Shown here: one piece after another, positions 1 to 64,000 of the stretch | Position numbering within the stretch: the stretch's first letter is position 1 | Layout: each line of letters begins with the position of its first letter | DNA from: a virus | Taxonomy: Duplodnaviria > Caudoviricetes | IMG/VR virus record: IMGVR_UViG_3300017933_000003 | Coordinates: 15,653-79,652 of that record | Length of the DNA: 64,000 nt | Direction: 5' to 3' (one strand) | Notes under the pieces: model-generated | Database searches by the model: none | Seen by the model: only the letters and a program-made list of their open reading frames with translations | Told to the model about the DNA's origin: nothing | Translations under genes and position numbers: made by a program

Positions 1-2
1 AG

Positions 3-548
3 ATGATAAAGGCAATTTACCCAGGTTGTTTTGATCCTATAACTTGGGGACATTTGGATATTATCCGGCGTAGCATGCAGTTCTGTGATCAATTAGTGAT
101 CGCGGTGGGCGTTAATTCTGCCAAGAAACCTTTCTTCTCCACAGAAGAGCGTATGAAGCAAATTGATACGGTAGTTAATAATCATATGGACTTCTTGGTT
201 TCTACCAACATTACGGTCACTTCTTTTGAAGGTCTTTTAACTGATTATGCCAAACTAATTAGTGCCAAGATTCTTATTCGTGGCATTAGATCTGTTTCTG
301 ACTTCGAATACGAAATCACTATTGCTAATGCTAACAAGATCTTGGCGCCCAATATCGAAACGGTTTTTCTACCCACCAGCCCTAACCTGGCGGTGGTTTC
401 TTCCTCGGCAGTCAAAGAAATCGGCAAATATGGCGGACCTTTGTCCCATTTTGTTCCGCCCGAAATTGAGAAGGCGGTGAAGACAAAGTTTGGTTTTGCT
501 GAATCTCCCGCCACTGGATTTATAAAATACGGCGACCCACAAAAGTAA
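3..548 (+). CDS. coaD: phosphopantetheine adenylyltransferase
   Basis: IYPGCFDPITWGHLDII (HxGH), LIRGIRSVSDFEYE and SSSAVKE motifs typical of PPAT. Confidence 0.95.
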   Translation: MIKAIYPGCFDPITWGHLDIIRRSMQFCDQLVIAVGVNSAKKPFFSTEERMKQIDTVVNNHMDFLVSTNITVTSFEGLLTDYAKLISAKILIRGIRSVSDFEYEITIANANKILAPNIETVFLPTSPNLAVVSSSAVKEIGKYGGPLSHFVPPEIEKAVKTKFGFAESPATGFIKYGDPQK

Positions 549-563
549 AAATTAGCCAGGGTG

Positions 564-592
564 TTGACAGGGCGGTCAAGTGGGATTATATT
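564..592 (+). promoter_or_regulatory. sigma70-like promoter
   Basis: TTGACA-17 nt-TATATT in intergenic DNA. Confidence 0.6.
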
Positions 593-639
593 GCTTTGAT
601 ATTCGAGGGGAAAGTTAGGCATAAATCGATAATTTTGTT

Positions 640-1146
640 ATGAAGTGTTCTCGATGTGATAGGAACGATCTTACTGAAGAAGATTTTTATAAAACTTCAA
701 GTGGATATCTTTATTCTTTCTGTAAAGTTTGTCATAATAAACAGAGCGCTAAGGCAAAGAAAGCCAGGTATCAGCTTCCTGAAAATAAAATTAAGATGTC
801 TCAAAAAGCTAAGCGGGCGAGACAAAATCCTGAAAAACGAGCAAATGTAATTTTTACAGATTCAAAAAGTTCTGACAAAAAACATAATAGAGAGTTCGAT
901 CTAACAGTAGATTTTATTAAGGAAATTATTAGCGCAGAATGTTCTTATTGTGGTGAAACTGAATTGCAAATGACAGTGGATAGAATAGATAATAATATTG
1001 GTCATTTACAAAACAATGTTGTGGCTTCCTGTATTAGATGTAATTTAATAAGAAAAGCGATGCCATACGAAGCTTGGCTGTGTCTATTGCCGGGTTTGAG
1101 AGAAGCGAGGGAGAAAAAATTATTTGTCGATTGGTTGGGTAAATAG
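640..1146 (+). CDS. HNH-type homing endonuclease with CxxC zinc fingers
   Basis: CSYCG...VDRIDNNIGHLQNNVVASCIRCN. Confidence 0.8.
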   Translation: MKCSRCDRNDLTEEDFYKTSSGYLYSFCKVCHNKQSAKAKKARYQLPENKIKMSQKAKRARQNPEKRANVIFTDSKSSDKKHNREFDLTVDFIKEIISAECSYCGETELQMTVDRIDNNIGHLQNNVVASCIRCNLIRKAMPYEAWLCLLPGLREAREKKLFVDWLGK

Positions 1147-1169
1147 GTGATATAATAATATTTATACAT

Positions 1170-1252
1170 GGGAAGGTAGCTCAGTGTCAGAGCGCAAGGC
1201 GTCCGCAAGGAAAACCTTGAGGTCGGTGGTTTGATTCCATCCCTTCCCACCA
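1170..1252 (+). tRNA. tRNA-Phe-like gene with expanded 15-nt anticodon loop
   Basis: acceptor GGGAAGG/CCTTCCC, ACCA end, D arm GCTC/GAGC, T arm GGTGG-TTTGATT-CCATC; stem CAAGG/CCTTG encloses CGTCCGCAAGGAAAA. Confidence 0.7.
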
Positions 1253-1312
1253 AGCTGAATGCAGATGTGATTACATCGGAAAAATGCAAAATCTCATCAA
1301 CTCTTGTCAGCT
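1253..1312 (+). ncRNA. tRNA-spacer RNA motif, copy 1
   Basis: AGCTGA/TCAGCT closing stem, ATGC, inner stem GATGTGATT/AATCTCATC, ACAT loop start, AACTCTTG. Confidence 0.65.
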
Positions 1313-1317
1313 TTTAT

Positions 1318-1412
1318 GCACCGATAGCTCAGTGTTAGAGCAGCTGGTCAATGTCCGAATAAAAACGGATAAACTTGCAGGTCGTGTGGTTCAACTCCCG
1401 CTCGGTGCCCCA
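1318..1412 (+). tRNA. tRNA-Thr-like gene with hairpin insertion replacing the anticodon loop
   Basis: acceptor GCACCGA/TCGGTGC + CCCA; GAGCAGCTG...GCAGGTC resembles Thr tRNAs; insert TGTCCG-AATAAAAA-CGGATA. Confidence 0.6.
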
Positions 1413-1452
1413 CTTATGGCTTGATTCATGTAAAAGTGAATTGTGCCACCAC

Positions 1453-1510
1453 ACCGAATGCCAGTAGGATTACATACCATAAAAAACAAATCTTACTAAC
1501 TATTGTCGGT
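1453..1510 (+). ncRNA. tRNA-spacer RNA motif, copy 2
   Basis: ACCGA/TCGGT closing stem, ATGC, AGTAGGATT/AATCTTACT, ACAT, AACTATTG. Confidence 0.65.
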
Positions 1511-1512
1511 AT

Positions 1513-1598
1513 GGAGTAGACGAGTCATCGGTAGACTCACCAGTCTGTAAAACTGGCGCCTTTGTGCACTGTGGGTTCGAATCCCTCCTGCTCCACCA
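1513..1598 (+). tRNA. tRNA-Tyr(GTA)
   Basis: cloverleaf, CCAGT-CTGTAAA-ACTGG, long variable arm, TTCGAAT loop, ACCA. Confidence 0.95.
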
Positions 1599-1646
1599 TC
1601 CAGTTCTAAACTGGTTTGTTCGATGACAACTTAATAACTTTTCGTT

Positions 1647-1768
1647 CGGCGATTAGTACAGTCTGGTAGTACGCTTGTTTTGGCTTGTTAATCATAAATA
1701 GTGATGGAATATTCGCTACTTATGACAAGTACAAGAGGTCAGAGGTTCGAATCCTCTATCGCCGACCA
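1647..1768 (+). tRNA. tRNA-Pro(TGG) with 45-nt intron-like insertion (1684-1728)
   Basis: removing 1684-1728 gives a canonical 77-nt tRNA-Pro: CGGCGAT/ATCGCCG, CTTGT-TTTGGGT-ACAAG, AGAGG-TTCGAAT-CCTCT, ACCA. Confidence 0.85.
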
Positions 1769-1907
1769 ACTAGTTTAGCTTCTTTATAGTTTACCTATAA
1801 ACGTGAGATTACTGAACCTCACCACTTTGTGATGCTTAGCATGATAAAAGCCAAATTATAATTGTGGTACTGGTCAACACGCCAGTGAGCTGAATGAATG
1901 TGTTAAT

Positions 1908-1982
1908 CAGAGTGTGGTGTAAGGATAGCATGAGCCGCTTGGAACGGTTCGGAATTCCGTTTGACTCGGATCACTCTGACCA
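1908..1982 (+). tRNA. tRNA-Pro(TGG), divergent
   Basis: CAGAGTG/CACTCTG, AGCCG-CTTGGAA-CGGTT, ACCA. Confidence 0.85.
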
Positions 1983-2019
1983 CTCTATTTCGAAAAGGTA
2001 CGTAGTAATTAAGTTTACC

Positions 2020-2094
2020 GGGGTAGAGCGTTTGCTAAGTATCAATTTATGCAAGTTAGTAAACTTGTGGTGTAGTTCCATTTCTACTCCCTAA
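2020..2094 (+). pseudogene. degenerate tRNA-like element with G3.U70 acceptor stem
   Basis: GGGGTAG/CTACTCC stem and T-like arm; no clear anticodon, no CCA. Confidence 0.35.
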
Positions 2095-2096
2095 TA

Positions 2097-2265
2097 TGCA
2101 ATGGACCAATTAGAGGCTGAACTCTAATAGCGTAATCGGATGCGCTTGATATTCCGATTGGCGGCGGGAAGATAGTATAATAGCTATCCCTCCTGAGATT
2201 GTTAATTGCTCATTAACTAATTAACTTGCAGCCCAGAGCTTCGAGGCGCAGAATATCGAAGCTGC
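2097..2265 (+). ncRNA. unassigned multi-hairpin RNA in tRNA cluster
   Basis: hairpins ATTAGAG/CTCTAAT, AATCGGA/TCCGATT, GTTAAT/ATTAAC, AGCTTCGA/TCGAAGCT; no credible ORF. Confidence 0.4.
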
Positions 2266-2269
2266 TTAT

Positions 2270-2346
2270 TCCTGCTTAGCTCAGTGTTAGAGCATCATCC
2301 GTTATGGGGTGAAGGTCGGTCGGTTCAATTCCACCAGTGGGAGCCA
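2270..2346 (+). tRNA. tRNA-Asn(GTT)-like gene with atypical 8-nt anticodon loop
   Basis: TCCTGCT/AGTGGGA + GCCA; loop CGTTATGG lacks U33. Confidence 0.55.
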
Positions 2347-2349
2347 TAT

Positions 2350-2469
2350 GTTTCAATAGCTTAAGAGTTAAGTAGGCAAGATGATTATTCGCGCGAAACA
2401 AGTCTTGCCGAAGGTAGAGCGCCCTTATTCAATAGGGAGATGGAGGTTCGAATCCTTCTTGAGACACCA
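2350..2469 (+). tRNA. tRNA with ~47-nt hairpin insertion in D loop; anticodon ambiguous (TCA or TTC)
   Basis: GTTTCAA/TTGAGAC + ACCA, GGAGG-TTCGAAT-CCTTC; insert with GGCAAGA/TCTTGCC between GCTTAA and GGTAGAGC. Confidence 0.7.
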
Positions 2470-2524
2470 GGAAACAAATGCCCGAAAGGGATTACATTTT
2501 TATTAGTAAAGCGACATGTTTTCC
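2470..2524 (+). ncRNA. tRNA-spacer RNA motif, compact variant
   Basis: GGAAACA/TGTTTTCC closing stem, AATGC-CCGAAAGGG-ATTACAT. Confidence 0.45.
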
Positions 2525-2547
2525 GAATCGATGATATATGTCATAGT

Positions 2548-3093
2548 ATGAGCACGAAGAAATGCACTCAATGCGGTATTGAAAAAGAATTTTCGGAATT
2601 TAGCCCGAAAGGTAATGGTAAATACGCCAGTCGATGTAAAATTTGTATCGCCGCTAATAAACGCGTAAAATATGTTAGGCACCCAGGGGCGACCCGTCCT
2701 CCTGTTTTAGAAGGAGATACTAAGCGGTGTCGAATCTGTTTAGAAGTGAAAGATATAAGTGAGTTTTATTCTAATAATGGATGTGGCACCCATAGAAATG
2801 AATGCAAATCTTGCCTAATAGACAAAAGAAAAAAGAAATACGATCAAACGCGCCAAATTTTATGGAACTATCTAAAAGAGCATCCGTGTGTAGATTGTAG
2901 TGAAGACGATCCGCTCGTTTTGGAATTTGACCATATTTCGAATAAATTTCAAGAAATTAGTGATCTAATAAGAAATGGATATAATGTAGAAACGATTTTC
3001 AAAGAGATTGAAAAGTGTGAAGTAAGATGTGCCAATTGTCATCGCAGAAAAACTGCGATTCAACTCAATTGGTATAAAGATGTGCAAAAGTAA
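2548..3093 (+). CDS. HNH homing endonuclease
   Basis: repeated CxxC fingers; CVDC...LEFDH...CEVRCANCHRRKT; ATG 2548 preferred over track start inside tRNA. Confidence 0.85.
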   Translation: MSTKKCTQCGIEKEFSEFSPKGNGKYASRCKICIAANKRVKYVRHPGATRPPVLEGDTKRCRICLEVKDISEFYSNNGCGTHRNECKSCLIDKRKKKYDQTRQILWNYLKEHPCVDCSEDDPLVLEFDHISNKFQEISDLIRNGYNVETIFKEIEKCEVRCANCHRRKTAIQLNWYKDVQK

Positions 3094-3098
3094 TTAAC

Positions 3099-3168
3099 GT
3101 CGTTGTAGCATAACCTTCAATGCAGGGGACGCCTAATATGTGTGGTGTAAATCCCACCAACGGCGCCA
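3099..3168 (+). pseudogene. tRNA-like gene lacking a normal anticodon arm
   Basis: GTCGTTG/CAACGGC + GCCA, D stem GCAT/ATGC, T arm present. Confidence 0.5.
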
Positions 3169-3258
3169 AAGATTCCGGTTCTGGTGAAAGTGCGCACAAG
3201 GTTGGTTCGATTCCAACACGGATATCTAGGCAATATGATGCATAGTATTGCCGCCTAT

Positions 3259-3333
3259 TCCTAAGTACCATAAGAGCAATGGACCTCGCTGTTAACGAGT
3301 TATATGTGGGTGCAACCCCTACCTTAGGAGCCA
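3259..3333 (+). tRNA. tRNA-Asn(GTT)
   Basis: TCCTAAG/CTTAGGA + GCCA; CTCG-CTGTTAA-CGAG. Confidence 0.9.
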
Positions 3334-4035
3334 TTATATGAGCGATAATGCTAATTGATTTTTTCTTGGCATAGATAGTTTATGTTCAGGGTAGTATAGC
3401 CAAGTTAATAATTTTTGGGCATTTGAATCATTAAATTGTAGTCGATATTGATTGCAAGTCGCAATGACCTCTTTACCTCTAATGATTGAGTTTTTTGGAC
3501 TCAATGTAATTATGTGGCAGCTAATATTACTTGGTATTAGTGATGATATTTGTTCAATAAATATTTTTGAGGCAGAACACAAATATATTGTTCTTTTAGT
3601 ATACCAGTATTCTTTATTGTTTTTAACTTTCTTATATGGGCACGAGGTAATTGATCCGTCCCCATCAATTAGTCCTCGGATAAAGTCTCGATGATATTTT
3701 TCTGGTATCGTTTTTTCTAATAATAAAGTTTTAGATTTGCGTGGAGTGCACCCATAAGATATGAGCCAACTCATAGCATCAATATCCGAAACTTCTATTG
3801 CGCAGCAATTAAGTCGGTCGTATAATGGCTTGTTAGGACAAATAATATCTCGGATATTTTCAATCCAATCTCTATCTTTAGATATTATACTAAAGGAGAC
3901 GTGATGCTTGGTATCGTTGATATTACCGTCCGTCATATACGCGCCCAATAAATAAAATGAGACATCGTCTTCACGAAGAAACACATCAGAGTTAACGATA
4001 TATTTTCTGACAGTAGCTTTTTTCATAAGTTCCAT
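3334..4035 (-). CDS. LAGLIDADG homing endonuclease
   Basis: YLLGAYMTDGN and FIRGLIDGDGS motifs; AGGAG before ATG at 4035. Confidence 0.9.
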   Translation of the reverse strand: MELMKKATVRKYIVNSDVFLREDDVSFYLLGAYMTDGNINDTKHHVSFSIISKDRDWIENIRDIICPNKPLYDRLNCCAIEVSDIDAMSWLISYGCTPRKSKTLLLEKTIPEKYHRDFIRGLIDGDGSITSCPYKKVKNNKEYWYTKRTIYLCSASKIFIEQISSLIPSNISCHIITLSPKNSIIRGKEVIATCNQYRLQFNDSNAQKLLTWLYYPEHKLSMPRKNQLALSLI

Positions 4036-4114
4036 AGTGGCTCCTAAAACATACACTCGAACTAATATATCAGGCTATGCATAGATTTTCTACCCCAAGA
4101 AAGGTAAAATTAAC

Positions 4115-4279
4115 ATGAGCGCACGTAATGATGCTAATTGGATTATCAGCGCCTCGACTGGTGTGCCAGATCCCCGCACTAGTCAAATTCTTAGGAAAGC
4201 TGGTGAAGCTATTTTAAATCTTGTTAGAGATTTGGAAGATGCTCAAAATGAAATTGAGTCTCTCAAACGAAAAGTGTAA
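4115..4279 (+). CDS. hypothetical protein (54 aa, coiled-coil C-terminus)
   Basis: ATG..TAA frame MSARNDANWII...SLKRKV, below the ORF track size cutoff. Confidence 0.55.
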   Translation: MSARNDANWIISASTGVPDPRTSQILRKAGEAILNLVRDLEDAQNEIESLKRKV

Positions 4280-4291
4280 GCTTAACTTAGG

Positions 4292-4388
4292 TTCCCAATA
4301 ACCTTTTAATATTGGGTGGTGCCCCTCTAACGAGGGCGGGTTTCCAATAACCTTAATGTTGGATGGTGGAGGCGAACAATCGTTCGCC
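4292..4388 (+). repeat. two tandem structured units (hairpin + TGGTG + hairpin)
   Basis: CCCAATA-ACCTTTTAA-TATTGGG-TGGTG and TCCAATA-ACCTTAA-TGTTGGA-TGGTG, each followed by a GC-rich hairpin. Confidence 0.6.
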
Positions 4389-4485
4389 CTTTTATTATCT
4401 CCTCTGCCCAATCTGATTGGGCTATCTTCGGATAGAAAACAGGCTGAAATAATGCTTGAGAGGAGACTATTTTTATGGTGGAACA

Positions 4486-4674
4486 ATGACTATCAGTGAT
4501 GGAAGTCGTGAGTTAAAGCCTGGCAATGTGTTCTATGTGGGAACCGATGAAGGAGAAACGGTTAAGTTTCAATTCCTCCGATATCTCAACGAAGAACAAA
4601 CTAAAGCCGAAGTGGAGTTCCTGTCTGGTCCTAATAAGGGTTTGACTACTATCATGGAAAAAGAGCTTAATTGA
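4486..4674 (+). CDS. hypothetical protein
   Basis: ORF with upstream GGTGGA. Confidence 0.6.
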   Translation: MTISDGSRELKPGNVFYVGTDEGETVKFQFLRYLNEEQTKAEVEFLSGPNKGLTTIMEKELN

Positions 4675-4681
4675 AAAATAT

Positions 4682-4753
4682 CTCCTCCTCGTATAACCAA
4701 TACGCTGCCCTCTAAAAGCAGAAATCAAGGTTAAAATCCCTGGGAGGGGACCA
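4682..4753 (+). tRNA. tRNA with CTA anticodon (amber-suppressor-like)
   Basis: CTCCTCC/GGAGGGG + ACCA; CTGCC-CTCTAAA-AGCAG; short D loop and one T-stem mismatch. Confidence 0.6.
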
Positions 4754-4840
4754 GTCTGTGTATGGTGTAATTAGCACTCTAAATAAGGTTCGATTCCTCT
4801 TTCACGCGCAATTTGATGAAGTCGTGATATATAATATTAT

Positions 4841-5734
4841 ATGAAACCAGATTTCGAGACAAATTGTGGATTTTGTGGAAAACTTTTTATCGTCAAAAGA
4901 AAAAGTTATCTCGATCAAATTAGACGAAACAGTAATCATACTTTTTATTGTAGCGACGAATGTCGTCGTGAAAAAGCTAAGACAGGACAATATATAAATT
5001 GTCTTATTTGTGGCAAAGAAGTTTATAAAAAACTAAATGAAATAGAAGCGGGCGCCCGCTTTTGTTCCTCATCTTGCGCAGCCCAATATAATAATCAAAT
5101 CAGATTAACTACAAAAGGCAAACTTAAAAACTTAATTTGTGCCAAATGTGGTTGTGAGTATATAGGCTCAATTCATACTCCTACATCAACAGGGTTATGT
5201 GATTTGTGTGGTAGTGAGTCTAATTGTATTGATTGTGGTGCAATAATTCACGGGAGTTCTGGCATAAAATATTGTGATTTTTGTAGAACAAAAATAGTTT
5301 CTACTAAAATTAAAAACAGAATTAATAATGGAACTTTATTTTCTAAAGCAATTAAATGTGAATATATGTTCAATGATAAAAAGATAAGGTGCGATTCCAA
5401 ATTAGAGTATGTCTGTCTGACTTATTTTCAATCCACATATGATGTGTTAGATATGAAAAGGGCGGATATGGTAATTGCATATATCTTTGATGAAAAAATA
5501 TGTCATTACTATCCTGATTTTGAGATCTCTTTAAAAGATGGAACCAAATATCTCATAGAATGTAAGGGCGTGGTGGGCAAAAAATTATCAGATAAGTGGC
5601 ACGATTATAATAAAAAAGCAGTAGAGAAGAAAAAAGTTTTAGAAAAATGGTGCCAAGAAAACGGATATATACCGTTTTGGTTCGATCAACAACGGCATAA
5701 TAAGATATATAAAAACACGAAAATAGATGCGTAG
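4841..5734 (+). CDS. zinc-finger plus PD-(D/E)XK (TnsA-like) endonuclease
   Basis: CxxC/FCS repeats; DSKLE...YYPDFEI...YLIECKG. Confidence 0.75.
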   Translation: MKPDFETNCGFCGKLFIVKRKSYLDQIRRNSNHTFYCSDECRREKAKTGQYINCLICGKEVYKKLNEIEAGARFCSSSCAAQYNNQIRLTTKGKLKNLICAKCGCEYIGSIHTPTSTGLCDLCGSESNCIDCGAIIHGSSGIKYCDFCRTKIVSTKIKNRINNGTLFSKAIKCEYMFNDKKIRCDSKLEYVCLTYFQSTYDVLDMKRADMVIAYIFDEKICHYYPDFEISLKDGTKYLIECKGVVGKKLSDKWHDYNKKAVEKKKVLEKWCQENGYIPFWFDQQRHNKIYKNTKIDA

Positions 5735-5800
5735 GACTTCAGCAAATCCATCACATTGTCAATGTGAACCAAGCGGGGGCAGCACCCGTCGCATCTGCCA
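5725..5800 (+). tRNA. tRNA-Asp(GTC)
   Basis: AGATGCG/CGCATCT + GCCA; TCACA-TTGTCAA-TGTGA; T loop GGCAGCA. Confidence 0.85.
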
Positions 5801-5806
5801 AATTAT

Positions 5807-5881
5807 CCGCCATAACGAGCCGGTAGCTCTGTCGGGTCTTATAAATCTGACGGTCAGGTTCAACTCCTGAATGGCGGACCA
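5807..5881 (+). tRNA. tRNA-Ile(TAT)
   Basis: CCGCCAT/ATGGCGG + ACCA; CGGGT-CTTATAA-ATCTG; TCAGG-TTCAACT-CCTGA. Confidence 0.8.
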
Positions 5882-5946
5882 GACGAATGCTCGATTGGGA
5901 TTACATTACTTCAATGAACAAACATCTCAGTCAAAATCTTGTCGTC
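5882..5946 (+). ncRNA. tRNA-spacer RNA motif, copy 3
   Basis: GACGA/TCGTC, ATGC, GATTGGGAT/ATCTCAGTC, TACAT, AAAATCTTG. Confidence 0.65.
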
Positions 5947-5949
5947 AAT

Positions 5950-6023
5950 GGCACTTTAGTTCAATGATAGAACAGACCGCTGAAGACGGTCGGACAACAG
6001 TTTGATTCTGTTAGGTGCCACCA
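5950..6023 (+). tRNA. tRNA-Phe(GAA)
   Basis: GGCACTT/AGGTGCC + ACCA; GACCG-CTGAAGA-CGGTC. Confidence 0.9.
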
Positions 6024-6038
6024 TAAGGTAATATTAAG

Positions 6039-6260
6039 ATGGCGATCGATATCGGAAGAATAGCATACCAAAAATATTTCCAATCAATGGATGGGATGAC
6101 GGAAGATGTTCGCGGTCTTATAAGTTGGGAAGATTTATCTCGAAGAGAGAAGGATGCTTGGAGACACGCTGCCGTAGCAGTTGCCCAATATTTAGACGAA
6201 GAGAGAAAAAGATACGAATCAGAAAAAGACGAAGATAGCGCAGGTTTTGAAATAGGATAA
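6039..6260 (+). CDS. hypothetical protein
   Basis: ORF between tRNAs with upstream AAGG. Confidence 0.7.
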   Translation: MAIDIGRIAYQKYFQSMDGMTEDVRGLISWEDLSRREKDAWRHAAVAVAQYLDEERKRYESEKDEDSAGFEIG

Positions 6261-6276
6261 TATCGCATAATATAAT

Positions 6277-6352
6277 CGACCATTCGTCCAACGGTCTAAG
6301 ACGCGGCTCTGATAAAGCCGAGACACAAGTTCAACTCTTGTATGGTCGACCA
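6277..6352 (+). tRNA. tRNA-Ile(GAT)
   Basis: CGACCAT/ATGGTCG + ACCA; CGGCT-CTGATAA-AGCCG. Confidence 0.9.
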
Positions 6353-6353
6353 C

Positions 6354-6557
6354 ATGAAATATAGTGTATGGCACAAACAATATCGCTCATACGTAGAGTA
6401 CGATGATGAGACGGGAACGTTCTTCGATCCTTTTTTGAAAAAGAATTTAAAAGTTTCTTTCAAGCCCATCAGTTATCAATTAACAATTGATAAAAGAAAT
6501 TGGATTGTGCAATATAATCCTTTAACAGGTAAAGAGTTCAGAAGAATTGCCCTATGA
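6354..6557 (+). CDS. hypothetical protein
   Basis: ORF; its stop overlaps the next start. Confidence 0.6.
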   Translation: MKYSVWHKQYRSYVEYDDETGTFFDPFLKKNLKVSFKPISYQLTIDKRNWIVQYNPLTGKEFRRIAL

Positions 6558-7117
6558 AATTTTGTTATAAATGCAATTCTGAAAAAGATGAAAGTGCTTT
6601 TAGCAAAGATAAAAATAGTCCAGACGGATTACAATCTCAATGCAAAGAATGTTTCAAGTTATACAAAAAGCAATATCATAAAAGTAATAAAGATAAAGCG
6701 GGTCAATATAAGAAATCATATTACGCTAATAACAAGCGTTCAGTATTAGATTACAATAATCAATATTACAAGGACAAAAGAAAAAATGATCCATCTTTTA
6801 GATTGCGAGATATAATTTCTTCGGCAGTCAATAGGGCTTTACGCGGCAAAAAGGGTGGCAAATCATTTTTACAGCATGTTCCTTATTCTATGGATGAATT
6901 GAAGGCTCATCTCGAAAAGCAATTTGAACCCTGGATGAATTGGAACAATCATGGAAAGTTTTCGCCAATTAAGAGAACTTGGCAGATAGATCATATCATT
7001 CCGCAAAGTAAATTGCCTTATTTTAATATGACTGATGATAATTTTCAAAAGTGCTGGGCTTTGAGTAATTTACGACCTTTAGAATCTTTCATTAATCTTA
7101 AAAAGAGTAATAAATAA
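6554..7117 (+). CDS. HNH homing endonuclease
   Basis: N-terminal CxxC; WQIDHIIP...CWALSNLRPL..NLKKSNK. Confidence 0.85.
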   Translation: MKFCYKCNSEKDESAFSKDKNSPDGLQSQCKECFKLYKKQYHKSNKDKAGQYKKSYYANNKRSVLDYNNQYYKDKRKNDPSFRLRDIISSAVNRALRGKKGGKSFLQHVPYSMDELKAHLEKQFEPWMNWNNHGKFSPIKRTWQIDHIIPQSKLPYFNMTDDNFQKCWALSNLRPLESFINLKKSNK

Positions 7118-7147
7118 AAATTACATTAACTATTTGGATATTAAATT

Positions 7148-7414
7148 ATGAGAAAGTTCAAACCCTATTTAGAAATTATTATCAATTACGAAGGTGGTCA
7201 AGATTCCAATTTAGACTATCGTTTGACAGAATACGCCTGGAAGTTTGATGGAGAACAGGGTGGTTCTGGTTTTTCTTTTGTGAATGGAATGCGCGACATT
7301 AGTTTCGAATTCTCTACTATCAAAAATGCTGTTGCTTTCGTTAAAGCTGCCAAGAGATTCAAGAGGGTCATCTCTGTCACTTCTCGATCGGTGCTGACTC
7401 GAGATGATGGATAA
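7148..7414 (+). CDS. hypothetical protein
   Basis: ORF track. Confidence 0.7.
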   Translation: MRKFKPYLEIIINYEGGQDSNLDYRLTEYAWKFDGEQGGSGFSFVNGMRDISFEFSTIKNAVAFVKAAKRFKRVISVTSRSVLTRDDG

Positions 7415-7437
7415 TTAGAGATTTAGGAGATAAAAAT

Positions 7438-7896
7438 ATGGGTTGGTTTGGGTATAGTCTTTATGATGGTGATGATACACAATCGCTGCATATAGATTTT
7501 ATTAAGTGGGCTATTCCTCAAGTATCCGAAGATACAATTTTTGGGTGGCTACATTACCGAAAAACAAAAATACCAGCAGGATATTTTTTACAATTCAGAA
7601 AAGGCGTTCCTAACCTTTTAAAGAAAATAAAAGCCCCTAAAAACAAACTTAATTGGAATGAAGATAAAGCTATTGAATGGCAGATGTTATTGGCGTTATT
7701 TGTCGATAATAACTTAATAGTTCCTCATAAAGTTCTGGTATATGGTATGTTAGCCTGTTATTATCTATTGGGAGAACATTCTGCTGACTTTCGTGAGCCA
7801 AGTAAACGAAGAGCAGTCATTAGAAGATTTATGAAAAAAGTAGATAGTCTATTTTGTTCTGTTAAGGCTCGTAGAGAAATATCTAAATATATTTGA
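7438..7896 (+). CDS. hypothetical protein
   Basis: ORF with AGGAG SD. Confidence 0.75.
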   Translation: MGWFGYSLYDGDDTQSLHIDFIKWAIPQVSEDTIFGWLHYRKTKIPAGYFLQFRKGVPNLLKKIKAPKNKLNWNEDKAIEWQMLLALFVDNNLIVPHKVLVYGMLACYYLLGEHSADFREPSKRRAVIRRFMKKVDSLFCSVKARREISKYI

Positions 7897-8012
7897 AAAC
7901 GTTGGGGATAAAACCAACCGGCTGCAATCTGGGAAGTTTTGATAAAGATTCTATGCAGAGAATGGCATAAAGTTGAGAGAGATTTGAAACCTCGTTCTCG
8001 TACCCAATATAT

Positions 8013-8086
8013 GGGTTCATAGCTTAATGGTAAAGCAACCGGCTCTTACCCGGTCGATTAGGGTTCGATTCCCTGTGGACCTACCA
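8013..8086 (+). tRNA. tRNA-Lys(CTT)
   Basis: GGGTTCA/TGGACCT + ACCA; ACCGG-CTCTTAC-CCGGT. Confidence 0.95.
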
Positions 8087-8109
8087 AATTATTAAAAGTG
8101 AAAGTCAAT

Positions 8110-8355
8110 ATGAAAAAAGATAAACCCAACAAAAAGCAACAGGCTATGATGGATTTTCTAGCTCTAATTGAGACAGAAGGTCTTCATTATGGTTTGGTTC
8201 ATCATGGATGTAAAGATGAATTAAAGGCTCTTAAGGACGATGATTTGACAGAATTGGTCACTCAACTTAAAACTGTCACGCGTAAGATTGAGGCTAAAAT
8301 TGAAAAATATGAAGAAGAGGTGGCTCCTTTCTTAAATGATGATTCAGATTTTTAA
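8110..8355 (+). CDS. hypothetical protein
   Basis: ORF, coiled-coil-like. Confidence 0.7.
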   Translation: MKKDKPNKKQQAMMDFLALIETEGLHYGLVHHGCKDELKALKDDDLTELVTQLKTVTRKIEAKIEKYEEEVAPFLNDDSDF

Positions 8356-8377
8356 AATCTAATTGTATAGGGAGAGT

Positions 8378-10054
8378 ATGGATACGGTTGCTAAATTCTT
8401 AATCGAATATCTTTATTCTAAAAATATAGATACGTATTTTGGAATACCGGGCGGACCTATTGGTTATTTATTTGATGCTCTATATAGAACTTCCGGCACG
8501 ACTTTAATAGAGTCTAGACACGAAACGGCAGCCTTGTTTGAAGCTATTGGATATTATAAAACTACTGGAAAAATTCCTGTTGTATTAGTGACAGCGGGTC
8601 CAGGCATTACCAATTCATTAACGGGTATGGCTTCCGCTAAAGCTTTGCGTGTCCCAGTGTTACTTCTTTGTGGTGATACGGCTTGGGAAAAACAAAATCA
8701 TATTCTTTTGCAGACGGGCGGTCCCGAAGGGATTGATATTGAAAGAACTTTTGCGCCCCATACCGATCACATTATTAGACATCATAACCCGATCGATGTG
8801 GTGCAAGAGATAGCTAATCTCCTAAATACTAGAAACAATCTATCTCCTTCTATTTGCGTTTTGCCACATAATATTAGTAGTGCAAGAGTAAAGAAACCTA
8901 TTGTGAGTGATGTAATTTGTAAATCAAATTACAAAGGCAGCCACTCCCGAATAGATAAAAAAATTCTGCAACACATCGCTTCTTTTTTGCAAGAAGCTAC
9001 GCATCCGTTAGTGGTGGTGGGATATGGTGCTCGCACCTCCGTAAAAGAAGTTACTCAATTCATTAGTAATGTTGAGGTGCCGTTCGTTACCACACCGCAA
9101 GCTAAAGGATTAATTTCTGAAACTCATAAATTATCTTTGCGCCATGCTGGGATTGGAGCTTCACAGTGGGCACGAAAGTATATTAAAAATACGCCTGATG
9201 TGGTGATAGCTCTGGGCACCGACCTAGATGATTGTGCTGTTGGCACTACAGAGTTTATTGGTAAAAAGACCAAATTAATTCATATTGACATTAATAGCCG
9301 AGTTTTTAATCGTAAATATAAAACCGAAATTGCCATCCAGTCTAGTATTAAAAACTTTTGCCAAGAATGGAAAAAATTAAAGTATAAAAATTCCACTAAT
9401 CAATGTATTGATTTGGAACATTTGAAAAATGGTTCCGCTTTTGATGTTCCCTATTTTAAAAAAGATAATAGTTTACCTATAGCGCCGCATCGTGTTTTAG
9501 GAGATTTAGAAGATTCATGTCCTCCCAATGTTAGATTTGTTACTGATATTGGAGAACATATGTTATTTAGTGTACATTACCTAACTATTAAAGAAGAAAA
9601 TCAATTTTCTATCGATTTAGGATTAGGTTCTATGGGATCGGGCATTTGCCAATCTATTGGTATGTGTTTAGGAGATAGAAGACCTACTATTTGTATTTGT
9701 GGTGACGGTTGTTTCCAAATGCATGGTATGGAAATCTTAACTGCTATTAAGCACAAACTTCCTATTATTTTTGTCATTTTTAATGATGCTCGCTATAATA
9801 TGGTGAGTTATGGTTTTCAGTTTTCCTTTGGATTAAAGCGATCACCGGGGCAAACCGATATTATTGATTTTGTTAAGATAGGCGAAGCTTTAGGAATTAA
9901 AAGTCTTCGTATTGAAGAGGGTGGTAAAATTAATGCACCCATGATCAAATCATTATTTGATAATGCTCCTTGTCTTTTGGATGTTCGCATAAATAAAGAT
10001 ATTCATATTAAAGGTGCCGGTCGTAATGAAGTGTTAAAACAGATGGGGGAATAA
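8378..10054 (+). CDS. thiamine-pyrophosphate-dependent enzyme (acetolactate synthase/ScyA-like)
   Basis: FGIPGG, SRHE, VTAGPGITN, TPP-binding GDG..QM...IFNDARYNMV. Confidence 0.9.
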   Translation: MDTVAKFLIEYLYSKNIDTYFGIPGGPIGYLFDALYRTSGTTLIESRHETAALFEAIGYYKTTGKIPVVLVTAGPGITNSLTGMASAKALRVPVLLLCGDTAWEKQNHILLQTGGPEGIDIERTFAPHTDHIIRHHNPIDVVQEIANLLNTRNNLSPSICVLPHNISSARVKKPIVSDVICKSNYKGSHSRIDKKILQHIASFLQEATHPLVVVGYGARTSVKEVTQFISNVEVPFVTTPQAKGLISETHKLSLRHAGIGASQWARKYIKNTPDVVIALGTDLDDCAVGTTEFIGKKTKLIHIDINSRVFNRKYKTEIAIQSSIKNFCQEWKKLKYKNSTNQCIDLEHLKNGSAFDVPYFKKDNSLPIAPHRVLGDLEDSCPPNVRFVTDIGEHMLFSVHYLTIKEENQFSIDLGLGSMGSGICQSIGMCLGDRRPTICICGDGCFQMHGMEILTAIKHKLPIIFVIFNDARYNMVSYGFQFSFGLKRSPGQTDIIDFVKIGEALGIKSLRIEEGGKINAPMIKSLFDNAPCLLDVRINKDIHIKGAGRNEVLKQMGE

Positions 10055-10056
10055 AG

Positions 10057-11121
10057 ATGGCTAAAATAATAGGATTAGGAAGATTCTTTCCAGAAAAAGT
10101 AAGAAAAAATTCGGATTGGAGTCCTGAATTGATTAAATCGTTTCAAGATCATCTCAAGAGGGATTTATTAGATATTGTTGATCACGGTCTTCACAAAGAT
10201 ATAGATCAATTTTCTCTAGATAATATCCAAAGAGAAAAATCGGATCCGTTTCTTGGAGCTAGTGAAAGAAGAGTAGTTTCAGATCATATGACTTCTTATG
10301 ATTTAGATTTTGAAGTAAGTAAAATTGCTATTCAAGGTTTTGATCCCGAAAATATAGGTGCCGCCTTTTCTTACTCATTTATGCCTGATCGAATTGGTTT
10401 ACCTTCGGCGGGTGTAGTTGCCAACCTCTTAGGAATGAAAAATGCCTTCGGTTGTCATATTGAAACTGCCTGTTCATCGCAAATACTTCAAATTAAATTA
10501 GCTACCGCTTTAGTGGATTCTGGGGTAGTATCCGGAGTGCTCTTAATGGCTTCCAACCTTATGACTCGTGGTTTACTGATGGGACACCCCGCCTCTCCTG
10601 GTATTGGCGATGCCGCCACAGCAATTCTAATTGGACCAGATACTAACGAAGGACATAAAATCATCAACACTTTTAGCCGCACCCATGGGGAATATAAAGA
10701 TGCCGTGGTGTGGAGAAGAAAACATGATGAGAATCAAAATTGGTGGAAATCTGGGGGAGATTTTTATTTAGGAAGCTATGATAGTGACAAGGCTCGTGAG
10801 TTAGTGCAAATCACTGCCAAGTGCGGCGCAGACACTATTTCGTCTGCCTTGCAAGAGGTAGGAATGTCTGTTAAGGATTTGAATTTTGTTGTATCGGTTC
10901 AGCCTCGAAAATGGATCAATACAGCTATCACTCGACTCTTGGGTATGCCGGATGAAAATTCTATCGAAACCTACGAGCAGTATGCTCACATTGGCTGCTG
11001 TGGTCCGGTGGTCAATTTGATTGAAGCCGATCTACAAGGTAAGATTAAAAAGGGTGATGTAGTTGCTTTGTATGCTCAAGGTGCTGGATTTACTAGAAGC
11101 GCTTCGATTATTGAGTGGTAA
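10057..11121 (+). CDS. 3-oxoacyl-ACP synthase III (FabH-like) family protein
   Basis: ETACSS catalytic Cys, GDAATA, C-terminal GAGFT. Confidence 0.85.
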   Translation: MAKIIGLGRFFPEKVRKNSDWSPELIKSFQDHLKRDLLDIVDHGLHKDIDQFSLDNIQREKSDPFLGASERRVVSDHMTSYDLDFEVSKIAIQGFDPENIGAAFSYSFMPDRIGLPSAGVVANLLGMKNAFGCHIETACSSQILQIKLATALVDSGVVSGVLLMASNLMTRGLLMGHPASPGIGDAATAILIGPDTNEGHKIINTFSRTHGEYKDAVVWRRKHDENQNWWKSGGDFYLGSYDSDKARELVQITAKCGADTISSALQEVGMSVKDLNFVVSVQPRKWINTAITRLLGMPDENSIETYEQYAHIGCCGPVVNLIEADLQGKIKKGDVVALYAQGAGFTRSASIIEW

Positions 11122-11123
11122 TT

Positions 11124-11933
11124 ATGTTCACTTTTATGCTATTAATATTAGCACTTCTTACTCCCTCCCCGCAACCTAAGGTAATACTGGTTACTATTGA
11201 TGGAGTAATGTGGCAAGATATTTACAGCAGTAATGCTCGGTTAATTGTTCCTAATTTGTATCTTGATTTTGTGCAGCAGGGAATTGCGGTTGGTAAAATG
11301 TCTCCCATGTTTGCCGCTGGTCCCATGCATATTTCTTTGCCTGGTTATTTAGAGATTACTCGAGGACATCCTTCCAAAGATTGCCAACGTAACGATTGTC
11401 ATCCCACTATCGATAGAAGTATTTTTCAGCTTTTTTCAAGCTCCGCGTTCTTTGCGTCATGGAAAACCATCCAGCGCACCATTCCTGCTAATGTCAACGT
11501 TTATACTGACAATGGTCCTCAATATCGTTGGGATGTAAATACCATCAGTATAGCTGATGAGTATCTTAAGACCAACACCCCAGAGTTTTTGTGGGTGGCT
11601 CTTGGAGACACTGATGAATGGGCGCATGCCAATGATCATACACGCTATTTGGCGGCTCTCACTGCTGCTGATAAATATATTCGTTCCTTGGTAGTCAGAT
11701 ATCCTAATACCACTATTATCGTGACCACCGATCATGGTCGTAGCAGTAATTTTCGAGACCATGGAATAGATTCTGCTTCAGGAAGAGTGTGGTTGATGAT
11801 GCGTGGTCCCAGTGTTCCACATAAAGGTTTGGTTGCTGCTAACTATTTGAGTCTTTCTAATATTTATGATACAATGTCAGAGATACAGTCTGGAAATCAT
11901 TCGAATAATTCTATTCTTACAAGGATTCAATGA
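11124..11933 (+). CDS. alkaline phosphatase/sulfatase superfamily protein
   Basis: hydrophobic N-terminus, LVTIDGV, LGDTDEWAH, TTDHGR metal-binding motifs. Confidence 0.8.
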   Translation: MFTFMLLILALLTPSPQPKVILVTIDGVMWQDIYSSNARLIVPNLYLDFVQQGIAVGKMSPMFAAGPMHISLPGYLEITRGHPSKDCQRNDCHPTIDRSIFQLFSSSAFFASWKTIQRTIPANVNVYTDNGPQYRWDVNTISIADEYLKTNTPEFLWVALGDTDEWAHANDHTRYLAALTAADKYIRSLVVRYPNTTIIVTTDHGRSSNFRDHGIDSASGRVWLMMRGPSVPHKGLVAANYLSLSNIYDTMSEIQSGNHSNNSILTRIQ

Positions 11934-12526
11934 AGACAACAATTATTAATTTATATGGTGGTCCGGGTTGTGGTAAAAGTACCTCAGCAGCCTATCTTTT
12001 TTATCTATTGAAATGCGCAGGAGAAAATGCCGAATTAGTTAGAGAATATGTCAAGGATTGGGCATATGAATCTCGTAAGTTTTCTGCTTATGACGAAATC
12101 TATTTTTTGGGTAAACAAGTGCGCCATGAAAGTATGTTGTTCGGTAAAGTAGATTACATTGTCACCGACGCTCCAGTGTACATGACAGCCTACTATGCTT
12201 CCATCTATTGCAGTCCCACTCTGGCTAAAGGTGTTAAGGCTACTGCCCAAGCTTTCTATCAGCAGGTAGCCGAGGATGGTCATCAGCATCTGCACATCAT
12301 GTTGAATCGTATTCGACCCTATGCTCAAGAGGGTCGATATCAAAACGAAAGCCAAGCTCATGCGGTCGACGATGGTGTAGGAGATATGCTGCGCACCCAA
12401 GGTATTAGTTTTATTCTTGCCGATCCCAGCGAAGAATCTTTACGGAGAGCGCTGGAGCATTGTAAAAAAATGCGCCACAACGCCGGCATGTTAGATTCTG
12501 CCCGAACCCTTGACACGGAATCGTAG
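11930..12526 (+). CDS. P-loop kinase/ATPase (NadR/AAA_28-like)
   Basis: GGPGCGKST Walker A; IVTDAP. Confidence 0.8.
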   Translation: MKTTIINLYGGPGCGKSTSAAYLFYLLKCAGENAELVREYVKDWAYESRKFSAYDEIYFLGKQVRHESMLFGKVDYIVTDAPVYMTAYYASIYCSPTLAKGVKATAQAFYQQVAEDGHQHLHIMLNRIRPYAQEGRYQNESQAHAVDDGVGDMLRTQGISFILADPSEESLRRALEHCKKMRHNAGMLDSARTLDTES

Positions 12527-12543
12527 AAGATTACCTTACTTCC

Positions 12544-12963
12544 ATGATCGACTCTCTAAAAGACCTGGGAATTACCGGGGAAGAAGAAATAGAACAGCTT
12601 AATCTCATCTTCCAAGAGAAGCTAGGAATTAGCTTTAATCAAATGGTAGGGATGTTAGAAACCGTTTTGATCCAGCGAGCCGATGAGGTAGCGTCGGATT
12701 TTCTGGTGATGACTGCTTTTGGAGATTACGGTAAGCTGTTAGAAGACCAACCAAAAATGGCGCAATTTTTGCGTCAAGAAGCTTCTCAAAAAGATAATTG
12801 GAAGCTAACCTATGTTGGTTCCAGTCGCGACCCTCAGTTGCCCAACATGATTGAAGTATTGTTTGGTAACATAGCGGTGGATGAGGGAGAGTCTTTAAAA
12901 GGTTATGTTTTCCTAAATTATGCTGGCAAAATTCTTCATGTCTTTGTGCAAGGTGATCCTTAA
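12544..12963 (+). CDS. hypothetical protein
   Basis: ORF downstream of TTGACA promoter-like site at 12510. Confidence 0.75.
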   Translation: MIDSLKDLGITGEEEIEQLNLIFQEKLGISFNQMVGMLETVLIQRADEVASDFLVMTAFGDYGKLLEDQPKMAQFLRQEASQKDNWKLTYVGSSRDPQLPNMIEVLFGNIAVDEGESLKGYVFLNYAGKILHVFVQGDP

Positions 12964-12998
12964 ACCTGCGCATTTCTTGATGTAATACATACACTAAT

Positions 12999-13081
12999 GG
13001 GTCCGTCGTCTAGTGGCTATGACAGCGGTCTTTTAAACCGTCGCTTCGGCATCGTGGGTTCGAGTCCCACCGGACCTACCA
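12999..13081 (+). tRNA. tRNA-Lys(TTT) with extended variable arm
   Basis: GGGTCCG/CGGACCT + ACCA; GCGGT-CTTTTAA-ACCGT; variable region CGCTTCGGCATC. Confidence 0.9.
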
Positions 13082-13097
13082 TTTAAAGAAAGTAATT

Positions 13098-13307
13098 ATG
13101 AATTGGCTGCAAAAACTATTTCATTTTCATCAATGGGAGAAGACTTATAGTTATACTTCTTTGAGGGATGCGTTTGCTAATCCGCCTGGAGTAATAGATC
13201 GTTCTGGCATCGTGACCATCGGTGAGAAGTGTTTTTGCGGTGAGACTCGTAGTAAAATGACGGTTTACGCTAAAGATGGTCGTGTTGAAAAAGAGTCTAT
13301 TATCTAA
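13098..13307 (+). CDS. hypothetical protein
   Basis: ORF track. Confidence 0.65.
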   Translation: MNWLQKLFHFHQWEKTYSYTSLRDAFANPPGVIDRSGIVTIGEKCFCGETRSKMTVYAKDGRVEKESII

Positions 13308-13375
13308 AAGAAAACTTTGCCAATAAAGCGGTATATTTGTGTAGGGATTTGAAGTCCTTAAAATAGGAGATAATC

Positions 13376-13561
13376 ATGTCTAGTTTTTTGCTCTTTGTAA
13401 TGGTTGCCGCAATCTTTGTGCATACTTTTCTCAATTTCCTTTTGGGAGTATATTCCAAGGTAGTCTCTAAGGCTTCCGGAGTGGGCGCTGCTGTTTATTC
13501 CGTGGAAGAATTCTTCGCCAAGATTTTTGCTGGAGTGTTCAACTGGTTTAAACACCTCTAA
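13376..13561 (+). CDS. small membrane protein
   Basis: AGGAG SD; hydrophobic. Confidence 0.7.
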   Translation: MSSFLLFVMVAAIFVHTFLNFLLGVYSKVVSKASGVGAAVYSVEEFFAKIFAGVFNWFKHL

Positions 13562-13622
13562 AATTCCGATTAGGAATTAATCAATAGAGCATGAACTTGA
13601 ATGGGCAGGCTCTATCTAAGCT

Positions 13623-14060
13623 ATGAAAGTAATTAGCTATTTATTTTTCTATTTATTATTTTTAGTTATCTTTATTGGGTGGTTGCCCCAAGATAATTTT
13701 AATATAATAGCCAATATAATGACCAATTTTATTTCTAGTGGATTTACTTTGATTAGTGTCTTAACCCTCTTATGTGCTTTTATACCAGTGATAATCAACC
13801 TATTTACTTTTCCATCAGCCTGTGATGATGTATTGGATGATCAATTTTTTTATGGATCATCCCCTCAAACAAATTGGAGTTCCCTTTCTGATAAAAGAAT
13901 TGATGGCGGTATTCATGTGATAGCTTTTTGGTGGCTCCGTCATAAAAAGATTATACAGGGTGAGAGGCGCGCTTATTGGGCAGGTCCCAACTATAAAAAA
14001 TATCGAGATAAACAAAATAAAAAATGGGAGAAATTTAATTCTCCGCCCAGTGCTCGATAG
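13623..14060 (+). CDS. hypothetical membrane protein
   Basis: two hydrophobic segments. Confidence 0.6.
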   Translation: MKVISYLFFYLLFLVIFIGWLPQDNFNIIANIMTNFISSGFTLISVLTLLCAFIPVIINLFTFPSACDDVLDDQFFYGSSPQTNWSSLSDKRIDGGIHVIAFWWLRHKKIIQGERRAYWAGPNYKKYRDKQNKKWEKFNSPPSAR

Positions 14061-14535
14061 CATGACAGTTGCAACATAAGACTTCAAGATTATCATCCGC
14101 ATCGTTCATGCGATTACGATCTTTATGATGAACGATGATAGCCGCTTCGTGTTTGTCATAGCCGCAACGTTCACATTTTTTAGGACGCCCATCCGTAAAA
14201 AATACTTTACGACGATATGTATTATCAGCTCGACCTTTGCCATAATGGGGTGGCATAATTTCTTGAATACCGCCGACACGTTGAGCGGTGTCTTTGTGTT
14301 CGCGACAACAAAAGTAAAGTTTTGATTTAGATGCGGCTTGTCTTGATAGATTTAAGTAAAACCCTTTATTACAATAAGCGCACTTGACATTTGGTTCTGG
14401 TGGTATTATATTTTTGCTCTTGTATTCTCCGGAACATTTTCGAGAACAAAATTTTCCAAAACCCCTTTTAATTTCCTTGTTTTCGATATAAGTTTCTTTT
14501 CCGCAGTTCAAGCAGTTAATCTTTGTTGTAGCCAT
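14035..14535 (-). CDS. HNH homing endonuclease
   Basis: FCS/FCC zinc motifs; CERCG...VHHKDRNRMND..DNLEVLCCNCH; start MATTK. Confidence 0.85.
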   Translation of the reverse strand: MATTKINCLNCGKETYIENKEIKRGFGKFCSRKCSGEYKSKNIIPPEPNVKCAYCNKGFYLNLSRQAASKSKLYFCCREHKDTAQRVGGIQEIMPPHYGKGRADNTYRRKVFFTDGRPKKCERCGYDKHEAAIIVHHKDRNRMNDADDNLEVLCCNCHAIEHWAEN

Positions 14536-14616
14536 AGTGGAAATACCTTTCTTTGGGCAAAGTCGCCCTATTCCACTATAACAATATATGCATAGCTTGT
14601 TATAAGTATTAATAAC

Positions 14617-14690
14617 GGGGCGCGAGTAGGATACGAATACGGCACGCTTGCACCGTGCAAGACGGGGAGGGTAACCCCGGCGCTCCACCA
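14617..14690 (+). tRNA. non-canonical tRNA-Ala(TGC)
   Basis: GGGGCGC/GCGCTCC (G3.U70) + ACCA; GCACG-CTTGCAC-CGTGC; T loop AGGGTAA. Confidence 0.8.
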
Positions 14691-14700
14691 ACAAAGTTAT

Positions 14701-14774
14701 GGGGTCGTGATATAACGCGATTATGGATCCTCGGCAGGGATCTCACACGGGTTGGACTCCCGTCGACTCCACCA
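14701..14774 (+). tRNA. non-canonical tRNA-Ala(GGC)
   Basis: GGGGTCG/CGACTCC (G3.U70) + ACCA; GATCC-TCGGCAG-GGATC; ACGGG-TTGGACT-CCCGT. Confidence 0.7.
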
Positions 14775-14846
14775 TAACTCGCAGTAAGCCATTTCAGTGA
14801 TCACATTTTGGCTTACTTGATCGAGTAAAATCTTGAGCTGATATAT

Positions 14847-15000
14847 ACAGCCAGCAAGTCCTAGACATGACTTGAATTCGGAAACTGTCTGGTTATACCC
14901 TGCAATTTCGAAATAATCCTTGCTGGCTGTCTTATCGCAGCGCTGAAACGAAGAGCTGGCATAGACAAGGAACCAAGTGAAAGTCTTGGGCAGGGTACCA
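14847..15000 (+). ncRNA. structured leader RNA with probable pseudoknot upstream of DUF1003 gene
   Basis: 12-bp ACAGCCAGCAAG/CTTGCTGGCTGT; 8-bp TACCCTGC (14896)/GCAGGGTA (14990). Confidence 0.55.
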
Positions 15001-15001
15001 T

Positions 15002-15394
15002 ATGGATAATAAGAAACCCGTAACAACTACCACGCTCACGCTGGGACAAAGGTTCGCAGATTGGGTGGCACAAATTGTTCGTTCTTGGTTTTTTGTTGTT
15101 TGTCAAATCATCTTCATTGCGGGGTGGATTTGGTGGGTGCACCATTTCCCATCTACCACTTTAGATAATCATTCTTATGATATATTGAGATTGATTCTCA
15201 CTATTGAATCCTCTTTCATTGGTTCCATTATCTTGATGAGTCAACATCGACAATCAGAAAGGGATCGACGTATCATTTATAATGACTATATTCTCGATCA
15301 TCGCATTTATAAAGAGGTGCGAGAAATTCGCCCGATGGTGGAAGATATCCACAAGAAAACAGGAGAATGTCTGAACCAACCTGGCAATAATTAA
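15002..15394 (+). CDS. DUF1003-like membrane protein
   Basis: TLGQRFADWVA...SWFFV...ILMSQHRQSERDR pattern. Confidence 0.8.
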   Translation: MDNKKPVTTTTLTLGQRFADWVAQIVRSWFFVVCQIIFIAGWIWWVHHFPSTTLDNHSYDILRLILTIESSFIGSIILMSQHRQSERDRRIIYNDYILDHRIYKEVREIRPMVEDIHKKTGECLNQPGNN

Positions 15395-15409
15395 GAATAA
15401 TGGGTATAT

Positions 15410-15483
15410 TCGGGTGTCGTCCAATGGTAGGACCGCAGACTTTGAATCTGTTTACGGGAGTTCGATCCTCTCCACCCGAACCA
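15410..15483 (+). tRNA. tRNA-Gln(TTG)
   Basis: cloverleaf, GCAGA-CTTTGAA-TCTGT, ACCA. Confidence 0.95.
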
Positions 15484-15487
15484 TTAT

Positions 15488-15561
15488 TGGGGACTAACAC
15501 AATGGTAGTGTGAACGACTCTGACTCGTTTTATGGGAGTTCGATCCTCTCGTCCCCAACCA
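15488..15561 (+). tRNA. tRNA-Gln(CTG)
   Basis: cloverleaf, AACGA-CTCTGAC-TCGTT, ACCA. Confidence 0.95.
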
Positions 15562-15572
15562 TATAAAAATTA

Positions 15573-15649
15573 TGCAGATGAGAGAAACGGTTTCCTCGCG
15601 AGGTTCATACCCTTGAGACATCAGGTTCGACTCCTGCTATCTGCTACCA
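15573..15649 (+). tRNA. tRNA-Met(CAT), initiator-like (1:72 mismatch)
   Basis: CGAGG-TTCATAC-CCTTG; TGCAGAT/ATCTGCT; ACCA. Confidence 0.85.
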
Positions 15650-15683
15650 CGAAGTTCAGTGAATTATTTGGCATCACTGAACC

Positions 15684-16004
15684 ATGTTTCAAGTTTGGTC
15701 TAAAGTCAAAGTCATAGCTTCCGATCTTGTTGGTGATTCTAACACCAAATATTATGGAAATGCGAAGCTTGCAATAATCAGTTATAGTACTGGAACATTT
15801 AGACGCGTCGGATCTTCTGGATTTTCTAGAAAGAGACTTACTTTAAGGATGAGAAAATCTGAGTTCAAATTCCATAATAGTCAAGAGGCTAGATTTGAAA
15901 TTTACACTCCTGATGAGGAATTTCTAATTACTAGGTGGGGCGCAGTTGTTCAAGCATATAGGAACACTGTGATAGTAGAGTTGGAGCCAGTTAATTTATA
16001 TTAA
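15684..16004 (+). CDS. hypothetical protein
   Basis: ORF track. Confidence 0.55.
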   Translation: MFQVWSKVKVIASDLVGDSNTKYYGNAKLAIISYSTGTFRRVGSSGFSRKRLTLRMRKSEFKFHNSQEARFEIYTPDEEFLITRWGAVVQAYRNTVIVELEPVNLY

Positions 16005-16724
16005 ACCAATAGACCGATAACTATAGTATCGAATAATGGACTTTGCTTTATTTTGCTTCCTGTTAAGAACTATTTTATATTTCCCACCATAAATTTGTTC
16101 GGCAAATTTTTTACAATGCTGCCCTCCTATAGACATTTGGTATAGTTGATTTTTGGCGGTGATTATATCTCCATTCATCATTTTATGATCTTGCATTTTT
16201 ACTTCGTAAATATGAGACATGATATCATATGTTTCTAATAATGTTTTTTGCATCGAATATATAAATGATTTACTGGCAGAATATAATTGTGCCCTTGGTT
16301 CTAAATATCCGTTTGATCTATGAGAGAGTGAGATAGAACCATCTCCATCCCAGCATCCTCGAATAAAGTCAGACAAATAAATATTAGGTAATTGTGGAAA
16401 TTGAACAGTTAATGTTTTATTAGGAGTACAATTGTTAGCAACTAACCATTCTCCTATTTTAGTGTTATGTAATCTAAGTCGTAAACATTTGCTATTTGTA
16501 GCAGGAACTAAAGGTAAATTTTTCCCACATAATTTAGATAGTTTTTTAATCCAATTATGATCTGCAGATTTTAGTTCACAGCTATAATAGATTTTATCAA
16601 TAGAGTGTGATTTTTGATATGAGACATTTCCGTCAGTAATAAAAACACCTAGCAAATAATATGAAATGTCATTTTCGTTTGTAAATGATTTTATGTTATA
16701 AATAAATTTATTATTATTTGTCAT
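15996..16724 (-). CDS. LAGLIDADG homing endonuclease
   Basis: YLLGVFITDGN, FIRGCWDGDGS. Confidence 0.9.
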   Translation of the reverse strand: MTNNNKFIYNIKSFTNENDISYYLLGVFITDGNVSYQKSHSIDKIYYSCELKSADHNWIKKLSKLCGKNLPLVPATNSKCLRLRLHNTKIGEWLVANNCTPNKTLTVQFPQLPNIYLSDFIRGCWDGDGSISLSHRSNGYLEPRAQLYSASKSFIYSMQKTLLETYDIMSHIYEVKMQDHKMMNGDIITAKNQLYQMSIGGQHCKKFAEQIYGGKYKIVLNRKQNKAKSIIRYYSYRSIGLI

Positions 16725-16768
16725 ATTCCGTTCTCCTGGACCATATACTAATATATCGTCATATTAGC

Positions 16769-17311
16769 ATGACAGGAGAAAATAAATTCAAAGTGTATGG
16801 ACCGTACCGTCGTCAGTCTGATGGTCGTTCTATTGTTGTCGTAGTTGATGATAATGGTGATACGCAAACTATTTCCTACCCAAAATGGTTGTTGGAAATG
16901 CAATTGGGACGTAAATTAGATCCCAATACCGAGACCGTGGATCACTGGGACTCTAATAAAGAGAACAATGATTTATCTAATCTTCGTATTGTTCCTCGTG
17001 AAGAGCATTCTGCTAATGATACGCGTCGAGTCAAACCTGTCAAATTTAATTGTGCTTGGTGTAAAAAGGAATTTGAAAGGTCTCCTCGTTTAGTGAGAGA
17101 TAAGGCTCGCAAAAATAAAGCGGGCCCCTTCTGTTCTAGGAAGTGTGCGGGTCAATATAGCCGCAAGTTACAACTCAAACTGATCGATAAGTTTGATACA
17201 CAACCAGTTGTAGATAGTGAATATTACAAGAAGAAATATGTTAAAGCTTACGCTCCGCTGATTAGTAGTGATGATTTGATTGATTATTTGTGCGACGTGT
17301 GGGACGAGTAA
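16769..17311 (+). CDS. HNH homing endonuclease
   Basis: TVDHWDSNKENNDLSNL; CAWC and FCSRKC. Confidence 0.85.
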   Translation: MTGENKFKVYGPYRRQSDGRSIVVVVDDNGDTQTISYPKWLLEMQLGRKLDPNTETVDHWDSNKENNDLSNLRIVPREEHSANDTRRVKPVKFNCAWCKKEFERSPRLVRDKARKNKAGPFCSRKCAGQYSRKLQLKLIDKFDTQPVVDSEYYKKKYVKAYAPLISSDDLIDYLCDVWDE

Positions 17312-17330
17312 TTTTACAAAATCGTCGCCC

Positions 17331-17358
17331 TTGACTCCGTCCCCGGAATGATTATATT
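17331..17358 (+). promoter_or_regulatory. sigma70-like promoter
   Basis: TTGACT-16 nt-TATATT upstream of 17403. Confidence 0.5.
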
Positions 17359-17402
17359 TTCGATGTATTTAATTGATTCTCATTTTTCAAAAGGAATAAA
17401 CC

Positions 17403-17915
17403 ATGTCTGATAAGGTAACTATTGCGCAAGCTTTACGCCGAATTAAGAAACTCAAGGGGCAAATTGCGGAACATAGCACCCGTGCTCAACAAGGTGTCAG
17501 TTATGTTCAGGGTAAGACTCCTGCTTTCCGTTTTGCGGAAGCTGTTAATGCTTTGCGTACAGCTCGCCAAGAGATGCTAGATTTGGAAGCTAGGGTTGCC
17601 TTAGCTAATGCTAAGAAGACGGTGACTAATGCCCTGGGCAATAAGATTACGCTAGCTCAAGCTATTCGTCAGCTTCAAGAGTGGAAAGGAGAAATTGCCT
17701 TTCTTCGTAGTTTGAATCTGCGTTCAGAAATAGTTCGTGAGCGCGAGCAGAATTGGGATGAAGAGCAGATGAAGCACATCACTCGTGTTATGGAAGTGGC
17801 TTATGTGTCTGACCTTACTGAACAGGAGCGTGATGTCCAGATCAAATCTTTTCAAGATGCATTTGAAGATTTGAATAACCTCGTTGAGGAAGCTAACCAC
17901 ACGGTGTTGGTCTAA
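17403..17915 (+). CDS. coiled-coil protein (DIP1984/DUF6847-like)
   Basis: internally repeated TIAQALRRIKKL / TLAQAIRQLQEW and DLNNLVEEANHT end; AAAGGA SD. Confidence 0.65.
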   Translation: MSDKVTIAQALRRIKKLKGQIAEHSTRAQQGVSYVQGKTPAFRFAEAVNALRTARQEMLDLEARVALANAKKTVTNALGNKITLAQAIRQLQEWKGEIAFLRSLNLRSEIVREREQNWDEEQMKHITRVMEVAYVSDLTEQERDVQIKSFQDAFEDLNNLVEEANHTVLV

Positions 17916-17942
17916 AGATTCGCCCACAAGGGGCAAAGGACT

Positions 17943-18250
17943 AGGGTACGGAACGTAGCACCTAGGTAACTGGGATCCCTCCTCCAAAGGAAATGTCCTC
18001 GGACATTTAATTGGAACCGTTGTTATCTTCGGATACCAACAATAAACAAAGGCGCCCTGAAGGCATTACTTCGCTATCGATGCCGATAAAACCATCCAGC
18101 AATAATAAGCTGGTTAGCTGTTAGCAATTATAGCATCTGTAGCACTCAGCCCTGATAGGCAACCCCGAAAGGGTTGCGATGGGTAAGCAATGAGTTCTAA
18201 GCAGGAAGCATTTGTTCACCAGCTTACTAACGTACGAAACTTCGTACCCT
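17943..18250 (+). ncRNA. ~310-nt structured RNA with periodic AGC units
   Basis: 10-bp closing helix AGGGTACGGA/TTCGTACCCT, UUCG and GAAA hairpins, 11 AGC trinucleotides in 18098-18223. Confidence 0.7.
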
Positions 18251-18269
18251 ATTATTTTTATACTTGAAT

Positions 18270-18309
18270 GAAGTTAGCTGGGCAATCGCTGGATAACTAG
18301 AGGAAAGTT
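18270..18309 (+). pseudogene. truncated 5' fragment of an RNase P RNA
   Basis: GAAGTTAGCTGGGCAATCGCT...GAGGAAAGT directly upstream of the full copy. Confidence 0.6.
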
Positions 18310-18325
18310 CATTGAATAATAAAAT

Positions 18326-18687
18326 GTAGAGTAGCTCGGGTAATCGCTACATAATATGTAGAGGAAAGTACGGGCTTTATAGGACAAGATGCTGGTTAAC
18401 GACCAGATACAGTAATGTAATGGAAAGTGCAACAGAAAATACAACGCCAACTGATAAGACCTAGTCTTATAAAGGGCAAGTGTGAAAAGGCGAGGTAATA
18501 GCTCACCGCATTTACAGTGATGTAAATGGCAAGTGCAAACCCCATCTAAAGCAAGGCAAACAGTAAACGCTTGAGGGCTGTCCGTCCAATGTTTACGGGT
18601 TGCTGCTTGAGTCAATAAGTAATTATTGACCTAGATTAATGATTGCCTGATTTTATACACAGAACCCGTCTTATAGGGCTGCTCTAC
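18326..18687 (+). ncRNA. rnpB: RNase P RNA
   Basis: GAGGAAAGTACGGGC, GGAAAGTGCAACAGAAA, AAACCCC..AGCAAG, ACAGAACCCGTCTTA; P1 GTAGAGTAGCTC/GGGCTGCTCTAC. Confidence 0.93.
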
Positions 18688-19102
18688 TTTTTCTATAATT
18701 AATAATGGCTGTTACTGCAATTTTAGTTTCCTCAACTGTAAGAAAATTATTTCTTATTGAATTGCATTGTTTACAACAAGGTAAAACGTTATCAACAGTA
18801 TATCCTTTAGTATTATCTATTCTGTCTAATCCAGATCCATATTTAGATTTTGCAGCAAAGAAGTCTTCACAATAATAACAAGGTTTAGAAATCAATTTTG
18901 CATATTCATCAATAGTAATTGCCCACTCTTTATGAATTTTAATGCCTCTTTGTTTAGATTTTGCAAAACGAGATCCAATTTTTTGTTGTTGTTTAGATGC
19001 AGCCTCTTTGACTTGTGGTGTTTGTTGGTAACATTTTTTACATATTGGACCAGTATACCACTGATAGCTTTCGTGTGTTCCGCATTTAATGCACGCTTTC
19101 AT
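18671..19102 (-). CDS. HNH homing endonuclease
   Basis: PCYYC...GLDRIDNTKGYTVDNVLPCCKQCN. Confidence 0.85.
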   Translation of the reverse strand: MKACIKCGTHESYQWYTGPICKKCYQQTPQVKEAASKQQQKIGSRFAKSKQRGIKIHKEWAITIDEYAKLISKPCYYCEDFFAAKSKYGSGLDRIDNTKGYTVDNVLPCCKQCNSIRNNFLTVEETKIAVTAIINYRKSRAAL

Positions 19103-19165
19103 ATATTGAAATATATCAGCAATATCATCATTTTAAATGAAAAAAGAATCGTTATTAGGTGTCAC

Positions 19166-19663
19166 ATGAAAAATAAAAATCCCATCACTAAAGGACCCAT
19201 CACCAAGGGACTTGTAGTCGATTGGCAAGAAGCTCGCGAGAAAGCCGATCAACTTGAAGATAAAATAACTGATCGACTTGATTACGTTATTCAAACTATT
19301 TTTGACGCCTTTGGCGTTATATTATACACCTGGTATTTTGGTGATGCAGCACAAGGAGAATTAGGTTCTCTCACTTGGGATGAACCAGAAATATTTATGG
19401 TTTGGGACGCTTCATCTCATGAAGAATTTATCATCCTCGACAGAGATGGGAACGAATTGATAATGGAAGGATCGGTACCTACCCGTTGGCTCTTCCAATC
19501 TTTCGAAGAAGAGCTAAGAGACGGCAAAAGAAAATATGAGGAGCAGGAGTCAGCTCGATTGGCGAAAGTTCTTTCTGTTAAGGAAGCTACTAAAAAGTTA
19601 GCTGCCAGTGCCAAAAAGAAGTTGACCAAAGAAGAGCTAGCAGCCATCAAGAAAACTTTATGA
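19166..19663 (+). CDS. hypothetical protein
   Basis: ORF, start at MKNKNP. Confidence 0.7.
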   Translation: MKNKNPITKGPITKGLVVDWQEAREKADQLEDKITDRLDYVIQTIFDAFGVILYTWYFGDAAQGELGSLTWDEPEIFMVWDASSHEEFIILDRDGNELIMEGSVPTRWLFQSFEEELRDGKRKYEEQESARLAKVLSVKEATKKLAASAKKKLTKEELAAIKKTL

Positions 19664-20298
19664 AAATCAAACTAGCTTACCCTAAAATACCTGATACCTT
19701 GCATTGTCCACTTAAAAACTGTATAGCATTTGAGAAGATAGATGGAACGTGTTTGCATTTTGTCTGGTCTCCTGAACATGGTTTCCACAGTTTTGGAACT
19801 CGAAGGGATCGATTCACTTATATTGATGCTAGCTTTGCTCAGTTTCATCAGGATCATCCCGGGCTGAACGGGTTGGAACCAGCCTTCCAGAAAATCGAGC
19901 AGCCACTGTCAGATTTTCTGATCAAAAATTACTATAGCACCAAAGAAGTTATCATCTTCACCGAATTCCACGGACCTCACTCTTTTGCTGGCACCCACAA
20001 CCTTAAAGAGGAAAAGAAGCTGACCCTCTTCGATGTGCAGGTAGATGGGGCGATGCTGGCGCCAGATGAATTTATAAAACTGTTTGAGCCCTTTGGCGTC
20101 CCCAAGGTGGTCTTTCGGGGAAAGTTCACTGGGCAGCTCTTTATGGATGTGCGCAGCGGCAAGTATCCCGTTGCTGAAGGTGTGGTGGTTAAAGGCATGG
20201 TAGATGGTCAAGTCTATATGGCTAAGATAAAGACGAACGCTTATTTGGCAAAATTGAAGAATCAATTTAAGGATAATTGGCGAGAATATTGGGAATAA
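19660..20298 (+). CDS. ATP-dependent RNA ligase-like nucleotidyltransferase
   Basis: motifs I FEKIDGT, III FTEFHG, IIIa LFDV, IV EGVVVK, V KIK. Confidence 0.8.
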   Translation: MKIKLAYPKIPDTLHCPLKNCIAFEKIDGTCLHFVWSPEHGFHSFGTRRDRFTYIDASFAQFHQDHPGLNGLEPAFQKIEQPLSDFLIKNYYSTKEVIIFTEFHGPHSFAGTHNLKEEKKLTLFDVQVDGAMLAPDEFIKLFEPFGVPKVVFRGKFTGQLFMDVRSGKYPVAEGVVVKGMVDGQVYMAKIKTNAYLAKLKNQFKDNWREYWE

Positions 20299-20300
20299 TC

Positions 20301-20576
20301 ATGGCGATGGATGAAACACATGCTTTGGCGGCAGCTATCATAACTGGTAGTAAAATTCAGCTAAAACTGCAAGATAAAACTTTAGTAGCCGAAGTTATTT
20401 CTGCTACCATCCATTGCAACCATAGCACCGGCTCTTTTGACGGTTCCGTCAATTTCTTAATAGAAGGTGAACGGTATGCCAAGATTGAAGCTTTCTACAA
20501 TATGTGGGTGCAAGGTTGGGAGCCTGTAAAGCCAAATGAGTATTTAGCTTATTTAGGTGGTTGTAATGCAACATAA
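20301..20576 (+). CDS. hypothetical protein
   Basis: ORF track. Confidence 0.65.
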   Translation: MAMDETHALAAAIITGSKIQLKLQDKTLVAEVISATIHCNHSTGSFDGSVNFLIEGERYAKIEAFYNMWVQGWEPVKPNEYLAYLGGCNAT

Positions 20577-20734
20577 TCTTCGTGGATAACGTAGATCAAC
20601 AGCGACAGTCCCCAACGGTTGTCGTCAGCGATGAAGCTATCTTTTTTGCTGTTTCTGATGGTAGAGCAACGCCAAGATGTAAGCATCTTGGTCGATGACC
20701 TTGGGGCTCCACAATTATTTTTAATTGATTCGCG

Positions 20735-20762
20735 TTGACACTCTCCAAGCTGTGTATATAAT
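20735..20762 (+). promoter_or_regulatory. sigma70-like promoter
   Basis: TTGACA-16 nt-TATAAT. Confidence 0.7.
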
Positions 20763-20806
20763 TACTAATATACATGAGGCACATCCTCTAATTTTGGAGA
20801 ATTACT

Positions 20807-21130
20807 ATGAACGCAGATATTGAAACTATGGTTACCAGTGCTAAGGCAGCTTTTGAAGCAGCCCAACGCATCATTGATGGGATGAAGGATCGCGAACGCA
20901 TTCAACTTAAAGATTTAGCAAAAGATGTAGGTTTAGCTTTAGCATTAGATCCAAAAGAAGTGTTTGGGTTTGTTTATCATTTTGCCCACAATAATGGCAG
21001 CGCCTATGTTACTCGTGGCAAGAATGGTGGCGTCATTAAAGGCGTTAAACCAGTTAAAGTTGTAAAGGTCAAGAAAGTTAAGGCAGCTCCTGTTATCGTA
21101 TCTACCGATGACACTGACACTCAGTCATGA
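20807..21130 (+). CDS. putative winged-helix DNA-binding protein with Lys-rich tail
   Basis: VTRGKNGGV wing-like motif, KVVKVKKVK tail; GGAG SD. Confidence 0.5.
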   Translation: MNADIETMVTSAKAAFEAAQRIIDGMKDRERIQLKDLAKDVGLALALDPKEVFGFVYHFAHNNGSAYVTRGKNGGVIKGVKPVKVVKVKKVKAAPVIVSTDDTDTQS

Positions 21131-21453
21131 GTAAAGACCGAGAGCTTCTGGCTCAATTACTTAAATCATGGGCACAGAATCATACTACTGGATATATTGT
21201 GGCGGATACTGCCCTGGGTGACCGAGGCGTTAGTAATACGGGAGCATTTTTTACTTGGTTAGTTCGAGAGACGGACTGCCACATTGAACTAGTTGACTTG
21301 CTCAACCGACTAGAAGAGTACGTGGAGAGTATCCGCCGTCGTAAAGGAATGGACGGAATGTTCTGCTGCAAATGCGGTCAATTCTATGATTTTGCGGAAG
21401 CCAACCAAGAGGATGGCTCCATGATTTGCTATTCTTGTAGACATAGGACTTAA
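21127..21453 (+). CDS. hypothetical zinc-finger protein
   Basis: CCKCG...CYSC. Confidence 0.65.
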   Translation: MSKDRELLAQLLKSWAQNHTTGYIVADTALGDRGVSNTGAFFTWLVRETDCHIELVDLLNRLEEYVESIRRRKGMDGMFCCKCGQFYDFAEANQEDGSMICYSCRHRT

Positions 21454-21454
21454 A

Positions 21455-21913
21455 ATGAGTAAAGAGCAAGAAAAATTAGAGGCTATCAATTATGAATTGG
21501 GTGCTATGATTCAGTGGTTGGAAGATCGTATTTCTTATATTGAAGAGAGCGTGGGAATTCCTTTTGGTCTGGAATATTATCAAGAGATGCTGTCCAAATT
21601 AGTTTTAGTGAGGCGCGGCAACTATCCAAACCTCGAAAATATATTTCGTTTTCATGACGCCAAAGTATCCAAATTGTTAGACCGTATTGATCGGCTCGAA
21701 GAAGAGCCCATAAAAGAGAGTATGAAGTCTGATACTATTAAAGCCGCGATTCTTTTAATTCAAGAGGGACGCACCTTAGCTCTTCAAGGAGAATATGGTT
21801 CTCGAGATTTAGAATATACAGATGTTCGAGAGCGCTTTGATGCTGCTATTAATCTTCTGCAAAAACTGGTAAATGATTCTGATAATAACGCCAGTCCTAT
21901 TACTAAAGAATAA
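21455..21913 (+). CDS. hypothetical protein
   Basis: ORF track. Confidence 0.7.
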   Translation: MSKEQEKLEAINYELGAMIQWLEDRISYIEESVGIPFGLEYYQEMLSKLVLVRRGNYPNLENIFRFHDAKVSKLLDRIDRLEEEPIKESMKSDTIKAAILLIQEGRTLALQGEYGSRDLEYTDVRERFDAAINLLQKLVNDSDNNASPITKE

Positions 21914-21923
21914 TAGTATTGAG

Positions 21924-22463
21924 ATGGCAACAAAACTAGAAATTGAAAAGAAGTTCCTGGTTAAACTTCCACAATCTTGGTCAGATTTGGCGGAGATGTT
22001 TGATGACATTGTGGATGTTAAGCGTATCATTCAACAATATCTCACCCCAAAAAATGGCGAGCCGGCATCCAGGGTTAGGAAGACGGTGGAAGGTTTGGAA
22101 GGGCAAACCAAGACTGTATATCATTTCAATCAGAAAAAGCCCACGGGTGATACTGGCACCCACGAAGAGACAGAACGAGAAATTTCTGAAAAGGAATATC
22201 AAAAATATCTCAAAAACGCTAACCCCAGTAAATGCGCCGTGGAAAAGACTCGTTTCGTTTTCAATTGGCATGATCAAGTCTTCGAATTAGATTTGTTCAA
22301 AGGTCATCTCAAAGGATTGGCTATTCTGGAAATTGAGCTGGACGACAAGGATGATAAGGTAGAGCTGCCACCTTTCTTGAGGGTTATCAAGGAAGTAACC
22401 AAGGATAAGCGTTTTACTAATTTCGCGTTAGCCGATAAAAAGTTGCAACAGAGAAACAGCTAA
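21924..22463 (+). CDS. CYTH-domain triphosphate tunnel metalloenzyme
   Basis: LEIEKKFLV, EKTRFVF, FELDLF, LEIEL, FTNFALA. Confidence 0.9.
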   Translation: MATKLEIEKKFLVKLPQSWSDLAEMFDDIVDVKRIIQQYLTPKNGEPASRVRKTVEGLEGQTKTVYHFNQKKPTGDTGTHEETEREISEKEYQKYLKNANPSKCAVEKTRFVFNWHDQVFELDLFKGHLKGLAILEIELDDKDDKVELPPFLRVIKEVTKDKRFTNFALADKKLQQRNS

Positions 22464-22485
22464 TAACACGATATATAAAGACTAC

Positions 22486-22561
22486 GTCGCAGTACCAAAA
22501 TGGCTACTGGCTGTGGTTGCAACCCACATGTTTGTCCGTTCGATTCGGACCTGCGACTCCA
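22486..22561 (+). tRNA. tRNA-Cys(GCA)
   Basis: GTCGCAG/CTGCGAC + TCCA; TGTGG-TTGCAAC-CCACA. Confidence 0.9.
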
Positions 22562-22565
22562 TAAT

Positions 22566-22655
22566 GGAAGGTAAATTGCGTGGGACGCAACCGTGCCTGG
22601 AAAGTACGCGGCACCTATAAAAGGGTGTTCGGATCGAGACCGATGCCTTCCTCCA
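22566..22655 (+). tRNA. tRNA-Ser(GGA)
   Basis: GGAAGG/CCTTCC + TCCA; CTGGAAA loop; long variable arm. Confidence 0.8.
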
Positions 22656-23331
22656 ATATAATTTTTACTTGTTCCCATCGTTTATTTTTGAGAACTTTGT
22701 TCAAATATTTGTCATTTTGACAGTCTAGCTCGAATAGTTTGATACCTAGATCAGAACACTTATCTCGTTTTTCTTGATCGAGTTTTTGGATCTGCGCCAA
22801 CTTCGTCTGCCCATAAATAGGTTGATAATGTAGGACGCCGTTGATTTGAATAGCTAATTTGAGAGTGGGAAAATAAAAGTCCAGCTCTGACCCGATGATA
22901 CTTTTTGAATTGCATTCAAATGATAGGTTAGGGAAAACAATTTTGACCTGATCTTCAATATATTGCTCTATTTTCGAACGACGCGTACCATATTCTTTGT
23001 TTCGATTATTGAAGACAGCTGCACATGATTTACTACAAAAATGATTGCCGCTTTTGCTTTTATTCATTTGGCTAATGAGTTTCTCGAATAGAATTCCGCA
23101 ATTAGTGCAAGTCAATTTTTGAGATGTAGATTCATAATTGTAAAGGCACTTACGAGAGCAGAAAAACTTTTTATTTCGTCGCAGCCCTCGCAAAATTTCG
23201 CATTGTGCCTTATAATGTAGCTCACCGCACTGAGCGCATTTTATAAGATAGCACAGTCGTTTGCCGTTTGACATCTCCATTTCTTTGGTATCAAATACCT
23301 GTAAGTTTTGCATGATATAAGTTGAGTCCAT
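22615..23331 (-). CDS. zinc-finger plus DUF559/PD-(D/E)XK-like endonuclease
   Basis: FCSRKC/FCSKSC; RRSKIE...ELDFYFPTLKLAIQINGVLHY. Confidence 0.8.
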   Translation of the reverse strand: MDSTYIMQNLQVFDTKEMEMSNGKRLCYLIKCAQCGELHYKAQCEILRGLRRNKKFFCSRKCLYNYESTSQKLTCTNCGILFEKLISQMNKSKSGNHFCSKSCAAVFNNRNKEYGTRRSKIEQYIEDQVKIVFPNLSFECNSKSIIGSELDFYFPTLKLAIQINGVLHYQPIYGQTKLAQIQKLDQEKRDKCSDLGIKLFELDCQNDKYLNKVLKNKRWEQVKIILEEGIGLDPNTLL

Positions 23332-23402
23332 CCCAGATATATATCAGCGAATCACGATCTTTCCGCAAAGAAAAGATCGTCATATTTAGGTATAATATGT
23401 AT

Positions 23403-23495
23403 GGAAGGCAAATCCGCCAGGGCTGCGGAGCTAGTCTTGAAAACTAGTCGTCCCTTTAATCGGGGATGCGTTTCGATTACCGCTACCTTCCTCCA
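23403..23495 (+). tRNA. tRNA-Ser(TGA)
   Basis: CTAGT-CTTGAAA-ACTAG, long variable arm, TCCA. Confidence 0.85.
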
Positions 23496-23528
23496 AACGT
23501 ATCAATAACAGGATATAAGTAGTATTAT

Positions 23529-23615
23529 GGAAGATGAATCGGTCGGGGACCGAGCCTCTTTGCTAAAGAGTGCGTACCTTATGGGTATGGGAATCAAGAT
23601 CTCCGTCTTCCGTCA
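23529..23615 (+). tRNA. tRNA-Ser(GCT)
   Basis: GGAAGAT/GTCTTCC; CTCT-TTGCTAA-AGAG; long variable arm; no encoded CCA. Confidence 0.8.
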
Positions 23616-23620
23616 GATAC

Positions 23621-23694
23621 AGGGGTATCGTCTAATGGTAAGACTGCCGCCTCCAAAACGGCTAATGTGGGTTCGATTCCTACTACCCCTGCCA
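23621..23694 (+). tRNA. tRNA-Trp(CCA)
   Basis: AGGGGTA/TACCCCT + GCCA; CTCCAAA loop. Confidence 0.95.
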
Positions 23695-23701
23695 GATTAA
23701 G

Positions 23702-24010
23702 ATGACACAGAAAGTTTGTCAGGAAGTCTATAAGCAAGAGGGCTGCCCTGATCGCCATTGCACATTAGATTACTATCACGTTGGTTGCTGTGAAGACGAA
23801 ACAGGTTTTATGTTTATCGTCGAGCATCTACCTTTGGGTTTCAAGGTATATTGGCCGGACCATCTAGGTAATGGACCAAGTGGGTATCCTATGAACAACC
23901 CAGCCTTCGATAAGGCTGCCCAAAAGGTGCTCGACGAACGTAAAGAAGATATTGAACAGGCTGAAGATTTTTTGAAAGTGTTAGGTAATAACCTTCGACG
24001 ATTGAAATAG
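23702..24010 (+). CDS. hypothetical protein
   Basis: ORF track. Confidence 0.7.
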   Translation: MTQKVCQEVYKQEGCPDRHCTLDYYHVGCCEDETGFMFIVEHLPLGFKVYWPDHLGNGPSGYPMNNPAFDKAAQKVLDERKEDIEQAEDFLKVLGNNLRRLK

Positions 24011-24031
24011 ATCATATTCAGGAAAGAAAAT

Positions 24032-24652
24032 ATGCTACCTCCCAAAGATGAAGATCCAACCCTGTGGTCCTTAAAATTTCAATACCAACAGCGAGACTGG
24101 TTCTATGATGTTGGGTATGATCAATTTGGTCGTCCCGTGTTATACGTTAAGTATGAGTGCCCAGAAACTATCTGGGATATCCCAGATCGTTGGGATGGCA
24201 AACAGTTGCTGGTGCACTTTGCACCCAGTGCTCCCAATTGGAAGAGCGATTATGTTAGCGTAGAGTCTACCTCTCGTCTACCTGTAGCGGTATCGTTCTC
24301 TCCCAAGGTTTTTATCGAAGCTGCTAAAACAGCTCAAACCAAAGGTATCGATACTGGATTCGTTGGAGCTATGGATGCTGAAGGGATAGCAATATTGGAT
24401 CGGTTGGCAGAGCAGGAAGAAGCAGAGCGAGAGCGTGAGCTGGAACTGAGTGTTCGAGCACTGACTGACGAACTGGATCGGTTGGAACGGATCTGCGGTA
24501 GTAATATCTTGCAGGACATTTTCTATGAAGTCCAGGATGGTAAGAACGCTGTCACCAACCTATCTGCCAAATTCCCTGAGGTTCGTCAAAGGATGGAGAA
24601 GTTGCATGCCAAGTATGGCTTCGATATTATCTACGAGGAGTTGGATGGCTGA
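24032..24652 (+). CDS. hypothetical protein
   Basis: ORF track. Confidence 0.75.
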   Translation: MLPPKDEDPTLWSLKFQYQQRDWFYDVGYDQFGRPVLYVKYECPETIWDIPDRWDGKQLLVHFAPSAPNWKSDYVSVESTSRLPVAVSFSPKVFIEAAKTAQTKGIDTGFVGAMDAEGIAILDRLAEQEEAERERELELSVRALTDELDRLERICGSNILQDIFYEVQDGKNAVTNLSAKFPEVRQRMEKLHAKYGFDIIYEELDG

Positions 24653-24872
24653 TTGCGTTCTACGTCACGATTTTTCCTGTCTCCACGCAGGTAAAGTCTG
24701 TGCTTGGGATAGCTATGATTATAGCGATCCAAAAACCAAATTGGTAACTCATTTGGAACCAGGCACTTCAGCTAAGATAATCTCCAGGAAGTTTCCTGGA
24801 ATCTTGGTGAAAATTAGTGACGGAACCCAATATTGGGTATGTGAATGGGATGTTTATAAAATCGGTGGGTAA
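24645..24872 (+). CDS. hypothetical protein
   Basis: start MADCV with GAGGAG SD. Confidence 0.6.
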   Translation: MADCVLRHDFSCLHAGKVCAWDSYDYSDPKTKLVTHLEPGTSAKIISRKFPGILVKISDGTQYWVCEWDVYKIGG

Positions 24873-24889
24873 GTGCAAAGGAGTTAAAA

Positions 24890-25408
24890 ATGACGAATGT
24901 TAAAACGATTTCCAAAAATAGAATAAGCGAACTATTGGAATTATTTTCCAACGGCGATAATGCTGATTTCAAATTAGAACTATTCGATGGTCTAATGCTA
25001 TCTAAAAGAAGCTTAGTAGAAGCAAAGGTTCAAATAGACCGATGGAATACGGTTACTACACAATGGATTTTTCATAGCTCAAAAGAGCAAATGGTTATTT
25101 CTCTTTTTGAGAAAGATAATGTAGAAAATTTAAATACTAGCGGGATCAAGGAAGCCTTAAAGGTAGTTGTTAAATATTCCACTGCCTTAGATCTCAATAA
25201 GAATGTAGATGACTTAACAGGGGAAGAATTAAAGTCTCTTTTCAAAATAAATAATTCTTCGTTCCGAATTTGGGGAGCTGATGTGATTTTTACGGACAAT
25301 ATCGATCCTCATATGGGTATTGGGCTATCCGTAAATAACGATGATACTTTACGCCCTAATGATAGTGGGAAATTAGCTAATAGCATTGTCGTTTTTGATA
25401 TACCATAA
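24890..25408 (+). CDS. hypothetical protein
   Basis: AAGGAG SD. Confidence 0.75.
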   Translation: MTNVKTISKNRISELLELFSNGDNADFKLELFDGLMLSKRSLVEAKVQIDRWNTVTTQWIFHSSKEQMVISLFEKDNVENLNTSGIKEALKVVVKYSTALDLNKNVDDLTGEELKSLFKINNSSFRIWGADVIFTDNIDPHMGIGLSVNNDDTLRPNDSGKLANSIVVFDIP

Positions 25409-25419
25409 TTTGGAGAAAT

Positions 25420-25776
25420 ATGGGAACCGAAAAGAAACTCATCCGCAAGAATTTTCGAGACGCTGTGTTCAAGCGTGATGGGCATATGTGTGCCATGTGC
25501 GGCACGACTTCTGCGATCTGGCAAGCCGCACATAAAATTCCTATTACTATTGAGACTTGTCTCGACGCCCATCACATAAGCGATCGAAATTTGCTCCCTA
25601 ATGGCGGATACGTTCTCGAGAACGGCATTTCTCTCTGCCCCGACTGTCATCTAAAAGCCGAAGAGTTTCATTCTACTGGGGCAGCCCATCCTGGTTATGC
25701 TCCCGAGGATTTGTATAAAGTAATCAACTCTACATATGAAATAGCGGTGGAAGCAAGCAAAAAATTGAAATCTTGA
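25420..25776 (+). CDS. HNH endonuclease
   Basis: RDGHMCAMCG...LDAHHI...NGISLCPDCH. Confidence 0.85.
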   Translation: MGTEKKLIRKNFRDAVFKRDGHMCAMCGTTSAIWQAAHKIPITIETCLDAHHISDRNLLPNGGYVLENGISLCPDCHLKAEEFHSTGAAHPGYAPEDLYKVINSTYEIAVEASKKLKS

Positions 25777-25894
25777 TATAGGTTATTATAGGGTTGTCTT
25801 CTAATAAAAAGGCATTTCTATATCCCAATTACTATAGGAGGAATTCACTACTTTTTCTTTTCACGCTCAACTCTTATCATATTGGAGTAGCATT

Positions 25895-26254
25895 ATGACT
25901 ATCAACGACTTGAAAGTTCTAACACTAATTGACACAAAAAACTCTAACGACCAAGATGAGGAATTTAATATCCCGATCGATATCTCTGACATTATTAGCA
26001 TTTGCAGAGAATATAATAAGTTAGGATGGCAAATTCAACAACAAGTAGAGAATATTCTAGAAGTCGGTATGGAAGAGTCCATTAAAACTGGATACGTGAA
26101 AAAAGAAGCTTTACCTCTTATCAAGAATTTTTTGCGTCAGCTTTCTAACAATCCTTACTTCGGCGATGCAGTAAGCCAGGCACACGATGTCATTAAGTTG
26201 ATCCAGAAATATGAACAAGAGCATGGCATTATCTATGTTTCTAGTTTTAATTAA
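25895..26254 (+). CDS. hypothetical protein
   Basis: GGAG SD. Confidence 0.75.
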   Translation: MTINDLKVLTLIDTKNSNDQDEEFNIPIDISDIISICREYNKLGWQIQQQVENILEVGMEESIKTGYVKKEALPLIKNFLRQLSNNPYFGDAVSQAHDVIKLIQKYEQEHGIIYVSSFN

Positions 26255-26287
26255 AGCCGATTAAAGAAATTTCCGATATATGGGAGA

Positions 26288-26734
26288 GTGAACACTCACT
26301 CTCCCATTTTTGGTATCATGAACGATTTATTTGACAAAGAAGAACACGCTAAGAACCTGTATGTCATCAAGCATAAGCTGGGCGACCTAAAAAAGGTGCC
26401 CTATGGGAATCATTTTGAGTGGCAGATCGGGCACTACGTGGTTAAGATATTCTGTGCCAAGCATGGCGATCCCTCCCCACTATTTATTACACAGTGTGAA
26501 AAGGTGGACGTTCATGTCTATGAAGTGTCACGTCGTGAGGGCAAAGAGCAAGAAAAGTTGCTCGACCTACTAAATGAGCCCCTGTTCAAAAACTACAAAC
26601 CCATTCAATACAACACCATCCAAACCCCTAATGGAACCATCAATTTGAGTGATGGTTCTGAAATTCCCATTACTTATCTTTGTGAATTAATTCGTTATCT
26701 ACATCGTTTAGCTAATTTGTCTGTTTTTATGTGA
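26288..26734 (+). CDS. hypothetical protein
   Basis: GGGAG SD, GTG start. Confidence 0.7.
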   Translation: MNTHSPIFGIMNDLFDKEEHAKNLYVIKHKLGDLKKVPYGNHFEWQIGHYVVKIFCAKHGDPSPLFITQCEKVDVHVYEVSRREGKEQEKLLDLLNEPLFKNYKPIQYNTIQTPNGTINLSDGSEIPITYLCELIRYLHRLANLSVFM

Positions 26735-26928
26735 GGTATATCATGTTGAAGGAAGATATTTATAGCCTACAAACCATCGTCCGTGAATACGGAACCAAAG
26801 GAGCGGTAGCTGGGCTGATGGTAGCCTTGCAACGGTATGCGGATGAAATGTCTGATTTGGGACTGAAGGAGAAGGCGATTCAGGCTGCCAATATGGCAGA
26901 TGTGTTACGTGATATCAACGACGAGTAA
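26731..26928 (+). CDS. hypothetical protein
   Basis: ORF track. Confidence 0.65.
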   Translation: MRYIMLKEDIYSLQTIVREYGTKGAVAGLMVALQRYADEMSDLGLKEKAIQAANMADVLRDINDE

Positions 26929-26949
26929 AACAGAGATATAGGTAGTAGT

Positions 26950-27450
26950 ATGCTTGCAATTCTCATCACCGTCATCATCACCTTTTTTGTTGGCAGTTTG
27001 TTTGGTTATGTCGTCCATTATTCTTTGCATCAGTCTTGGATGGGCAGGTTTAATGATGCTCATATGACACATCACCTGAAGTTATATCCACCCAGTGATT
27101 ATGTCTCGGATAAGTATCGAAATGCTGGTAAGGACAATACTGTTATTATTTTTGGATTGGCTGCGGTGCCCATCTTTGCGGTCCCTGTCGTTTTAGGAAT
27201 ATTACATATGTTACCATTAACACTAGTGATTACCTCACTAATTGTTATGTCAATTATGAGTTTGCTACATAGCTATCTACATGACTCCTTTCACATTAGG
27301 AACCATTGGCTACATCGTGTGCCAGGAATAGGTAAGCTGTTTTCCCATTGGGTTCATATTCATTGGCTACATCATGTCGATATGGACACTAACTATGGGA
27401 TATTCATTTTCTTTTTGGATAGATTGTTTGGAACCTATTGGTCTGATTAA
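26950..27450 (+). CDS. fatty acid hydroxylase/sterol desaturase family membrane di-iron protein
   Basis: His boxes YVVHYSLH, HMTHH, YLHDSFH, HWLHH, NYGI. Confidence 0.85.
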   Translation: MLAILITVIITFFVGSLFGYVVHYSLHQSWMGRFNDAHMTHHLKLYPPSDYVSDKYRNAGKDNTVIIFGLAAVPIFAVPVVLGILHMLPLTLVITSLIVMSIMSLLHSYLHDSFHIRNHWLHRVPGIGKLFSHWVHIHWLHHVDMDTNYGIFIFFLDRLFGTYWSD

Positions 27451-27461
27451 CGGAGATTACT

Positions 27462-27968
27462 ATGAATGACCGAATCGACCCTAGTGGCGGACTTTTTACC
27501 GTTGACTGTGAGTGTGGCACCACCTTTGTAGTAGAGGATATTGTATGCCCCTCTTGTCATAAGATGAAGGGAACACTCAAGTTGCATATTCCCAAGTTCC
27601 TAACCAGAGTCTATACGTTCTCGGAGGAAGATCAAGACGATGATGCCTTGGATGTTATCTTTGATGTCTTCTGGAACTTACACAACAAGTTCGATATCAT
27701 GAATGATATCCTGGGTCAGCTTGACTTCAATAAACTTAATGAGAATTTGATGGTAGGCTTGATGACGCAAACCTTCAAATATGCTCAACAAGTTCCGAAC
27801 CATAAAATATTGTGCGACAAGTCGGAAGCTCGTATGAGAGAGCAGGGAGCCGACGATAAGTTAATTCATGACCTAGTGGATCCTTATCGTGTTGATGCTG
27901 AGAAATACTGGAAGGATATGGAAGCTTTCGGCGCCCCCGAATGGCTAACCGGTCCCAAACCACAATGA
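27462..27968 (+). CDS. hypothetical protein with N-terminal zinc ribbon
   Basis: CECG...CPSC. Confidence 0.7.
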   Translation: MNDRIDPSGGLFTVDCECGTTFVVEDIVCPSCHKMKGTLKLHIPKFLTRVYTFSEEDQDDDALDVIFDVFWNLHNKFDIMNDILGQLDFNKLNENLMVGLMTQTFKYAQQVPNHKILCDKSEARMREQGADDKLIHDLVDPYRVDAEKYWKDMEAFGAPEWLTGPKPQ

Positions 27969-27995
27969 AGTTAGGAATACTTCTACATCCTAATT

Positions 27996-28415
27996 ATGAA
28001 TAGCAATATGCTACTTCTGTTGTGCGTCTTATTGTGGGGCACCACGACCTTTCTGCAAAGGTTATCTGCGGACCACATGTCGCCTATTGTAATACAGACA
28101 GTAGTAGCGTTAGGGTTCGTTATATTTGTTCCAATTGCCTTTCATATGGAAGGTGGATTCTCCAATATTAGATGGTCTCCTTTAAGTATTGGTCTCAGTT
28201 TGACCGCAACGGCTTTATCTATTTGTGGTAACGTAGTCTTTTATTCTGTTCTAAAAGGCAGTAACCATACCGGTTCGATGGCTATGTTTCTGTGCCTTTA
28301 TCCGATTTGGACATTAGTATTATCAGTTATATTTTTGCACGAAGCTTTTACTGTGTCCAAAATTATTGGCATCGTAGCCATGATAATAGGAACAATTTTC
28401 TTGAGTTTGGGGTAA
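27996..28415 (+). CDS. EamA/DMT family membrane transporter
   Basis: hydrophobic helices; LWG, LYPIWTLVLSVIFLHE..KIIGI. Confidence 0.85.
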   Translation: MNSNMLLLLCVLLWGTTTFLQRLSADHMSPIVIQTVVALGFVIFVPIAFHMEGGFSNIRWSPLSIGLSLTATALSICGNVVFYSVLKGSNHTGSMAMFLCLYPIWTLVLSVIFLHEAFTVSKIIGIVAMIIGTIFLSLG

Positions 28416-28418
28416 TTT

Positions 28419-28922
28419 GTGCTAACTATTATCTTCTCCGAAGGACAGACTAATAACCTGTTTCTCAAGTTTTTTCGACCCTTTGTCCATAAATATCGCT
28501 CTACTCATGTCTCTTTCGGCATCGAAGTAGGAGACAAGCCATACATTTTCCACATGTCTTATAAGGGTGCTATTAGGACGCCTCGTGACCGATTTTTAAT
28601 TAAAAATGACATCGTGAAGGAGTATCGTATCCTGCCTGACCTTTCGGAAGAGTTGCAAGAGCACCTCAAATATTTGGGTAAAGCCAAGTATAATCATTTC
28701 TCTGCCATAGTGCATTTCGCTACTTTGCTCTTTCATCCACTCAAATTATTACTGATGTTCTTTAAGATTAGAAATGGGTTTTATTGTAGTAATTTTGCTC
28801 GTCAATTAGATAAAAATAATAAAATTAAATCTTGGAGAAATATTAATATACACTGGGCATCAGTCGATGAATTACAAGTAATTTGTGAAAGCAGCCCAGA
28901 ATTCATGGATATTACTAACTAA
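28419..28922 (+). CDS. permuted papain-like (NlpC/P60, YiiX-like) protein
   Basis: THVS near the N-terminus, YN, then FYCSNF. Confidence 0.55.
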   Translation: MLTIIFSEGQTNNLFLKFFRPFVHKYRSTHVSFGIEVGDKPYIFHMSYKGAIRTPRDRFLIKNDIVKEYRILPDLSEELQEHLKYLGKAKYNHFSAIVHFATLLFHPLKLLLMFFKIRNGFYCSNFARQLDKNNKIKSWRNINIHWASVDELQVICESSPEFMDITN

Positions 28923-29472
28923 TTGTAGTACATCTTTCTTTAATTAGCACTTGTGCTACAAGATGCATTTCTTTGACTGATAGATTATTACTTCTAACGG
29001 AATTACAAAAACTTCCACATGGTTGTACATTATCAGGAGTGTATCCTTTAGTATTATCAATACGATCTAAATTACAACCAGCGATTGTTTTATCACACAA
29101 TAAACCATTACAATAAATACAGGGCAAATCACATAGATCAGTAAATTGTTGGAGTGTTAACGACATTTCTCGCCGTATCTTTTTACAGCGTTTAATTAAT
29201 GCGCTATATCGACCTTTGATAGATGTGTATCGTTTCTTATTTTGAGTAGTCATAGAAAACTTGTATGATTCAGTTTCTTTATAAATTTCGTGATATTTCT
29301 TTTTGCGCCTGCGTTGTTCGGGCTTCTTTTCGAATGCTCGATGGTATGCTTTGGCACATTCTTTACAGGCGCCCGCTCGTTTATTTTGATCATACCATAG
29401 TGGATTGAAATCTTCTATTGGAAGATCTTTCTTGCATTTAATACAAATTTTTGTGATGTCCATGTTTATCAT
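28915..29472 (-). CDS. HNH homing endonuclease
   Basis: PCIYC...NLDRIDNTKGYTPDNVQPCGSFCN. Confidence 0.85.
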   Translation of the reverse strand: MINMDITKICIKCKKDLPIEDFNPLWYDQNKRAGACKECAKAYHRAFEKKPEQRRRKKKYHEIYKETESYKFSMTTQNKKRYTSIKGRYSALIKRCKKIRREMSLTLQQFTDLCDLPCIYCNGLLCDKTIAGCNLDRIDNTKGYTPDNVQPCGSFCNSVRSNNLSVKEMHLVAQVLIKERCTTIS

Positions 29473-29529
29473 GCGTTATTATTAGCACAGTGGTTATTAA
29501 TAATTGCGCTAACTCTTAACCGACTTATA

Positions 29530-29859
29530 TCACTGTTTTTTAGATTTTTTCTTGGGTTTCCCGCCCATATTTTTATAAACCGAATAAACGACCGCCCATG
29601 GTTCCTCATACTTCTTCCAGTATTTCTTGACCGCTTTCTTCGCCTTGTCCCAAGTCTTTTCGCTAGCAATAGAACCGGGTGGATTATGGGGTTTGAAGGT
29701 GGGAGCGGTGCCGTTCTCTTTGATTAGGCGGCGTTCTTCCTCCGTGATCCATTTGATGTCTTTAGCCTTCTTATCCTCGGGAGCGTGTTCCTCGTAGTGA
29801 TGTTCAGCTAATTTGATAGCGAATTGTTCTGCTAGTTCGGCTACTTTTGCAAAGCTCAT
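29530..29859 (-). CDS. small basic protein, ChaB-like C-terminus
   Basis: TWDKAKKAVKKYWKKYEEPWAVVYSVYK. Confidence 0.45.
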   Translation of the reverse strand: MSFAKVAELAEQFAIKLAEHHYEEHAPEDKKAKDIKWITEEERRLIKENGTAPTFKPHNPPGSIASEKTWDKAKKAVKKYWKKYEEPWAVVYSVYKNMGGKPKKKSKKQ

Positions 29860-29882
29860 ACTTGTAATGTAAGGATAGTAAT

Positions 29883-30515
29883 ATGTTAGATAAACCCGCT
29901 ATTATAGGCTGTGACGAAGTAGGTTATGGGTGTTTAGCTGGTCCTTTGGTGGTAGTAGGTATTAGGGCGCCCAAGGACTGGCACCTGGAGGGACTTAATG
30001 ATTCCAAGAAATTATCAGCCAAGAAACGCGAAGCTATGGCTGACAAGATGAATGACTTAATCGTGGATGGTTCTATTACCTGGGCATTAGCGGAGCGTTC
30101 CAATGTTGTTATCGATAAGTTTGGAGTGGCAGTAGCTCTCAAAGATGCTTATGTGGAGGTATTTCACCAACTCTATCAGTCGGACAGTTTAATAATTAGC
30201 GACGGAATCTTAAAATTTGACGAGCTGGGCGTGGATGGTTATGATATTCAGTCTCTAATAAAAGCCGACACCAAGATCCCGCAGGTGATGGCTGCCAGTA
30301 TTTTGGCGAAGGTGTATCGTGATGGTAAGATGAAAATTTTACATGAACTTCATCCTATGTACGGATGGAATAAAAATGTGGGGTATGGCTCTGCTACTCA
30401 CTTGCAAGCTATTGAAAAGTATGGACCTTCTCCTTTACATAGGTTTTCTTACGCTCCGATGCGTAATATGAAACTGACTGATCCCCGCCAATGCTTACTA
30501 CCTTTCAGTAAATGA
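29883..30515 (+). CDS. rnhB: ribonuclease HII
   Basis: GCDEVGYGCLAGP, LNDSKKL, IKAD, AASILAKV, KNVGYGS..H. Confidence 0.95.
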   Translation: MLDKPAIIGCDEVGYGCLAGPLVVVGIRAPKDWHLEGLNDSKKLSAKKREAMADKMNDLIVDGSITWALAERSNVVIDKFGVAVALKDAYVEVFHQLYQSDSLIISDGILKFDELGVDGYDIQSLIKADTKIPQVMAASILAKVYRDGKMKILHELHPMYGWNKNVGYGSATHLQAIEKYGPSPLHRFSYAPMRNMKLTDPRQCLLPFSK

Positions 30516-30610
30516 TGTTATATAGGAAATAACAATGTACGTCCCTATCTGGCTAATTATTATCTTTTTGTTACTAGCTTTTTGCTAATATTTTCGTATG
30601 GAAATATTGT

Positions 30611-30682
30611 GGCGGTGCCTATTGGATAGGCGGTCGTTTCATACGCGACCTATTGTGAGTTCGATTCTCACCTCCGCTACCA
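30611..30682 (+). tRNA. tRNA-Met/Ile2(CAT)
   Basis: GGTCG..TTCATAC..CGACC; GTGAG-TTCGATT-CTCAC; ACCA. Confidence 0.8.
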
Positions 30683-30687
30683 ACCAT

Positions 30688-30761
30688 GGGCGGTTAGTTA
30701 AATGGTATAACATATCCTTTACACGGATAATTCAGGGGTTCGATTCCCTTACTGCCTACCA
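30688..30761 (+). tRNA. tRNA-Val(TAC)
   Basis: cloverleaf, TATCC-TTTACAC-GGATA, ACCA. Confidence 0.95.
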
Positions 30762-30868
30762 GGTTTAATGATAGTTAGGGGAGCGCCCCGTTGTATAGCT
30801 GGGACTTGGTAAAGCTATCTGAACACGAAAGCCTGTCGCCGAGCCAATTAAGTGCAGGTCATTAAACT
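30762..30868 (+). ncRNA. unassigned structured RNA filling the Val-Val tRNA spacer
   Basis: 9-bp GTTTAATGA/TCATTAAAC closing stem, internal hairpins. Confidence 0.55.
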
Positions 30869-30870
30869 AT

Positions 30871-30944
30871 GGGCGATTAACTCAATGGTAGAGTGCTAGC
30901 ATGACTCGCTAGTTACAGGGGTTCGATTCCCTTATCGCCTACCA
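30871..30944 (+). tRNA. tRNA-Val(GAC)
   Basis: cloverleaf, CTAGC-ATGACTC-GCTAG, ACCA. Confidence 0.9.
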
Positions 30945-31048
30945 AATGAAATGGTATAAGTTTTGTGCCTTTTGTGATTTCATGGGCAACCAGCATCAAT
31001 CTCATTGCGTTTTCTATAAAGCCATGAGAGCAGCCTTATGGTCTCCTA

Positions 31049-31300
31049 ATGGAGTCTATGTCGCCTTGGATGCAAGGAGAGCTAATGAGCACGGTTGAAA
31101 ACTACGATGGTCTCTGCGGCATCATTCATCTCGCTGCTTCTTCTAGCAAGCAGGTTAGGTGCAATTATGAGTTAGGTCATCATGGTCCTCACTCTTGGGC
31201 GAACAAGAAGGTAGCTTACCACATCTGTGGTTGTACCGAGGATAGATGGTACGAAGAGAAACAATTCATCGCTTCTGTTATGGCTAGTATCAAAAAGTAA
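31049..31300 (+). CDS. hypothetical protein (Cys/His-rich)
   Basis: ORF track. Confidence 0.6.
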   Translation: MESMSPWMQGELMSTVENYDGLCGIIHLAASSSKQVRCNYELGHHGPHSWANKKVAYHICGCTEDRWYEEKQFIASVMASIKK

Positions 31301-31319
31301 TCCTTTATTGGAGATTTTA

Positions 31320-31661
31320 ATGACTAAAGAAGAGTTTTATGAACTGATTAAGCAGTGGTCTCATGATACCTGCTTTTTGTCGTATCATGACACCCAGCAT
31401 GAAGCTTATCTCAAAGCCCTACAGGCTGGGGAAGAAATTATTCCTTGGGCACTAGAGAGATTGAAGGACAGTATTGGTCATGATAGTGGGAACACCATGG
31501 ATCGTGACAACTCTCCGTGGTTTACCGTCTGCCTATTGGGCGATCTGAGCAAAGGTGAATGTTTGGCTACTATGCCTCGCGAGTATGCCGGTAGGCTGGT
31601 CAAGATTAGAGAACACATCCTCCAGTGGGGCGAGTCTAAAGGCTTCATTAAGCTATCATAA
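31320..31661 (+). CDS. hypothetical protein
   Basis: GGAG SD before MTKEEF. Confidence 0.7.
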   Translation: MTKEEFYELIKQWSHDTCFLSYHDTQHEAYLKALQAGEEIIPWALERLKDSIGHDSGNTMDRDNSPWFTVCLLGDLSKGECLATMPREYAGRLVKIREHILQWGESKGFIKLS

Positions 31662-31740
31662 ACAAAAATGCCAGATGATTGTTCACCTGGCATTCCCGTA
31701 TTGATTGACTCCGAAACACTATATCACGCGTTTTCTGGAC

Positions 31741-32679
31741 TCACAAGATTGACCATGTAAGTGCAAGAGCATTGAATGCCCAAGTATCATTGGCTGCTTG
31801 TCCCGTGGTAGCATCAATACCGCCGAACAGAATAGTTCTGCTAGATTGAGAATCATAAGCTAATTGAGCACCAATACGACCAGATGGTCCGGCGCCAATA
31901 GCCGCCTGAGTCCAAGTAGTTCCGTTGTAAACCCAAGTCTCTGGCAAGTAATTGTATTCGTTCTCACCGCCAAACATGACGTATAGACCACCGTGAGAGT
32001 CATAAGTCATAGCAGCATTGCTTCTAACAGAAGGAGAGGCGGTCGGAGTTTGCTGAGCCCACGTGGTTCCGTTAAAGATCCAGGTGTCATTGAATTGGCT
32101 GTTGGATCCTTGACCACCAAAGAGAACGATACCTAAAGGACCGGTAGACATAGCATGATAGACACGAGCGTTGGGACCTGCTCCATTAGCTACGCTCACT
32201 TGAGACCAATTAAGACCACTGCCGTCCCAGATCCAGGTTTCATTTAAGTAAACGCCGTTACCAGCTCCACCAAAACCACCGAACATGACGGTGCCAATAC
32301 CAGCAATAAAGCCAGCTTTAGCGCCGAAACGACCAAATGGGGTAACGGTTGGGGATCTCTTGGTCCAAGCCGTTCCGCTCCAAGTCCAGGTATCTTGAAA
32401 GATTTGACCAGAAGCACCACCCGCACCACCGTACAACATAACGTTATAACCATCATATACGAAGGTCATTTGGGTGCGACCGGGTAGTGGTCCATTAGCA
32501 TCAATTAGGGTAGTGCCAGTGTTAGTCCAGTCATTTACGTTTCCGTTAAACGTCCAGGTTTCATTTAGAAAGTTGGAGAAGGCAGGATAGTTGCCGGTAT
32601 CCATTAGAACGAGATAGCCGTCAGCATCCGGACCAGCCATACCAGAGAAAGAGCAACGAAGTGGGGAGTGTGCAGTCAT
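31741..32679 (-). CDS. Kelch/galactose-oxidase-like beta-propeller protein
   Basis: repeated LFGG...DTWxW units. Confidence 0.85.
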   Translation of the reverse strand: MTAHSPLRCSFSGMAGPDADGYLVLMDTGNYPAFSNFLNETWTFNGNVNDWTNTGTTLIDANGPLPGRTQMTFVYDGYNVMLYGGAGGASGQIFQDTWTWSGTAWTKRSPTVTPFGRFGAKAGFIAGIGTVMFGGFGGAGNGVYLNETWIWDGSGLNWSQVSVANGAGPNARVYHAMSTGPLGIVLFGGQGSNSQFNDTWIFNGTTWAQQTPTASPSVRSNAAMTYDSHGGLYVMFGGENEYNYLPETWVYNGTTWTQAAIGAGPSGRIGAQLAYDSQSSRTILFGGIDATTGQAANDTWAFNALALTWSIL

Positions 32680-32813
32680 ATTATCCTCTTATTAAAAGTC
32701 AATCAAAACTTCAATACTTAAACCTATGGCATAAAAGTGATAGAATATTTTCAAGGATTTTGTTAATAATTTCCTTTTTAATATCGGGGCATAAGCTGAT
32801 ATAAATGATACAC

Positions 32814-32888
32814 GCTTCTGTAATTCAGTGGTAGAATGCTGCGCTTCCAACGCAGACGTCGCTGGTTCGAATCCAGTCGGAAGCTCCA
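32814..32888 (+). tRNA. tRNA-Gly(TCC)
   Basis: cloverleaf, CTGCG-CTTCCAA-CGCAG, TCCA. Confidence 0.95.
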
Positions 32889-33005
32889 GGACGAATGCAG
32901 ATAGAATTACATTGGATAAAGTTGGGCGCAAGCCTGGCGAGATAGTTCAAGCCTATCAACAGTTCCGTGAGGAATTGAAAACAATTTTATCAATTCTTGT
33001 CGTCT
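32889..33005 (+). ncRNA. tRNA-spacer RNA motif, extended copy
   Basis: GGACGA/TCGTCT, ATGC, GATAGAATT/AATTTTATC, ACAT, AATTCTTG; two GNRA hairpins in loop. Confidence 0.65.
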
Positions 33006-33757
33006 ATAAGCGGAATTAGTTCAGCAGTAGAATGCAACATTGCCAATGTTGATGTGATGGGGGCAGCACCCATATTCCGCTCCAATTTTTCAGAGATAAT
33101 GCTCTTAATTATATCGAAATACTTTTTTGAAGATTTTTCCTTGAAGTAATTTTCACGAGACACATCAATAATAACAAGTTCAATTCCTCTTTCGATGCAG
33201 GCTTGAAACTTTCTGTTGTCATTGTTTTGAATAGATGCTAACTTTTCTACACCATATATTGGTTCATAATGGAAGATACCGTTCAATTCAAAAGCAAGAT
33301 TAAGAGAGGGAACATAAATATCGAGTTCGGCATTGATAACTTCTTTGCTGTTAAAAAGTATTTTAAGATTGGGTAATTGACTAGTTAGTTGTATTTCTAA
33401 CCAAGCCTCCAATTTAGAACGCCTATTTCCTTTTATTTTATGTGTATTATTATATTTTGCCGCGCAGCTTCGTGAGCAAAAATGATTTGGAGAGTTTTTA
33501 ATTTGATTAGGAAGTTTTTCAAACATTATTTTACACTGTAAACACTCTACTTTTTGTTTAGTAATTGCTGCCTGCGCAGCACATTTATGAGAACAATAAA
33601 TTATCTTCTCGTGATTATGTTCACCAAACTTACTTTGTATTACATTCTTGGGGCGAGTAAAAGAAATGTGGCATTGTGGGCATTCTAAAGTGACGATAGT
33701 GCCAGATTGTAGTGAGTTGATATAAGTCATGAACTCGGGAGTATTGATGGGTAGCAT
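32990..33757 (-). CDS. zinc-finger plus DUF559/PD-(D/E)XK-like endonuclease
   Basis: paralog of 22615-23331: RRSKLE...ELDIYVPSLNLAFELNGIFHY. Confidence 0.8.
   Translation of the reverse strand: MLPINTPEFMTYINSLQSGTIVTLECPQCHISFTRPKNVIQSKFGEHNHEKIIYCSHKCAAQAAITKQKVECLQCKIMFEKLPNQIKNSPNHFCSRSCAAKYNNTHKIKGNRRSKLEAWLEIQLTSQLPNLKILFNSKEVINAELDIYVPSLNLAFELNGIFHYEPIYGVEKLASIQNNDNRKFQACIERGIELVIIDVSRENYFKEKSSKKYFDIIKSIISEKLERNMGAAPITSTLAMLHSTAELIPLIDDKN
33010..33084 (+). tRNA. tRNA-Gly(GCC)
   Basis: GCGGAAT/ATTCCGC + TCCA; CAACA-TTGCCAA-TGTTG; T loop GGCAGCA. Confidence 0.9.
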
Positions 33758-33830
33758 AATAGAGATATATCATCATATTAGTAGAAATTAGATTTTCTAT
33801 TCCTAGTGTCCGCTCCATTTTATATTATAA

Positions 33831-34247
33831 ATGTTTAAGTTAGTTAGACAGCAACACAATAATGGTTGTGTGCCGGCTGCCATTGCCACTATTACTGGAA
33901 TTCCGTATCAGGATGCATTGAAGGCAGTTTATCATGCCAAAAGACCCAAAGAATGGGATCACCATGGCACTAAACACAAAGACATGCTGCGCGCCTTAGA
34001 TCGTCTTGGTTTGAAATATCGAGAACGATATTATTTAGTTCCTTTCTCTCAATTACGTAGTAACGCCATTATTATAGTAGAACACTCCATTTATGGACCG
34101 CCAGGTCATCGCTCTCATGTGGTGGTATGGGATTATGAACAGCAACGTATTTTAGATCCTTATCCTTCACCCACGCGCCATATGAAGCGCCACTTGCCAC
34201 AAACTTCTTATCAAAAGGCAGCCCAATTTATTATAGATGTGAAATAA
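33831..34247 (+). CDS. peptidase C39-like protein
   Basis: QQHNNGCVPAA (Q..C) and HVVVWD. Confidence 0.65.
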   Translation: MFKLVRQQHNNGCVPAAIATITGIPYQDALKAVYHAKRPKEWDHHGTKHKDMLRALDRLGLKYRERYYLVPFSQLRSNAIIIVEHSIYGPPGHRSHVVVWDYEQQRILDPYPSPTRHMKRHLPQTSYQKAAQFIIDVK

Positions 34248-34248
34248 A

Positions 34249-34278
34249 AACCTCGACCTCCATAAGAAAGTCGAGGTT
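34249..34278. terminator. bidirectional terminator-like hairpin
   Basis: AACCTCGAC/GTCGAGGTT between convergent genes. Confidence 0.6.
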
Positions 34279-34298
34279 AATATTTTTAGTTTCTATTA

Positions 34299-35024
34299 TT
34301 ATTTGGAAGTTCGACTACCGCGTGAAAAATCTTTTTTCTTGGTGTCGCGTCTCCACTGGGGCATTGCTTCTCCAAAGATTTGTGTTTCTGTTCCAGGACC
34401 ACCAGTTCGTTGAATAGCATATCCTCCAGGAAGAATGGTGAATGGAGCCTTCAAGCTATTGAGATAGTTAAGTGGAGCATTTTGAGGCAAAGAAGCATAA
34501 GGATTAAAGAAGTTTGGGAAAACGAAATCGCTGACCGAAACATTCACTCCATTGACCATAATACCATATCCAACTTGTTCCACCGGATCGCACATTTCTT
34601 GACACCAAGAAGTTGTTCCATTATCACAAAATACATTGGTAAATCGATCCATGAAGGTTTCTAATACCTCATGACTCAAAGTGGCAGACACAGTATACTG
34701 TCCGGGATTAGCGGGATTGAAGTTTAGGACTGCTCCACCGTTAGTCAAAATGGGTTGACACATGATGTATCCGTCAATTTTGCCACTAGTTTCTTCTTGA
34801 TGGAAACCTAAAGCACCGGCTACTTGAGCATCGCTATCTATGATATGAATCAACCAAGCATATCCAGGAACTGTGTTTTTGTTTGGATAGAATTTAATTG
34901 GTATGGATTTCTGATTCCATGCGGGCGCGAAATGAAGATCTAACTGAATCTGAATGGCTTGACACATAGTATTAACTTGATCATTAGTTACCATAGTAGA
35001 TTCGTTGATAACGGCAATTAACAT
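34299..35024 (-). CDS. putative zinc metallopeptidase-like protein
   Basis: LGFH and SHEVLE (HExxE) motifs, EMCDPVE. Confidence 0.55.
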   Translation of the reverse strand: MLIAVINESTMVTNDQVNTMCQAIQIQLDLHFAPAWNQKSIPIKFYPNKNTVPGYAWLIHIIDSDAQVAGALGFHQEETSGKIDGYIMCQPILTNGGAVLNFNPANPGQYTVSATLSHEVLETFMDRFTNVFCDNGTTSWCQEMCDPVEQVGYGIMVNGVNVSVSDFVFPNFFNPYASLPQNAPLNYLNSLKAPFTILPGGYAIQRTGGPGTETQIFGEAMPQWRRDTKKKDFSRGSRTSK

Positions 35025-35173
35025 ATTGTCCTCCTAGCAATTATTTCTTAAACATATGATCTATTATGAGTAGTAGTGGATAAATACTTTTCTCGAACGA
35101 GATGTGGTCGGGAGAGTTATATGAGAGAGGGTTGCGCAAGTGTCGGGAGCCTTTATGAAAAATTGGACACCCC

Positions 35174-35202
35174 TTGACATTCAATTTTCTAAGATTTACC
35201 TT
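35174..35202 (+). promoter_or_regulatory. sigma70-like promoter of tsf
   Basis: TTGACA-17 nt-TACCTT, AGGAGG SD downstream. Confidence 0.65.
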
Positions 35203-35224
35203 ATACTACTAGGAGGAAACTATT

Positions 35225-36136
35225 ATGAGCAACACCGATCTGATCAAAGAGCTGCGTGCGTTGACCCAAGCTGGTATGAAGGACTGCAAAGAAGCTTTAG
35301 AGGAAGCCGGATGGGACCTACAGAAAGCTGTAGATATCGTCAAGGTCAAGGGACTCAATATTGCAGATGGTCGTAGTGGTCGTGTTGCTTCTGAAGGTCG
35401 TGTAGTCATTGTAGATAATGGTAAGGGTAAATGGGCTACTATGGTAGAAGTTAATTGCCAAACCGACTTCGTAGCTAATAGCGAAGGTTTCATTGCTTTT
35501 GCTAATGATGTTGCTGTTGGCGTAGCTCAAGTAATGTTTGCATGTTCGGATCCTAGCAAATTTGATGTAGGAGCTTTTGAAGACGCTCGTAAGGCTGTTG
35601 TTGCCTCTACTAAAGAGAATGTGGTGGTTCGTCGATGGTGGGGAGAAGAATCTTTGGACCCTTCTGTGAGGGTATTCTCTTACACTCACTCCAATAATAA
35701 ACTAGGAGTTTTGTTGAGTCTAAAAGCTCCAAGTGAAATGGCAGCGCATCATGAAGATTTCATTAAGTTGGGCGAGGAACTAGCGATGCAGGTTGCTGCT
35801 ATGAACCCGCTAGCCGTTTCTGTGGATCGTTTGGCTCCAGAGGAAGTCGCTCGTCAGAAGACTATTTTCGAGACACAGCTTCAAGAAATGAACAAGCCAC
35901 AAGCTGCTTGGCCCAAGATTATGGAAGGCAAAATGCGCAAGTGGAACACTGAGGTATGCCTTTTGGAACAGGAGTCGGTGGTTGTTCCTAAGACTACCGT
36001 TGAACAAGTTATAAAGAGTGTTAGTGCCAAAGTTGGTGGCGAAATTACCATTGTGAATTTCGTGCGCTGCCAAGTCGGTGAAGGTATCGACAAGAAACAA
36101 GACAACCTCGCTGAGGAAGTCGCTAAGATGATGTAA
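35225..36136 (+). CDS. tsf: translation elongation factor Ts
   Basis: IKELRALTQAGMKDCKEAL, EVNCQTDFVA, LAMQVAAMNP, FVRCQVGEG. Confidence 0.97.
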   Translation: MSNTDLIKELRALTQAGMKDCKEALEEAGWDLQKAVDIVKVKGLNIADGRSGRVASEGRVVIVDNGKGKWATMVEVNCQTDFVANSEGFIAFANDVAVGVAQVMFACSDPSKFDVGAFEDARKAVVASTKENVVVRRWWGEESLDPSVRVFSYTHSNNKLGVLLSLKAPSEMAAHHEDFIKLGEELAMQVAAMNPLAVSVDRLAPEEVARQKTIFETQLQEMNKPQAAWPKIMEGKMRKWNTEVCLLEQESVVVPKTTVEQVIKSVSAKVGGEITIVNFVRCQVGEGIDKKQDNLAEEVAKMM

Positions 36137-36144
36137 GGTGTAAA

Positions 36145-36429
36145 ATGGATACTCAAATTTTATTAGACAAGTTAACAAAGGCTGTATCTTTTCAGTTCAA
36201 AGATGATAAGACTTCTCCTGGCGTGACCGTCTCCGCCCTCAAAAAGGGTTATTACTGCTCCGTGGTTCGCTATACTGGCGCTATCGCTAAGGGCAAAATA
36301 GTAGTGTGTTCAGCTCGTGGCGATACTCTTGACCAAGCTTTACAGGGCGCGGCTAAGGAGTTTCTAACTAAGATTAATATGCAGCCCGATCCTGTTCAGC
36401 AGTTGGATACCTTGGTGCGGAGCTCCTAA
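36145..36429 (+). CDS. hypothetical protein
   Basis: ORF track. Confidence 0.7.
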   Translation: MDTQILLDKLTKAVSFQFKDDKTSPGVTVSALKKGYYCSVVRYTGAIAKGKIVVCSARGDTLDQALQGAAKEFLTKINMQPDPVQQLDTLVRSS

Positions 36430-36797
36430 TGAATCGTGAAGACCTTCTTAGAGAGATGCGAACCAGTATTGGAACCCAGGCACCCCTCGTCTTTTTCGAG
36501 AAAATGACAGATCTATTAGGGCTATTGTTTGATCGTATTGATGAGTTGGAAGAAACCGTGAGTCAGCTTAAAACCCGCAGTGCTTTATCCATTCAGTGGG
36601 AGCCTAAGGTGGCGTCTGATATGCTCGCTAAAGAAATTGAGAAGCTTAAAACAGCCGATCGAGACACCTATGCTCTTGAGATTGCCACTCTTCGTCGAGC
36701 CTATGCTGAAAATATAATAACCCAAGAATATGTCGATTTCTGTCGTTTCTGGCAAGACAATTTAGGCTATCATCCTTTCTTGGATTACGACCGATGA
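36429..36797 (+). CDS. hypothetical protein
   Basis: translationally coupled ORF. Confidence 0.7.
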   Translation: MNREDLLREMRTSIGTQAPLVFFEKMTDLLGLLFDRIDELEETVSQLKTRSALSIQWEPKVASDMLAKEIEKLKTADRDTYALEIATLRRAYAENIITQEYVDFCRFWQDNLGYHPFLDYDR

Positions 36798-37081
36798 ATG
36801 CGTTGGCAGCTTTCAAACGAGCCCTCTTCTACATATCGAGTGTGTGTTCTTCACGAACGCTCAACAAACCTGGTGCAATTATCGAAAGACTATCTGACAA
36901 TGACCGTCTGGAATTGAGAAAGCTCAAATCATCCGATATCGATGGTAGCGTCGAAAGAATAGACGACTTGAAGTATTTTGTTGGTTCAGACGAGTATTAT
37001 CGGAATAAAGAGTTTGAGAAGGATTGTTTAGAGTTCGATAAAAAAATCGCAAAAGGGATTCCTACACCAAAGAAATACTAA
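36794..37081 (+). CDS. hypothetical protein
   Basis: translationally coupled ORF. Confidence 0.65.
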   Translation: MNALAAFKRALFYISSVCSSRTLNKPGAIIERLSDNDRLELRKLKSSDIDGSVERIDDLKYFVGSDEYYRNKEFEKDCLEFDKKIAKGIPTPKKY

Positions 37082-37246
37082 TGAACTTATTTGGACGTGT
37101 TAAGGTTAAAGAAACTCTTAGAATCTCTAAAAAAGATTTGTATAAGCTATTGGATGAGAATCGACACATGCAAAGACAAATTGCAGAATTACAAGCCGAT
37201 AACACCAGGCTACTTTTGGAAAATCGAGAACTAAGGAATGTAACTC

Positions 37247-37480
37247 ATGGATAATGATTTGGAGGCGATGACTCTCGAAGAGCTCAAGGTAGAAATCAAA
37301 AAACTTCGAGCCGGAATTAGACAGCATCGTGACGCCTCGATGCACGATCTTTGTTGGTATGTCCCTGAATTGTGGAACTTATTGCCCGAGAAGGTCGAGC
37401 CGCAGCCCCAAGTTCCGCCGACTGAAGAGTTCTTACAGTGCTGTCAGATTTATCGTAAATCTTTGGACAAAAAAGTATAG
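37247..37480 (+). CDS. hypothetical protein
   Basis: ORF track; LCWYVPELW motif. Confidence 0.7.
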   Translation: MDNDLEAMTLEELKVEIKKLRAGIRQHRDASMHDLCWYVPELWNLLPEKVEPQPQVPPTEEFLQCCQIYRKSLDKKV

Positions 37481-37506
37481 CAATCCTAGGTATATAGTTA
37501 GTATAC

Positions 37507-37581
37507 TCAGGGTTCGACTAATGGTAGGTCGTCATTTTCCGAAGATGCAAAATGTGGGTTCGAATCCCACACCCTGAACAA
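37507..37581 (+). tRNA. tRNA-Arg(CCG)
   Basis: TCAGGGT/ACCCTGA; TTCCGAA loop; GTGGG-TTCGAAT-CCCAC; no encoded CCA. Confidence 0.85.
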
Positions 37582-37621
37582 AATTAACTTTTAATGTATA
37601 TGGATAACGAAGCATTAATGT

Positions 37622-38533
37622 ATGGCTAAGAAAATTATAATTTTAGATGAAGAAAAATTTGAAATTAAAAGTTTGTATCAACAAGGTTTAACGATTAAAG
37701 AAATTGCCTCTCAATTTGGAATTGAAAAGAGGAATATTTCTAAAATTCTTAAAGGGTTAACGAAAACTGGTCGATTCGTAGGAATGACTGTAAATGATAT
37801 TTTTACAGAAAACTCTACCTACAATAGAACCAATCTAAGAACAAGAGTTTTAAAAGAAAAATTAATTGATTATGTGTGCGCTATTTGTAATATTAATGGA
37901 TATTGGAATAATAAAGAACTTAAACTTCAAATTGATCATATCAATGGTATCGCCACAGATAATAGAATCAACAATTTAAGATTTTTGTGTCCAAATTGTC
38001 ATTCACAGACTGAAACTTTTGGTACTAAAAATAGTGCCACAAATAAAAAGAATAAAATATTTGAGTTTCCTCTTGCCGAATTAAAACTAATTATTAGATC
38101 CTCAAAGAGTTTTAGCGAAATAGTTAAAAATATAGGTATGCCAGTTCATGGGGATTGTTTTAGATATCTTAAACAAGTTATAGTAGAAAATAACATAGAT
38201 ATTTCTCATATAACTATGCGATATCAAACGCAAAGAAATAAAAATTATGATATCCCAACAGATCAATTGTTAGTAGCAGATTCAACATATCATTCAAAAA
38301 CAGTTAAAGATAGAATAATCAAAGAACATTTATTATTTAATAAATGTTCTTTATGTGGTCTTGTCCCATGGTGGAATAATAAAGAATTAATTTTGCAGCT
38401 TGATCATATAAACGGCAAAAACAATGATCATAGGTTGGAGAACTTACGATTGTTATGTTATAATTGTCATTCTCAAACCGATACATTTATGCTTGGAGCG
38501 CGTCGTTTGGCAGCCAAAAAAAATGATATTTAA
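37622..38533 (+). CDS. double-HNH homing endonuclease
   Basis: two LQ(I/L)DHING...NLR.LC.NCHSQT repeats, N-terminal HTH. Confidence 0.9.
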   Translation: MAKKIIILDEEKFEIKSLYQQGLTIKEIASQFGIEKRNISKILKGLTKTGRFVGMTVNDIFTENSTYNRTNLRTRVLKEKLIDYVCAICNINGYWNNKELKLQIDHINGIATDNRINNLRFLCPNCHSQTETFGTKNSATNKKNKIFEFPLAELKLIIRSSKSFSEIVKNIGMPVHGDCFRYLKQVIVENNIDISHITMRYQTQRNKNYDIPTDQLLVADSTYHSKTVKDRIIKEHLLFNKCSLCGLVPWWNNKELILQLDHINGKNNDHRLENLRLLCYNCHSQTDTFMLGARRLAAKKNDI

Positions 38534-38933
38534 ATCAATTGGTAAAGTTGTTTATTCGCCAAGAACTCATCTTGCCTCAAGTGAGAATTGGGCGGCAGTT
38601 TTATGTGATGACAATATGTCTGCCTATTACAGGCATTTATATGAGATGGAATATCCATATCTTAATGGTGGACGAAGCATTAAATTAACACGTCCGATCT
38701 GGGGCGCTCATATCAGTTTTATTCGAGGATTTGAGAAATATAATCCCAAACTATGGCGTATGGATGAAGGCAAACTAATTGAGTTTGAGTACGAAGGCGG
38801 CGTTATAGACAACGGCGAATACTACTGGCTTAAGGTTCATTGCTCCTATTTAGGAGATCTTCGGGAGAAGCTAGGACTTCGTCGTGAACCTAGGTTTGGA
38901 TTTCATCTTACTATCGGAAGAACCACAGAATAA
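38523..38933 (+). CDS. 2H phosphoesterase superfamily protein
   Basis: paired motifs GAHISF and FHLTIG. Confidence 0.75.
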   Translation: MIFKSIGKVVYSPRTHLASSENWAAVLCDDNMSAYYRHLYEMEYPYLNGGRSIKLTRPIWGAHISFIRGFEKYNPKLWRMDEGKLIEFEYEGGVIDNGEYYWLKVHCSYLGDLREKLGLRREPRFGFHLTIGRTTE

Positions 38934-38935
38934 CA

Positions 38936-39604
38936 ATGTTAGACTACAACGCATTCAATCTTTATTTAATTCGTCATGGACAATCCGTCGTAAATGTTCT
39001 TCCTGATCAAATGGGTCAATCTCCTGATGTTCCTCTCACTGATCGTGGCAGAGAACAAGCTAATTTATTGAAGCAGCGATTTATGAAAGAGGGTACCGCT
39101 TTTCTTCATGTCTTTTCTTCTCATTACACGCGCGCCTTAGACACCGCCAAGATCGTGACTCATCCTCATGAAGACATAATTCAAATTCATCAAGACTTGC
39201 GAGAATATAGCGCGGGTAATTGGGAAGGATCCAAGCGTAGCGAAATTCTAACGCCTCAAACCGTAATGCGTATGGGCTATATGACCAATGCGTTTCAACC
39301 GTCTGGTGGCGAATCTATGAACCAAGTAGAGCGCCGCGTATCTCAATGGATGGAAGAGGAAATCCTTTACAATCCATTAATTCAACATGAGGCTACTGTC
39401 CTTCGTGACCGCGGTTTTTCTAAAATGAACATCGCTATCTTTAGTCACGGTATGACTATCAAGTGCTTACTACATCACATTATGGGCTTCGATAAGAGTT
39501 TTACGTGGAAGCTTACCTTAGAGAATACTTCGATTAGTAAGTTAGTCTTTGGAGAGGAAGGGTGGAGATTGATTACGATTAATGACCATGCTCATTTACT
39601 ATAG
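38936..39604 (+). CDS. histidine phosphatase (phosphoglycerate mutase family)
   Basis: LIRHGQS, RALDTA, LRE, GGES, FSHG, INDHAHL. Confidence 0.92.
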   Translation: MLDYNAFNLYLIRHGQSVVNVLPDQMGQSPDVPLTDRGREQANLLKQRFMKEGTAFLHVFSSHYTRALDTAKIVTHPHEDIIQIHQDLREYSAGNWEGSKRSEILTPQTVMRMGYMTNAFQPSGGESMNQVERRVSQWMEEEILYNPLIQHEATVLRDRGFSKMNIAIFSHGMTIKCLLHHIMGFDKSFTWKLTLENTSISKLVFGEEGWRLITINDHAHLL

Positions 39605-39612
39605 GAGTTTGA

Positions 39613-40131
39613 ATGGGTGCTCAAGAGAGAAAAAGGCAGAAACGCATTCGAGAATATGTCATCAATCGAGATGGTTCATTATGCTGTTACTGTGATAAAG
39701 TTCTTACTGATGAAACAGTGACTTTAGAACATATCGTACCTGATAGTAAGAGGGGAACATTTAACACTACTAATTTAACTATAGCTTGCGCAGAATGCAA
39801 CAATCGTCGAGGTAACAAACCATTCTTTGAGTATTGTAAGCAATTTAGTTGGGGTGAAGAAAAATTAGGTAAGTACAAAAGATTGTACTTCAATAATTTA
39901 AGAATCAAAGTTCTTAATATAGCTAAAGAAGAATGTCTGCAAGATGATGAAGTGGTTCCATATATCATCATCAAAAAGGCTTGTCATGTTTTAAAAATCA
40001 AAAGCATGGACTTTTCGGACTATGAAAAGATGTATCAGTTCGAGATTAGGTTTGACGAGGCGTGTGATCGTAAAAAGATCAAGTATTGCTTTGAGCAATT
40101 AATTCGAATTATCGAAGCAGATAGCGAGTGA
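39613..40131 (+). CDS. HNH endonuclease
   Basis: RDGSLCCYC...TLEHIVP...NLTIACAECNNRRG. Confidence 0.85.
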   Translation: MGAQERKRQKRIREYVINRDGSLCCYCDKVLTDETVTLEHIVPDSKRGTFNTTNLTIACAECNNRRGNKPFFEYCKQFSWGEEKLGKYKRLYFNNLRIKVLNIAKEECLQDDEVVPYIIIKKACHVLKIKSMDFSDYEKMYQFEIRFDEACDRKKIKYCFEQLIRIIEADSE

Positions 40132-40155
40132 TATATCTACTGCAAGGAGTTTATT

Positions 40156-40446
40156 ATGAAAATATTTCCAATTAGAGATCAAGTGGTTGTGACGAAAGAA
40201 AAGGATGAAGAAAAGAAGTCTCCTGGTGGTATTATTCAGGTTATTGTTAGTAGTCCTAAACATGTGTCTGGTACGGTAGTTGCGGTCGGTTCAGGACGTG
40301 TTACTATGAGTGGTAATATTGTCCCTTTGGAGTTACAGCTCGGCGACCAGGTGTTGTTCAATCCCAACATGGCAACTGAGGTAACTGATGATACCGGCAC
40401 TTTCTTTGTGATTAGGGAAGATGCTGTTCTTTCTACATTACGATAA
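40156..40446 (+). CDS. groES: co-chaperonin GroES
   Basis: PIRDQVVV, SPGGII, GTVVAVGSG, GDQVLF, IREDAVL. Confidence 0.9.
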   Translation: MKIFPIRDQVVVTKEKDEEKKSPGGIIQVIVSSPKHVSGTVVAVGSGRVTMSGNIVPLELQLGDQVLFNPNMATEVTDDTGTFFVIREDAVLSTLR

Positions 40447-40494
40447 TGGCAAGAACAGTAGTCAATAAGTATTATATTCTACGCATAATCTAGT

Positions 40495-41265
40495 ATGACT
40501 TTAGAGGGATATAATATGCAAAGAATTAAATGTGCAGACTGCAAAACAACATCCGCTAAAAAATATGTAAGAGGATATTGTATTATTTGCTATAACAGGC
40601 TGTTAAAAAACGGTGCCTTATCTAAAATAGACAAGAATATACCAAAAATTATTACTAACCATCAATTACAGATTATAAATGGTTTAATGTTGGGCGATGG
40701 TCATCTTGAAAGAAGATCGCCTACTCATAATACTATATTGCGAGTGGAACGCTCAATTAAAGATGAGGATTATTTACGAGATAATTATAAATCATTTGAG
40801 GATTTCTGTGCATCCTCGCCGCGATTCCGAAAGAAAAATGGTGTACTGAGATTTATTAATTTTGCCACTCGAAGTGTTCCTGTATTTAACCATTTACATG
40901 ATAAATGGTATAACAAAAAAACAAAGATTGTTCCTAGTGATATTAATTTAACTCCACTAACCTGTGCTATTTGGTTTTGTGATGATGGTTTCTTTCACAG
41001 GGCACGAGGTTATCTGCTAATGAAACTATGCACACACTCTTTCACTTTTGATGAAGTAGAAAGATTGGCAAATATTTTATCCAATAAATTATGTTGTCAT
41101 TTTAGTCCGATTGCAATGCATAAGGATGAATCCACATATTACACTATAAATGGTGCAGGTCCGGCAGCTCGTAATTTTTATGATTACATACAAGAATGTT
41201 TTCCACTATCAATGTCAAGAAAAATAGATAATTTTAACATTCATAAGATATGCGTCAAATATTGA
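40495..41265 (+). CDS. LAGLIDADG homing endonuclease
   Basis: INGLMLGDGHL, AIWFCDDG. Confidence 0.9.
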   Translation: MTLEGYNMQRIKCADCKTTSAKKYVRGYCIICYNRLLKNGALSKIDKNIPKIITNHQLQIINGLMLGDGHLERRSPTHNTILRVERSIKDEDYLRDNYKSFEDFCASSPRFRKKNGVLRFINFATRSVPVFNHLHDKWYNKKTKIVPSDINLTPLTCAIWFCDDGFFHRARGYLLMKLCTHSFTFDEVERLANILSNKLCCHFSPIAMHKDESTYYTINGAGPAARNFYDYIQECFPLSMSRKIDNFNIHKICVKY

Positions 41266-41371
41266 TATGCCCGTCATGTTTAAAATCAAGTCAAGAGCTT
41301 GGTTGGAGAAGTTGAGAGAATATTGTAAGGGCGATGAAAGATTGTTTGAAAGGCTATCTTAAAAGGATACT

Positions 41372-42544
41372 ATGAGTAAGAAAATTAATTGGTCAGAGTT
41401 GACGCGACAATATTATACCAAGGTAGGAGAGCATTTTGACTTCTCACCTATGCGTATTGGTGGCGCTACGCTGACAGAAAATATCCTTCAAGAAGCTAAA
41501 GGAAATCTTTCCGAAATGGAAATATCCGGCTCCATTGAAGAAGATGAAAAGGATGAAGACGGTTTACGCTATTTACAAAAAATAGAAAAATTAGGTGGGC
41601 GTTTGCTTCATAAGTGGATGGGCAATAATTTTTCTACGGCAACCTTTTTGTTCGATCATGGCATTGTTCGAATTGAAGTCAGTATTAATTTTCTTAAGGC
41701 TCATGCCATCTCGACTGATGAAAAGTTTGTCACCAAGTTACAAAAAGAGATTTCTTCTGAGTTTTTGCCAGACATACAAGAAGGGCATATTTTTGCTATT
41801 GTACGCCAAGGTCAAAATCTTAACATTAGTTCTATTGGTAATGCTTCAGTTCCTTTGGTAGTTGGCAATTATACTAAAACAGTATTAACAGACTACAAGT
41901 ATGCGATTAAAGACTTAAAGACGGCAAATCCATCGGGTCGTATTGTCATTATGGAAGGGGAGCCGGGAACGGGTAAAACTCATTTAATTCGTGCTTTATT
42001 GACCGAAGTGCTAGATGCAATGTTTGTGTTAATTTCACCAGAAATGGTACCTTCTTTAGCGGGTCCAGATCTTCTACCGTTACTGTTACAAAATAAACAA
42101 GCTTATGCTTTGAATGGTCCCATCGTTTTGGTATTGGAAGATGCAGATCGTTGTCTAATAACTCGCGGAGGTGACAATATTAACTCTATTCAATCATTAC
42201 TGAACTTAGGAGATGGTATTGTAGGTTCTCTATTAGATCTTCGTATCGTAGCCACTACCAACGCTAAAAAATTGGAAATGGAAGCCGCTATCTTGCGTCC
42301 GGGTCGCCTTAGTAAACGTATGGAAGTTGGTCCTTTGGACTTTAACACGGCTCGCGGTGTCTTCAAGAGGCTACTACCAGAAACAGCTTATCCTGATAAA
42401 TTACTAGTAGAACCGCACCTGGATGTTTTCAAAATGACTTTAGCGGAAGTGTATTCCTTAGCTCGTACTCACGGTTGGGAACCAGCAGTACGTGTAGCCA
42501 AAAAGAAAAACCTTCAGAAAAATTCAGCGTATTGGGATGATTGA
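41372..42544 (+). CDS. AAA+ ATPase
   Basis: GEPGTGKT, LVLEDAD, ATTN, AAILRPGRL. Confidence 0.9.
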   Translation: MSKKINWSELTRQYYTKVGEHFDFSPMRIGGATLTENILQEAKGNLSEMEISGSIEEDEKDEDGLRYLQKIEKLGGRLLHKWMGNNFSTATFLFDHGIVRIEVSINFLKAHAISTDEKFVTKLQKEISSEFLPDIQEGHIFAIVRQGQNLNISSIGNASVPLVVGNYTKTVLTDYKYAIKDLKTANPSGRIVIMEGEPGTGKTHLIRALLTEVLDAMFVLISPEMVPSLAGPDLLPLLLQNKQAYALNGPIVLVLEDADRCLITRGGDNINSIQSLLNLGDGIVGSLLDLRIVATTNAKKLEMEAAILRPGRLSKRMEVGPLDFNTARGVFKRLLPETAYPDKLLVEPHLDVFKMTLAEVYSLARTHGWEPAVRVAKKKNLQKNSAYWDD

Positions 42545-42588
42545 TTAGGGCATAAATCGACAGTTTAGTAATAACTGTCGGAGGACTA

Positions 42589-42834
42589 ATGCAACAGGGT
42601 GAATTAATCGTAACCGGTACTAATAGTATTGAAATCCCGCTACATCGTTTGATATATCCTGGTGAAGTGCATGTTCATTTCAAGGATAATGGTCTGGAAC
42701 CAGTTCCTTGTGACCCGGGTAATGTTGATACGTTAGAATATGAAATCAGGAATAATTCTCTTGGCATCTTTATTCTTGTAATTAATTGGTCTGTTTCCAG
42801 TGTCCGAGAAATTAAGTGGCACGTTTCATATTGA
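42589..42834 (+). CDS. small beta-rich protein, paralog of next gene
   Basis: MQxGxLxVTG...PVPC.P...W.VS.VREI.W.V shared with 42844. Confidence 0.75.
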   Translation: MQQGELIVTGTNSIEIPLHRLIYPGEVHVHFKDNGLEPVPCDPGNVDTLEYEIRNNSLGIFILVINWSVSSVREIKWHVSY

Positions 42835-42843
42835 GGTAATATC

Positions 42844-43134
42844 ATGCAACATGGGCAATTAACAGTAACTGGAAAGGATTCAACCAGTATCTTATTATTA
42901 GGTTTTCCTCGTGATGTGAATGTTCGTTTTGTTGAAATCGATCCTGTTCCATGTAACCCTCATCATCACCACCACCACGATCATTTGCATTACAGGATAG
43001 AAAAGGTAGATGAGGATTCTAGGCATCATCATGAGCCTGGACACCACCATCATGATCGTCAATTTTACCTCTTTATTGAGTGGGAGGTGTCTGGTGTACG
43101 CGAAATTCGTTGGTCCGTCCATTTTAATAGGTAA
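42844..43134 (+). CDS. His-rich small beta-rich protein
   Basis: paralog with HHHHHHDH and HHHEPGHHHH insertions. Confidence 0.75.
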   Translation: MQHGQLTVTGKDSTSILLLGFPRDVNVRFVEIDPVPCNPHHHHHHDHLHYRIEKVDEDSRHHHEPGHHHHDRQFYLFIEWEVSGVREIRWSVHFNR

Positions 43135-43136
43135 CA

Positions 43137-44102
43137 GTGAAAGTCCTTGTATATGGTTTTTATCACCAAGGAAATTTGGGGGATGATTTTTTTATTGAAG
43201 TTTTTAAGTTTTTGTTTCCTAATTACGAATTAATTTTCACAGAAATTATTGATTCAGACAAATTAAAAGATGTAGATGCCGTTTTCTTTGGGGGCGGCTC
43301 TTTTCTTTTGGATCGTCCGAACATAACTTCAGATGCATTAAAGGCGCTCAAATACAAAAAGATATTATATATTGGTGTAGGGGTTGAAGCTGAAATCCAT
43401 CCTATTCATGTGGAATTAATGTCACGTGCATTATTGATTGCTACACGTTCTATAGATAAAGTAGAATGTCTAAAACTCATTAATCCAAATATCAAATATA
43501 TTCCAGATTTAGTGTATTCTTTACAGAATAAAGTAATACTATCTCAGAAAACTAATCATTCAGTTCTAATTATGCCTAATATGGTGGTTGTTCCGCAACG
43601 ATCTAATCCGCATTGGCAACATGCGGCATGGGCTTACTTCAAATCAGAATTTACTCAATTTTTAGATTGGTTGGTTGAGAACAATTATCACCCACACCTC
43701 TTTCCGATGTGTCGTGCAGCCGAGATAGACGATGAGTGGGCAGCTTCTGAACTCATCGGTCACATGGAACACCGTCACCAAGCACACTCTAACCCCATTC
43801 TTCCTGTTGGGTTTGCAGCTGCTACAGCTTTGGTTTCTCGCTATAAAATTGTGGTGACCCAACGTTTTCATGGTATAGTTCTATCTGAAATGACCCGCAC
43901 ACCTTACTTAGCCATTCATCATCACGATAAGTTAAAACTATGTCAGCCTAATGAAGGAAAATTTTTATCTTATTATAATAGCTCCAAACATAGTCTTATC
44001 GATGCTTTTAATCAAGCACTTGTGATGAATTATAGAGACATTCTGCCAATAAAAACCTCTATCTTTAAAGAGTTAGTTGACGAGGTAACAAATCTTTTAT
44101 GA
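43137..44102 (+). CDS. polysaccharide pyruvyltransferase family protein
   Basis: YGFY..GNLGDD, FGGGS, TRS, PDLV, TQRFHG. Confidence 0.85.
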   Translation: MKVLVYGFYHQGNLGDDFFIEVFKFLFPNYELIFTEIIDSDKLKDVDAVFFGGGSFLLDRPNITSDALKALKYKKILYIGVGVEAEIHPIHVELMSRALLIATRSIDKVECLKLINPNIKYIPDLVYSLQNKVILSQKTNHSVLIMPNMVVVPQRSNPHWQHAAWAYFKSEFTQFLDWLVENNYHPHLFPMCRAAEIDDEWAASELIGHMEHRHQAHSNPILPVGFAAATALVSRYKIVVTQRFHGIVLSEMTRTPYLAIHHHDKLKLCQPNEGKFLSYYNSSKHSLIDAFNQALVMNYRDILPIKTSIFKELVDEVTNLL

Positions 44103-44118
44103 TATGGGTTGGTAGAGC

Positions 44119-45399
44119 ATGGCACGCTTTGTCGGAGTCAAAAATAATCGTATTTGCATAGTATCAGATAAACCGTTCAGCAATGATGGTTTGCAGGTGT
44201 TAGAAATACCACCCGAGTTATCTGACGTGAATGCTGCTGACCTAATCATTAGATGTAAAGTGAAAGATGGTATAATCAAGTGTAAAACTTTCAAGAAGGC
44301 TGCCAAACAAATGAAGGTTGCTTTAGTGGGTAATTGGAAGATGCGCTGTGGAATCGCTACTTACTCCGAAAACTTATGGAGCGAAGTCGTTAAACATGTA
44401 GGCGGTTTCAAACTTTTTATCGAGAAAAATGATCTGCCAACCGGCGATGTTCATCAAATTGGCACACAATTGATACCAGATAGTCAAGTTTCCGCGTGCT
44501 GGAAACGCGGTGAGTCACTCAAGCAACTCATTGCTGAATTAAAAGAATATGATCCCGATATCATTTGGATCCAACATGAATTTGGGCTGTGGCCTAATGC
44601 CGCATATTGGTTGTCAATGATGTCTCAGCTGTCTGACTATCGTGTTATTGTTACTATGCACTCAGTTTTTCATCATCGAGATAAGACTATTGTTGAAGCG
44701 GCTATGCCAGAAATTGTAACTCATTTGGAAGGTGGTAAGAGACTTTTACAAGAAGAGAAGGGTATTACTTCTAAAGTGCACGTTATCCCTCATGGTTGCC
44801 AGCCATTTAATAACGAGAGGTTATGGAATTTCTATAAGTCTGATAAAACTTTCCTGCAATTTGGTTTCGGTTTTCGTTACAAAGGTTGGGAGAATGCGGT
44901 TATGGCTACCGCTATCCTGGCTAAAAAATATCCCGAGGTTTTTTTCACGGGACTATTTTCCGATTCTCCTTATGCTAAAACGGAACATCAGATTTACTTT
45001 AGCGAGTTGATGCAGTTGGCAGATCGGCTCGATATACGGAATAATATCGCTATTTTACGTGGTTATCAATCAGATGCCTCTTTAGATAGTTTCTTGCGTA
45101 CTAATCAAGCTACCATCTTTCCGTACGTCTCTTCTCCCGAACATGAGGTTTTTGGTGCTTCTGGTGCCGCACGCATGGCAATGTCCAAAGGATTACCAGT
45201 AGTTACTTCTTCAGTCAATCACTTTTCTGATTTGCCCACCTTACAAGCCGATACGCCTGAACAATTAGCTAATGCACTGGAATATATCTTTACTGTACCA
45301 GGTGCTAAAGAAGCACAGGTAAAAAAGCAAATTGCCTATCTTGATGATAACACTTGGGAAAAGTGCGCTTTGCGCTATATTAAGATCTTCGAGGAATGA
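44119..45399 (+). CDS. glycosyltransferase family 4 (GT-B)
   Basis: CGIATYS, IQHEFG, VTMHSV, IPHG, FGFGFRYKG, ASGAARMAMSKGLPVV. Confidence 0.9.
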   Translation: MARFVGVKNNRICIVSDKPFSNDGLQVLEIPPELSDVNAADLIIRCKVKDGIIKCKTFKKAAKQMKVALVGNWKMRCGIATYSENLWSEVVKHVGGFKLFIEKNDLPTGDVHQIGTQLIPDSQVSACWKRGESLKQLIAELKEYDPDIIWIQHEFGLWPNAAYWLSMMSQLSDYRVIVTMHSVFHHRDKTIVEAAMPEIVTHLEGGKRLLQEEKGITSKVHVIPHGCQPFNNERLWNFYKSDKTFLQFGFGFRYKGWENAVMATAILAKKYPEVFFTGLFSDSPYAKTEHQIYFSELMQLADRLDIRNNIAILRGYQSDASLDSFLRTNQATIFPYVSSPEHEVFGASGAARMAMSKGLPVVTSSVNHFSDLPTLQADTPEQLANALEYIFTVPGAKEAQVKKQIAYLDDNTWEKCALRYIKIFEE

Positions 45400-45477
45400 A
45401 ATTAACGATAAAAAACGATATGACCTATGAAATTAATGATATATAGAGGTTAGGACCCAAATTAACCTCGGTAAAAC

Positions 45478-46116
45478 ATGTTCTGTATCATTTATAAAAT
45501 TGTTAACCTTCGGAACAAGAAACTCTATATAGGGCAGACTTGGTCATCCTTATCTCATCGATGGGGACAGCATATCTCGTCTAAAAGATGCCTCAAATTA
45601 GCTAACGCTATCGACAAATATGGCGTTTCTAATTTTAGCATAGAACTTATCACCATAGCTCATACACAAGAGATGGCTGATTGGCTTGAAGATTATTTTA
45701 TCAATAAATTTGATACTATTAAATTAGGGTACAATATTCGAGGTGGTGGCAGTCGTGGAAAACTTTCACAAGCAACCCGACAGAAAATATCTATTGCTAA
45801 TACTGGTAAAAAATTTACAGAAGCAACAAAGATGAAATGTTCTTTAGCTCGTAAAGGCAAGTTAGGTCCAAATAAAGGAAAGATGATACCATTAAGTCCT
45901 GGTGCGGGCACACCCAAAGGAACAAAACCGTGGAATACGGGCACTAAAGGTGTTGTAGTTGCTTGGAACAAAGGTAGAAATAGTAATGATCGTTTGTTTA
46001 CTGAAGAACAGGAACTTGTGATAGCGAAGGATGAAAGATCATCCAGAGTTTTAGCTAAGGAATATGGCGTATCTCGCTCTCACATTCTAAATATAAGGAA
46101 GCGCCATAAGGAGTAA
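45478..46116 (+). CDS. GIY-YIG homing endonuclease with NUMOD-type repeats
   Basis: IIYKIVN...LYIGQT...RW..H, GYN. Confidence 0.9.
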   Translation: MFCIIYKIVNLRNKKLYIGQTWSSLSHRWGQHISSKRCLKLANAIDKYGVSNFSIELITIAHTQEMADWLEDYFINKFDTIKLGYNIRGGGSRGKLSQATRQKISIANTGKKFTEATKMKCSLARKGKLGPNKGKMIPLSPGAGTPKGTKPWNTGTKGVVVAWNKGRNSNDRLFTEEQELVIAKDERSSRVLAKEYGVSRSHILNIRKRHKE

Positions 46117-46118
46117 TA

Positions 46119-47096
46119 ATGAGTAATTACGAATTAAATGTGATAAGCCACCATCAAGATTTTAATGGCAAATCACTTAGAAAATATTATGTGAATGGTA
46201 TTGACACGGTGGGAGCTTACGGTAATGAGCCGTTTTCTATCGTATTTAAAAACAATACTTGGCAGAAGGTACAAGTAGTTATTAGTGTTGATGGGACTGA
46301 TGTTTTTACTGGTAAACGTGCCAGCACCGAACCAAATAATAAAATGTGGGTAGTTAATCCATGTTCTAAATTGGAACTTTCTGCCTGGTGTGAAAATGAT
46401 TTTGGTGGCGCTTCTTTCGTATTTACCAGCGCTGATAATAGTGTTGCCATCCATACTCATGGCGATCTCTCCAGTCGTGGTATCATCGCTGCTGCCGTTT
46501 TCGTGGAAGGACATGTTGAGCCACAGAGATTAGATCGGCACTATCATTATCACTACGATTATACTTGGCCCAATTTCTGGATCAACTATCCATATACTAC
46601 TATCGGCACTCTCAGCTCTCAGTATACTGGCTCTATTACCTCCCCAACCTGGACTATCTATAATAATACCAATACTACTGGCGTTGTCAGTCAAAATAAT
46701 GCTATCAATTTAGGTAATATCGGTCACAACTCTGCTACTTTTGATTCTTGCGAAGTCGGTGAGGCAATGCCCGCTGCTTCTGAGATGAGTGGAACCAGAG
46801 CTAGACAATCACTAGAAAGTTTAGTAGCCGTAGGCGCTGGACAACATGTGGATCAAAAAATCTCTTATGTTCAGGGTTTGATTAAACCAGTCTTTACTGA
46901 GACGGTTAGAGTTAAATATGTTTGGTGGGATACATTAGTGGAAATGTTAAGACAAAATAATGTGCCGACTGCTCATCCATCGGGTTTCCCAGCAGATGGT
47001 GATAAACATCATCATATCAACTTGTGTAGTACTCCCAGATTGCCAAAGCATGGAAGTTTTACTCGTTCGGTGCAGCCCGTTTATCAAAGAGTATAA
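46119..47096 (+). CDS. hypothetical protein
   Basis: conserved-looking FSIVFKN...VVISVDGTDV..G domain; GGAG SD. Confidence 0.75.
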   Translation: MSNYELNVISHHQDFNGKSLRKYYVNGIDTVGAYGNEPFSIVFKNNTWQKVQVVISVDGTDVFTGKRASTEPNNKMWVVNPCSKLELSAWCENDFGGASFVFTSADNSVAIHTHGDLSSRGIIAAAVFVEGHVEPQRLDRHYHYHYDYTWPNFWINYPYTTIGTLSSQYTGSITSPTWTIYNNTNTTGVVSQNNAINLGNIGHNSATFDSCEVGEAMPAASEMSGTRARQSLESLVAVGAGQHVDQKISYVQGLIKPVFTETVRVKYVWWDTLVEMLRQNNVPTAHPSGFPADGDKHHHINLCSTPRLPKHGSFTRSVQPVYQRV

Positions 47097-47121
47097 ATTC
47101 ACTTATTCCTAATCATTTACG

Positions 47122-47152
47122 AAGGCAGCGTCGTTCGGGCGCTGCCTTTTTA
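47122..47152 (+). terminator. Rho-independent terminator
   Basis: GGCAGCG..CGCTGCC stem followed by T run. Confidence 0.8.
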
Positions 47153-47167
47153 TTATTACCGTCTCCC

Positions 47168-47195
47168 TTGACAGGTGAGTTGTAGAAATTAACTT
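47168..47195 (+). promoter_or_regulatory. sigma70-like promoter
   Basis: TTGACA-16 nt-TAACTT upstream of NAD locus. Confidence 0.55.
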
Positions 47196-47425
47196 GAAGC
47201 TGTAGGAGAAATACCGTGCTTGTTTGGATCGTAATACTGGTCTTCAACTTATATTTCGCTTTTATTCTGGCAGGAAGCTGGGAAGCAATCGTTAGTTTGA
47301 TGTTTGTTGCCCTGGCGACGTATTACATCATCCAAAATGTTCGACGAAAATAGCGTGGGCATAACGATATATATTCTTTGAACCCAGAGAGGGTTCACGA
47401 AAACTGAATTCACGGAGAGTGAAAA

Positions 47426-48466
47426 ATGGAAAGTACATTTCAATACGAATTTTCGATCTTTATCGGTCGCTTCCAGCCATTCCACCTAGCTCATTACGAG
47501 TTAGTTAAAGAGGCGCTGAAGTTAGCCAGGACAGCCATCGTGGTGATTGGTAGCTACAAGAGAGCGCCATCACCCAAACATCCCTTCTCGGGTGAGGAAC
47601 GCGAAGCTATGATGCGCGCTGCCCTGACATCAGAAGAGAATGGGCGTGTCAAAGTTATCTTTATGCACGACTATCTATACAACGACAATATGTGGTTGGC
47701 AGATGCTGCGCAGAAGGTGTTGGAACTAACCGACGACTCTGAGAGTATTGTGCTGGTGGGTCATGATCATGACGACACCTCCTACTATTTAGAGCAGTTT
47801 CCACAGTGGCAGAAGCATTTGGTCCCCAACTTGGATCACTTTCCACATGCCACAGAAATTCGATATCTGTATTTTACGCATGACGTTCAATACAAGAAGC
47901 TACTTCATTCTAAAACCATGGAGTACTTGGAAGCCTTCAAAAGAACAGATAAATTCAAAGGACTCAAAGCTTATTTCGATGCGGTGCGAGCCAGCAAGGC
48001 GGAATGGTCAGGGGCACCTTATCCTCCCATTTTTCACACTGTAGACGCTGTGGTTATCAAGTCGGGACATATTTTATGTGTTCGTCGCGGCAAGGCTTAC
48101 GGTGGCGGGCAAATCGCTCTGCCCGGAGGCTTCCTTAATGAGAGAGAGTACATCAAAGTGGGAGCACTGCGAGAGTTGAAGGAAGAAACTGCTATCGCTC
48201 TAGATAAGAAGGTTTTGTCTGCCGCTGTCAAAGCAGAGCATGTCTTCGACCATCCCGACCGTTCGGAGCGTGGTCGCACCATTACTACCGCCTACTTCAT
48301 CGACTTGGGGAATGGTCCACTGCCTAAGGTGAAGGGTAGTGATGATGCTGATAAGGCTTGGTGGATGCCTTTGAGCGAATTCTTTACTCGTGAGGAAGAG
48401 TTCTTCGAGGATCACTATCATATCATCAACTATTTTGTTGGCTCACCTATGATGAGGGCGGCATGA
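47426..48466 (+). CDS. nadM: bifunctional NMN adenylyltransferase / ADP-ribose pyrophosphatase (NadM-Nudix)
   Basis: IGRFQPFHLAH; Nudix box ALPGGF...GALRELKEET; HPDRSERGRTIT; GSDDA. Confidence 0.93.
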   Translation: MESTFQYEFSIFIGRFQPFHLAHYELVKEALKLARTAIVVIGSYKRAPSPKHPFSGEEREAMMRAALTSEENGRVKVIFMHDYLYNDNMWLADAAQKVLELTDDSESIVLVGHDHDDTSYYLEQFPQWQKHLVPNLDHFPHATEIRYLYFTHDVQYKKLLHSKTMEYLEAFKRTDKFKGLKAYFDAVRASKAEWSGAPYPPIFHTVDAVVIKSGHILCVRRGKAYGGGQIALPGGFLNEREYIKVGALRELKEETAIALDKKVLSAAVKAEHVFDHPDRSERGRTITTAYFIDLGNGPLPKVKGSDDADKAWWMPLSEFFTREEEFFEDHYHIINYFVGSPMMRAA

Positions 48467-48735
48467 GTAATAGAATTTGCTCTAACTGCGGCGCCCCGTG
48501 CGGAATAGACAGTCGTATGGGATCAGTCGATCATTATCTGGTTTGTGAATGTGCCAGCGCTAAAAACACCCATTGGGTTGATGATGGACGTGGCGGATAT
48601 CATGTTCATCTTAATGATGCCAGCCCGGTTACTTGGGAAGAGTATTCTAAAAGACATCAAACCTCGAATCAAACTACTGTTAAAGTAGTGGTTCAAAACT
48701 CTACTGGACAAGATTGGAGTAGGGAAGACGACTAA
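48463..48735 (+). CDS. hypothetical zinc-finger protein
   Basis: CSNCG...CEC. Confidence 0.65.
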   Translation: MSNRICSNCGAPCGIDSRMGSVDHYLVCECASAKNTHWVDDGRGGYHVHLNDASPVTWEEYSKRHQTSNQTTVKVVVQNSTGQDWSREDD

Positions 48736-48782
48736 CAAAACTTCCCAGAGAGGGAAGTTTGATACAATACGGAGAGTATATC

Positions 48783-50180
48783 ATGGACACCGAAAACATT
48801 ATCATCGATACAGACAGTTATAAAGCCAGCCACTATCTACAGTATCCACCCGGTACTAGCTCGATGTTCAGTTACATCGAGTCCCGCGGCGGTGATTATG
48901 ATAAAACCGTCTTCTTTGGTTTGCAGTATTACCTCAAGAAGTACTTAACTCATCGTGTGACGATGGCAGAGGTAGAGGAAGCCAAGGAATTCTTCGAAGC
49001 TCATGGAGAACCTTTTAATTATGAAGGTTGGATGTATGTTGCCAAGAAGTTGAAAGGCAAGCTTCCGGTGCGTATTCGTGCTGTGCCCGAGGGAAGTGTT
49101 ATTCCAACACACAACATTCTTGTCAGCATCGAATCTACTGATCCCAAAGCTTTTTGGGTAGTATCTTGGTTGGAAACTTCTCTGCTTCGTTCGGTGTGGT
49201 ATCCGACTACCGTGGCTACCAGAAGCCACGAGATCCGACAAATTATTCTTGAAGCTTTGAGAGTCTCATCGGATGATCCACAAGCAGAAATCAATTTCAA
49301 AGTTCAGGATTTTGGTTCTCGTGGAGTAAGTAGTCAGGAAAGCGCGATGATTGGAGGAGCGGCACACCTCGTCAATTTTATGGGCAGTGACACTATTGTC
49401 GGCGTCAGATGCGCTAACAAATATTATCATAGCAAGATGGCAGGATTTAGTATTCCCGCAGCGGAGCATAGTTCGATTACAGGGTGGGGTCAGGATCATG
49501 AAGTAGATGCATACCGCAATATGCTCAAGCAGTTTGCTAAGCCTGGTGCGTTGGTGGCTGTGGTTTCTGATAGTTATGACTTGTGGAATGCCATCACTAA
49601 TTTATGGGGAACTGAATTGAAAGATGAAGTGATTAAATCTGGCGCTACGGTAATTATTCGTCCCGATTCTGGGAACCCGCCCGTGGTCGTTCTTAAATCT
49701 CTACAGTTGTTGGATGAGAAGTTTGGCAGCACCGTCAATAGCAAAGGCTACAAAGTTTTAAATAACGTTAGGGTTATTCAGGGCGATGGTATCAATGAGC
49801 ATTCAATTCAGGAAATTTTAAATGTGGCGTTGGATGCCGGCTATTCCGCAACCAATATCGCGTTTGGTATGGGAGGACAACTTTTGCAATGTCATAATAG
49901 GGACACGCTTAAATTTGCCATGAAATGTTCTTCTATTACAGTTAATGGTGAAGAGCGAGAGGTGTTTAAAGATCCTATCACCGATCACGGAAAAGTAAGC
50001 AAGGCGGGTAGATTGGATTTGATTGCCGACCAAATTGGTGAGGTTAGAACCGTGAAACTGTACAGTGGCGAGATCGCCAATCAATTTTCTGTCATGCGAA
50101 CCGTTTATCAAGATGGTGAGATTTTGGTCGATGACAACTTGGATGACATTCGTGCTCGTGCCAAAAGTGAGAGAATATGA
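48783..50180 (+). CDS. nadV: nicotinamide phosphoribosyltransferase
   Basis: DTDSYKASHYLQYP, DFGSRG, SIPAAEHS, VSDSYD, IRPDSG, IQGDG, RDTLKFAMK. Confidence 0.95.
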   Translation: MDTENIIIDTDSYKASHYLQYPPGTSSMFSYIESRGGDYDKTVFFGLQYYLKKYLTHRVTMAEVEEAKEFFEAHGEPFNYEGWMYVAKKLKGKLPVRIRAVPEGSVIPTHNILVSIESTDPKAFWVVSWLETSLLRSVWYPTTVATRSHEIRQIILEALRVSSDDPQAEINFKVQDFGSRGVSSQESAMIGGAAHLVNFMGSDTIVGVRCANKYYHSKMAGFSIPAAEHSSITGWGQDHEVDAYRNMLKQFAKPGALVAVVSDSYDLWNAITNLWGTELKDEVIKSGATVIIRPDSGNPPVVVLKSLQLLDEKFGSTVNSKGYKVLNNVRVIQGDGINEHSIQEILNVALDAGYSATNIAFGMGGQLLQCHNRDTLKFAMKCSSITVNGEEREVFKDPITDHGKVSKAGRLDLIADQIGEVRTVKLYSGEIANQFSVMRTVYQDGEILVDDNLDDIRARAKSERI

Positions 50181-50485
50181 AGGTACTTTCTAAGCCAGAC
50201 TATACGACTTGGAAGTACGAGTTTACTTGTTATATTTGTACTTCCAAGTTATCTGCGGATTACACCGATCTCAAATACAAAACCACCAAGCAGTGGTACA
50301 GCGGTAGAGATATAGATGATGGCTATGAAGCTGACGTAGATAATTACTACTTCATTTGCCCCGTCTGTGGTCATGAAAAATCTTTCAGGTTCCCCAACGA
50401 GAAGGGTCTGGAAATACCATACCTTCTACAAGAGAGGGTGAAGAAGGAATACAATGAAAATCCTAAAAAGAGTAGACACCAATAA
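50177..50485 (+). CDS. zinc-ribbon protein
   Basis: W.Y.FTCYIC...CPVC; paralog of next gene. Confidence 0.7.
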   Translation: MKVLSKPDYTTWKYEFTCYICTSKLSADYTDLKYKTTKQWYSGRDIDDGYEADVDNYYFICPVCGHEKSFRFPNEKGLEIPYLLQERVKKEYNENPKKSRHQ

Positions 50486-50765
50486 TTGGTCTTACAAATA
50501 TACGTGTACCCAATGTGAATCAGAGCTGGAAGTGGAAAAGGGTGATATCAAGTATCAGTTTCATTCTGGATATGGTCGTGAAACCGACTACGAAACTTGG
50601 ACAGCTACATGTCCAGTATGTCAAAATCATTTTCACATTCCGGACAAGAATTTTTCTTCAGCTCTCAAAGTAGAGATTAAGTCTGGCAAATTATCTTCTC
50701 CTGGCACTGTTTATCTTGATCAATTTGAAGATGAGCGAGGCAAACTGCCTCGCAATGGAAGGTAA
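50454..50765 (+). CDS. zinc-ribbon protein
   Basis: W.YKYTCTQC...CPVC. Confidence 0.7.
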   Translation: MKILKRVDTNNWSYKYTCTQCESELEVEKGDIKYQFHSGYGRETDYETWTATCPVCQNHFHIPDKNFSSALKVEIKSGKLSSPGTVYLDQFEDERGKLPRNGR

Positions 50766-50772
50766 GCTCATA

Positions 50773-51222
50773 ATGAGTTCCAAAATTAACCATATCTCTT
50801 CTTTCACTGGAGATTATCGTTTTCTGTCCAATTTCTATCCAGCTACGGTAGAATTAGATGGGATAGAATATCATAGCGTGGAACATGCATATCAGGCGGC
50901 TAAAACTTTGGACCAAGAGGAAAGAAAAGTTTTTCATATACATCCGCCACTTACTGCCGCTGAAGCGAAAAAATTAGGCAAAAAATTGACCATGCGTTCC
51001 GATTGGGAAGAGGTTAAATTGGAGATAATGGAGAAACTTTTGATACAAAAGTTTGCTCATGTTGATTTGAAGAAACAATTATCTCAAACTGGAGACGCCC
51101 TATTAGTAGAAGGAAATTATTGGGGAGACACCTATTGGGGAGTTGATAATAAAAAAGGCGGACAAAACCATTTAGGTAAATTGCTCATGAAAATTAGAAA
51201 TCAAAACATCCTCTCTGAGTAA
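50773..51222 (+). CDS. NADAR (YbiA-like) family protein
   Basis: FLSNFY, SVEHAYQAAK, DWEEVK..IM...KF, L..TGD..LVE...GDTYWG, N.LGK.LM. Confidence 0.92.
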   Translation: MSSKINHISSFTGDYRFLSNFYPATVELDGIEYHSVEHAYQAAKTLDQEERKVFHIHPPLTAAEAKKLGKKLTMRSDWEEVKLEIMEKLLIQKFAHVDLKKQLSQTGDALLVEGNYWGDTYWGVDNKKGGQNHLGKLLMKIRNQNILSE

Positions 51223-51224
51223 AT

Positions 51225-51875
51225 ATGTATTTCTTCAACTCACAAGTTCAGCAGCGAGGGAACTTCCCTAAAGATTTTTCTACGGAAATAATCAAAAATG
51301 AACCTATGTTCTTTAATTGCGATCTGTCATTTTGTTTGCAAAATGGCGGACCCATCACACATTCTTTCCTAGAGAATATGCCAGACGGTTGGAAAAAGTG
51401 TCATCCCGTGATAGATAGTAGGGTGCATATGCTGATGCCGGGTTGGTCTCCGGCTATTCCCGGCTTTCACCATGATGACGTGCCTCGCAACACCCCAACC
51501 GGGCAACCTAACTACGATAACCTAGATTATTATAGTGAACATTTGACTGGGGTAGTCAACGCGGAAATTTGTCCCACTCTCTTTGCTTTGGGCAAACACA
51601 CTCTTCCCAAGATAGACAGTGGTGTTATCTATCGAGAATGGCATCCTTGGGTCGCGCAACAACTGCAAGACAAAATCTTAACTCCTTATGAGATTAAATC
51701 AGGTGAGTATATCCAATTTGATTGGCAGAGCATTCATACAGCACAGAAGGCTGTCAAGAATGGTTGGCGCTGGTTTATTAGATTGTCTCGTAAAACTGAT
51801 CGCCAATTTACAGTAACTAATGAGATTAGGCGACAAGTTCAAGTCTATTTAGAAAATCCCACAGACGGATGGTAA
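51225..51875 (+). CDS. putative 2-oxoglutarate/Fe(II) dioxygenase-like phage protein
   Basis: HHDDVP (HxD), later IHTA and RWFIR. Confidence 0.55.
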   Translation: MYFFNSQVQQRGNFPKDFSTEIIKNEPMFFNCDLSFCLQNGGPITHSFLENMPDGWKKCHPVIDSRVHMLMPGWSPAIPGFHHDDVPRNTPTGQPNYDNLDYYSEHLTGVVNAEICPTLFALGKHTLPKIDSGVIYREWHPWVAQQLQDKILTPYEIKSGEYIQFDWQSIHTAQKAVKNGWRWFIRLSRKTDRQFTVTNEIRRQVQVYLENPTDGW

Positions 51876-51876
51876 A

Positions 51877-52791
51877 ATGAGTAATGTTTTATTAGGAACC
51901 TGTATTGGAGATGCTCTCGGTAAGTTTGCCGAGAGTAAATTATCTAATTATCAACCACTACTTGATTGGGATGGTAAAACATTCTTACCTTCTGAACATC
52001 ACGGTTTGGCGGCAAATGCCTACACAGACGACGGACAAATGTCGATTATGGTAGCAGAATCGCTCATCGAACACCAAGGCTTCAACCCTGAAGATCTATC
52101 ACAAAGATATGTGGATTGGATTGTATCAGGTCGTGCTCGTGGTTATGGTAGGACTACCTTACTTGCTATCCATAATCTATTGGAAGGTAAGCATTACTCT
52201 CAGTCTGGTGTTCCCGGCTCCTATGGTAACGGAACTGCCATGCGAGCTGCTCCTATTGGCGTTTATTTTCGTCATGATCTGGAAGAAGTAATTAAGGTCT
52301 GTAAGGTGGATAGTGCCATCACTCATGCTTCGGAAGAGGCGGAGGCTGGCTCTATTGCTATTGCTTTTACAGCAGCATTAGCCTCACAAAATGATACTGA
52401 AGACCTATTAGAAAGAGTGCATTCTATTCTACCCGACAGCAAAGTCAAGAGCATTATCTACACTTTGGGCTCTCTGGTCAACGCCCGTCATATTCCTGCC
52501 ACTTCGGCTTTACGGGTGTTGGGCACTAAAGCAGATGTCAGGCAAACGGTACCGGCTGCCATGTATTGTTTCCTTAAGTTCGATAACTATCATGATGCCA
52601 TCCTGGCTGCCATCAAGGCGGGTGGCGACACTGATACCACGGCTGCCATCGTGGGCGGTTTGTTTGGTGCTAAATTGGGTATGAAAGCCATCGATCGTTC
52701 TTTCTATAGTGTGGAAGACTTTGATCGATTAGTGGAATTAGACAGTCAGCTTTACAACCGTTCGGATGGTGATTTTATTCCTAGGAGCTAA
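51877..52791 (+). CDS. ADP-ribosylglycohydrolase (DraG/ARH family)
   Basis: IGDALG, YTDDGQM, GNGTAMRAAP, GGDTDTTAAIVG. Confidence 0.95.
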   Translation: MSNVLLGTCIGDALGKFAESKLSNYQPLLDWDGKTFLPSEHHGLAANAYTDDGQMSIMVAESLIEHQGFNPEDLSQRYVDWIVSGRARGYGRTTLLAIHNLLEGKHYSQSGVPGSYGNGTAMRAAPIGVYFRHDLEEVIKVCKVDSAITHASEEAEAGSIAIAFTAALASQNDTEDLLERVHSILPDSKVKSIIYTLGSLVNARHIPATSALRVLGTKADVRQTVPAAMYCFLKFDNYHDAILAAIKAGGDTDTTAAIVGGLFGAKLGMKAIDRSFYSVEDFDRLVELDSQLYNRSDGDFIPRS

Positions 52792-52793
52792 TC

Positions 52794-53081
52794 ATGAAGA
52801 AAAGAAGTTCTAAACCCAAAGAAACAGTCCTACAAATCAAATTCGCTAACGAAGCTGCGGCAGCACATTTTGCACTGTGGCTGTGCGAGGGAGGCGAGCA
52901 AGATTACTGGGATTGGATGGAATATCGTGAGCGAGAAGAAGAGGGCGATATTACCGCTATTGAATTTGATTATCATGGTGAAGAAGATAAAACTAAAGAC
53001 GAATCAGATCCGGAACGATATGGTGAGTTTATGTGCGATAATATAATTCGAACGACTTGTGGTCGTTTAGGTAGACGATAA
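52794..53081 (+). CDS. hypothetical protein
   Basis: ORF with AGGAG SD. Confidence 0.7.
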   Translation: MKKRSSKPKETVLQIKFANEAAAAHFALWLCEGGEQDYWDWMEYREREEEGDITAIEFDYHGEEDKTKDESDPERYGEFMCDNIIRTTCGRLGRR

Positions 53082-53635
53082 TGAGTATTGAGCGTCAAAA
53101 GTTAATTGAAGACCTCAAAATCTTTTCTATCAAGAAGGGTGAAGAATTTACTTTAGCCTCAGGTCAGAAAAGTAATATTTACATCGATGTTAAGCAAACC
53201 ATGCTATATGGTCCATCCATGTATAATCTGGCTAAATTACTACATGATACTGCCAAAAAAGTAGCCAAGAAATCAAACCAAAAGTTCAAATACTATAATG
53301 TGGCTGCTGGTGTAGCTTTGGGCGGATGTCATTTAGCCAGTATAGTAGCGATGTTTTATGCTCCCACCCATGTCGTTTATGTTAGACAAGAAACTAAAGA
53401 CCATGGCACCCAACAATCAGTGGAAAAACCACACTGTAATCTAATGAGAGAAGTTATTCTATTCGAGGATGTGGTGACCACCGGACAATCTGCTATTAAA
53501 GCTGCCAAATTATTGGATGAATCTGGATTATTCGTCTTGGGTATAGTAGCGGTGGTAGATCGACGAACCGAGAAGATCGATAAGTTGGGAGATTATAGCT
53601 TCGGTGCTTTGGTCGATTTTGAAGAGTTAGTGTGA
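53081..53635 (+). CDS. pyrE: orotate phosphoribosyltransferase
   Basis: FTLASGQKSNIYID, VRQETKDHG, PRPP motif LFEDVVTTGQS. Confidence 0.9.
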   Translation: MSIERQKLIEDLKIFSIKKGEEFTLASGQKSNIYIDVKQTMLYGPSMYNLAKLLHDTAKKVAKKSNQKFKYYNVAAGVALGGCHLASIVAMFYAPTHVVYVRQETKDHGTQQSVEKPHCNLMREVILFEDVVTTGQSAIKAAKLLDESGLFVLGIVAVVDRRTEKIDKLGDYSFGALVDFEELV

Positions 53636-53690
53636 TATTTTGCTCCTACTATACACATATTATGATATATAATAATAGGAGGAGCACAAA

Positions 53691-54281
53691 ATGAAGAAAA
53701 ATATTACCTATGTGGGCACCAAAATTAATGGATTAAAAATCATTGATTATCGTTGTACTACAGGGTCGTCTCGACGCTCATATTTTAAATGTTTATGTAT
53801 ATGTGGTCAGATATTTGAAGCCCGTGCGGAAGCTATTAAAAATGGTCATACGAAAAGTTGTGGTTGTAGAACATCCGAATTAATGTCAGTAAGTCATACA
53901 TTAAATGAAGATGTTGTTGCTAGTAATATTCTATACGGTCGATATCTACATACAGCAAAAAGAAAAGATATTTCCTTTTTATTATCTATTGATGATTTTA
54001 AATCTTTTATTTTCAATAATTGTTATTATTGTGGAGCTCCACCTCGATTGGCAAAAGTTTCTGGGTCAAAAAAGTGGAACATAAAAGACAAGTTTGTATC
54101 TTATAATGGAATTGATCGTATTGATAATAATATAGGGTATATTATTGATAACTGTGTTACTTGTTGTTCTTTTTGTAATGGTGCAAAATCTAATTATTCT
54201 TTAGAAGATTTTCAGAACTGGATCAAAAGATTAGTATCATTTGTAAATGGAAAAAATAATACCAATGACCAAAAAGTTTAA
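53691..54281 (+). CDS. HNH homing endonuclease
   Basis: CLCICG..SCGC; CYYCG...GIDRIDNNIGY..DNCVTCCSFCN. Confidence 0.88.
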   Translation: MKKNITYVGTKINGLKIIDYRCTTGSSRRSYFKCLCICGQIFEARAEAIKNGHTKSCGCRTSELMSVSHTLNEDVVASNILYGRYLHTAKRKDISFLLSIDDFKSFIFNNCYYCGAPPRLAKVSGSKKWNIKDKFVSYNGIDRIDNNIGYIIDNCVTCCSFCNGAKSNYSLEDFQNWIKRLVSFVNGKNNTNDQKV

Positions 54282-55770
54282 TAAGTTTCCACCCAAAAAA
54301 CCGGACAATTCATATATTGTCAAACACAATCCAAAGAGAAACTGGAGCGAATATCAAAAGGCAATTTTCAAAGATATCTCTACGGGAACACATCATACTG
54401 TAGTGGTAGCACGAGCTGGCTCTGGGAAAACTTCTACTATTGTAGAAGGATTTAAGTATATTCCAAAGGGTAAAAAAACTCTTATGGTTGCCTTTAATAA
54501 AGCGATTGCTGATGAGTTAAGGCAAAGGGCACCATCATATGTCGATACAATGACCCTTCATTCGCTTGGGTATAGATCCATCAGGCAGCGCTTCGGCAAT
54601 GATGTGGTATTAGAAAACCACAAAATGCAGCTTATTTTTGAGGATATTATTGGTAAAAATGATTGGGACTTAACGATGCAGTTTTGTAAATGCGCTTCGT
54701 TATGTAAAGGGTTTCTATTTGATACTCCGACCAAGATTTCAGAATTGATAGATAATTTTGGTATTGATACTGGTGAGTTCAAACAAGAAGATTTTATCAA
54801 GTATGTTATTAAAGCATTAGGTATGTGTAAAAGTCAAACTCAAATAATTGACTTTGATGACATGATCTATTTCCCCTTTGTCTATCGTCTCAATGTAGGT
54901 AAATTTGATGTAGTCTTTGTGGATGAAGCTCAAGATTTAAATGCAGCCCAAATTGCTATGGTGCTTTCTGCTGTCAAGATAGATGGGCGCATTATTGCGG
55001 TTGGAGACCCCGCTCAAAGCATTTATCAGTTTCGTGGGGCTGATAGTGAAGCTATTCCAAACTTCATTAATAAATTGAACGCCAAAACCCTTCCTCTTTC
55101 TGTCAGTTATCGCTGCCCGGAGAGCGTCATCAAAGTAGCTCAGGAAATTGTACCCGACATTATGGCAGCCCCTAACGCCAAGTATGGGGCGGTAGAGGAG
55201 GTTCAAGTAGAAGAACTTCTTAAATTGGTTAAACCGGGAGATTTCGTTCTGTCTCGTACTAATGCCCCGCTGATCAAGCACTGCCTCAAACTGCTCAAGT
55301 CAGGTGTCCCCGCCAATATTCAAGGAAGAGATATTGGATCGAACCTTCAATATTTTATCAAAAAGTCCAAAGCTAAAACTATCAATTCATTTATTGAATA
55401 TGTAAATGAGTGGAAAACTATTGAGGTTAAAAGGCTTCTTTCTGAAAAGAAAGACACTACCGTGGCTATCGATAAAGCAGAATGTCTATTGAATCTTTGT
55501 GAAGGAACTTTAACTATTAAGGATCTCAAAGCAACCATAGAAAGTTTGTTTAGCGATGTTGATGATTCTGCTAAAGTTGTATTTTCAACAACACATAAAG
55601 CCAAAGGTTTGGAACGCGATCGTGTCTTTGTTCTCGCGAACACCTACCGAAAAGGAGCCGGAGGAGAAGAAGACAACCTCTGGTATGTCGCCGTAACCCG
55701 AGCTAAAAACTCTCTCTTCTTGGTCAAAAAGCCTAATAAGTGGGAACAGTATGATGAGCCGAAGGAGTAA
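54265..55770 (+). CDS. UvrD/Rep-like superfamily 1 helicase
   Basis: ARAGSGKTST, VDEAQD, VGDPAQSIYQFRGA, SYRC, THKAKGLE, YVAVTRAK. Confidence 0.95.
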   Translation: MTKKFNKFPPKKPDNSYIVKHNPKRNWSEYQKAIFKDISTGTHHTVVVARAGSGKTSTIVEGFKYIPKGKKTLMVAFNKAIADELRQRAPSYVDTMTLHSLGYRSIRQRFGNDVVLENHKMQLIFEDIIGKNDWDLTMQFCKCASLCKGFLFDTPTKISELIDNFGIDTGEFKQEDFIKYVIKALGMCKSQTQIIDFDDMIYFPFVYRLNVGKFDVVFVDEAQDLNAAQIAMVLSAVKIDGRIIAVGDPAQSIYQFRGADSEAIPNFINKLNAKTLPLSVSYRCPESVIKVAQEIVPDIMAAPNAKYGAVEEVQVEELLKLVKPGDFVLSRTNAPLIKHCLKLLKSGVPANIQGRDIGSNLQYFIKKSKAKTINSFIEYVNEWKTIEVKRLLSEKKDTTVAIDKAECLLNLCEGTLTIKDLKATIESLFSDVDDSAKVVFSTTHKAKGLERDRVFVLANTYRKGAGGEEDNLWYVAVTRAKNSLFLVKKPNKWEQYDEPKE

Positions 55771-55771
55771 G

Positions 55772-56167
55772 ATGAAGTATATCAAGCAAAAACATATTAC
55801 CGGATGTGGTGTGGCCGCTGTAGCCATGCTGACAGGGGTTAGTTATAATACGGCACTCAAAGCTGTCCGTCCCGATAGAAAGTCGGGCGATTGTGCCTGT
55901 ACTAGTCTAACAGATTTTCTGCGAGGAATCGAGGATTTGGGACACAAGTGCCATGTCTCGTATAAAAAGAGCCAACTTCAAAATTTGGATCGAAATGCCA
56001 TGATTGTTGTTAGGAATCCTACTGAAGATGCTCATACCCCTCTTCATGTAGTAATTTGGGACGCAGAAAAGAAAGAGATTTTGGATCCCTGGGGTCTCCA
56101 GAGCACTTTCACCATAGATCACAAATACATCCAAAAATACGAGCAATATCGCATTATCTTGGTATAA
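55772..56167 (+). CDS. peptidase C39-like protein
   Basis: QKHITGCGVAA, HVVIWD...ILDP; paralog of 33831. Confidence 0.65.
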   Translation: MKYIKQKHITGCGVAAVAMLTGVSYNTALKAVRPDRKSGDCACTSLTDFLRGIEDLGHKCHVSYKKSQLQNLDRNAMIVVRNPTEDAHTPLHVVIWDAEKKEILDPWGLQSTFTIDHKYIQKYEQYRIILV

Positions 56168-56189
56168 TTGAATAATTCAGCATTTTGGT

Positions 56190-57419
56190 ATGGTTCGTTA
56201 CAAAATGCTGGGTCGAGACGTTAATTCGGCTCCTACACAATATCGTACTTGGGTGGTCAATGATACTCCTGATTTAACAGGAGCGCTGTATACTGGTCTA
56301 AAATCCGGTCCCAATCTGATGGTGGATATTAGTGCGTATTTAATTACTGACGGTTATGCTATCGTCGATTTCAATTTACCTCTGCCCTCACAATGGCAAA
56401 CCGCTCCTGATACACCTTTCGATTTCCCTGGTAGAAAAGTGCTGCCAGAGCAAGTGAGCGATTCTAGTTTAGCTATTATTGATGGGTATGCTTACATGTT
56501 TGGGGGCAAGATTTCGGATAAGATTTATCGAGCCGATCTTAACAATCCTGCTGATTGGGTAGATACCGGTGCCAGATTACCTATACCATTATATAATTCC
56601 AGTTTGGCTATTGTGGATGGATATATTTATCTGTTTGGCGGTAATACGGGCACTTCACCAATTTCAGTAGATAATATTTTTTCAGCACCAGTTAGTGATC
56701 CGCTTACTTGGACTGATCATGGTTCTGGTTTATTGCCAAGAAAACTTCATTCCTCTGCACTAGGAATGGCTAATGGAGTATTATTCTTGGCAGGTGGCGC
56801 AGAAAACGATAACGCTTCTAACCTAATTTGTACTGCCTCTACTTCTAATCCTTTACTATGGACTATTGCTAGTGGTACTTTACCTTCCGTACTCTATGGA
56901 TCCACCATTATTCAATCCGACGGATATTGGTATTTATTGGGTGGACAAAATGCTCCTGCTTCCCCAATCAATGCTATTTTTCGTGCTCCAGTTTCTGCGC
57001 CGTTTATTTGGCAATCATATGGCTCATTACCGTATGTCACTTCCTATGGTCAGTTTTTTCCGATGGGTAATGACGGATATTACATAGGACCAGCTTCAGG
57101 TGATGGATATAGCGGTTTCACCAATATCTTACAAGTCCCTCTCAATAGTTTGACCCAATGGATAGATACTAAGCAGTTAGTGCCGGCTGTTCTATCTCGC
57201 TCACAAGGCGCCATCATTTATGATAGACTTTGGTTCTTTGGTGGTAGCGGACTTTCCGCTATTTTTGCTTGTGAGCAACTTCTTAAGTATCCGTTGACCA
57301 ACGCTACTGTTATAGCGTATGGTAACATCACTCGCACGGTAGTGCAAAGTACGGATAATTTGAACGAGCCATTCGCGGCTTTAGGCATTCCATATTGGAA
57401 GACCAGTTACGAGCTGTAA
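56190..57419 (+). CDS. Kelch-repeat beta-propeller protein
   Basis: repeated DGY(I/A)Y(L/M)FGG...W units. Confidence 0.85.
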   Translation: MVRYKMLGRDVNSAPTQYRTWVVNDTPDLTGALYTGLKSGPNLMVDISAYLITDGYAIVDFNLPLPSQWQTAPDTPFDFPGRKVLPEQVSDSSLAIIDGYAYMFGGKISDKIYRADLNNPADWVDTGARLPIPLYNSSLAIVDGYIYLFGGNTGTSPISVDNIFSAPVSDPLTWTDHGSGLLPRKLHSSALGMANGVLFLAGGAENDNASNLICTASTSNPLLWTIASGTLPSVLYGSTIIQSDGYWYLLGGQNAPASPINAIFRAPVSAPFIWQSYGSLPYVTSYGQFFPMGNDGYYIGPASGDGYSGFTNILQVPLNSLTQWIDTKQLVPAVLSRSQGAIIYDRLWFFGGSGLSAIFACEQLLKYPLTNATVIAYGNITRTVVQSTDNLNEPFAALGIPYWKTSYEL

Positions 57420-57439
57420 TTTTATAAAATGCAGTAGAC

Positions 57440-57468
57440 TTGCCATCGTCGCCCCAAATGGTTAGATT
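57440..57468 (+). promoter_or_regulatory. sigma70-like promoter
   Basis: TTGCCA-17 nt-TAGATT. Confidence 0.45.
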
Positions 57469-57474
57469 ATCGTT

Positions 57475-57945
57475 ATGGTAGACCACAACTCCCCCGAAGC
57501 ATTTTATCAACGCGCCACCAAAGAAGAAGATCCTCTTGTTTCTTATTTAATAGTGAGAGAATCGATTAATATGAGTGTGGGCAAAATTGCTGCGCAGTGT
57601 GCTCATGCCGCTCAAATGCAACAATTAAAATATGATGATCTGCACAAGAGTCTTAACTGGCGTCGCCGTCAGGCATCACCCATGCCTTCTGATGACTTGG
57701 AAGTTTCGATAATGAAGTTAGAATCCCTTTATCAGGAATGGGTGGCTGCCGCTGTTCGTAAGGTGGTATTGAGTGCTTCGGAAAAAGAATGGGCTAAACT
57801 CAAGAGTGAAGAAAAGAACAAACTTATCGTGATAGATGCTGGTTTGACAGAATTAGAACCGGGCACCGAAACGGTGATGATTTTGTGGCCCATTAGAAAA
57901 AGTCAAGTAAGCAAAACCGTTAGGAGGCTTCAGGTTTTGAAATGA
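57475..57945 (+). CDS. pth2: peptidyl-tRNA hydrolase, Pth2 type
   Basis: MSVGKIAAQCAHAA, RKVVL, IDAGLTELEPGTET. Confidence 0.92.
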   Translation: MVDHNSPEAFYQRATKEEDPLVSYLIVRESINMSVGKIAAQCAHAAQMQQLKYDDLHKSLNWRRRQASPMPSDDLEVSIMKLESLYQEWVAAAVRKVVLSASEKEWAKLKSEEKNKLIVIDAGLTELEPGTETVMILWPIRKSQVSKTVRRLQVLK

Positions 57946-58619
57946 AAAAGCCATTCAAGTTAATAGAGGTTAAACCAAGTATATTTTGTCTTGAGTTTAA
58001 TAATGAATATGATATGTGTATGACTTTTTTGAGATATCAAGAATTTTATGAAAGCCCCTTTAATCAATTTAGAGGTAAGTCTTTTAGAATTTTAAATTTC
58101 ATGAAAGCATATTCTTTAAAATTTGGAAAAGGTGCATTTACCTATCCAATAGATTGGTCCGGATTTAACCTACCTTCATATGTTATTACTAACATTCGTA
58201 AGCTTGGAATCCCAGATCCCAACGATTATGATACTGCTATGTGGCAAGTCTACCAACACTGTAAAAAACAAGCAAATGGTGACAAGTTTTACATCATTGG
58301 TGTGGTCAAGGGCAACGATGCTTTGGACCATGAAATTGCCCACGGTTTGTTTTATCTCAATTCTGCATATAAAAAAGAGATGGTTAAGCTGGTCAGGCAG
58401 ATGGACCCAGAGCTGAGAAAGGTAATGAATACCTATCTTCTCAAGGTAGGATACACTCCACGAGTCTTTGTGGATGAAACCCAAGCTAATATGGCAACTA
58501 CTGGAGACTTCGGCTATTATAGTGAAAGACACACTTTACCGTTCCCGTTAGATTCTATCCCCAAACTCAATGAAGCTAGATTGGTTTTTGAAGAAGTATT
58601 CCAGAGATATACAAAATAA
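57942..58619 (+). CDS. hypothetical protein with HExxH motif
   Basis: LDHEIAHG, DETQA. Confidence 0.7.
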   Translation: MKKPFKLIEVKPSIFCLEFNNEYDMCMTFLRYQEFYESPFNQFRGKSFRILNFMKAYSLKFGKGAFTYPIDWSGFNLPSYVITNIRKLGIPDPNDYDTAMWQVYQHCKKQANGDKFYIIGVVKGNDALDHEIAHGLFYLNSAYKKEMVKLVRQMDPELRKVMNTYLLKVGYTPRVFVDETQANMATTGDFGYYSERHTLPFPLDSIPKLNEARLVFEEVFQRYTK

Positions 58620-58674
58620 TTAAATGTAGTTAGCGTCTTGTTGTACCCATATACTAATAATAAAGTATTATTTC

Positions 58675-59475
58675 ATGCCTGCGAAAATTTCCCGAGAGAT
58701 AGAAAAACAAATTTGCCAATTGTATAATAATGGGACTGGTACCAATGAGATATCGGTTCAATTAAAAATACATCGAGCCACGGTTCAACGCACTTTAATA
58801 AGAAGTGGGATTAAATTAAGAAAAACCTCGCCTTATAAGAAAAAGTATAATGTTAAGTATTTTGATAAATATACAGCAGAAAATTGTTATTGGGCGGGGT
58901 TTATTTTAGCAGATGGTACTATTCGTTCAGATAGAGACGCCGTTGAAATACATCTACAAAAGAAGGACAAGAAACATTTACTTAAGTTTGCTAAAGCAAT
59001 AGGTTTTACTGGAGATTTAATTTATGATAAATCAAGTAATGCTTATACGATATCTATCGCTGGTAAGTGGTTTCCTAACGCACTAAAAAAGAACTTTTCA
59101 ATAGAAAGTAGAAAGTCTTTAACTTCTGTATTTCCTACACAAATACCACAGAAATATTGGACGCACTTAATACGAGGCTATTTTGATGGTGATGGTTGTA
59201 TAACAAGACAAAGTTGTCCAATTATTAGTTTTATCGGAACTAATATGTTATTACGGTTTTTGTCAGAACTCTTTTATAGTTGGGGAATTAGATTAAAGTC
59301 TAAAAATAAATATGCTCCGCTTATAAAAACACCTAATGAACTCATTAGCTTTATTTCTTATTCAGGATTAAATGCACTCAAAATATTGAATCGTATGTAT
59401 GATTATTCGGCGCCCAATACCAGATTAGATAGAAAATATAAGAGATTTATCAAGTATTTTGGAAATAAATCATGA
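58675..59475 (+). CDS. LAGLIDADG homing endonuclease with N-terminal HTH
   Basis: YWAGFILADG, IRGYFDGDGC. Confidence 0.92.
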   Translation: MPAKISREIEKQICQLYNNGTGTNEISVQLKIHRATVQRTLIRSGIKLRKTSPYKKKYNVKYFDKYTAENCYWAGFILADGTIRSDRDAVEIHLQKKDKKHLLKFAKAIGFTGDLIYDKSSNAYTISIAGKWFPNALKKNFSIESRKSLTSVFPTQIPQKYWTHLIRGYFDGDGCITRQSCPIISFIGTNMLLRFLSELFYSWGIRLKSKNKYAPLIKTPNELISFISYSGLNALKILNRMYDYSAPNTRLDRKYKRFIKYFGNKS

Positions 59476-60539
59476 ACAATATTCCCCCGAGTATCACCAA
59501 TAAAATAGGACAGGGTTTATACAAGATCCCCAATCATCCCCTGACCATCATCAAGGAGAAGATATTTGAATACTTTGATGATCTGGCAAGAATTGAAATT
59601 GGAATACCCTATGTGTTGGTCGAAAATAACTTTGACAGGCTACGTGTGCCCCTAGATCACCCTTCTCGTCATCTCACTGACACTTTCTATCAGGATGAGA
59701 TGACCTGTCTTCGCACTCATATGACTTGCTATTTATACCCGATTGGCAAGTCACACAGCGGCACTAGCCAGCTTAAGTATATTACCTGTGGCGATGTATA
59801 TCGCAAAGATGCTATTGATGCCACCCATTATCCGGTTTTCCATCAAGTGGATGCTTTCTGTATCGTGCCTGATGGTATGGATGTTAAACAGGACTTACGT
59901 AATAGACTTACAGGTTTGGTCAAACACCTTTTTGGCGATTCGTGTGAATACCAATTTCTAGAGGATTCGGAACATGAGGATGTTTACTTTCCCTTTACGG
60001 TTAATTCCTTAGAAGTTAGTGTCAAGTTTCGTATGGAAGATGGTCAAGAGAGGCATTTGGAAGTGTTGGGTGCCGGGACGGTCCATCCAGATATCATGAA
60101 AGATCTGGGATTAGAGAATCATCAAGCCTGGGCTTTCGGTTTGGGATTAGAGCGCTTGGCTATGGTGATGTTCGATATCCCCGACATTCGACTTTTCTGG
60201 AGCCAAGATGCCCGTTTTCTAAATCAATTCAAGGCAGGAGAGATTACTAAATTCAAGCCCTTCTCTAAATATGAAGTATGCTATAAAGACGTTTCTTTTT
60301 ATGTGAGCGATAAATTCTCTTATAACGATATGTGTACTATCGCTCGCGATGAGGATAAAGATAGCCTGATCGAATCGATTACTTTAATCGACGAATTTGA
60401 GAAAAAGGGGCGCACCTCACAATGTTATAGGATTACTTACCGTTCGATGGAGCGCACTTTGGTCAATGCAGAAGTAGATAAAGTGCAGAAAAATATTCGT
60501 CAAAGATTGACCAAAGAATTAGAAGTGGAGATACGATAA
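59472..60539 (+). CDS. pheS: monomeric (mitochondrial-type) phenylalanyl-tRNA synthetase
   Basis: NHPL, LRTHMTC, YRKDAIDATHYPVFHQVD, AFGLGLERLAM, DIRLFW, C-terminal FDX anticodon-binding domain. Confidence 0.92.
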   Translation: MNNIPPSITNKIGQGLYKIPNHPLTIIKEKIFEYFDDLARIEIGIPYVLVENNFDRLRVPLDHPSRHLTDTFYQDEMTCLRTHMTCYLYPIGKSHSGTSQLKYITCGDVYRKDAIDATHYPVFHQVDAFCIVPDGMDVKQDLRNRLTGLVKHLFGDSCEYQFLEDSEHEDVYFPFTVNSLEVSVKFRMEDGQERHLEVLGAGTVHPDIMKDLGLENHQAWAFGLGLERLAMVMFDIPDIRLFWSQDARFLNQFKAGEITKFKPFSKYEVCYKDVSFYVSDKFSYNDMCTIARDEDKDSLIESITLIDEFEKKGRTSQCYRITYRSMERTLVNAEVDKVQKNIRQRLTKELEVEIR

Positions 60540-60826
60540 TGGGAGTAGTACACTACAAATGCGATACCTGTGGACGTAGCTTTTCAGATTGCGGTAAGTT
60601 TTTTGCTTGTTTCTCTTGCAGGGGCAAGTTTTGTTCCGATGACTGTGGTGGGAAGCAGGTTATCCCTCATCCTGAAGATCCTCCGAATATGGAAGAAGAA
60701 ACAACTTGCGTTTTGTGTCGCAAAGAATCTGCTACTGATTTTCAACTCCTTCACTTTCTCTTAAAACACATAAAACTGACGTATGAACAAGCCATGGAGT
60801 TATATCGTAATGCTGATCGAGAATAA
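60539..60826 (+). CDS. Cys-rich zinc-finger protein
   Basis: multiple CxxC. Confidence 0.7.
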   Translation: MGVVHYKCDTCGRSFSDCGKFFACFSCRGKFCSDDCGGKQVIPHPEDPPNMEEETTCVLCRKESATDFQLLHFLLKHIKLTYEQAMELYRNADRE

Positions 60827-61442
60827 GGAAACCTTCCAAGCTCGGGTTCAACCCTATTTTAGCCCATCAGAACAGCTGGATATTAAGCTGGCTTATTGTC
60901 TGGCTAAATTTGGGCATCGTGCTCAAATTAGAAAAGAGCTGACGGAAGGTAAGCCTACTCGCTACTTTGAACATGTAAGAAGGGTGGCTATTATTCTCAT
61001 GGATCAGATGCACATCCATGATCGAGATATGATCATTGCCGCTTTGTTACACGACTCTTTAGAAGATACTCGTGATTTATCGGCTGAACTTTTAGAGCAT
61101 TGTTTCGGTTCTCATGTAACCGGTATGGTTAGATTATTAAGCAAATTGCCTAAAGAGGGGTATTGCGATCGTTTACGCAATTGCAAAAATTGGAAAGTAA
61201 TTGCCCTCAAAATGTGTGATAGGTTAGATAATCTACGATCACTAATGGTGCCAGGAGTTAGCGTAGATTTTCAAAAGAGGCAAATTAAGGAAGCTAAAGA
61301 AATTTATATTCCATTATTTGATAGTATAGCTTTGTTGGTTCCTCCCGAGCATTTGGCTAATGTGTTAGCAGTAAAAGATGAGATTAGGGATTTAATTATT
61401 AGATATAGCACCATCATTGAGTTACAAGAGATGCCGGCATAG
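60810..61442 (+). CDS. HD-domain protein, (p)ppGpp hydrolase (SpoT/Mesh1-like)
   Basis: YFEHVRRVA, AALLHDSLEDT, FG..V..MV..LSK, KMCDRLDNLR. Confidence 0.85.
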   Translation: MLIENKETFQARVQPYFSPSEQLDIKLAYCLAKFGHRAQIRKELTEGKPTRYFEHVRRVAIILMDQMHIHDRDMIIAALLHDSLEDTRDLSAELLEHCFGSHVTGMVRLLSKLPKEGYCDRLRNCKNWKVIALKMCDRLDNLRSLMVPGVSVDFQKRQIKEAKEIYIPLFDSIALLVPPEHLANVLAVKDEIRDLIIRYSTIIELQEMPA

Positions 61443-61469
61443 CGGGACTATTTATTAAATAGTTGGGGC

Positions 61470-61498
61470 TTGACATTTCCGCAAGATAGTCTTACACT
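61470..61498 (+). promoter_or_regulatory. sigma70-like promoter
   Basis: TTGACA-17 nt-TACACT. Confidence 0.65.
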
Positions 61499-61582
61499 AT
61501 CTGTGCGCTCAGGGCGAGGTGCGTCTCCCGCATGAGCTGCCTCATTTTTTAACTGGATCGCACTTACCCAAGGCAAATAATC

Positions 61583-61942
61583 ATGGAATGGAAAATTGAA
61601 CGGGTCTTCGAAGACCTAGAATTACACATTAGGGCTGGTTTGGTCAATAGTGCCGTCATAGATTATGAAGTACGCGGTTTGTTTCTTCACGACGATGGTA
61701 ATGGTGCACCACTCAAATTTCGTACTGAAGATGGAGATATGACTATCGACCTTGATCGGGCAGAGATATTAGTCAAAGGTAGCATCAAATGGGATGGCTG
61801 TTCTCATAATACTTTTGGTGATAGAAATGGATATATTCATGCTTGTTCTAGATCTGAAATGGTTAGATTTGGAGAATTATTCAATAAGCTGTTTGAAATA
61901 GCGCAAGAACTAATGCCAGGCAATGGTGATTATTTAGGGTGA
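61583..61942 (+). CDS. hypothetical protein
   Basis: ORF track; KWDGCSH motif. Confidence 0.7.
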   Translation: MEWKIERVFEDLELHIRAGLVNSAVIDYEVRGLFLHDDGNGAPLKFRTEDGDMTIDLDRAEILVKGSIKWDGCSHNTFGDRNGYIHACSRSEMVRFGELFNKLFEIAQELMPGNGDYLG

Positions 61943-61957
61943 ACATGAATGGTCCAT

Positions 61958-62863
61958 CTAAGTAGAATTGGATATTATAAAATCTTTTTCCCATATGTGC
62001 ACGATGATATAACCTGCATCTTTTAGAATCTTTTCTCTTTGTATAGTGCGCGCATATAATTCTCCAAATGTTTTCTTTACAGCTAAATTGATTTCATGTG
62101 AATCGTATTTATTTGGATTACCATGCCAATAATCTCCGTAAAACTCATAGATGGTATTTGTTTGTGGATCGAATCCATCCAATTTGAATAATTTGCCATC
62201 TATATATAGTTTCACTTGTCTTTGCTCTAGAGGAATAGACAGGCTATCTAACCAAAGAATTTCTTTACGGGAGATCATGTTGCTGCATTTTGGACAGCCA
62301 CTACCATTCAAATGCGTGTCAGGAGATTGTTCAAATTGTCCATGTTTAGGACACACAATTTTTACCTTAGTTTTTGCGTTATCATAATCGGTTAGGGAAT
62401 AGTCATAATAATTGTTATGTATTTCACCCGCCTGTTTGATAAAAATTTCTGTGGTTGACTTTTGTACAGACGATATCGTTTGTGCCATGCATTTAGGGCA
62501 GCCGTGTCCGCGTAGATGATTATCTGGTGTTTGCTCAAAAGAGCCGTGCTCTAAACATATAATGCGAACTTTTGTGCGAGCGTTTTTATATTTTACCATA
62601 GAATAATCATATCTATCACCATGATCGTTTTTACTTTTTGATATGAATAATTGTGAGTTTTCTTCAATGTTATTATGCGAACATAGTGGACATCCTCTAC
62701 CCTCTAAATGTTTATATGGCTGTTGGTAGAACGCACCATGTCTATGACAAATTATCTTAACTTTGGTCGTTCCGTTTTGATAATAGACTTTTGAGTAATC
62801 ATATTTTGTTCCATGAACCTTTTGCGATTTTTCTATAAATTCTTGAAGTGTAAGTTTTTTCAT
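61958..62863 (-). CDS. DUF723-like repeat plus PD-(D/E)XK endonuclease
   Basis: three FI....H...YDYS.V.Y...KV.I.C..HG.F.Q.P..HL.G.GCP.C repeats; LDGFD...YEFYGDYWH. Confidence 0.85.
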   Translation of the reverse strand: MKKLTLQEFIEKSQKVHGTKYDYSKVYYQNGTTKVKIICHRHGAFYQQPYKHLEGRGCPLCSHNNIEENSQLFISKSKNDHGDRYDYSMVKYKNARTKVRIICLEHGSFEQTPDNHLRGHGCPKCMAQTISSVQKSTTEIFIKQAGEIHNNYYDYSLTDYDNAKTKVKIVCPKHGQFEQSPDTHLNGSGCPKCSNMISRKEILWLDSLSIPLEQRQVKLYIDGKLFKLDGFDPQTNTIYEFYGDYWHGNPNKYDSHEINLAVKKTFGELYARTIQREKILKDAGYIIVHIWEKDFIISNST

Positions 62864-62906
62864 ACTGATATATGAGAATATACCCAGGGATCGTAAGGTA
62901 GTATTT

Positions 62907-64000
62907 ATGAATAGAATCAAAGAATTAGAAAACAAAATATATCAGGCTCGACACGATTATTACAATAACCAGCCAAAAATCAGCGATCGTGTTTACGATG
63001 CCTGGGTGGACGAGTTGCGTCTGTTGGATCCCACCAATAAGGCAGTGACCGCTATTGGAGCCCCAATAGTTCCTTCAGAATGGCAAAAAGCCAAGCACCA
63101 AATCCCGATGGGAAGTTTGGACAAGGTCAATACGCCAGCCGAATTGACCAAATGGGTAGAAGATACCTATCCTGATGGTAAACTTTGCCTTGTTGAAAAG
63201 TTAGATGGACTTTCTATTGAGGTCATTTATGAGAACGGTAGTCTAATTCAAGGGATAACCCGAGGCGACGGCGAAACCGGAGAAGATATTACTGTTAATG
63301 TGGTTAAGATGGGTGGTGTCAAATCTCATCTCAAAGAAAAGTTTACTGGATCTTTGCGTGGTGAAATCATCATGTATAAGAGCACTCACAAGCAGTGGTT
63401 CGCGGATAAGGCTAATCCACGTAATGCAGCTTCGGGTACCAGTAAACGATTGGATGGTGTGGGTGTAGATAAGCTCAATATCTTGTTCTATCAGGTATTG
63501 GGAGATGTAGATTTCAAGAATGAGCAAACCCAATTCGTCTGGCTTGTAAACCAGGGACTGGATACCCCTAATTGGTGGGTAGTCAAGACTGCTGATGAAG
63601 TCAATAAATTTTGGCGTAAATATCAAGACGAAAATCGTGAAAAGTTAGATTATGATATTGATGGTTTAGTAGTTCGTATAGACAACCTAGAAAAGCAACT
63701 TGCTTTGGGCGAAAAAGATCTTCGACCCAAAGGAGCTATTGCTTTTAAGTTCGATAACGAGGCTCGTGAGTCGGTTATTCGAGATATCATTTGGCAGGTA
63801 GGTAATAGTGGGCGTATTACTCCGGTGGCTGTGGTAGACCCGGTGCAACTGGTGGGTGCCACAGTAACCAGAGCGAGTATGTATAACTTGGCTTATATTG
63901 AGGAATTGGGTATAGATATTGGGGCTAAGGTATTGGTGGCTCGTGCTAACGACGTTATCCCCCGTATTGAAGAACTAATTAAGGGTACGGGCACTATTGC
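62907..64000 (+). CDS. ligA: NAD-dependent DNA ligase (3' truncated by window end)
   Basis: translated by eye: YYNNQPKISDRVYD, EKLDGLS, TRGDG..GEDIT, NPRNAASG, DIDGLV, AIAFKF, WQVGNSGRITPVA. Confidence 0.95.
   Translation, partial: MNRIKELENKIYQARHDYYNNQPKISDRVYDAWVDELRLLDPTNKAVTAIGAPIVPSEWQKAKHQIPMGSLDKVNTPAELTKWVEDTYPDGKLCLVEKLDGLSIEVIYENGSLIQGITRGDGETGEDITVNVVKMGGVKSHLKEKFTGSLRGEIIMYKSTHKQWFADKANPRNAASGTSKRLDGVGVDKLNILFYQVLGDVDFKNEQTQFVWLVNQGLDTPNWWVVKTADEVNKFWRKYQDENREKLDYDIDGLVVRIDNLEKQLALGEKDLRPKGAIAFKFDNEARESVIRDIIWQVGNSGRITPVAVVDPVQLVGATVTRASMYNLAYIEELGIDIGAKVLVARANDVIPRIEELIKGTGTI

What the first reader, a model, noticed from the sequence alone, without database searches (positions are those of the whole stretch)
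1253..1510. Covarying RNA motif that starts at tRNA CCA ends and fills tRNA spacers (five copies)
Seen: four copies (1253-1312, 1453-1510, 5882-5946, 32889-33005) share one architecture. A closing helix P1 has covarying sequence (GCTGA/TCAGC, ACCGA/TCGGT, GACGA/TCGTC twice). It is followed by invariant ATGC, then a 9-bp helix P2 whose sequence differs in every copy but always pairs (GATGTGATT/AATCTCATC, AGTAGGATT/AATCTTACT, GATTGGGAT/ATCTCAGTC, GATAGAATT/AATTTTATC). The loop begins ACAT and the 3' internal-loop strand is AA(C/T/A)..T(C/A)TTG. A fifth compact variant is at 2470-2524. Each starts 0-1 nt after a CCA end, and the four full copies end 2-5 nt before the next tRNA gene. Inference: tRNA maturation would release them as discrete small RNAs; ATG and CAT could form a short pseudoknot. 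Possible roles are a new self-cleaving or processing ribozyme (tRNA-linked theta ribozymes are the precedent, but those are HDV-like and this topology is not), a protein-binding decoy, or an antitoxin mimic. I do not recognise the family.
Basis: partly seen in the sequence, partly recalled or inferred. Interest (0 to 1): 0.92.

Follow-up and report, generated by a model that had tools for sequence, protein, structure and literature searches.

The report
Phage Y RNAs wedged between tRNAs
The repeated hairpin that fills spacers between tRNA genes in this huge phage is not a new ribozyme but a compact bacterial-type Y RNA, the small RNA partner of the Ro60/Rsr protein that the phage encodes 4 kb upstream. 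What is unusual is that the phage has placed it inside its tRNA arrays.

Summary
Four of the five reported copies are real: 1253-1312, 1452-1511, 5881-5947 and 32889-33005. They belong to a structured RNA family with strong covariation (93% of cells paired, against 28-56% in slid controls; 14 of 15 pairs change on both sides). The fifth copy (2470-2524) does not fit the family model.

The invariant blocks GAAUGC, UACAU and CUUGUC match the Ro60/Rsr-binding module of Rfam YrlA (Y RNA-like). The scores fall below the gathering threshold because the short copies lack the tRNA-like domain. The same viral contig encodes a full-length Ro60/Rsr protein 4.2 kb upstream on the same strand.

In IMG/VR, 20 of 24 contigs carrying the RNA encode a TROVE protein, against 0 of 21 control contigs. 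In bacteria the same short motif lies within 0.5 kb of rsr genes that are 46-54% identical to the phage gene. There it sits in tandem with YrlA copies that pass the Rfam threshold.

In phages, 41 of 58 distinct copies abut a tRNA end (3.5% expected). tRNA processing therefore probably releases them, which is an inference. The own contig and 7 of 23 related records also carry an RNase P RNA.

Verdict: a known kind (Y RNA) in a new compact, tRNA-punctuated phage arrangement.

The parts
1253..1312 (+). Y RNA copy 1, short form (60 nt): P1 1253-1258/1307-1312, GAAUGC, P2 1264-1272/1293-1301, loop starting UACAU
   Evidence: CM R1 gives 73.3 bits, E 3e-15. Rfam YrlA gives 29 bits, E 1.7e-4, aligned end to end. 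Fold. The copy starts right after the CCA at 1250-1252.
1452..1511 (+). Y RNA copy 2, short form (60 nt)
   Evidence: CM R1 gives 72.0 bits, E 6e-15. The fold has z -2.3. The copy follows CCACCA at 1446-1451 and ends 2 nt before tRNA-Tyr at 1513.
5881..5947 (+). Y RNA copy 3, short form (66 nt, P2 shifted by 2 nt)
   Evidence: CM R1 gives 36 bits, E 3e-6. There is a weak Rfam YrlB hit of 22 bits. The copy lies between tRNA-Ile 5807-5881 and tRNA-Phe 5950-6023.
32889..33005 (+). Y RNA copy 4, long form (117 nt), with three hairpins inside P2, one of them a T-arm mimic at 32941-32957 (GAUAG-UUCAAGC-CUAUC)
   Evidence: CM R1 gives 51.8 bits. Rfam YrlA gives 24 bits, E 0.0025. The fold has z -3.4. 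The T-arm motif is shown. The copy lies between tRNA-Gly 32814-32888 and the tRNA at 33010-33081.
2470..2524 (+). Doubtful fifth element. It has only the 5' half of the motif (AAUGC, local CCC-GAAA-GGG hairpin, AUUACAU) and may be a remnant.
   Evidence: Not found by CM R1; 3.6 bits with filters off. Its fold is no better than shuffles, z -0.3.
1170..1252 (+). Upstream tRNA with an enlarged anticodon loop. Its CCA end abuts copy 1.
   Evidence: Rfam tRNA 54.4 bits at 1170-1249; sequence.
1318..1451 (+). tRNA with a long insertion (Rfam 1318-1409) plus a 42-nt tail that ends in a second GCCACCA. It lies between copies 1 and 2.
   Evidence: Rfam tRNA 38.2 bits; sequence.
18328..18689 (+). Bacterial type A RNase P RNA encoded by the phage. 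It is the likely enzyme for the cut that frees the 3' side of each Y RNA.
   Evidence: RF00010 gives 281 bits, E 8e-91, over the full model. The same family is present in 7 of 23 related Y-RNA-bearing phage records, 6 of them over the gathering score.

Best explanation
The elements are bacterial-type Y RNAs, the small non-coding RNA partners of the ring-shaped Ro60/Rsr protein. The phage encodes that protein 4.2 kb upstream of the first copy, on the same strand (outside the window, at contig 10970-12694).

P1, the GAAUGC / AA..CUUGUC internal loop and P2 together form the Rsr-binding module. The three 60-66-nt copies are minimal Y RNAs of YrlB type, with no tRNA-like domain. The 117-nt copy carries a partial tRNA-like domain with a T-arm mimic, as YrlA does.

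Inferred steps:
- The copies are co-transcribed with the tRNA array.
- They are cut out by the tRNA-maturation machinery. RNase P, whose RNA the phage encodes itself, cuts 2-5 nt after P1 at the 5' end of the next tRNA. An unidentified nuclease cuts after the upstream CCA.
- This yields a Y RNA with paired ends and a short 3' tail.
- Bound to Rsr, they would gate the ring. The long form would tether Rsr to an exonuclease such as host PNPase, as in the RYPER complex, for decay or quality control of structured RNAs during infection.
For: Shown here:
1. The Rfam YrlA consensus aligns end to end with copies 1 and 4 and shares GAAUGC, UAC, AA and CUUGUC. The published YrlA motif GNCGAAN0-1G (PMC4201824) is matched exactly in copies 3 and 4 and with one change each in copies 1 and 2.
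2. The 574-aa ORF hits Pfam vWA_Ro60 (8e-16) and TROVE (4e-8). It aligns over its full length to D. radiodurans Rsr 2nvo (7.5e-17) and to phage phiLo Ro60 9kop.
3. The family is real. There are 69 CM hits in IMG/VR loci, with 93.2% of cells paired against 28-56% when slid, and 14 of 15 pairs changing on both sides. The blocks GAAUGC/UACAU/UUGUC also hold in 33 hits that the seed pattern did not select.
4. Co-occurrence: 20 of 24 RNA-bearing viral contigs carry TROVE, against 0 of 21 contigs with chance pattern hits.
5. In bacterial genomes, 8 of 13 structure-filtered hits lie within 0.5 kb, on the same strand, of an rsr gene 46-54% identical to the phage gene. There they sit in tandem with YrlA copies above the Rfam gathering score, at 76.4, 75.0 and 74.9 bits.
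6. Long phage forms carry GGUUCRAnUCC T-arm mimics.
7. 41 of 58 distinct phage copies lie within 10 nt of a same-strand tRNA end, against 3.5% of random placements.

From the literature: phage Ro60 binds phage Y-like RNAs that carry a CGAA motif, and it assembles with host PNPase (PMC12135203).
Against: - No copy reaches the Rfam YrlA gathering score: 29 and 24 bits against 69.
- Three of the four copies lack the tRNA-like domain that defines YrlA.
- Binding to Rsr, expression and the RNA ends were not observed.
- Four RNA-bearing contigs showed no TROVE gene; one of them is rated 100% complete and another 82%.
- No nuclease is known that would cut between an encoded CCA and a helix starting 0-1 nt later, so the 5' end of the mature RNA is uncertain.
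- No PNPase gene lies on this contig fragment, which is only 18% of the genome.
Confidence: 0.82

Rival explanations
1. The motif is a new self-cleaving or processing ribozyme that frees the tRNA 3' CCA end, as the tRNA-linked HDV-like theta ribozymes do.
For: The motif starts 0-1 nt after the CCA in all four copies. 29 of 58 phage copies lie within 10 nt of an upstream tRNA end. It has invariant unpaired nucleotides in an internal loop. No known nuclease obviously cuts at that junction.
Against: The invariant nucleotides are those of the YrlA Rsr-binding module. The same motif lies beside rsr in bacteria with no tRNA upstream. It co-occurs tightly with TROVE, 20 of 24 against 0 of 21. No self-cleaving ribozyme family matched at E up to 10. 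Some phage copies are not next to tRNAs, for example the four tandem copies in L038.
Confidence: 0.03
2. The elements are structured spacers that serve only tRNA-operon processing or insulation. In this reading they are stable hairpins that guide RNase P or RNase E, or protect tRNA ends, and have no link to Ro60.
For: They are strongly enriched at tRNA ends. The phage carries its own RNase P RNA. T4 also has stable small RNAs of unknown role inside its tRNA cluster (own knowledge).
Against: This does not explain why the loop nucleotides equal the YrlA consensus, why TROVE co-occurs, or why bacteria keep the same motif beside rsr and away from tRNAs.
Confidence: 0.05
3. They are Y RNAs that stay attached to the upstream tRNA. 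RNase P cuts only at tRNA 5' ends, which would give tRNA-Y RNA chimeras. A genuine tRNA would then take the place of the YrlA tRNA-like domain and load Rsr onto phage tRNAs or pre-tRNAs.
For: There is no spacer between the CCA and P1. The short copies lack a tRNA-like domain of their own. YrlA is by definition an Rsr module plus a tRNA mimic (PMC4201824).
Against: This is inference only. The same short forms exist beside rsr in bacteria without a tRNA. An encoded CCA suggests that the tRNA is meant to be freed.
Confidence: 0.1

Closest known systems
YrlA (Rfam RF02553), the bacterial Y RNA with a tRNA-like domain (Chen et al. 2014, PMC4201824)
   Same: The 5' and 3' ends pair. Both have the GNCGAAN0-1G / GAAUGC 5' block, a 3' AA..CUUGUC block and a second helix, and both are linked to rsr on the same strand. 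The long copy and other long phage forms carry a T-arm mimic. In bacteria the short motif sits in tandem with YrlA copies that pass the threshold.
   Different: Three of the four copies have a plain A-rich loop where YrlA has a 54-nt tRNA-like domain. Scores are 24-29 bits against a gathering score of 69. UACAU after P2 is invariant here. The copies lie 4-37 kb from rsr, inside tRNA arrays, rather than within 4 kb of rsr.
YrlB / Yrn2-type second Y RNAs (Salmonella YrlB RF02565, M. smegmatis YrlB, D. radiodurans Yrn2)
   Same: These are short Rsr-bound hairpin RNAs without a full tRNA-like domain. They accompany a YrlA-type RNA in the same genome and carry the GNCGAA motif.
   Different: There is no significant sequence match: copy 3 scores 22 bits against RF02565, E 0.5. 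The published examples are encoded beside rsr, not between tRNAs.
Phage Ro60 with Yrl1/Yrl2 of Thermus phage phiLo (PMC12135203); Y RNAs of mycobacteriophages, CcrColossus and Bacillus phage G
   Same: A phage-encoded Ro60 comes with phage-encoded Y-like RNAs that carry a CGAA motif in a stem-bulge-stem. For phiLo, binding and a ternary complex with host PNPase were shown.
   Different: Those RNAs lie just upstream of the Ro60 gene. Here there are four copies dispersed through a tRNA array and flush with tRNA ends, in a lineage of huge phages that also carries RNase P RNA.
tRNA-linked theta (HDV-like) ribozymes of gut phages, and the T4 tRNA-cluster stable RNAs (species 1 and 2)
   Different: They share neither sequence nor topology. 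No Rfam ribozyme family matched.

Membership tests
YrlA (RF02553) / bacterial Y RNA | GNCGAAN0-1G motif near the 5' end (Chen et al. 2014) | tested here: met
   Copies 3 and 4 read GACGAAUG, an exact match. Copy 1 reads GCUGAAUG and copy 2 reads ACCGAAUG, one change each. GAAUGC is at least 90% conserved in 33 hits that the pattern did not select.
YrlA (RF02553) / bacterial Y RNA | 5' and 3' ends pair into a stem that flanks an internal loop and a second helix | tested here: met
   Folds. Covariation on 58 distinct sequences gives P1 94.8% and P2 92.1% paired, and 14 of 15 pairs change on both sides.
YrlA (RF02553) / bacterial Y RNA | Encoded near a Ro60/Rsr (TROVE) gene on the same strand (published criterion: within about 4 kb) | tested here: inconclusive
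   rsr lies at contig 10970-12694 (+). Copy 1 starts 4.2 kb downstream on the same strand. The others are 4.4, 8.8 and 35.8 kb away. In bacteria the same motif lies within 0.5 kb of rsr.
YrlA (RF02553) / bacterial Y RNA | tRNA-like domain (D- and T-arm mimics) inside the second helix | tested here: not met
   Absent in copies 1-3, which have an unstructured loop of about 17-22 nt. Copy 4 has a T-arm mimic and two further hairpins. This feature separates YrlA from the second, YrlB-type Y RNAs.
YrlA (RF02553) / bacterial Y RNA | Score at or above the Rfam gathering threshold (69 bits) | tested here: not met
   29 bits (copy 1) and 24 bits (copy 4). No long phage form passes. Neighbouring bacterial YrlA copies do pass, at 75-76 bits.
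Y RNA (functional class) | Bound by Ro60/Rsr in vivo | not testable with these tools
   Only indirect evidence: TROVE in 20 of 24 contigs against 0 of 21 controls, and linkage to rsr in bacteria.
Ro60/Rsr protein (partner gene) | TROVE HEAT-repeat ring plus C-terminal vWA domain | tested here: met
   Pfam vWA_Ro60 58.8 bits and TROVE 33.2 bits, both over their cut-offs. The ORF aligns to 2nvo, 9kop and RO60 chains over residues 68-558.
Self-cleaving ribozymes (HDV-like/theta, hammerhead, twister, pistol, hatchet and others in Rfam) | Match to a family covariance model | tested here: not met
   No such family appears at E up to 10 on the motif regions. Catalysis itself is not testable here.

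The most novel reading that the evidence does not exclude
In a lineage of huge phages, Y RNAs have moved out of the rsr operon and into tRNA arrays, so their biogenesis is 'tRNA-punctuated'. RNase P, whose RNA the phage encodes, and the tRNA 3'-end machinery would cut them out. In the boldest version, the short modules act while still joined to the upstream tRNA, so a real tRNA replaces the YrlA tRNA mimic. That would couple phage Ro60 directly to surveillance or protection of the phage's own tRNA pool.
Probability: 0.15. Interest if true: 0.7.

Novelty: new variant of a known kind. Interest (0 to 1): 0.42.

Why it matters
Y RNAs and Ro60 are known in bacteria and a few phages, but their role in infection is still unclear.

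This work shows that a compact Y RNA subclass, which the Rfam thresholds miss, is widespread. It occurs in at least 22 IMG/VR contigs, in Myxococcus phage Mx1 and in several bacterial phyla. In phages it is systematically interleaved with tRNA genes, often in genomes that also carry RNase P RNA.

This ties the Ro60 RNP to tRNA metabolism in huge phages. It gives a search model for annotating these RNAs; in Mx1 one of them is currently annotated as a hypothetical protein. It also points to a cultivable system, Mx1 on Myxococcus, in which biogenesis and function can be tested.

Finally, it removes a false lead: this is not a new ribozyme class.

Tried and rejected
- **Rfam at gathering thresholds:** only tRNAs and RNase P RNA were found, nothing on the motif.
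- **Ribozyme families:** none matched at E up to 10.
- **First MAFFT alignment of 24 sequences (A1):** it placed the P2 gaps inconsistently on the two strands. It was replaced by a 10-sequence alignment of equal P2 length (A2) for the model.
- **Fifth copy (2470-2524):** rejected as a member.
- **Long phage forms:** they do not reach the YrlA gathering score.
- **Sequencing runs:** no RNA holder is listed; all holders are wetland metagenome DNA. No expression or end-mapping was possible, and read laying was not used.
- **PNPase (RNase_PH) and RtcB:** not found on the own contig. The contig is only 18% of the genome, so this says little.
- **Mycobacteriophage Bxz1:** a weak YrlA-like hit (20.6 bits) exactly fills the tRNA-Met/tRNA-Cys spacer, 35 kb from its Ro gene. 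It is too weak to count.
- **Two reviews on bacterial Y RNAs:** not held in the library. No supplementary tables of Chen 2014 are held. I therefore could not check whether any of their 22 phage RNAs abut tRNAs.
- **AUG/CAU pseudoknot:** untestable, because both blocks are invariant.
- **R-scape:** not available. Pair counts with shuffle and slide controls were used instead.

Full report
**Setting.** The window is bases 15653-79652 of a 79.6-kb IMG/VR viral contig. CheckV rates it 18% complete, so it is a fragment of a genome of roughly 400 kb or more. Large ORFs match jumbo-phage families such as NadV, a cytidyltransferase/NUDIX protein and a Dda-like helicase. The window carries more than 20 tRNA genes, several with long insertions, and a full bacterial type A RNase P RNA at 18328-18689 (281 bits).

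**Observation.** The four full copies are at the reported positions and fold as described: a 5-6-bp P1, then AUGC, a 9-bp P2, a loop that opens with (U)ACAU, and a 3' internal-loop strand AA..U(C/A)UUG. Copy 1 has one U-U mismatch in P2. Each copy begins 0-1 nt after an encoded CCA and ends 2-5 nt before the next tRNA. The fifth 'compact variant' at 2470-2524 has only the 5' half of the motif. A family covariance model misses it, and it scores 3.6 bits with filters off. I treat it as at most a remnant.

**What it is.** A permissive Rfam scan gave one informative family. YrlA (RF02553, 'Y RNA-like') aligns end to end with copy 1 (29 bits, E 1.7e-4 on the local stretch) and with copy 4 (24 bits, E 0.0025). 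Copy 3 gives a weak YrlB hit.
- The alignment shows why the scores are low. The YrlA consensus is cgaAUGC - helix - CUA - [54-nt tRNA-like domain] - helix - aaAaAcUuGucG. The window copies share GAAUGC, UAC, AA and CUUGUC, but a short A-rich loop stands where the tRNA-like domain should be.
- The published diagnostic motif GNCGAAN0-1G is proposed to be the Rsr contact (PMC4201824). It is matched exactly in copies 3 and 4 and with one change each in copies 1 and 2.

**The partner protein.** A TROVE search of the whole contig found a 574-aa ORF at contig 10970-12694 on the + strand, which ends 4.2 kb upstream of copy 1. It hits Pfam vWA_Ro60 (8e-16) and TROVE (4e-8), both above their cut-offs. 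It aligns over nearly its full length to D. radiodurans Rsr (2nvo, 7.5e-17), Thermus phage phiLo Ro60 (9kop/9l5y, 6e-17) and RO60 (9nen).

**Relatives and covariation.**
- A degenerate pattern scan of IMG/VR returned 103 loci. About 24 distinct matches had full P1 and P2 pairing with different helix sequences, and many were preceded by ACCA.
- A covariance model built from 10 of them (A2, R1) found exactly the four window copies in the own contig. It found 69 hits (58 distinct) in 42 sources, including many that the pattern had not selected.
- On that alignment 93.2% of cells are standard pairs, against 28-56% when partners are slid by 1-3 columns. 14 of 15 pairs show changes on both sides, and no shuffle out of 500 reached any measure. 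The alignment was fitted to the model, which favours the structure, but the margin is large.
- In the 33 hits that the pattern did not select, GAAUGC, UACAU and UUGUC remain at least 90% conserved.
- The hits come in short (56-75 nt) and long (78-134 nt) forms. The long forms carry canonical T-arm mimics (GGUUCRAnUCC) plus one or two further hairpins. One even scores as a tRNA, at 39.9 bits. This is the YrlA architecture, although none passes the Rfam threshold.

**Link to Ro60.**
- 20 of 24 viral contigs with the RNA encode a TROVE ORF of 520-580 aa. None of 21 contigs that matched the pattern only by chance does.
- The same pattern in 185,579 species genomes gave 13 structure-filtered hits. 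Eight of them lie within 0.5 kb, on the same strand, of an rsr gene 46-54% identical to the phage Rsr. These are MAGs labelled Neisseria, Pyrinomonadaceae and Comamonadaceae, among others.
- In those loci the short motif sits in tandem arrays with YrlA copies, three of which exceed the Rfam gathering score (76.4, 75.0 and 74.9 bits). The short form is therefore the second, YrlB-type Y RNA of this Rsr clade. This agrees with the published rule that each species has one Y RNA with a tRNA mimic and at least one hairpin-type Y RNA.

**What is particular to the phages.** 41 of 58 distinct phage copies lie within 10 nt of a same-strand tRNA end, against 3.5% of random placements in the same loci, and 11 are flanked on both sides. 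The bacterial copies are next to rsr rather than flanked by tRNAs. The closest cultured relative is Myxococcus phage Mx1 (Rsr 51% identical). Its rsr lies inside a tRNA array. One long copy starts 3 nt after tRNA-Ile and is annotated as a hypothetical protein. A second YrlA-like hit (32 bits) lies between tRNA-Glu and tRNA-Ile. RNase P RNA is present in the own contig and in 7 of 23 related RNA-bearing records.

**Mechanism.**
- Shown: the motif is a conserved, covarying RNA that carries the YrlA Rsr-binding module, and it is genomically coupled to rsr in phages and in bacteria.
- From the literature: Rsr/Ro60 binds this module. Y RNAs gate the ring or tether it to PNPase. A phage Ro60 binds phage Y-like RNAs and assembles with host PNPase.
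- Inferred: the copies are transcribed with the tRNAs. RNase P cleavage at the next tRNA leaves a 2-5-nt 3' tail, and a cut after the CCA gives a 5' end at P1. The RNPs would act on structured RNAs during infection. The nuclease for the CCA/P1 junction is unknown, so tRNA-Y chimeras remain possible.

**Rivals.** A ribozyme is unlikely. The conserved bases are the Rsr module, the motif occurs without tRNAs beside rsr in bacteria, and no ribozyme family matches. A pure processing spacer does not explain the TROVE coupling.

**Novelty.** Phage Y RNAs and tRNA-less second Y RNAs are both published, so the kind is known. I did not find three things described in the searched literature: this compact subclass with an invariant UACAU, its multi-copy dispersal through tRNA arrays of huge phages, and its association with phage RNase P RNA. 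An earlier first-stage note of this scan on the same genome had already proposed 'Y-RNA-like stem-loops in a Ro60-encoding phage'. I reached the same reading from Rfam and the TROVE search before reading that note, and have now tested it.

Noticed in passing
window 18328-18689 (+): This huge phage encodes a complete bacterial type A RNase P RNA (281 bits). The same family is found in 7 of 23 related Y-RNA-bearing phage records. A full-text search brought up no paper that pairs 'RNase P RNA' with jumbo or huge phages among those listed.
   Followed up: partly
window 1170-1252, 1318-1451, 1647-1765, 2349-2468: Several tRNAs carry long insertions: an enlarged anticodon loop, inserts of 30-45 nt, and a roughly 120-nt tRNA-like gene ending at 2468. 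The 1318-1451 gene has a 42-nt tail that repeats the GCCACCA end. They may be introns or unusual tRNAs. ARAGORN misses most of them.
   Followed up: no
L111:8608-8709 (Myxococcus phage Mx1, record 45522-45623): A long Y-RNA copy starts 3 nt after tRNA-Ile. It overlaps a 40-aa CDS annotated 'hypothetical protein' (WNM70101.1), which is probably a mis-annotation.
   Followed up: partly
L038:1354-1836 (-), 354-kb IMG/VR contig: Four tandem copies of the short Y RNA lie at a 142-nt period and are not flanked by tRNAs. This looks like a Y-RNA array in a huge phage.
   Followed up: no
L237:3736-3859 (Mycobacterium phage Bxz1, record 95735-95858): The spacer between tRNA-Met and tRNA-Cys gives a weak full-length YrlA hit (20.6 bits) and has a T-arm-like GGUUCGAUUCC. 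It lies 35 kb from the Bxz1 Ro gene. It may be a further tRNA-flanked Y RNA in a classical phage.
   Followed up: partly
contig 14210-14968 (+), upstream of the window; L111:15898-16551 in Mx1: A separate small vWA-domain protein lies near rsr in both this phage and Mx1. It could be a conserved partner of the Ro60 module.
   Followed up: no
window 640-1146, 2549-3093, 4843-5733: Cys-rich ORFs lie between the tRNAs and Y RNAs; I read them as HNH-type homing endonuclease-like from the sequence alone. They may explain the shuffling of the array. In Mx1 and Bxz1, annotated HNH endonuclease genes likewise lie among the tRNAs.
   Followed up: no

Follow-up and report, generated by a model that had tools for sequence, protein, structure and literature searches.

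An interrupted proline tRNA gene in a jumbo phage

Near the start of the window, by which we mean the whole stretch of 64,000 nucleotides that was analysed, lies a tRNA gene whose anticodon loop is interrupted by a short hairpin (Table 1). The Rfam tRNA model matches positions 1647-1765 with 55.6 bits (E 4e-10), covering all 71 model positions and leaving a 49-nt gap in the anticodon loop; ARAGORN misses the gene at 1647-1768 in its default mode and reports it with a 45-nt intron in intron mode. When the exons are joined without 1684-1728 the product is a class I tRNA of 77 nt that has a C1-G72 pair, A73, a variable loop of 5 nt and a CCA end encoded in the gene. Its anticodon loop reads UU-UGG-GU; the gene is therefore that of a proline tRNA with the anticodon UGG. 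An ARAGORN parse as Leu(UAA), with the intron placed 2 nt further left, is ruled out by the short variable loop, which is that of class I, and by natural alleles without the insert. Every exon base of the tRNA-Pro is left intact by the insert, and all seven bases of the loop are untouched.

Table 1. Positions of the tRNA genes and processing genes discussed in the text, in window coordinates.
Feature	Position	Strand	Evidence
tRNA-like gene (a), 15-nt anticodon loop with CC-GNAA-GG mini-hairpin	1170..1252	+	Rfam, 54.4 bits
tRNA-like gene (b), 26 nt between imperfect anticodon-stem strands, including a small hairpin	1318..1412	+	Rfam, 38.2 bits
5' exon of tRNA-Pro(UGG): acceptor strand, D arm, 5' anticodon-stem strand, loop bases 32-36 (UUUGG)	1647..1683	+	Rfam; ARAGORN intron mode; identity to uninterrupted alleles in L127, L137 and X8 record 20
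45-nt hairpin insert (mini-intron) between base 36 and G37	1684..1728	+	Stretch absent from X8 record 20, L127 and L137; fold
3' exon of tRNA-Pro(UGG): G37, U38, 3' anticodon-stem strand, 5-nt variable loop, T arm, acceptor strand, A73, encoded CCA	1729..1768	+	Rfam; ARAGORN; allele comparison
Pro2, second tRNA-Pro(UGG)-like paralogue, clade-conserved, deviant T arm in this genome	1908..1982	+	ARAGORN yes; Rfam not at E ≤ 1
Class A RNase P RNA, bacterial type, complete, phage-encoded	18328..18689	+	Rfam RF00010, 281 bits
ATP-dependent RNA ligase-like protein, candidate sealing enzyme	19660..20298	+	Pfam PF09414, E 3e-7; PHROG 548 'RNA ligase', E 4e-10

The record to which the window belongs spans 79.6 kb and is estimated to be 18% complete, and its syntenic relatives are found on contigs of 318-496 kb; the carrier is a jumbo phage, and its lineage is previously undescribed. 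The phage originates from wetland soil and reads as standard code. Its closest isolate by Ro60 is Myxococcus phage Mx1 (51% identity), in which we found 29 tRNA matches, none of them interrupted. By all signs in the sequence, including the class A RNase P RNA and an NAD-dependent ligase, the host is bacterial.

Besides the tRNA array, the window and the 15.6 kb upstream of it encode Ro60 (gene 3 kb upstream of the window), a monomeric PheRS (59472-60539), NAMPT and an NAD-dependent DNA ligase, and several HNH and LAGLIDADG genes lie among the tRNAs or flank the array. The phage RNA ligase gene at 19660, to which the initial annotation had pointed, is present and belongs to PF09414, and it is accompanied by an RNase P RNA of the phage's own; a weakly matching 2H phosphoesterase and a kinase-like P-loop protein are also encoded on the record. 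Between the RNase P RNA and the ligase, and overlapping the start of the latter, sits an orphan protein of about 165 aa (19166-19660), for which eight homologues were found, all on related metagenomic contigs; the open reading frame covering this region (18932-19660) has no Pfam, PHROG or PDB match, and its AlphaFold model has a pLDDT of 58. Neither the splicing endonuclease (PF01974) nor RtcB (PF01139) has a match in the 79.6 kb, which amount to about 18% of the genome.

Natural alleles define the insert

Part or all of the stretch is contained in 14 wetland metagenome runs, all 14 of them DNA, and four wetland DNA runs were aligned to window positions 1100-3400. A contig from run X8 (record 20; 457 nt, depth about 10) joins position 1683 straight to 1729, skipping the 45 bases, which begin with CT and end with AA, and is otherwise without differences in the 39 and 40 bases that flank the insert site; further downstream, positions 1769-2189 are swapped for 340 other bases, so that the contig must derive from a sister phage. 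In run X12, a contig (record 3) carries the insert unchanged, behind an upstream flank that differs from the reference and resembles that of L127. A search of contigs from public metagenomes with the terminal bases of the 5' exon yielded two JGI contigs, L127 and L137; in both of them the Pro gene is uninterrupted and identical at 77/77 bases to the two exons, within flanks that are only 64-72% identical to this phage. The insert-less form thus also stands behind an L127-like upstream flank, and as L127 shares this flank with the insert-plus X12 contig, this one background is found with and without the insert, and the insert is found in a second background as well.

The initial annotation had described a discrete, intron-like insert at 1684-1728 of tRNA-Pro(UGG), with G37 kept, and the insert-less alleles establish exactly these ends. 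The indel cannot slide by even one base, and there is therefore no target-site duplication. Among co-occurring sister phages the Pro insert is optional, and it is without differences wherever it is present. Judged by the distribution of the two states, the insert was recently gained and the insert-less state is ancestral, Pro1 (the first of the two proline genes) being uninterrupted in nine relatives (L127, L137, L139, L140 and L144-L148).

The exons of the Pro gene are 100% identical between genomes in which the flanks and the neighbouring tRNA-Tyr are only about 65-72% identical (window versus L127 and L137); this pattern suggests that the Pro gene has recently been exchanged between co-occurring phages.

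Structure of the insert and comparison with known element classes

The 122-nt RNA is predicted to fold as a cloverleaf with a prolonged anticodon arm. Anticodon arm and insert together reach -17.7 kcal/mol (z = -3.55), and 0/200 shuffles fold as well. From the body outward, the predicted arm consists of the 5-bp anticodon stem, a 4-nt bulge holding U32-G35, and a 5-bp helix that includes a G36-U38 pair and a pair between G37 and the insert's first base; beyond these follow a 4-nt asymmetric internal loop, a 6-bp helix, a 1-nt bulge, a second 6-bp helix and an 8-nt terminal loop. Bases 1-5 of the insert are a copy of the 5' anticodon-stem strand, and its last four bases together with G37 are a copy of the 3' strand; we judge this match of nine specified bases to the anticodon stem to be far beyond chance.

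BLAST searches of the 79.6-kb record and of all fetched loci return the Pro insert itself and no further copy. A search of IMG/VR with the stem pattern of the insert gave no match, a search with the exact boundary pattern gave five chance matches, none of them a tRNA, and a permissive Rfam scan of the insert gave only chance-level miRNA matches.

A range of known elements was considered for the insert. Self-splicing introns of group I or group II were rejected, since their catalytic core takes up some 200 nt or more, against the 45 nt here, and Rfam recognises none in the insert. The bulge-helix-bulge motif does not fit either: only bases 32-34 separate the anticodon stem from the 5' bulge that the motif requires, and the 3' site falls between two paired bases. 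The earlier judgement that the insert is too short for group I and is no canonical bulge-helix-bulge is thus one on which size, Rfam scan and inspection of the fold agree. For a hairpin intron of the RNase III type one would expect a 2-nt 3' overhang, but excision from the minimum-energy fold would leave a 1-nt 5' overhang, the cuts being displaced by one base pair in the wrong direction; the geometry of RNase III is also absent from the inserts in the Lys genes of two relatives (L145 and L146; see below). Removal by RNase P and RNase Z has been proposed for tRNA-shaped introns. The 5' end of our insert coincides with the first base of a helix, and this is the sole fit to such a model; the 3' site misfits, the insert has neither a T-loop mimic nor a CCA end, and a cut of the RNase Z type would take G37 and U38 with it. 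A repeated mobile element (MITE, REP or IS200/IS605-type) was dismissed on the grounds of single copy, no IMG/VR match and no target duplication, and hammerhead-like core motifs in the insert were rejected by eye. A tRNA pseudogene formed by decay is contradicted by exons identical at 77/77 bases to the uninterrupted alleles, a state that a very recent inactivation would share.

Inserts in related phages

Relatives were reached through the cytidylyltransferase gene that lies just upstream of the tRNA array; it has more than 700 homologues, and the syntenic loci L139, L140 and L143-L148 were fetched. A search of IMG/VR based on CoaD gave no relatives. The common gene order is Ro60, cdd, the CoaD-like gene, tRNA (a), Y-like RNA, Tyr, Pro1 and Pro2. 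In L143, Pro1 carries an unrelated 34-nt hairpin in the same loop. A Pro-specific pattern for interrupted genes found none in IMG/VR, and a pattern built on the D arm found one unrelated, uninterrupted Pro gene (L125); a broad pattern for interrupted tRNAs matched at least 117 loci of mixed kinds.

Two further sets of loci come from IMG/VR. A separate family among the matches of the broad pattern (L040, L096, L110, L117, L079, L016, L123, L067 and L071) has a hairpin in the anticodon region followed by an ACAGCA/CUGCAA-like motif and is unlike the Pro insert, and L065 and L103 have inserts that contain a T-arm mimic.

Within the clade, other tRNA genes are interrupted as well. The Lys(CUU) gene of L146 has a 28-nt insert exactly between bases 36 and 37 (36/37), as seen against five uninterrupted orthologues that include the one at window 8013-8086, and the Lys(UUU) gene of L145 has a 27-nt insert at 36/37. 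Genes of the Asn(GUU) type share a homologous insert of 43-47 nt at 35/36; there are two of them in L144, one in L146 and one in the IMG/VR contig L149. In the helix of the Asn insert, pairing is kept by changes on both sides in 5/6 pairs (four gene copies on three contigs), and its structure beats 500/500 shuffles on four of five measures and 494/500 on the fifth, as well as every slid control. The split anticodon loop of these genes, CUGU/UAA, is unchanged while the anticodon stems differ. On this comparative evidence, the Asn insert family is kept by selection, together with the bases of the anticodon loop that it splits.

Altogether, at least seven independent loop insertions have occurred in about eleven loci, and all interrupted tRNA genes of the clade keep intact cloverleaves. 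The position of the insert varies between tRNAs (35/36, 36/37, perhaps 33/34 or 34/35), each insert family is single copy, and no common motif was found among the inserts. The duplication of the anticodon stem, which had been noticed in the initial annotation, holds for the Pro insert and fails as a general feature, the other inserts of the clade being without such a copy.

Possible removal of the insert and alternative explanations

The explanation that we rank first, at a little short of an even chance, is that the Pro insert is an intervening hairpin which proteins cut out of the transcript of a functional tRNA-Pro(UGG) gene, the exons then being resealed. The precursor would fold as a cloverleaf with its anticodon arm prolonged by the hairpin; an endoribonuclease of the phage or of the host would cut after G36 and before G37, while the anticodon stem would hold the tRNA halves together, and RNA-repair enzymes of the phage, with the PF09414 ligase as a candidate, would heal and seal the halves to give a normal tRNA-Pro. 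For as long as the tRNA stayed unspliced, the anticodon loop would be absent as a loop. We put splicing first because many independent and unrelated inserts with untouched exons fit permissive removal better than repeated gene death, and because the Asn family shows that such inserts can be selectively maintained, excision being the simplest account. The processing genes on the record (RNA ligase, RNase P RNA, weak 2H phosphoesterase, kinase-like P-loop protein) count in its favour. Against it count the implied cut sites, which fit no known nuclease geometry, the lack of a PF01974 or RtcB match in the 79.6 kb (about 18% of the genome), the differing positions of the inserts with their lack of a common motif, and tRNA (a), whose loop resembles a tolerated expansion (see below); the Pro insert itself is young, is known as one sequence only and bears no sign of selection of its own, and the paralogue at 1908, with the same anticodon, could make loss of the interrupted gene harmless.

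Extended to the clade as a whole, the proposal is more tentative: it is possible that these phages rely on a protein-driven tRNA splicing that tolerates almost any hairpin at 35/36 or 36/37, with the exon ends cut by measuring from the tRNA body and resealed by phage RNA-repair enzymes. The pre-tRNAs would then offer no loop to host anticodon nucleases until late in processing.

Rather unlikely, in our estimate, is a dead insertion: an event at the DNA level would have placed a palindromic 45-mer in a proline tRNA gene, one of several that are redundant, and inactivated it. The allele would persist because the gene is dispensable, and maybe also because the insert destroys the target site of one of the homing endonucleases scattered among the tRNAs and so spreads with them. 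The insert-less state is the norm among relatives, and since the exons are 100% identical to those of insert-less alleles the insertion event was recent; repeated gene death would nevertheless have to account for all the independent loop insertions counted above, every exon set among them being intact. Small hairpins found also in the variable and D loops of tRNAs of the clade suggest a general mutational source, whereas the compensatory evolution of the Asn insert and the unchanged loop that it splits would be unexpected in decaying pseudogenes. As to dispensability, a second UGG gene does lie 140 nt downstream, but it is itself deviant in this genome: the initial annotation had called it an intact tRNA-Pro(UGG), and what we find is a gene that ARAGORN calls, that Rfam does not report at E ≤ 1 and that has a deviant T loop, so that it is not clearly intact (in L127, L139 and L140 the T loop of the orthologue is canonical). 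As to immunity against an endonuclease, HNH and LAGLIDADG genes flank the tRNA array, but the HNH gene does not track the insert, for L146 has the same 168-aa gene and an uninterrupted Pro gene. Some probability attaches to a recent inactivating insertion because the Pro insert is young, is a single sequence and lies beside a paralogue with the same anticodon, deviant though the latter is here.

We consider it improbable that the interrupted gene is a retained module whose product is a stable RNA shaped like a tRNA but with a 22-bp arm where the anticodon loop would be, a natural 'tRNA scaffold' that would act as a decoy for tRNA-targeting nucleases or enzymes of the host or as a partner of Ro60 in the manner of a Y RNA. 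The phage does encode Ro60, with Y-RNA-like elements between its tRNAs (a weak YrlA match at 1252-1316), and the extended arm is very stable in the predicted fold; yet none of the seven loop bases is altered, and the allele without the insert encodes a normal tRNA. Unusual anticodon arms are kept elsewhere, as in tRNA (a), with its non-canonical 15-nt loop in six genomes, and in a tRNA-like gene with a giant anticodon arm (L001:2611-2727), but the Pro insert is without conserved relatives, and in the Asn genes the split loop bases are constant while nearby stems change, a constancy for which a non-decoding RNA would have no obvious need. An artefact of assembly or sequencing can be set aside with near certainty, as the insert-plus form is found without differences in the independent runs X5 and X12 and in the record, the insert-less form is found in three independent assemblies, and repeats of no more than 5 nt could not confuse an assembler that works with 31-mers.

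Relation to known systems

Short tRNA introns have been described before from Lak megaphages by Devoto et al. (2019, Nat Microbiol, PMC6784885), who termed them enigmatic and noted that such an intron is missing from some genomes, does not vary in sequence among those that have it, and can be bounded by comparing interrupted with uninterrupted genes. Introns in tRNA genes are likewise noted for jumbo phages in a 2026 survey (PMC13037316). Our literature search found no paper on the removal mechanism of short phage tRNA introns. In the present gene the cloverleaf is intact and the interruption, of some tens of bases, falls in the anticodon loop; the insert is optional among relatives, and its carrier is a jumbo phage. 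By these features the Pro insert fits with the short enigmatic introns of huge-phage tRNA genes, as a new member of a kind already known. It shares with the Lak introns the short insertion into the anticodon loop, the optional occurrence in close relatives, the identity where present and the lack of a known splicing route. It differs from them in its lineage (a wetland contig with standard code and Myxococcus phage Mx1 as nearest isolate) and in its form, being a plain hairpin rather than tRNA-shaped, which sits after base 36 and copies the anticodon stem.

Protein-spliced tRNA introns of Archaea and Eukarya (EndA/Sen; RtcB or Trl1) resemble the Pro insert as short, non-catalytic inserts in or near the anticodon loop, with exons held by the mature tRNA body, and their cut-and-ligate route is the natural model for the splicing proposed here. 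They differ in that our insert has no bulge-helix-bulge, lies at 36/37 and not 37/38, and occurs in a phage with a bacterial host, with no EndA homologue in the 79.6 kb. The intervening sequences of bacterial 23S and 16S rRNA offer a second likeness, as hairpin extensions in a hairpin loop of a stable RNA that are sporadic among strains or gene copies and unrelated between lineages. Such rRNA intervening sequences are about 90-150 nt long and are removed by RNase III, the pieces not being rejoined; a tRNA, by contrast, would need resealing to decode, and the cut geometry here is wrong for RNase III. For the second half of the proposed route the model would be Pnkp and Rnl1 of phage T4, which heal and seal a broken anticodon loop. 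These enzymes repair the breaks made by PrrC at 33/34 of host tRNA-Lys, and nothing is removed; compared with Rnl1, the ligase of our phage belongs to PF09414 (Pfam name 'RNA ligase') and is a candidate by its family.

To our knowledge, protein-dependent tRNA splicing is regarded as archaeal and eukaryal, and we know only of self-splicing tRNA introns in bacteria and their viruses. If the inserts described here are spliced, there is a missing enzyme system to discover, and it could bear on phage counter-defence against anticodon nucleases. The locus is a clean test case, with ends fixed by natural alleles, a small insert, the exons of a standard E. coli-like tRNA-Pro, and candidate processing genes on the same contig. 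Because insert-plus and insert-less alleles share a habitat, a junction that looks spliced in metatranscriptome data would prove nothing without linked markers.

Other unusual tRNA-like genes of the array

The tRNA-like gene (a) is kept in six genomes (window 1170-1252; L139:8708-8790; L140:8900-8982; L144:9185-9267; L146:9093-9175; L147:8644-8726), and its acceptor, anticodon and T stems show compensatory changes. Its loop has the form NNN-CC-GNAA-GG-AAAN, in which base 33 is often not U, and it can be parsed either as Phe(GAA) with 8 extra bases at 33/34 or as Gly(NCC) with 8 extra bases at 36/37; the phage has a monomeric PheRS. In L137 the gene has an 8-nt loop, and given this shorter form the loop looks more like a tolerated expansion than an intron. 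The orthologues of tRNA-like gene (b) in L139 and L140 have a 7-nt loop, AGUUAAA, whose UUA would read UAA, with G as base 33. At window 2270-2345 there is a tRNA of the Asn/Gln type (U1-A72, G73) with an 8-nt anticodon loop, the L127 orthologue of which has a 7-nt loop and the anticodon AAU.

Elements resembling Y RNAs start directly after the CCA ends of tRNAs, at window 1253-1316 and 1453-1510 and in the spacers after other tRNAs; the one at 1252-1316 is a weak YrlA match of 29 bits, and the same positions are kept in L139 and L140. Upstream of the window, the tRNA-like gene at L001:2611-2727 is without a 7-nt anticodon loop; its anticodon arm measures about 8-9 bp, with a loop of 16 nt, and its variable arm is 30 nt long. 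Small hairpins are also found outside the anticodon loop: the tRNA-Lys(UUU) at window 12999-13081 has a GC-UUCG-GC mini-hairpin in its variable loop that is absent from its orthologues, the Asn tRNAs of L147 and L148 have GNRA mini-hairpins in their variable loops, and a tRNA of L144 (L144:14823-14937) has an insert of about 40 nt in its D loop.

What the first reader, a model, noticed from the sequence alone, without database searches (positions are those of the whole stretch)
17403..18250. Coiled-coil protein gene followed by a closed ~310-nt RNA with periodic AGC units
Seen: a 170-aa helical protein with an internal repeat (TIAQALRRIKKL / TLAQAIRQLQEW) is followed after 27 nt by a non-coding segment. 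Its ends pair over 10 bp (AGGGTACGGA 17943 / TTCGTACCCT 18250). Inside are stable hairpins (AAATGTC-CTCG-GACATTT, a UUCG hairpin, GCAACCC-CGAAA-GGGTTGC). There is also a 126-nt tract with 11 AGC trinucleotides, seven of them spaced 7-10 nt apart (18098-18150), and a 9-bp TAAGCTGGT/ACCAGCTTA helix. A promoter-like site lies upstream of the protein, so they probably form one transcript. Knowledge: the protein resembles the DIP1984/DUF6847-like family, whose function is not established. Inference: an undescribed protein-ncRNA pair, for example a ribonucleoprotein filament in which subunits bind successive AGC units.
Basis: partly seen in the sequence, partly recalled or inferred. Interest (0 to 1): 0.85.

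Follow-up and report, generated by a model that had tools for sequence, protein, structure and literature searches.

The report
Heptad-repeat RNA partnered with DIP1984-like protein
Right behind a small helical-protein gene of unknown function, this huge phage encodes a real, conserved, folded RNA of about 310 bases. The RNA carries about ten evenly spaced AGC units and matches no catalogued RNA family, and the gene-plus-RNA pair recurs in many phages and some bacteria, so it is probably an undescribed protein-RNA particle.

Summary
Confirmed. Window 17943-18252 (+) is a real, conserved, structured non-coding RNA. It lies directly behind a 170-aa DIP1984-fold protein gene and directly in front of a phage RNase P RNA (18328-18689).

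The same RNA follows the gene in all 27 distinct relatives of the protein that have enough downstream DNA. These share 100-32% identity and come from huge phages, AT-rich phages and GC-rich bacterial contigs. The shared features are:
- a 22-42-bp two-part closing stem;
- UUCG/GNRA-capped hairpins with compensatory changes;
- a conserved YCGAU..YGAUA hairpin;
- a ~77-nt tract of about ten 7-nt units, NNU(H)AGC, ending in AGCAYUUGUUAA.

No Rfam family matches. A sister subfamily, in T5-like and more than 360 other cultured-phage records, has the same layout with other unit sequences. One member of it touches the orphan motif RAGATH-27 below threshold.

The protein has an invariant basic N-terminal helix and a predicted symmetric dimer. 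This fits about five dimers loading onto the ten units, as CsrA/RsmE does on RsmZ or TRAP on its triplets. Binding is untested and the function is unknown. Linkage to tRNA genes, RNase P RNA and an RNA ligase hints at RNA processing or repair.

This scan had already noted the same module in at least eight other genomes.

The parts
17331..17358 (+). promoter-like site TTGACT-16-TATATT upstream of the protein gene
   Evidence: It is a consensus match only; the number of such sites in the region equals what chance gives.
17403..17915 (+). gene of the 170-aa DIP1984-fold protein. The N-terminal basic helix TIAQALRRIKKLKG is invariant within the close family.
17922..17934 (+). small hairpin GCCC-ACAA-GGGC between the stop codon and the RNA. 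Relatives have it with GNRA-type loops.
17943..17952 (+). outer closing stem (P1), 5' strand
   Evidence: In helix 1, 10 of 12 pairs show changes on both sides.
17966..17973 (+). inner closing stem (P2), 5' strand GUAA-CUGG
   Evidence: In L014 and L026 only this pairing with the 3' CCAGC/CCAAC strand is possible.
17977..17991 (+). hairpin P3 (CCU / AGG)
   Evidence: helix 2: 3 of 4 pairs with double changes
17991..18008 (+). hairpin P4, AAAUGUC-CUCG-GACAUUU. Relatives have UUCG or CUCG loops.
   Evidence: helix 3: 5 of 6 pairs with double changes
18019..18040 (+). extra UUCG-capped hairpin at a variable insertion point of the 5' domain
18054..18064 (+). hairpin P5 (GCC-CUGAA-GGC)
18075..18088 (+). 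sequence-conserved hairpin UAUCG-AUGC-CGAUA (motif YCGAUnnYGAUA). It is kept even in GC-rich bacterial relatives.
   Evidence: and 99 (helix 4). It varies only by G-C/G-U changes, so it is conserved by sequence.
18096..18113 (+). hairpin CCAGC / GCUGG just before the array
   Evidence: helix 5: 5 of 5 pairs with double changes
18112..18150 (+). heptad array, first part: 5 units ending in AGC (GGUUAGC, UGUUAGC, AAUUAUAGC, AUCUGUAGC, ACUCAGC)
18150..18183 (+). lineage-specific hairpin inserted in the array (core GCAACCC-CGAAA-GGGUUGC)
   Evidence: It is absent from most relatives; L004, L009, L015 and L035 carry other insertions.
18184..18209 (+). heptad array, second part: UAAGC, a degenerate AGU unit, UCUAAGC, AGGAAGC
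18207..18218 (+). conserved terminal motif of the array, AGCAUUUGUUCA (family consensus AGCAYUUGUUAA)
18219..18227 (+). inner closing stem (P2), 3' strand CCAG(C)UUAC
18232..18247 (+). local hairpin GUACGAA-AC-UUCGUAC followed by a U-rich run. It is terminator-like and competes with P1.
18241..18250 (+). outer closing stem (P1), 3' strand
18328..18689 (+). phage-encoded bacterial type-A RNase P RNA. It is a neighbour, not part of the RNA; the same order is kept in the huge-phage relatives.
19660..20298 (+). RNA ligase gene, a conserved downstream neighbour in 12 loci of the huge-phage group

Best explanation
The segment 17943-18252 is a discrete structured non-coding RNA. It is probably transcribed together with the upstream gene and cut out of a transcript that continues into RNase P RNA. 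It is the dedicated partner of the DIP1984-fold protein encoded just before it.

A long two-part stem joins the two ends of the RNA. Inside it lie a small hairpin domain with a conserved CGAU..GAUA hairpin and a tract of about 77 nt made of roughly ten 7-nt units (NNU-H-AGC) with a conserved terminal motif.

My inference is that the protein is a symmetric dimer with free, invariant, basic N-terminal helices. I propose that it loads cooperatively on the AGC units, about five dimers on ten units, to give a ribonucleoprotein particle of defined size. The logic is that of CsrA/RsmE on CsrB/RsmZ or of TRAP on its triplet repeats.

What the particle does is not shown. The module sits among tRNA genes, next to RNase P RNA and an RNA ligase. 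The most likely field is therefore RNA processing, repair or protection during infection.

Shown here: the RNA, its structure, its repeat and its strict linkage with the gene. Inferred: binding, stoichiometry and role.
For: (1) Structure.
- The RNA folds better than shuffles (z -4.5).
- On a 19-sequence alignment, 83.2% of cells pair against 75.9% in shuffles. 23 of 32 pairs carry changes on both sides against 8.9 in shuffles (0 of 500 shuffles reach either value). Slid controls pair at 32-47%.
- In all 27 sequences a 22-42-bp closing stem joins the 5' end to the segment right after the array, although the stem sequences are wholly different in L041, L173, L174, L032 and L031 (z -1.2 to -6.0 against dinucleotide shuffles).

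(2) Strand.
- The closing stem is more stable on the gene's strand in 21 of 27 sequences (sum -936 against -804 kcal/mol).
- C-UUCG-G loops number 13 on that strand against 2 on the other.

(3) Repeat.
- 94 of about 200 gaps between AGCs are exactly 7 nt, against 1.6% background.
- U is found two bases before AGC in 68-78% of units.
- The array length is held at 75-78 nt in most lineages.

(4) Linkage.
- An RNA with the closing stem and an AGC-unit tract follows the gene in 27 of 27 distinct loci with enough downstream DNA. These include GC-rich cellular contigs where the neighbours differ.
- The best-conserved part of the protein is the basic helix TIAQALRRxKKLKG, kept down to 32% identity.
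- That motif is absent from a classical DIP1984 protein, whose gene has no array behind it.

(5) Sister subfamily.
- 363 cultured-phage records have a relative of the distant L260-type protein.
- All six records fetched have a 365-500-nt unannotated gap behind the gene, with a period-7 signal and lineage-specific units UUUAAGU, nAAAGUU and UUAUAGU. The unit therefore changes with the protein clade.

(6) Self-association.
- Predicted complex of 4 copies: score 0.56, best of 3 controls 0.01. That mark was reached by 20 of 30 proteins solved as pairs of one chain and by 1 of 23 solved as single chains.
- The runs agree in at least 64% of contacts, and the partner's pLDDT is at least 82.
- The interface is symmetric (residues 25-36, 43-45, 55-71, 83-108, 132-138) and leaves the N-terminal helix free.
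- The homologue 3KDQ is solved, so the pass may come from memory.

(7) No Rfam family matches, even at E up to 10.
Against: - No experiment and no RNA-seq data bear on expression, RNA ends or binding.
- The protein has no recognised RNA-binding domain.
- Thermodynamic folding does not predict the array to be more unpaired than the rest of the RNA (0.43 against 0.40).
- In L004 the protein gene is cut to about 116 codons while the RNA is intact. The RNA can therefore persist without a full-length partner, or that copy is decaying.
- Similar AGC heptad arrays occur in many other viral contigs without this protein, so the repeat alone is not specific to the protein.
- The second internal repeat of the protein lies in the predicted dimer interface, which argues against 'one repeat, one unit'.
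Confidence: 0.55

Rival explanations
1. The RNA is real but does not work through the neighbouring protein. It could be a stable RNA, or a 3' UTR element of the mRNA, that binds or titrates a host factor. It could also control termination or processing in front of the next RNA gene (RNase P RNA or a tRNA).
For: - The RNA lies in RNA-gene clusters. RNase P RNA follows it directly, or a tRNA does in L027 and L173.
- The 3' strand of P1 is followed by a U-rich run, and a local terminator-like hairpin competes with P1.
- A covarying local 5' hairpin also competes with P1; in L037 it reads UACGC...GCGUA. This suggests a conformational switch.
- L004 keeps the RNA with a truncated protein gene.
Against: - The RNA is kept behind the gene in loci with no RNase P RNA or tRNA after it, including cellular contigs.
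- Gene and RNA were never seen apart in the 27 loci.
- The unit sequence differs between protein clades. This is expected if the encoded protein reads the units, and not expected if a universal host factor does.
Confidence: 0.2
2. The heptad tract acts as double-stranded DNA. It would be an array of iterons (an operator, a partition site or a packaging site) bound by a DNA-binding protein, in the way the omega repressor binds 7-bp heptads. (The comparison to omega rests on my own knowledge.)
For: - 7-bp AGC arrays (NNCAAGC, NNTCAGC) are common in other viral contigs.
- They occur in both orientations, in front of promoters and start codons, and next to a small terminase subunit gene.
- None of those loci carries the A1-family protein. 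Two loci from the second scan carry a distant DIP1984-like ORF.
Against: - Here the tract always has the same orientation relative to the gene.
- It has a fixed length and a conserved asymmetric end motif.
- It is enclosed by helices with compensatory changes, G-U pairs and UUCG loops. These features only make sense in RNA.
- No other such array exists in the 79.6-kb record.
Confidence: 0.08
3. The pair is a toxin-antitoxin-like module of the type III kind: a repeat RNA that neutralises the neighbouring protein by binding several copies of it.
For: - A protein gene is tightly linked to an adjacent repeat-bearing RNA.
- The module occurs sporadically in cellular genomes: 2 of 301 genomes sampled from one candidate phylum.
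- It also occurs in phages, as mobile modules do.
Against: - Units are 7 nt, not about 36 nt. The RNA lies after the gene, not before it. (Both points about ToxIN rest on my own knowledge.)
- The protein fold is a helical bundle with no nuclease match.
- No PADLOC defence family matches above noise.
Confidence: 0.05
4. It is a diverged known RNA, such as a tmRNA, SRP RNA, 6S RNA, Y RNA or a riboswitch leader, or it is a short coding region.
For: The closed ends and the single-stranded middle recall tmRNA and Y RNA. A short open frame runs through part of the array in two relatives.
Against: - ARAGORN finds no tmRNA, and cmscan finds no family at E up to 10.
- There is no T arm and no G3-U70 pair.
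- A 7-nt period cannot be a reading frame, and the spacers vary freely.
Confidence: 0.02

Closest known systems
DIP1984 family / Pfam DUF6847 (PF20935, NCBIfam NF038048; crystal structure 3KDQ from Corynebacterium diphtheriae; function unknown)
   Same: The overall fold is the same: four long helices plus beta hairpins (VIA Z 14.0, rmsd 3.7, 149 of 152 residues aligned; Foldseek TM 0.69-0.76). Weak HMM matches cover the whole length.
   Different: - Scores are below both curated cut-offs (20 against 27 bits; 28.5 against 70 bits).
- The phage subfamily has an invariant basic N-terminal helix, AQALRRxKKLKG, which the classical protein lacks.
- The classical gene on plasmid pMMA2 has no repeat RNA behind it.
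RAGATH-27 RNA motif (Rfam RF03100, an orphan candidate sRNA)
   Same: In the sister subfamily, locus L210 has an 85-nt piece between the DIP1984-like gene and its heptad array that matches this model. The piece is on the gene's strand and lies among tRNA genes.
   Different: - The L210 match is below the gathering score (51.1 against 76.1 bits).
- The T5-like record has no match at E up to 1, and the window has none at E up to 10.
- The model covers neither the closing stem nor the repeat.
CsrB/RsmZ sponge RNAs with CsrA/RsmE dimers (from my own knowledge of these systems)
   Same: Both have a structured RNA that presents many copies of a short motif. In both, the proposed partner is a small homodimer, with several dimers per RNA.
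   Different: - The motif there is GGA in hairpin loops; here it is AGC in a phased 7-nt tract.
- There is no CsrA fold here.
- Here gene and RNA are adjacent and the number of units is fixed.
- Binding is not shown here.
TRAP on (G/U)AG triplet repeats, and HutP on UAG-N4 repeats (from my own knowledge)
   Same: Both have phased trinucleotide motifs separated by free spacers, read by an oligomer of defined size. TRAP reads about 11 triplets. HutP sites have a 7-nt period.
   Different: - Those are leader-RNA attenuation systems with beta-rich ring proteins.
- Here a helical protein is paired with a free-standing closed RNA placed after the gene.
Ro60 (Rsr) with Y RNA in bacterial RNA-repair operons containing the RtcB ligase (from my own knowledge)
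   Same: Both are a protein plus a closed-stem non-coding RNA, encoded next to an RNA ligase and other RNA-processing functions. Here those are RNase P RNA, a ligase and tRNAs.
   Different: - No Y RNA model matches.
- I did not search specifically for a TROVE-domain protein.
- The ligase here matches the Pfam RNA_ligase family PF09414, not RtcB.

Membership tests
DIP1984 / DUF6847 protein family | score at or above the curated cut-off of the family HMM | tested here: not met
   PF20935 scores 20.0 bits against a cut-off of 27. NF038048 scores 28.5 bits against a cut-off of 70. A few close relatives carry a precomputed PF20935 hit.
DIP1984 / DUF6847 protein family | fold of the solved member 3KDQ | tested here: met
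   AlphaFold2 model with pLDDT 91.3. 3KDQ is the top match by Foldseek (E 4.5e-4, TM 0.69/0.76) and by VIA (Z 14.0, rmsd 3.7, 149 aligned; next row Z 9.0).
RAGATH-27 (RF03100) | covariance-model score at or above the gathering score of 76.1 bits | tested here: not met
   No match in window 17800-18750 at E up to 10. The sister-subfamily locus L210 scores 51.1 bits.
tmRNA | tRNA-like domain (acceptor stem with G3-U70, and a T arm) plus a tag reading frame | tested here: not met
   ARAGORN finds no tmRNA. There is no Rfam tmRNA match. The stem reads G3-C, and no GGUUCGAAUCC-type T arm is present.
Csr/Rsm sponge RNA | multiple GGA motifs in hairpin loops, and a CsrA-family partner | tested here: not met
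   The repeated motif is AGC in a phased tract. No CsrB/Rsm model matches. The partner candidate has the DIP1984 fold.
Type III toxin-antitoxin (ToxIN-like) | tandem RNA repeats of about 34-45 nt upstream of an endoribonuclease toxin gene | tested here: not met
   Units are 7 nt and lie downstream of the gene. No PADLOC family matches above noise. There is no nuclease-like fold match.
Y RNA / Ro60 particle | Y RNA covariance model and a TROVE-domain protein gene nearby | tested here: inconclusive
   No Y RNA or YrlA match at E up to 10. I did not search the window systematically for a TROVE-domain protein.
Bacterial RNase P RNA type A (the neighbour at 18328-18689) | covariance-model score at or above the gathering score of 100 bits over the full model | tested here: met
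   281.3 bits over model positions 1-367. This is a separate gene and not part of the finding's RNA.

The most novel reading that the evidence does not exclude
The DIP1984-like protein and its heptad-repeat RNA form a new class of ribonucleoprotein particle, widespread in large phages (including T5-like phages) and scattered in bacteria. It would act on damaged or unprocessed RNA. For example, it could serve as a scaffold or decoy that protects the phage's tRNA supply from host tRNA-cutting defences, playing a role like that of Ro60/Y RNA but built from unrelated parts.
Probability: 0.25. Interest if true: 0.9.

Novelty: categorically new. Interest (0 to 1): 0.8.

Why it matters
If the pairing is real, a protein family known only as a crystal structure of unknown function, often mislabelled 'tail fiber protein' (or 'septicolysin', as I recall for the classical plasmid family), gains a first functional handle: an RNA partner with a simple, mutable recognition code.

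The module is found in hundreds of sequenced phages, including cultivable ones on E. coli, Bacillus, Vibrio and Lactococcus. It can therefore be tested directly by genetics, pull-down and cryo-EM.

Its position among phage tRNA genes, RNase P RNA and RNA ligases ties it to an open question: how large phages maintain their own translation and RNA-repair capacity against host defences.

A particle with a fixed number of short phased RNA units would also be a new example of length-measured protein-RNA assembly.

Tried and rejected
- Known RNA families: cmscan at gathering thresholds over the whole window, and at E up to 10 over 17800-18750, gave only RNase P RNA and noise. ARAGORN found no tmRNA.
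- Similar sequence in cultured phages and plasmids: blastn of the locus against phages found nothing. tblastn of the window's protein against phages and plasmids also found nothing.
- Solved structures by sequence: no significant match.
- Literature: searches for DUF6847, DIP1984, RAGATH-27, heptanucleotide repeats, RNase P RNA in huge phages, and T5 ncRNA gave no description of this RNA. The 'septicolysin' search returned only genome and plasmid annotation papers by title, none of them opened.
- Expression: no RNA holder was listed among the public runs that hold the stretch, which are all wetland or aquatic DNA metagenomes. No reads were laid.
- Is the array kept unstructured? Not shown: unpaired probability is 0.43 against 0.40 for the rest, and mean z against shuffles is -0.6.
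- A long-range pairing between an ACAAA segment of the 5' domain and the terminal UUUGU motif looked good by eye in L003, L014, L019, L021 and L026. An automatic duplex search did not place it consistently or significantly, so it is left open.
- The pattern TAAGCAGGAAGCATTTGT gave one chance hit inside a coding region (L006).
- Pattern scans for AGC heptads in viral contigs mostly returned unrelated arrays and plain 7-bp tandem repeats. They cannot be used to count this RNA.
- Accession FM210331, recalled from memory, is not in the plasmid collection.
- A covariance model of the whole RNA was not built, because a model of about 270 positions exceeds the calibration limit stated for the tool.
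- PHROG 1491 'tail fiber protein' (26.5 bits) was rejected as a functional label. It is a helical-protein family name carried over into annotations of the sister subfamily.
Full report
**What the window is.** The window is part of a 79.6-kb IMG/VR virus record that CheckV rates 18% complete, so it is a fragment of a huge phage. It carries at least 18 tRNA genes and several homing-endonuclease genes. It also carries a full bacterial type-A RNase P RNA at 18328-18689 (281 bits). The DNA is held by wetland and aquatic metagenome runs only, and no RNA run is listed.

**Check of the observation.**
- The 170-aa ORF is at 17403-17915.
- The 10-bp end pairing joins 17943-17952 to 18241-18250.
- The three named hairpins are present.
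- There are 11 AGC between 18098 and 18223, where the window's own AGC frequency predicts 1.6.
- The segment folds better than all 100 dinucleotide shuffles (z -4.5).
- A promoter-like site lies only in front of the ORF, at 17331-17358. None lies between the ORF, the RNA and the RNase P RNA. The scan is not statistically meaningful.

**The protein.** Pfam DUF6847 and NCBIfam DIP1984 match over the full length but below their cut-offs.
- An AlphaFold2 model built on 26 homologues has pLDDT 91.
- Its only clear structural relative is 3KDQ, the Corynebacterium diphtheriae protein of unknown function (Foldseek TM 0.69-0.76; VIA Z 14.0, rmsd 3.7, 149 aligned, with the next row at Z 9.0).
- A profile search of 1.8 billion cluster representatives finds 385 clusters at E <= 0.001, of which 282 at E <= 1e-10. 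The Atlas labels the nearest clusters as mostly viral.
- The most conserved stretch is the basic N-terminal helix TIAQALRRxKKLKG. It is invariant in the close family and is kept down to 32% overall identity.
- A classical DIP1984 protein on Acinetobacter plasmid pMMA2 lacks this basic motif.
- Four copies of the protein are predicted to associate through a symmetric interface that leaves the N-terminal helix free. The score is 0.56, with the best of 3 controls at 0.01. That mark was reached by 20 of 30 proteins solved as pairs of one chain and by 1 of 23 solved as single chains. The runs agree in at least 64% of contacts, and the partner's pLDDT is at least 82. Because the homologue 3KDQ is solved, the pass may come from memory.

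**The RNA is conserved with the gene.** I collected loci through the protein from viral contigs, metagenomes, species genomes and exact-protein look-ups.
- In all 27 distinct loci with enough downstream DNA the gene is followed by an RNA of the same build, 173-320 nt long.
- This holds for the huge-phage group, where RNase P RNA follows directly.
- It holds for AT-rich phages, where a tRNA or an ORF follows (L026, L027, L041, L173).
- It holds for GC-rich contigs with cellular neighbours, namely glycosyltransferases and a TrmB-type regulator. These include two genomes labelled Patescibacteria.
- Within that phylum the gene is rare: 2 of 301 genomes sampled.

**Architecture.**
- (a) A two-part closing stem of 22-42 bp joins the 5' end to the segment immediately after the repeat tract in every sequence, although the stem sequences are unrelated between lineages. 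Examples are AGAAUACGCAAA/UUUGCGUAUUCU in L037 and the entirely different stems of L041, L173, L174 and L032. Energies beat dinucleotide shuffles of the 3' strand (z -1.2 to -6.0; 12 of 27 beat all 200 shuffles).
- (b) Small hairpins are capped by UUCG/CUCG or GNRA loops.
- (c) A sequence-conserved hairpin, YCG-AUnn-YGAUA, is kept even in the GC-rich relatives.
- (d) A hairpin CCAGC/GCUGG precedes the array.
- (e) The repeat tract follows.
- (f) The tract ends in the conserved motif AGCAYUUGUUAA, which abuts the 3' strand of the closing stem.

On a 19-sequence MAFFT alignment with a structure I wrote for five helices, 83.2% of cells pair against 75.9% in shuffles. 23 of 32 pairs show changes on both sides against 8.9 in shuffles. 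No shuffle of 500 reaches either value, and sliding the partners drops pairing to 32-47%. Helix 4, the CGAU..GAUA hairpin, shows no double changes and is conserved as sequence.

The closing stem is more stable on the gene's strand in 21 of 27 cases, and C-UUCG-G loops are 13 against 2. The RNA is therefore most probably made from the same strand as the gene and the RNase P RNA.

Two details remain open. The 5' strand of P1 can also form a local hairpin that covaries with it (L037). In this window the 3' strand can form a terminator-like local hairpin. The RNA may therefore switch conformation or fold in steps.

**The repeat.** Within the tracts, 94 of about 200 AGC-to-AGC gaps are exactly 7 nt and most of the rest are 8-10 or 14-16 nt. 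In the window at large only 1.6% of gaps are 7 nt.
- The unit is NNU(U/A/C)AGC. Only U at -2 (68-78%) and AGC are kept.
- The tract measures 75-78 nt, about ten units plus the end motif, in most lineages.
- Some members, including this window (18150-18183), carry a hairpin inserted between units.
- A 7-nt period with free spacers excludes coding.
- Folding energies do not show that the tract is kept unpaired.

**Wider family.** Earlier notes of this scan say that the same gene-plus-RNA module was found in at least eight other genomes, occurs in T5, and touches Rfam RAGATH-27. I tested this in part.
- A distant DIP1984-like ORF found next to a heptad array (L260) links to the window's family by iterative profile search.
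- That ORF has tblastn matches in 363 cultured-phage records. They include T5-like phages, Bacillus phage Hobo, Vibrio phage Brizo, Escherichia phage 4MG, Pseudomonas phage KIL1 and Lactococcus phage AM1, and the gene is often annotated 'tail fiber protein'.
- In all six records fetched, the gene is followed by a 365-500-nt gap without annotated genes, often among tRNA genes.
- The gap has a period-7 signal, and the units differ by lineage: UUUAAGU, nAAAGUU and UUAUAGU.
- RAGATH-27 matches an 85-nt piece in front of the array in one such locus, at 51 bits and below its gathering score of 76. It matches nothing in the T5-like record at E up to 1 or in this window.
- A unit sequence that changes with the protein clade is what one expects if the encoded protein reads the units.

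**A caution.** Pattern scans show that AGC heptad arrays (NNCAAGC, NNTCAGC) are frequent in other viral contigs that lack this protein.
- They occur in both orientations, in front of promoters and start codons, paired with inverted copies, or next to a small terminase subunit gene.
- Those look like DNA-level iterons or plain tandem repeats, so a heptad array alone proves nothing.
- For the present family the DNA reading is unlikely. The tract has a fixed orientation, a fixed length and an asymmetric end motif, and it is enclosed by RNA-type helices.
- The 79.6-kb record holds no second array.

**Context.** In the huge-phage group the order is HNH endonuclease, protein, RNA, RNase P RNA, then an RNA ligase within about 1-2.3 kb of the gene's start. 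The ligase is present in 12 loci. With the surrounding tRNA genes, this places the module in an RNA-processing and repair neighbourhood. The link to function is by association only.

**Conclusion.** The idea of an undescribed protein-RNA pair is supported by conservation, covariation and strict linkage. Binding, stoichiometry and function remain inferences.

My best model is a particle of defined size in which about five dimers of the protein load on ten AGC units of a closed RNA. The main rivals are:
- an RNA that works without the neighbouring protein;
- a DNA iteron array;
- a type III toxin-antitoxin-like pair.

No Rfam family and no paper found here describes this RNA.

Noticed in passing
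window 18280-18308 versus 18338-18369: A degenerate copy (82-88% identical) of the 5' part of the RNase P RNA (P1-P3 and the GAGGAAAGU of P4) lies about 60 nt upstream of the real gene, in the spacer after the heptad RNA. It could be a relic of a duplication or of recombination at this RNA-gene junction.
   Followed up: partly
window 18328-18689: A full-length bacterial type-A RNase P RNA is encoded by the phage (281 bits). The huge-phage relatives have it in the same position. In L004 it carries an insertion of about 170 nt and is separated from the heptad RNA by about 330 nt.
   Followed up: partly
L004:3001-3342: In one relative the DIP1984-like gene is cut short at about 116 codons, while the RNA behind it is intact and shows compensatory changes (GCUGAU/AUCAGC).
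   Followed up: no
L048-L167 and L178-L262 (viral contigs), e.g. L095:969-1013 and 1768-1833; L192, L233, L236: Arrays of 5-16 heptads, NNCAAGC or NNTCAGC, are widespread in other phage contigs without the A1-family protein. Two loci (L210, L260) carry a distant DIP1984-like ORF instead. The arrays lie in front of TTGACA/TATAAT-like promoters, flank a GP88-family gene near a small terminase subunit gene, or are followed by inverted copies that could form long imperfect hairpins. One 34-kb contig has more than ten. They look like DNA iterons of unknown readers.
   Followed up: partly
L028:2-742, L046:2498-3247, L172:741-1505: In the GC-rich cellular loci a TrmB-family regulator gene lies 0.7-1.8 kb upstream of the DIP1984-like gene, on the same strand, in all five loci of that group.
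   Followed up: no
L027 and L173, directly after the closing stem: In two AT-rich phages a tRNA or tRNA-like sequence starts right after the RNA's 3' strand. RNase P cleavage could therefore define the RNA's 3' end.
   Followed up: no
window 17943-17962 and L037:3035-3060: The 5' strand of the closing stem can alternatively form a local hairpin (GUACG-loop-CGUAC). This hairpin changes together with P1 in L037 (UACGC...GCGUA), which suggests stepwise folding or a conformational switch.
   Followed up: partly
window 1647-1765, 1170-1249, 1318-1409: Rfam finds tRNA matches that ARAGORN does not list. One is 119 nt long and probably carries an insertion or intron.
   Followed up: no
window 15996-16724 (-), 16718-17311 (+), 18671-19102 (-): A LAGLIDADG gene and two HNH endonuclease genes surround the module. 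The HNH gene upstream of the DIP1984-like gene recurs in 11 loci, including distant AT-rich phages.
   Followed up: partly
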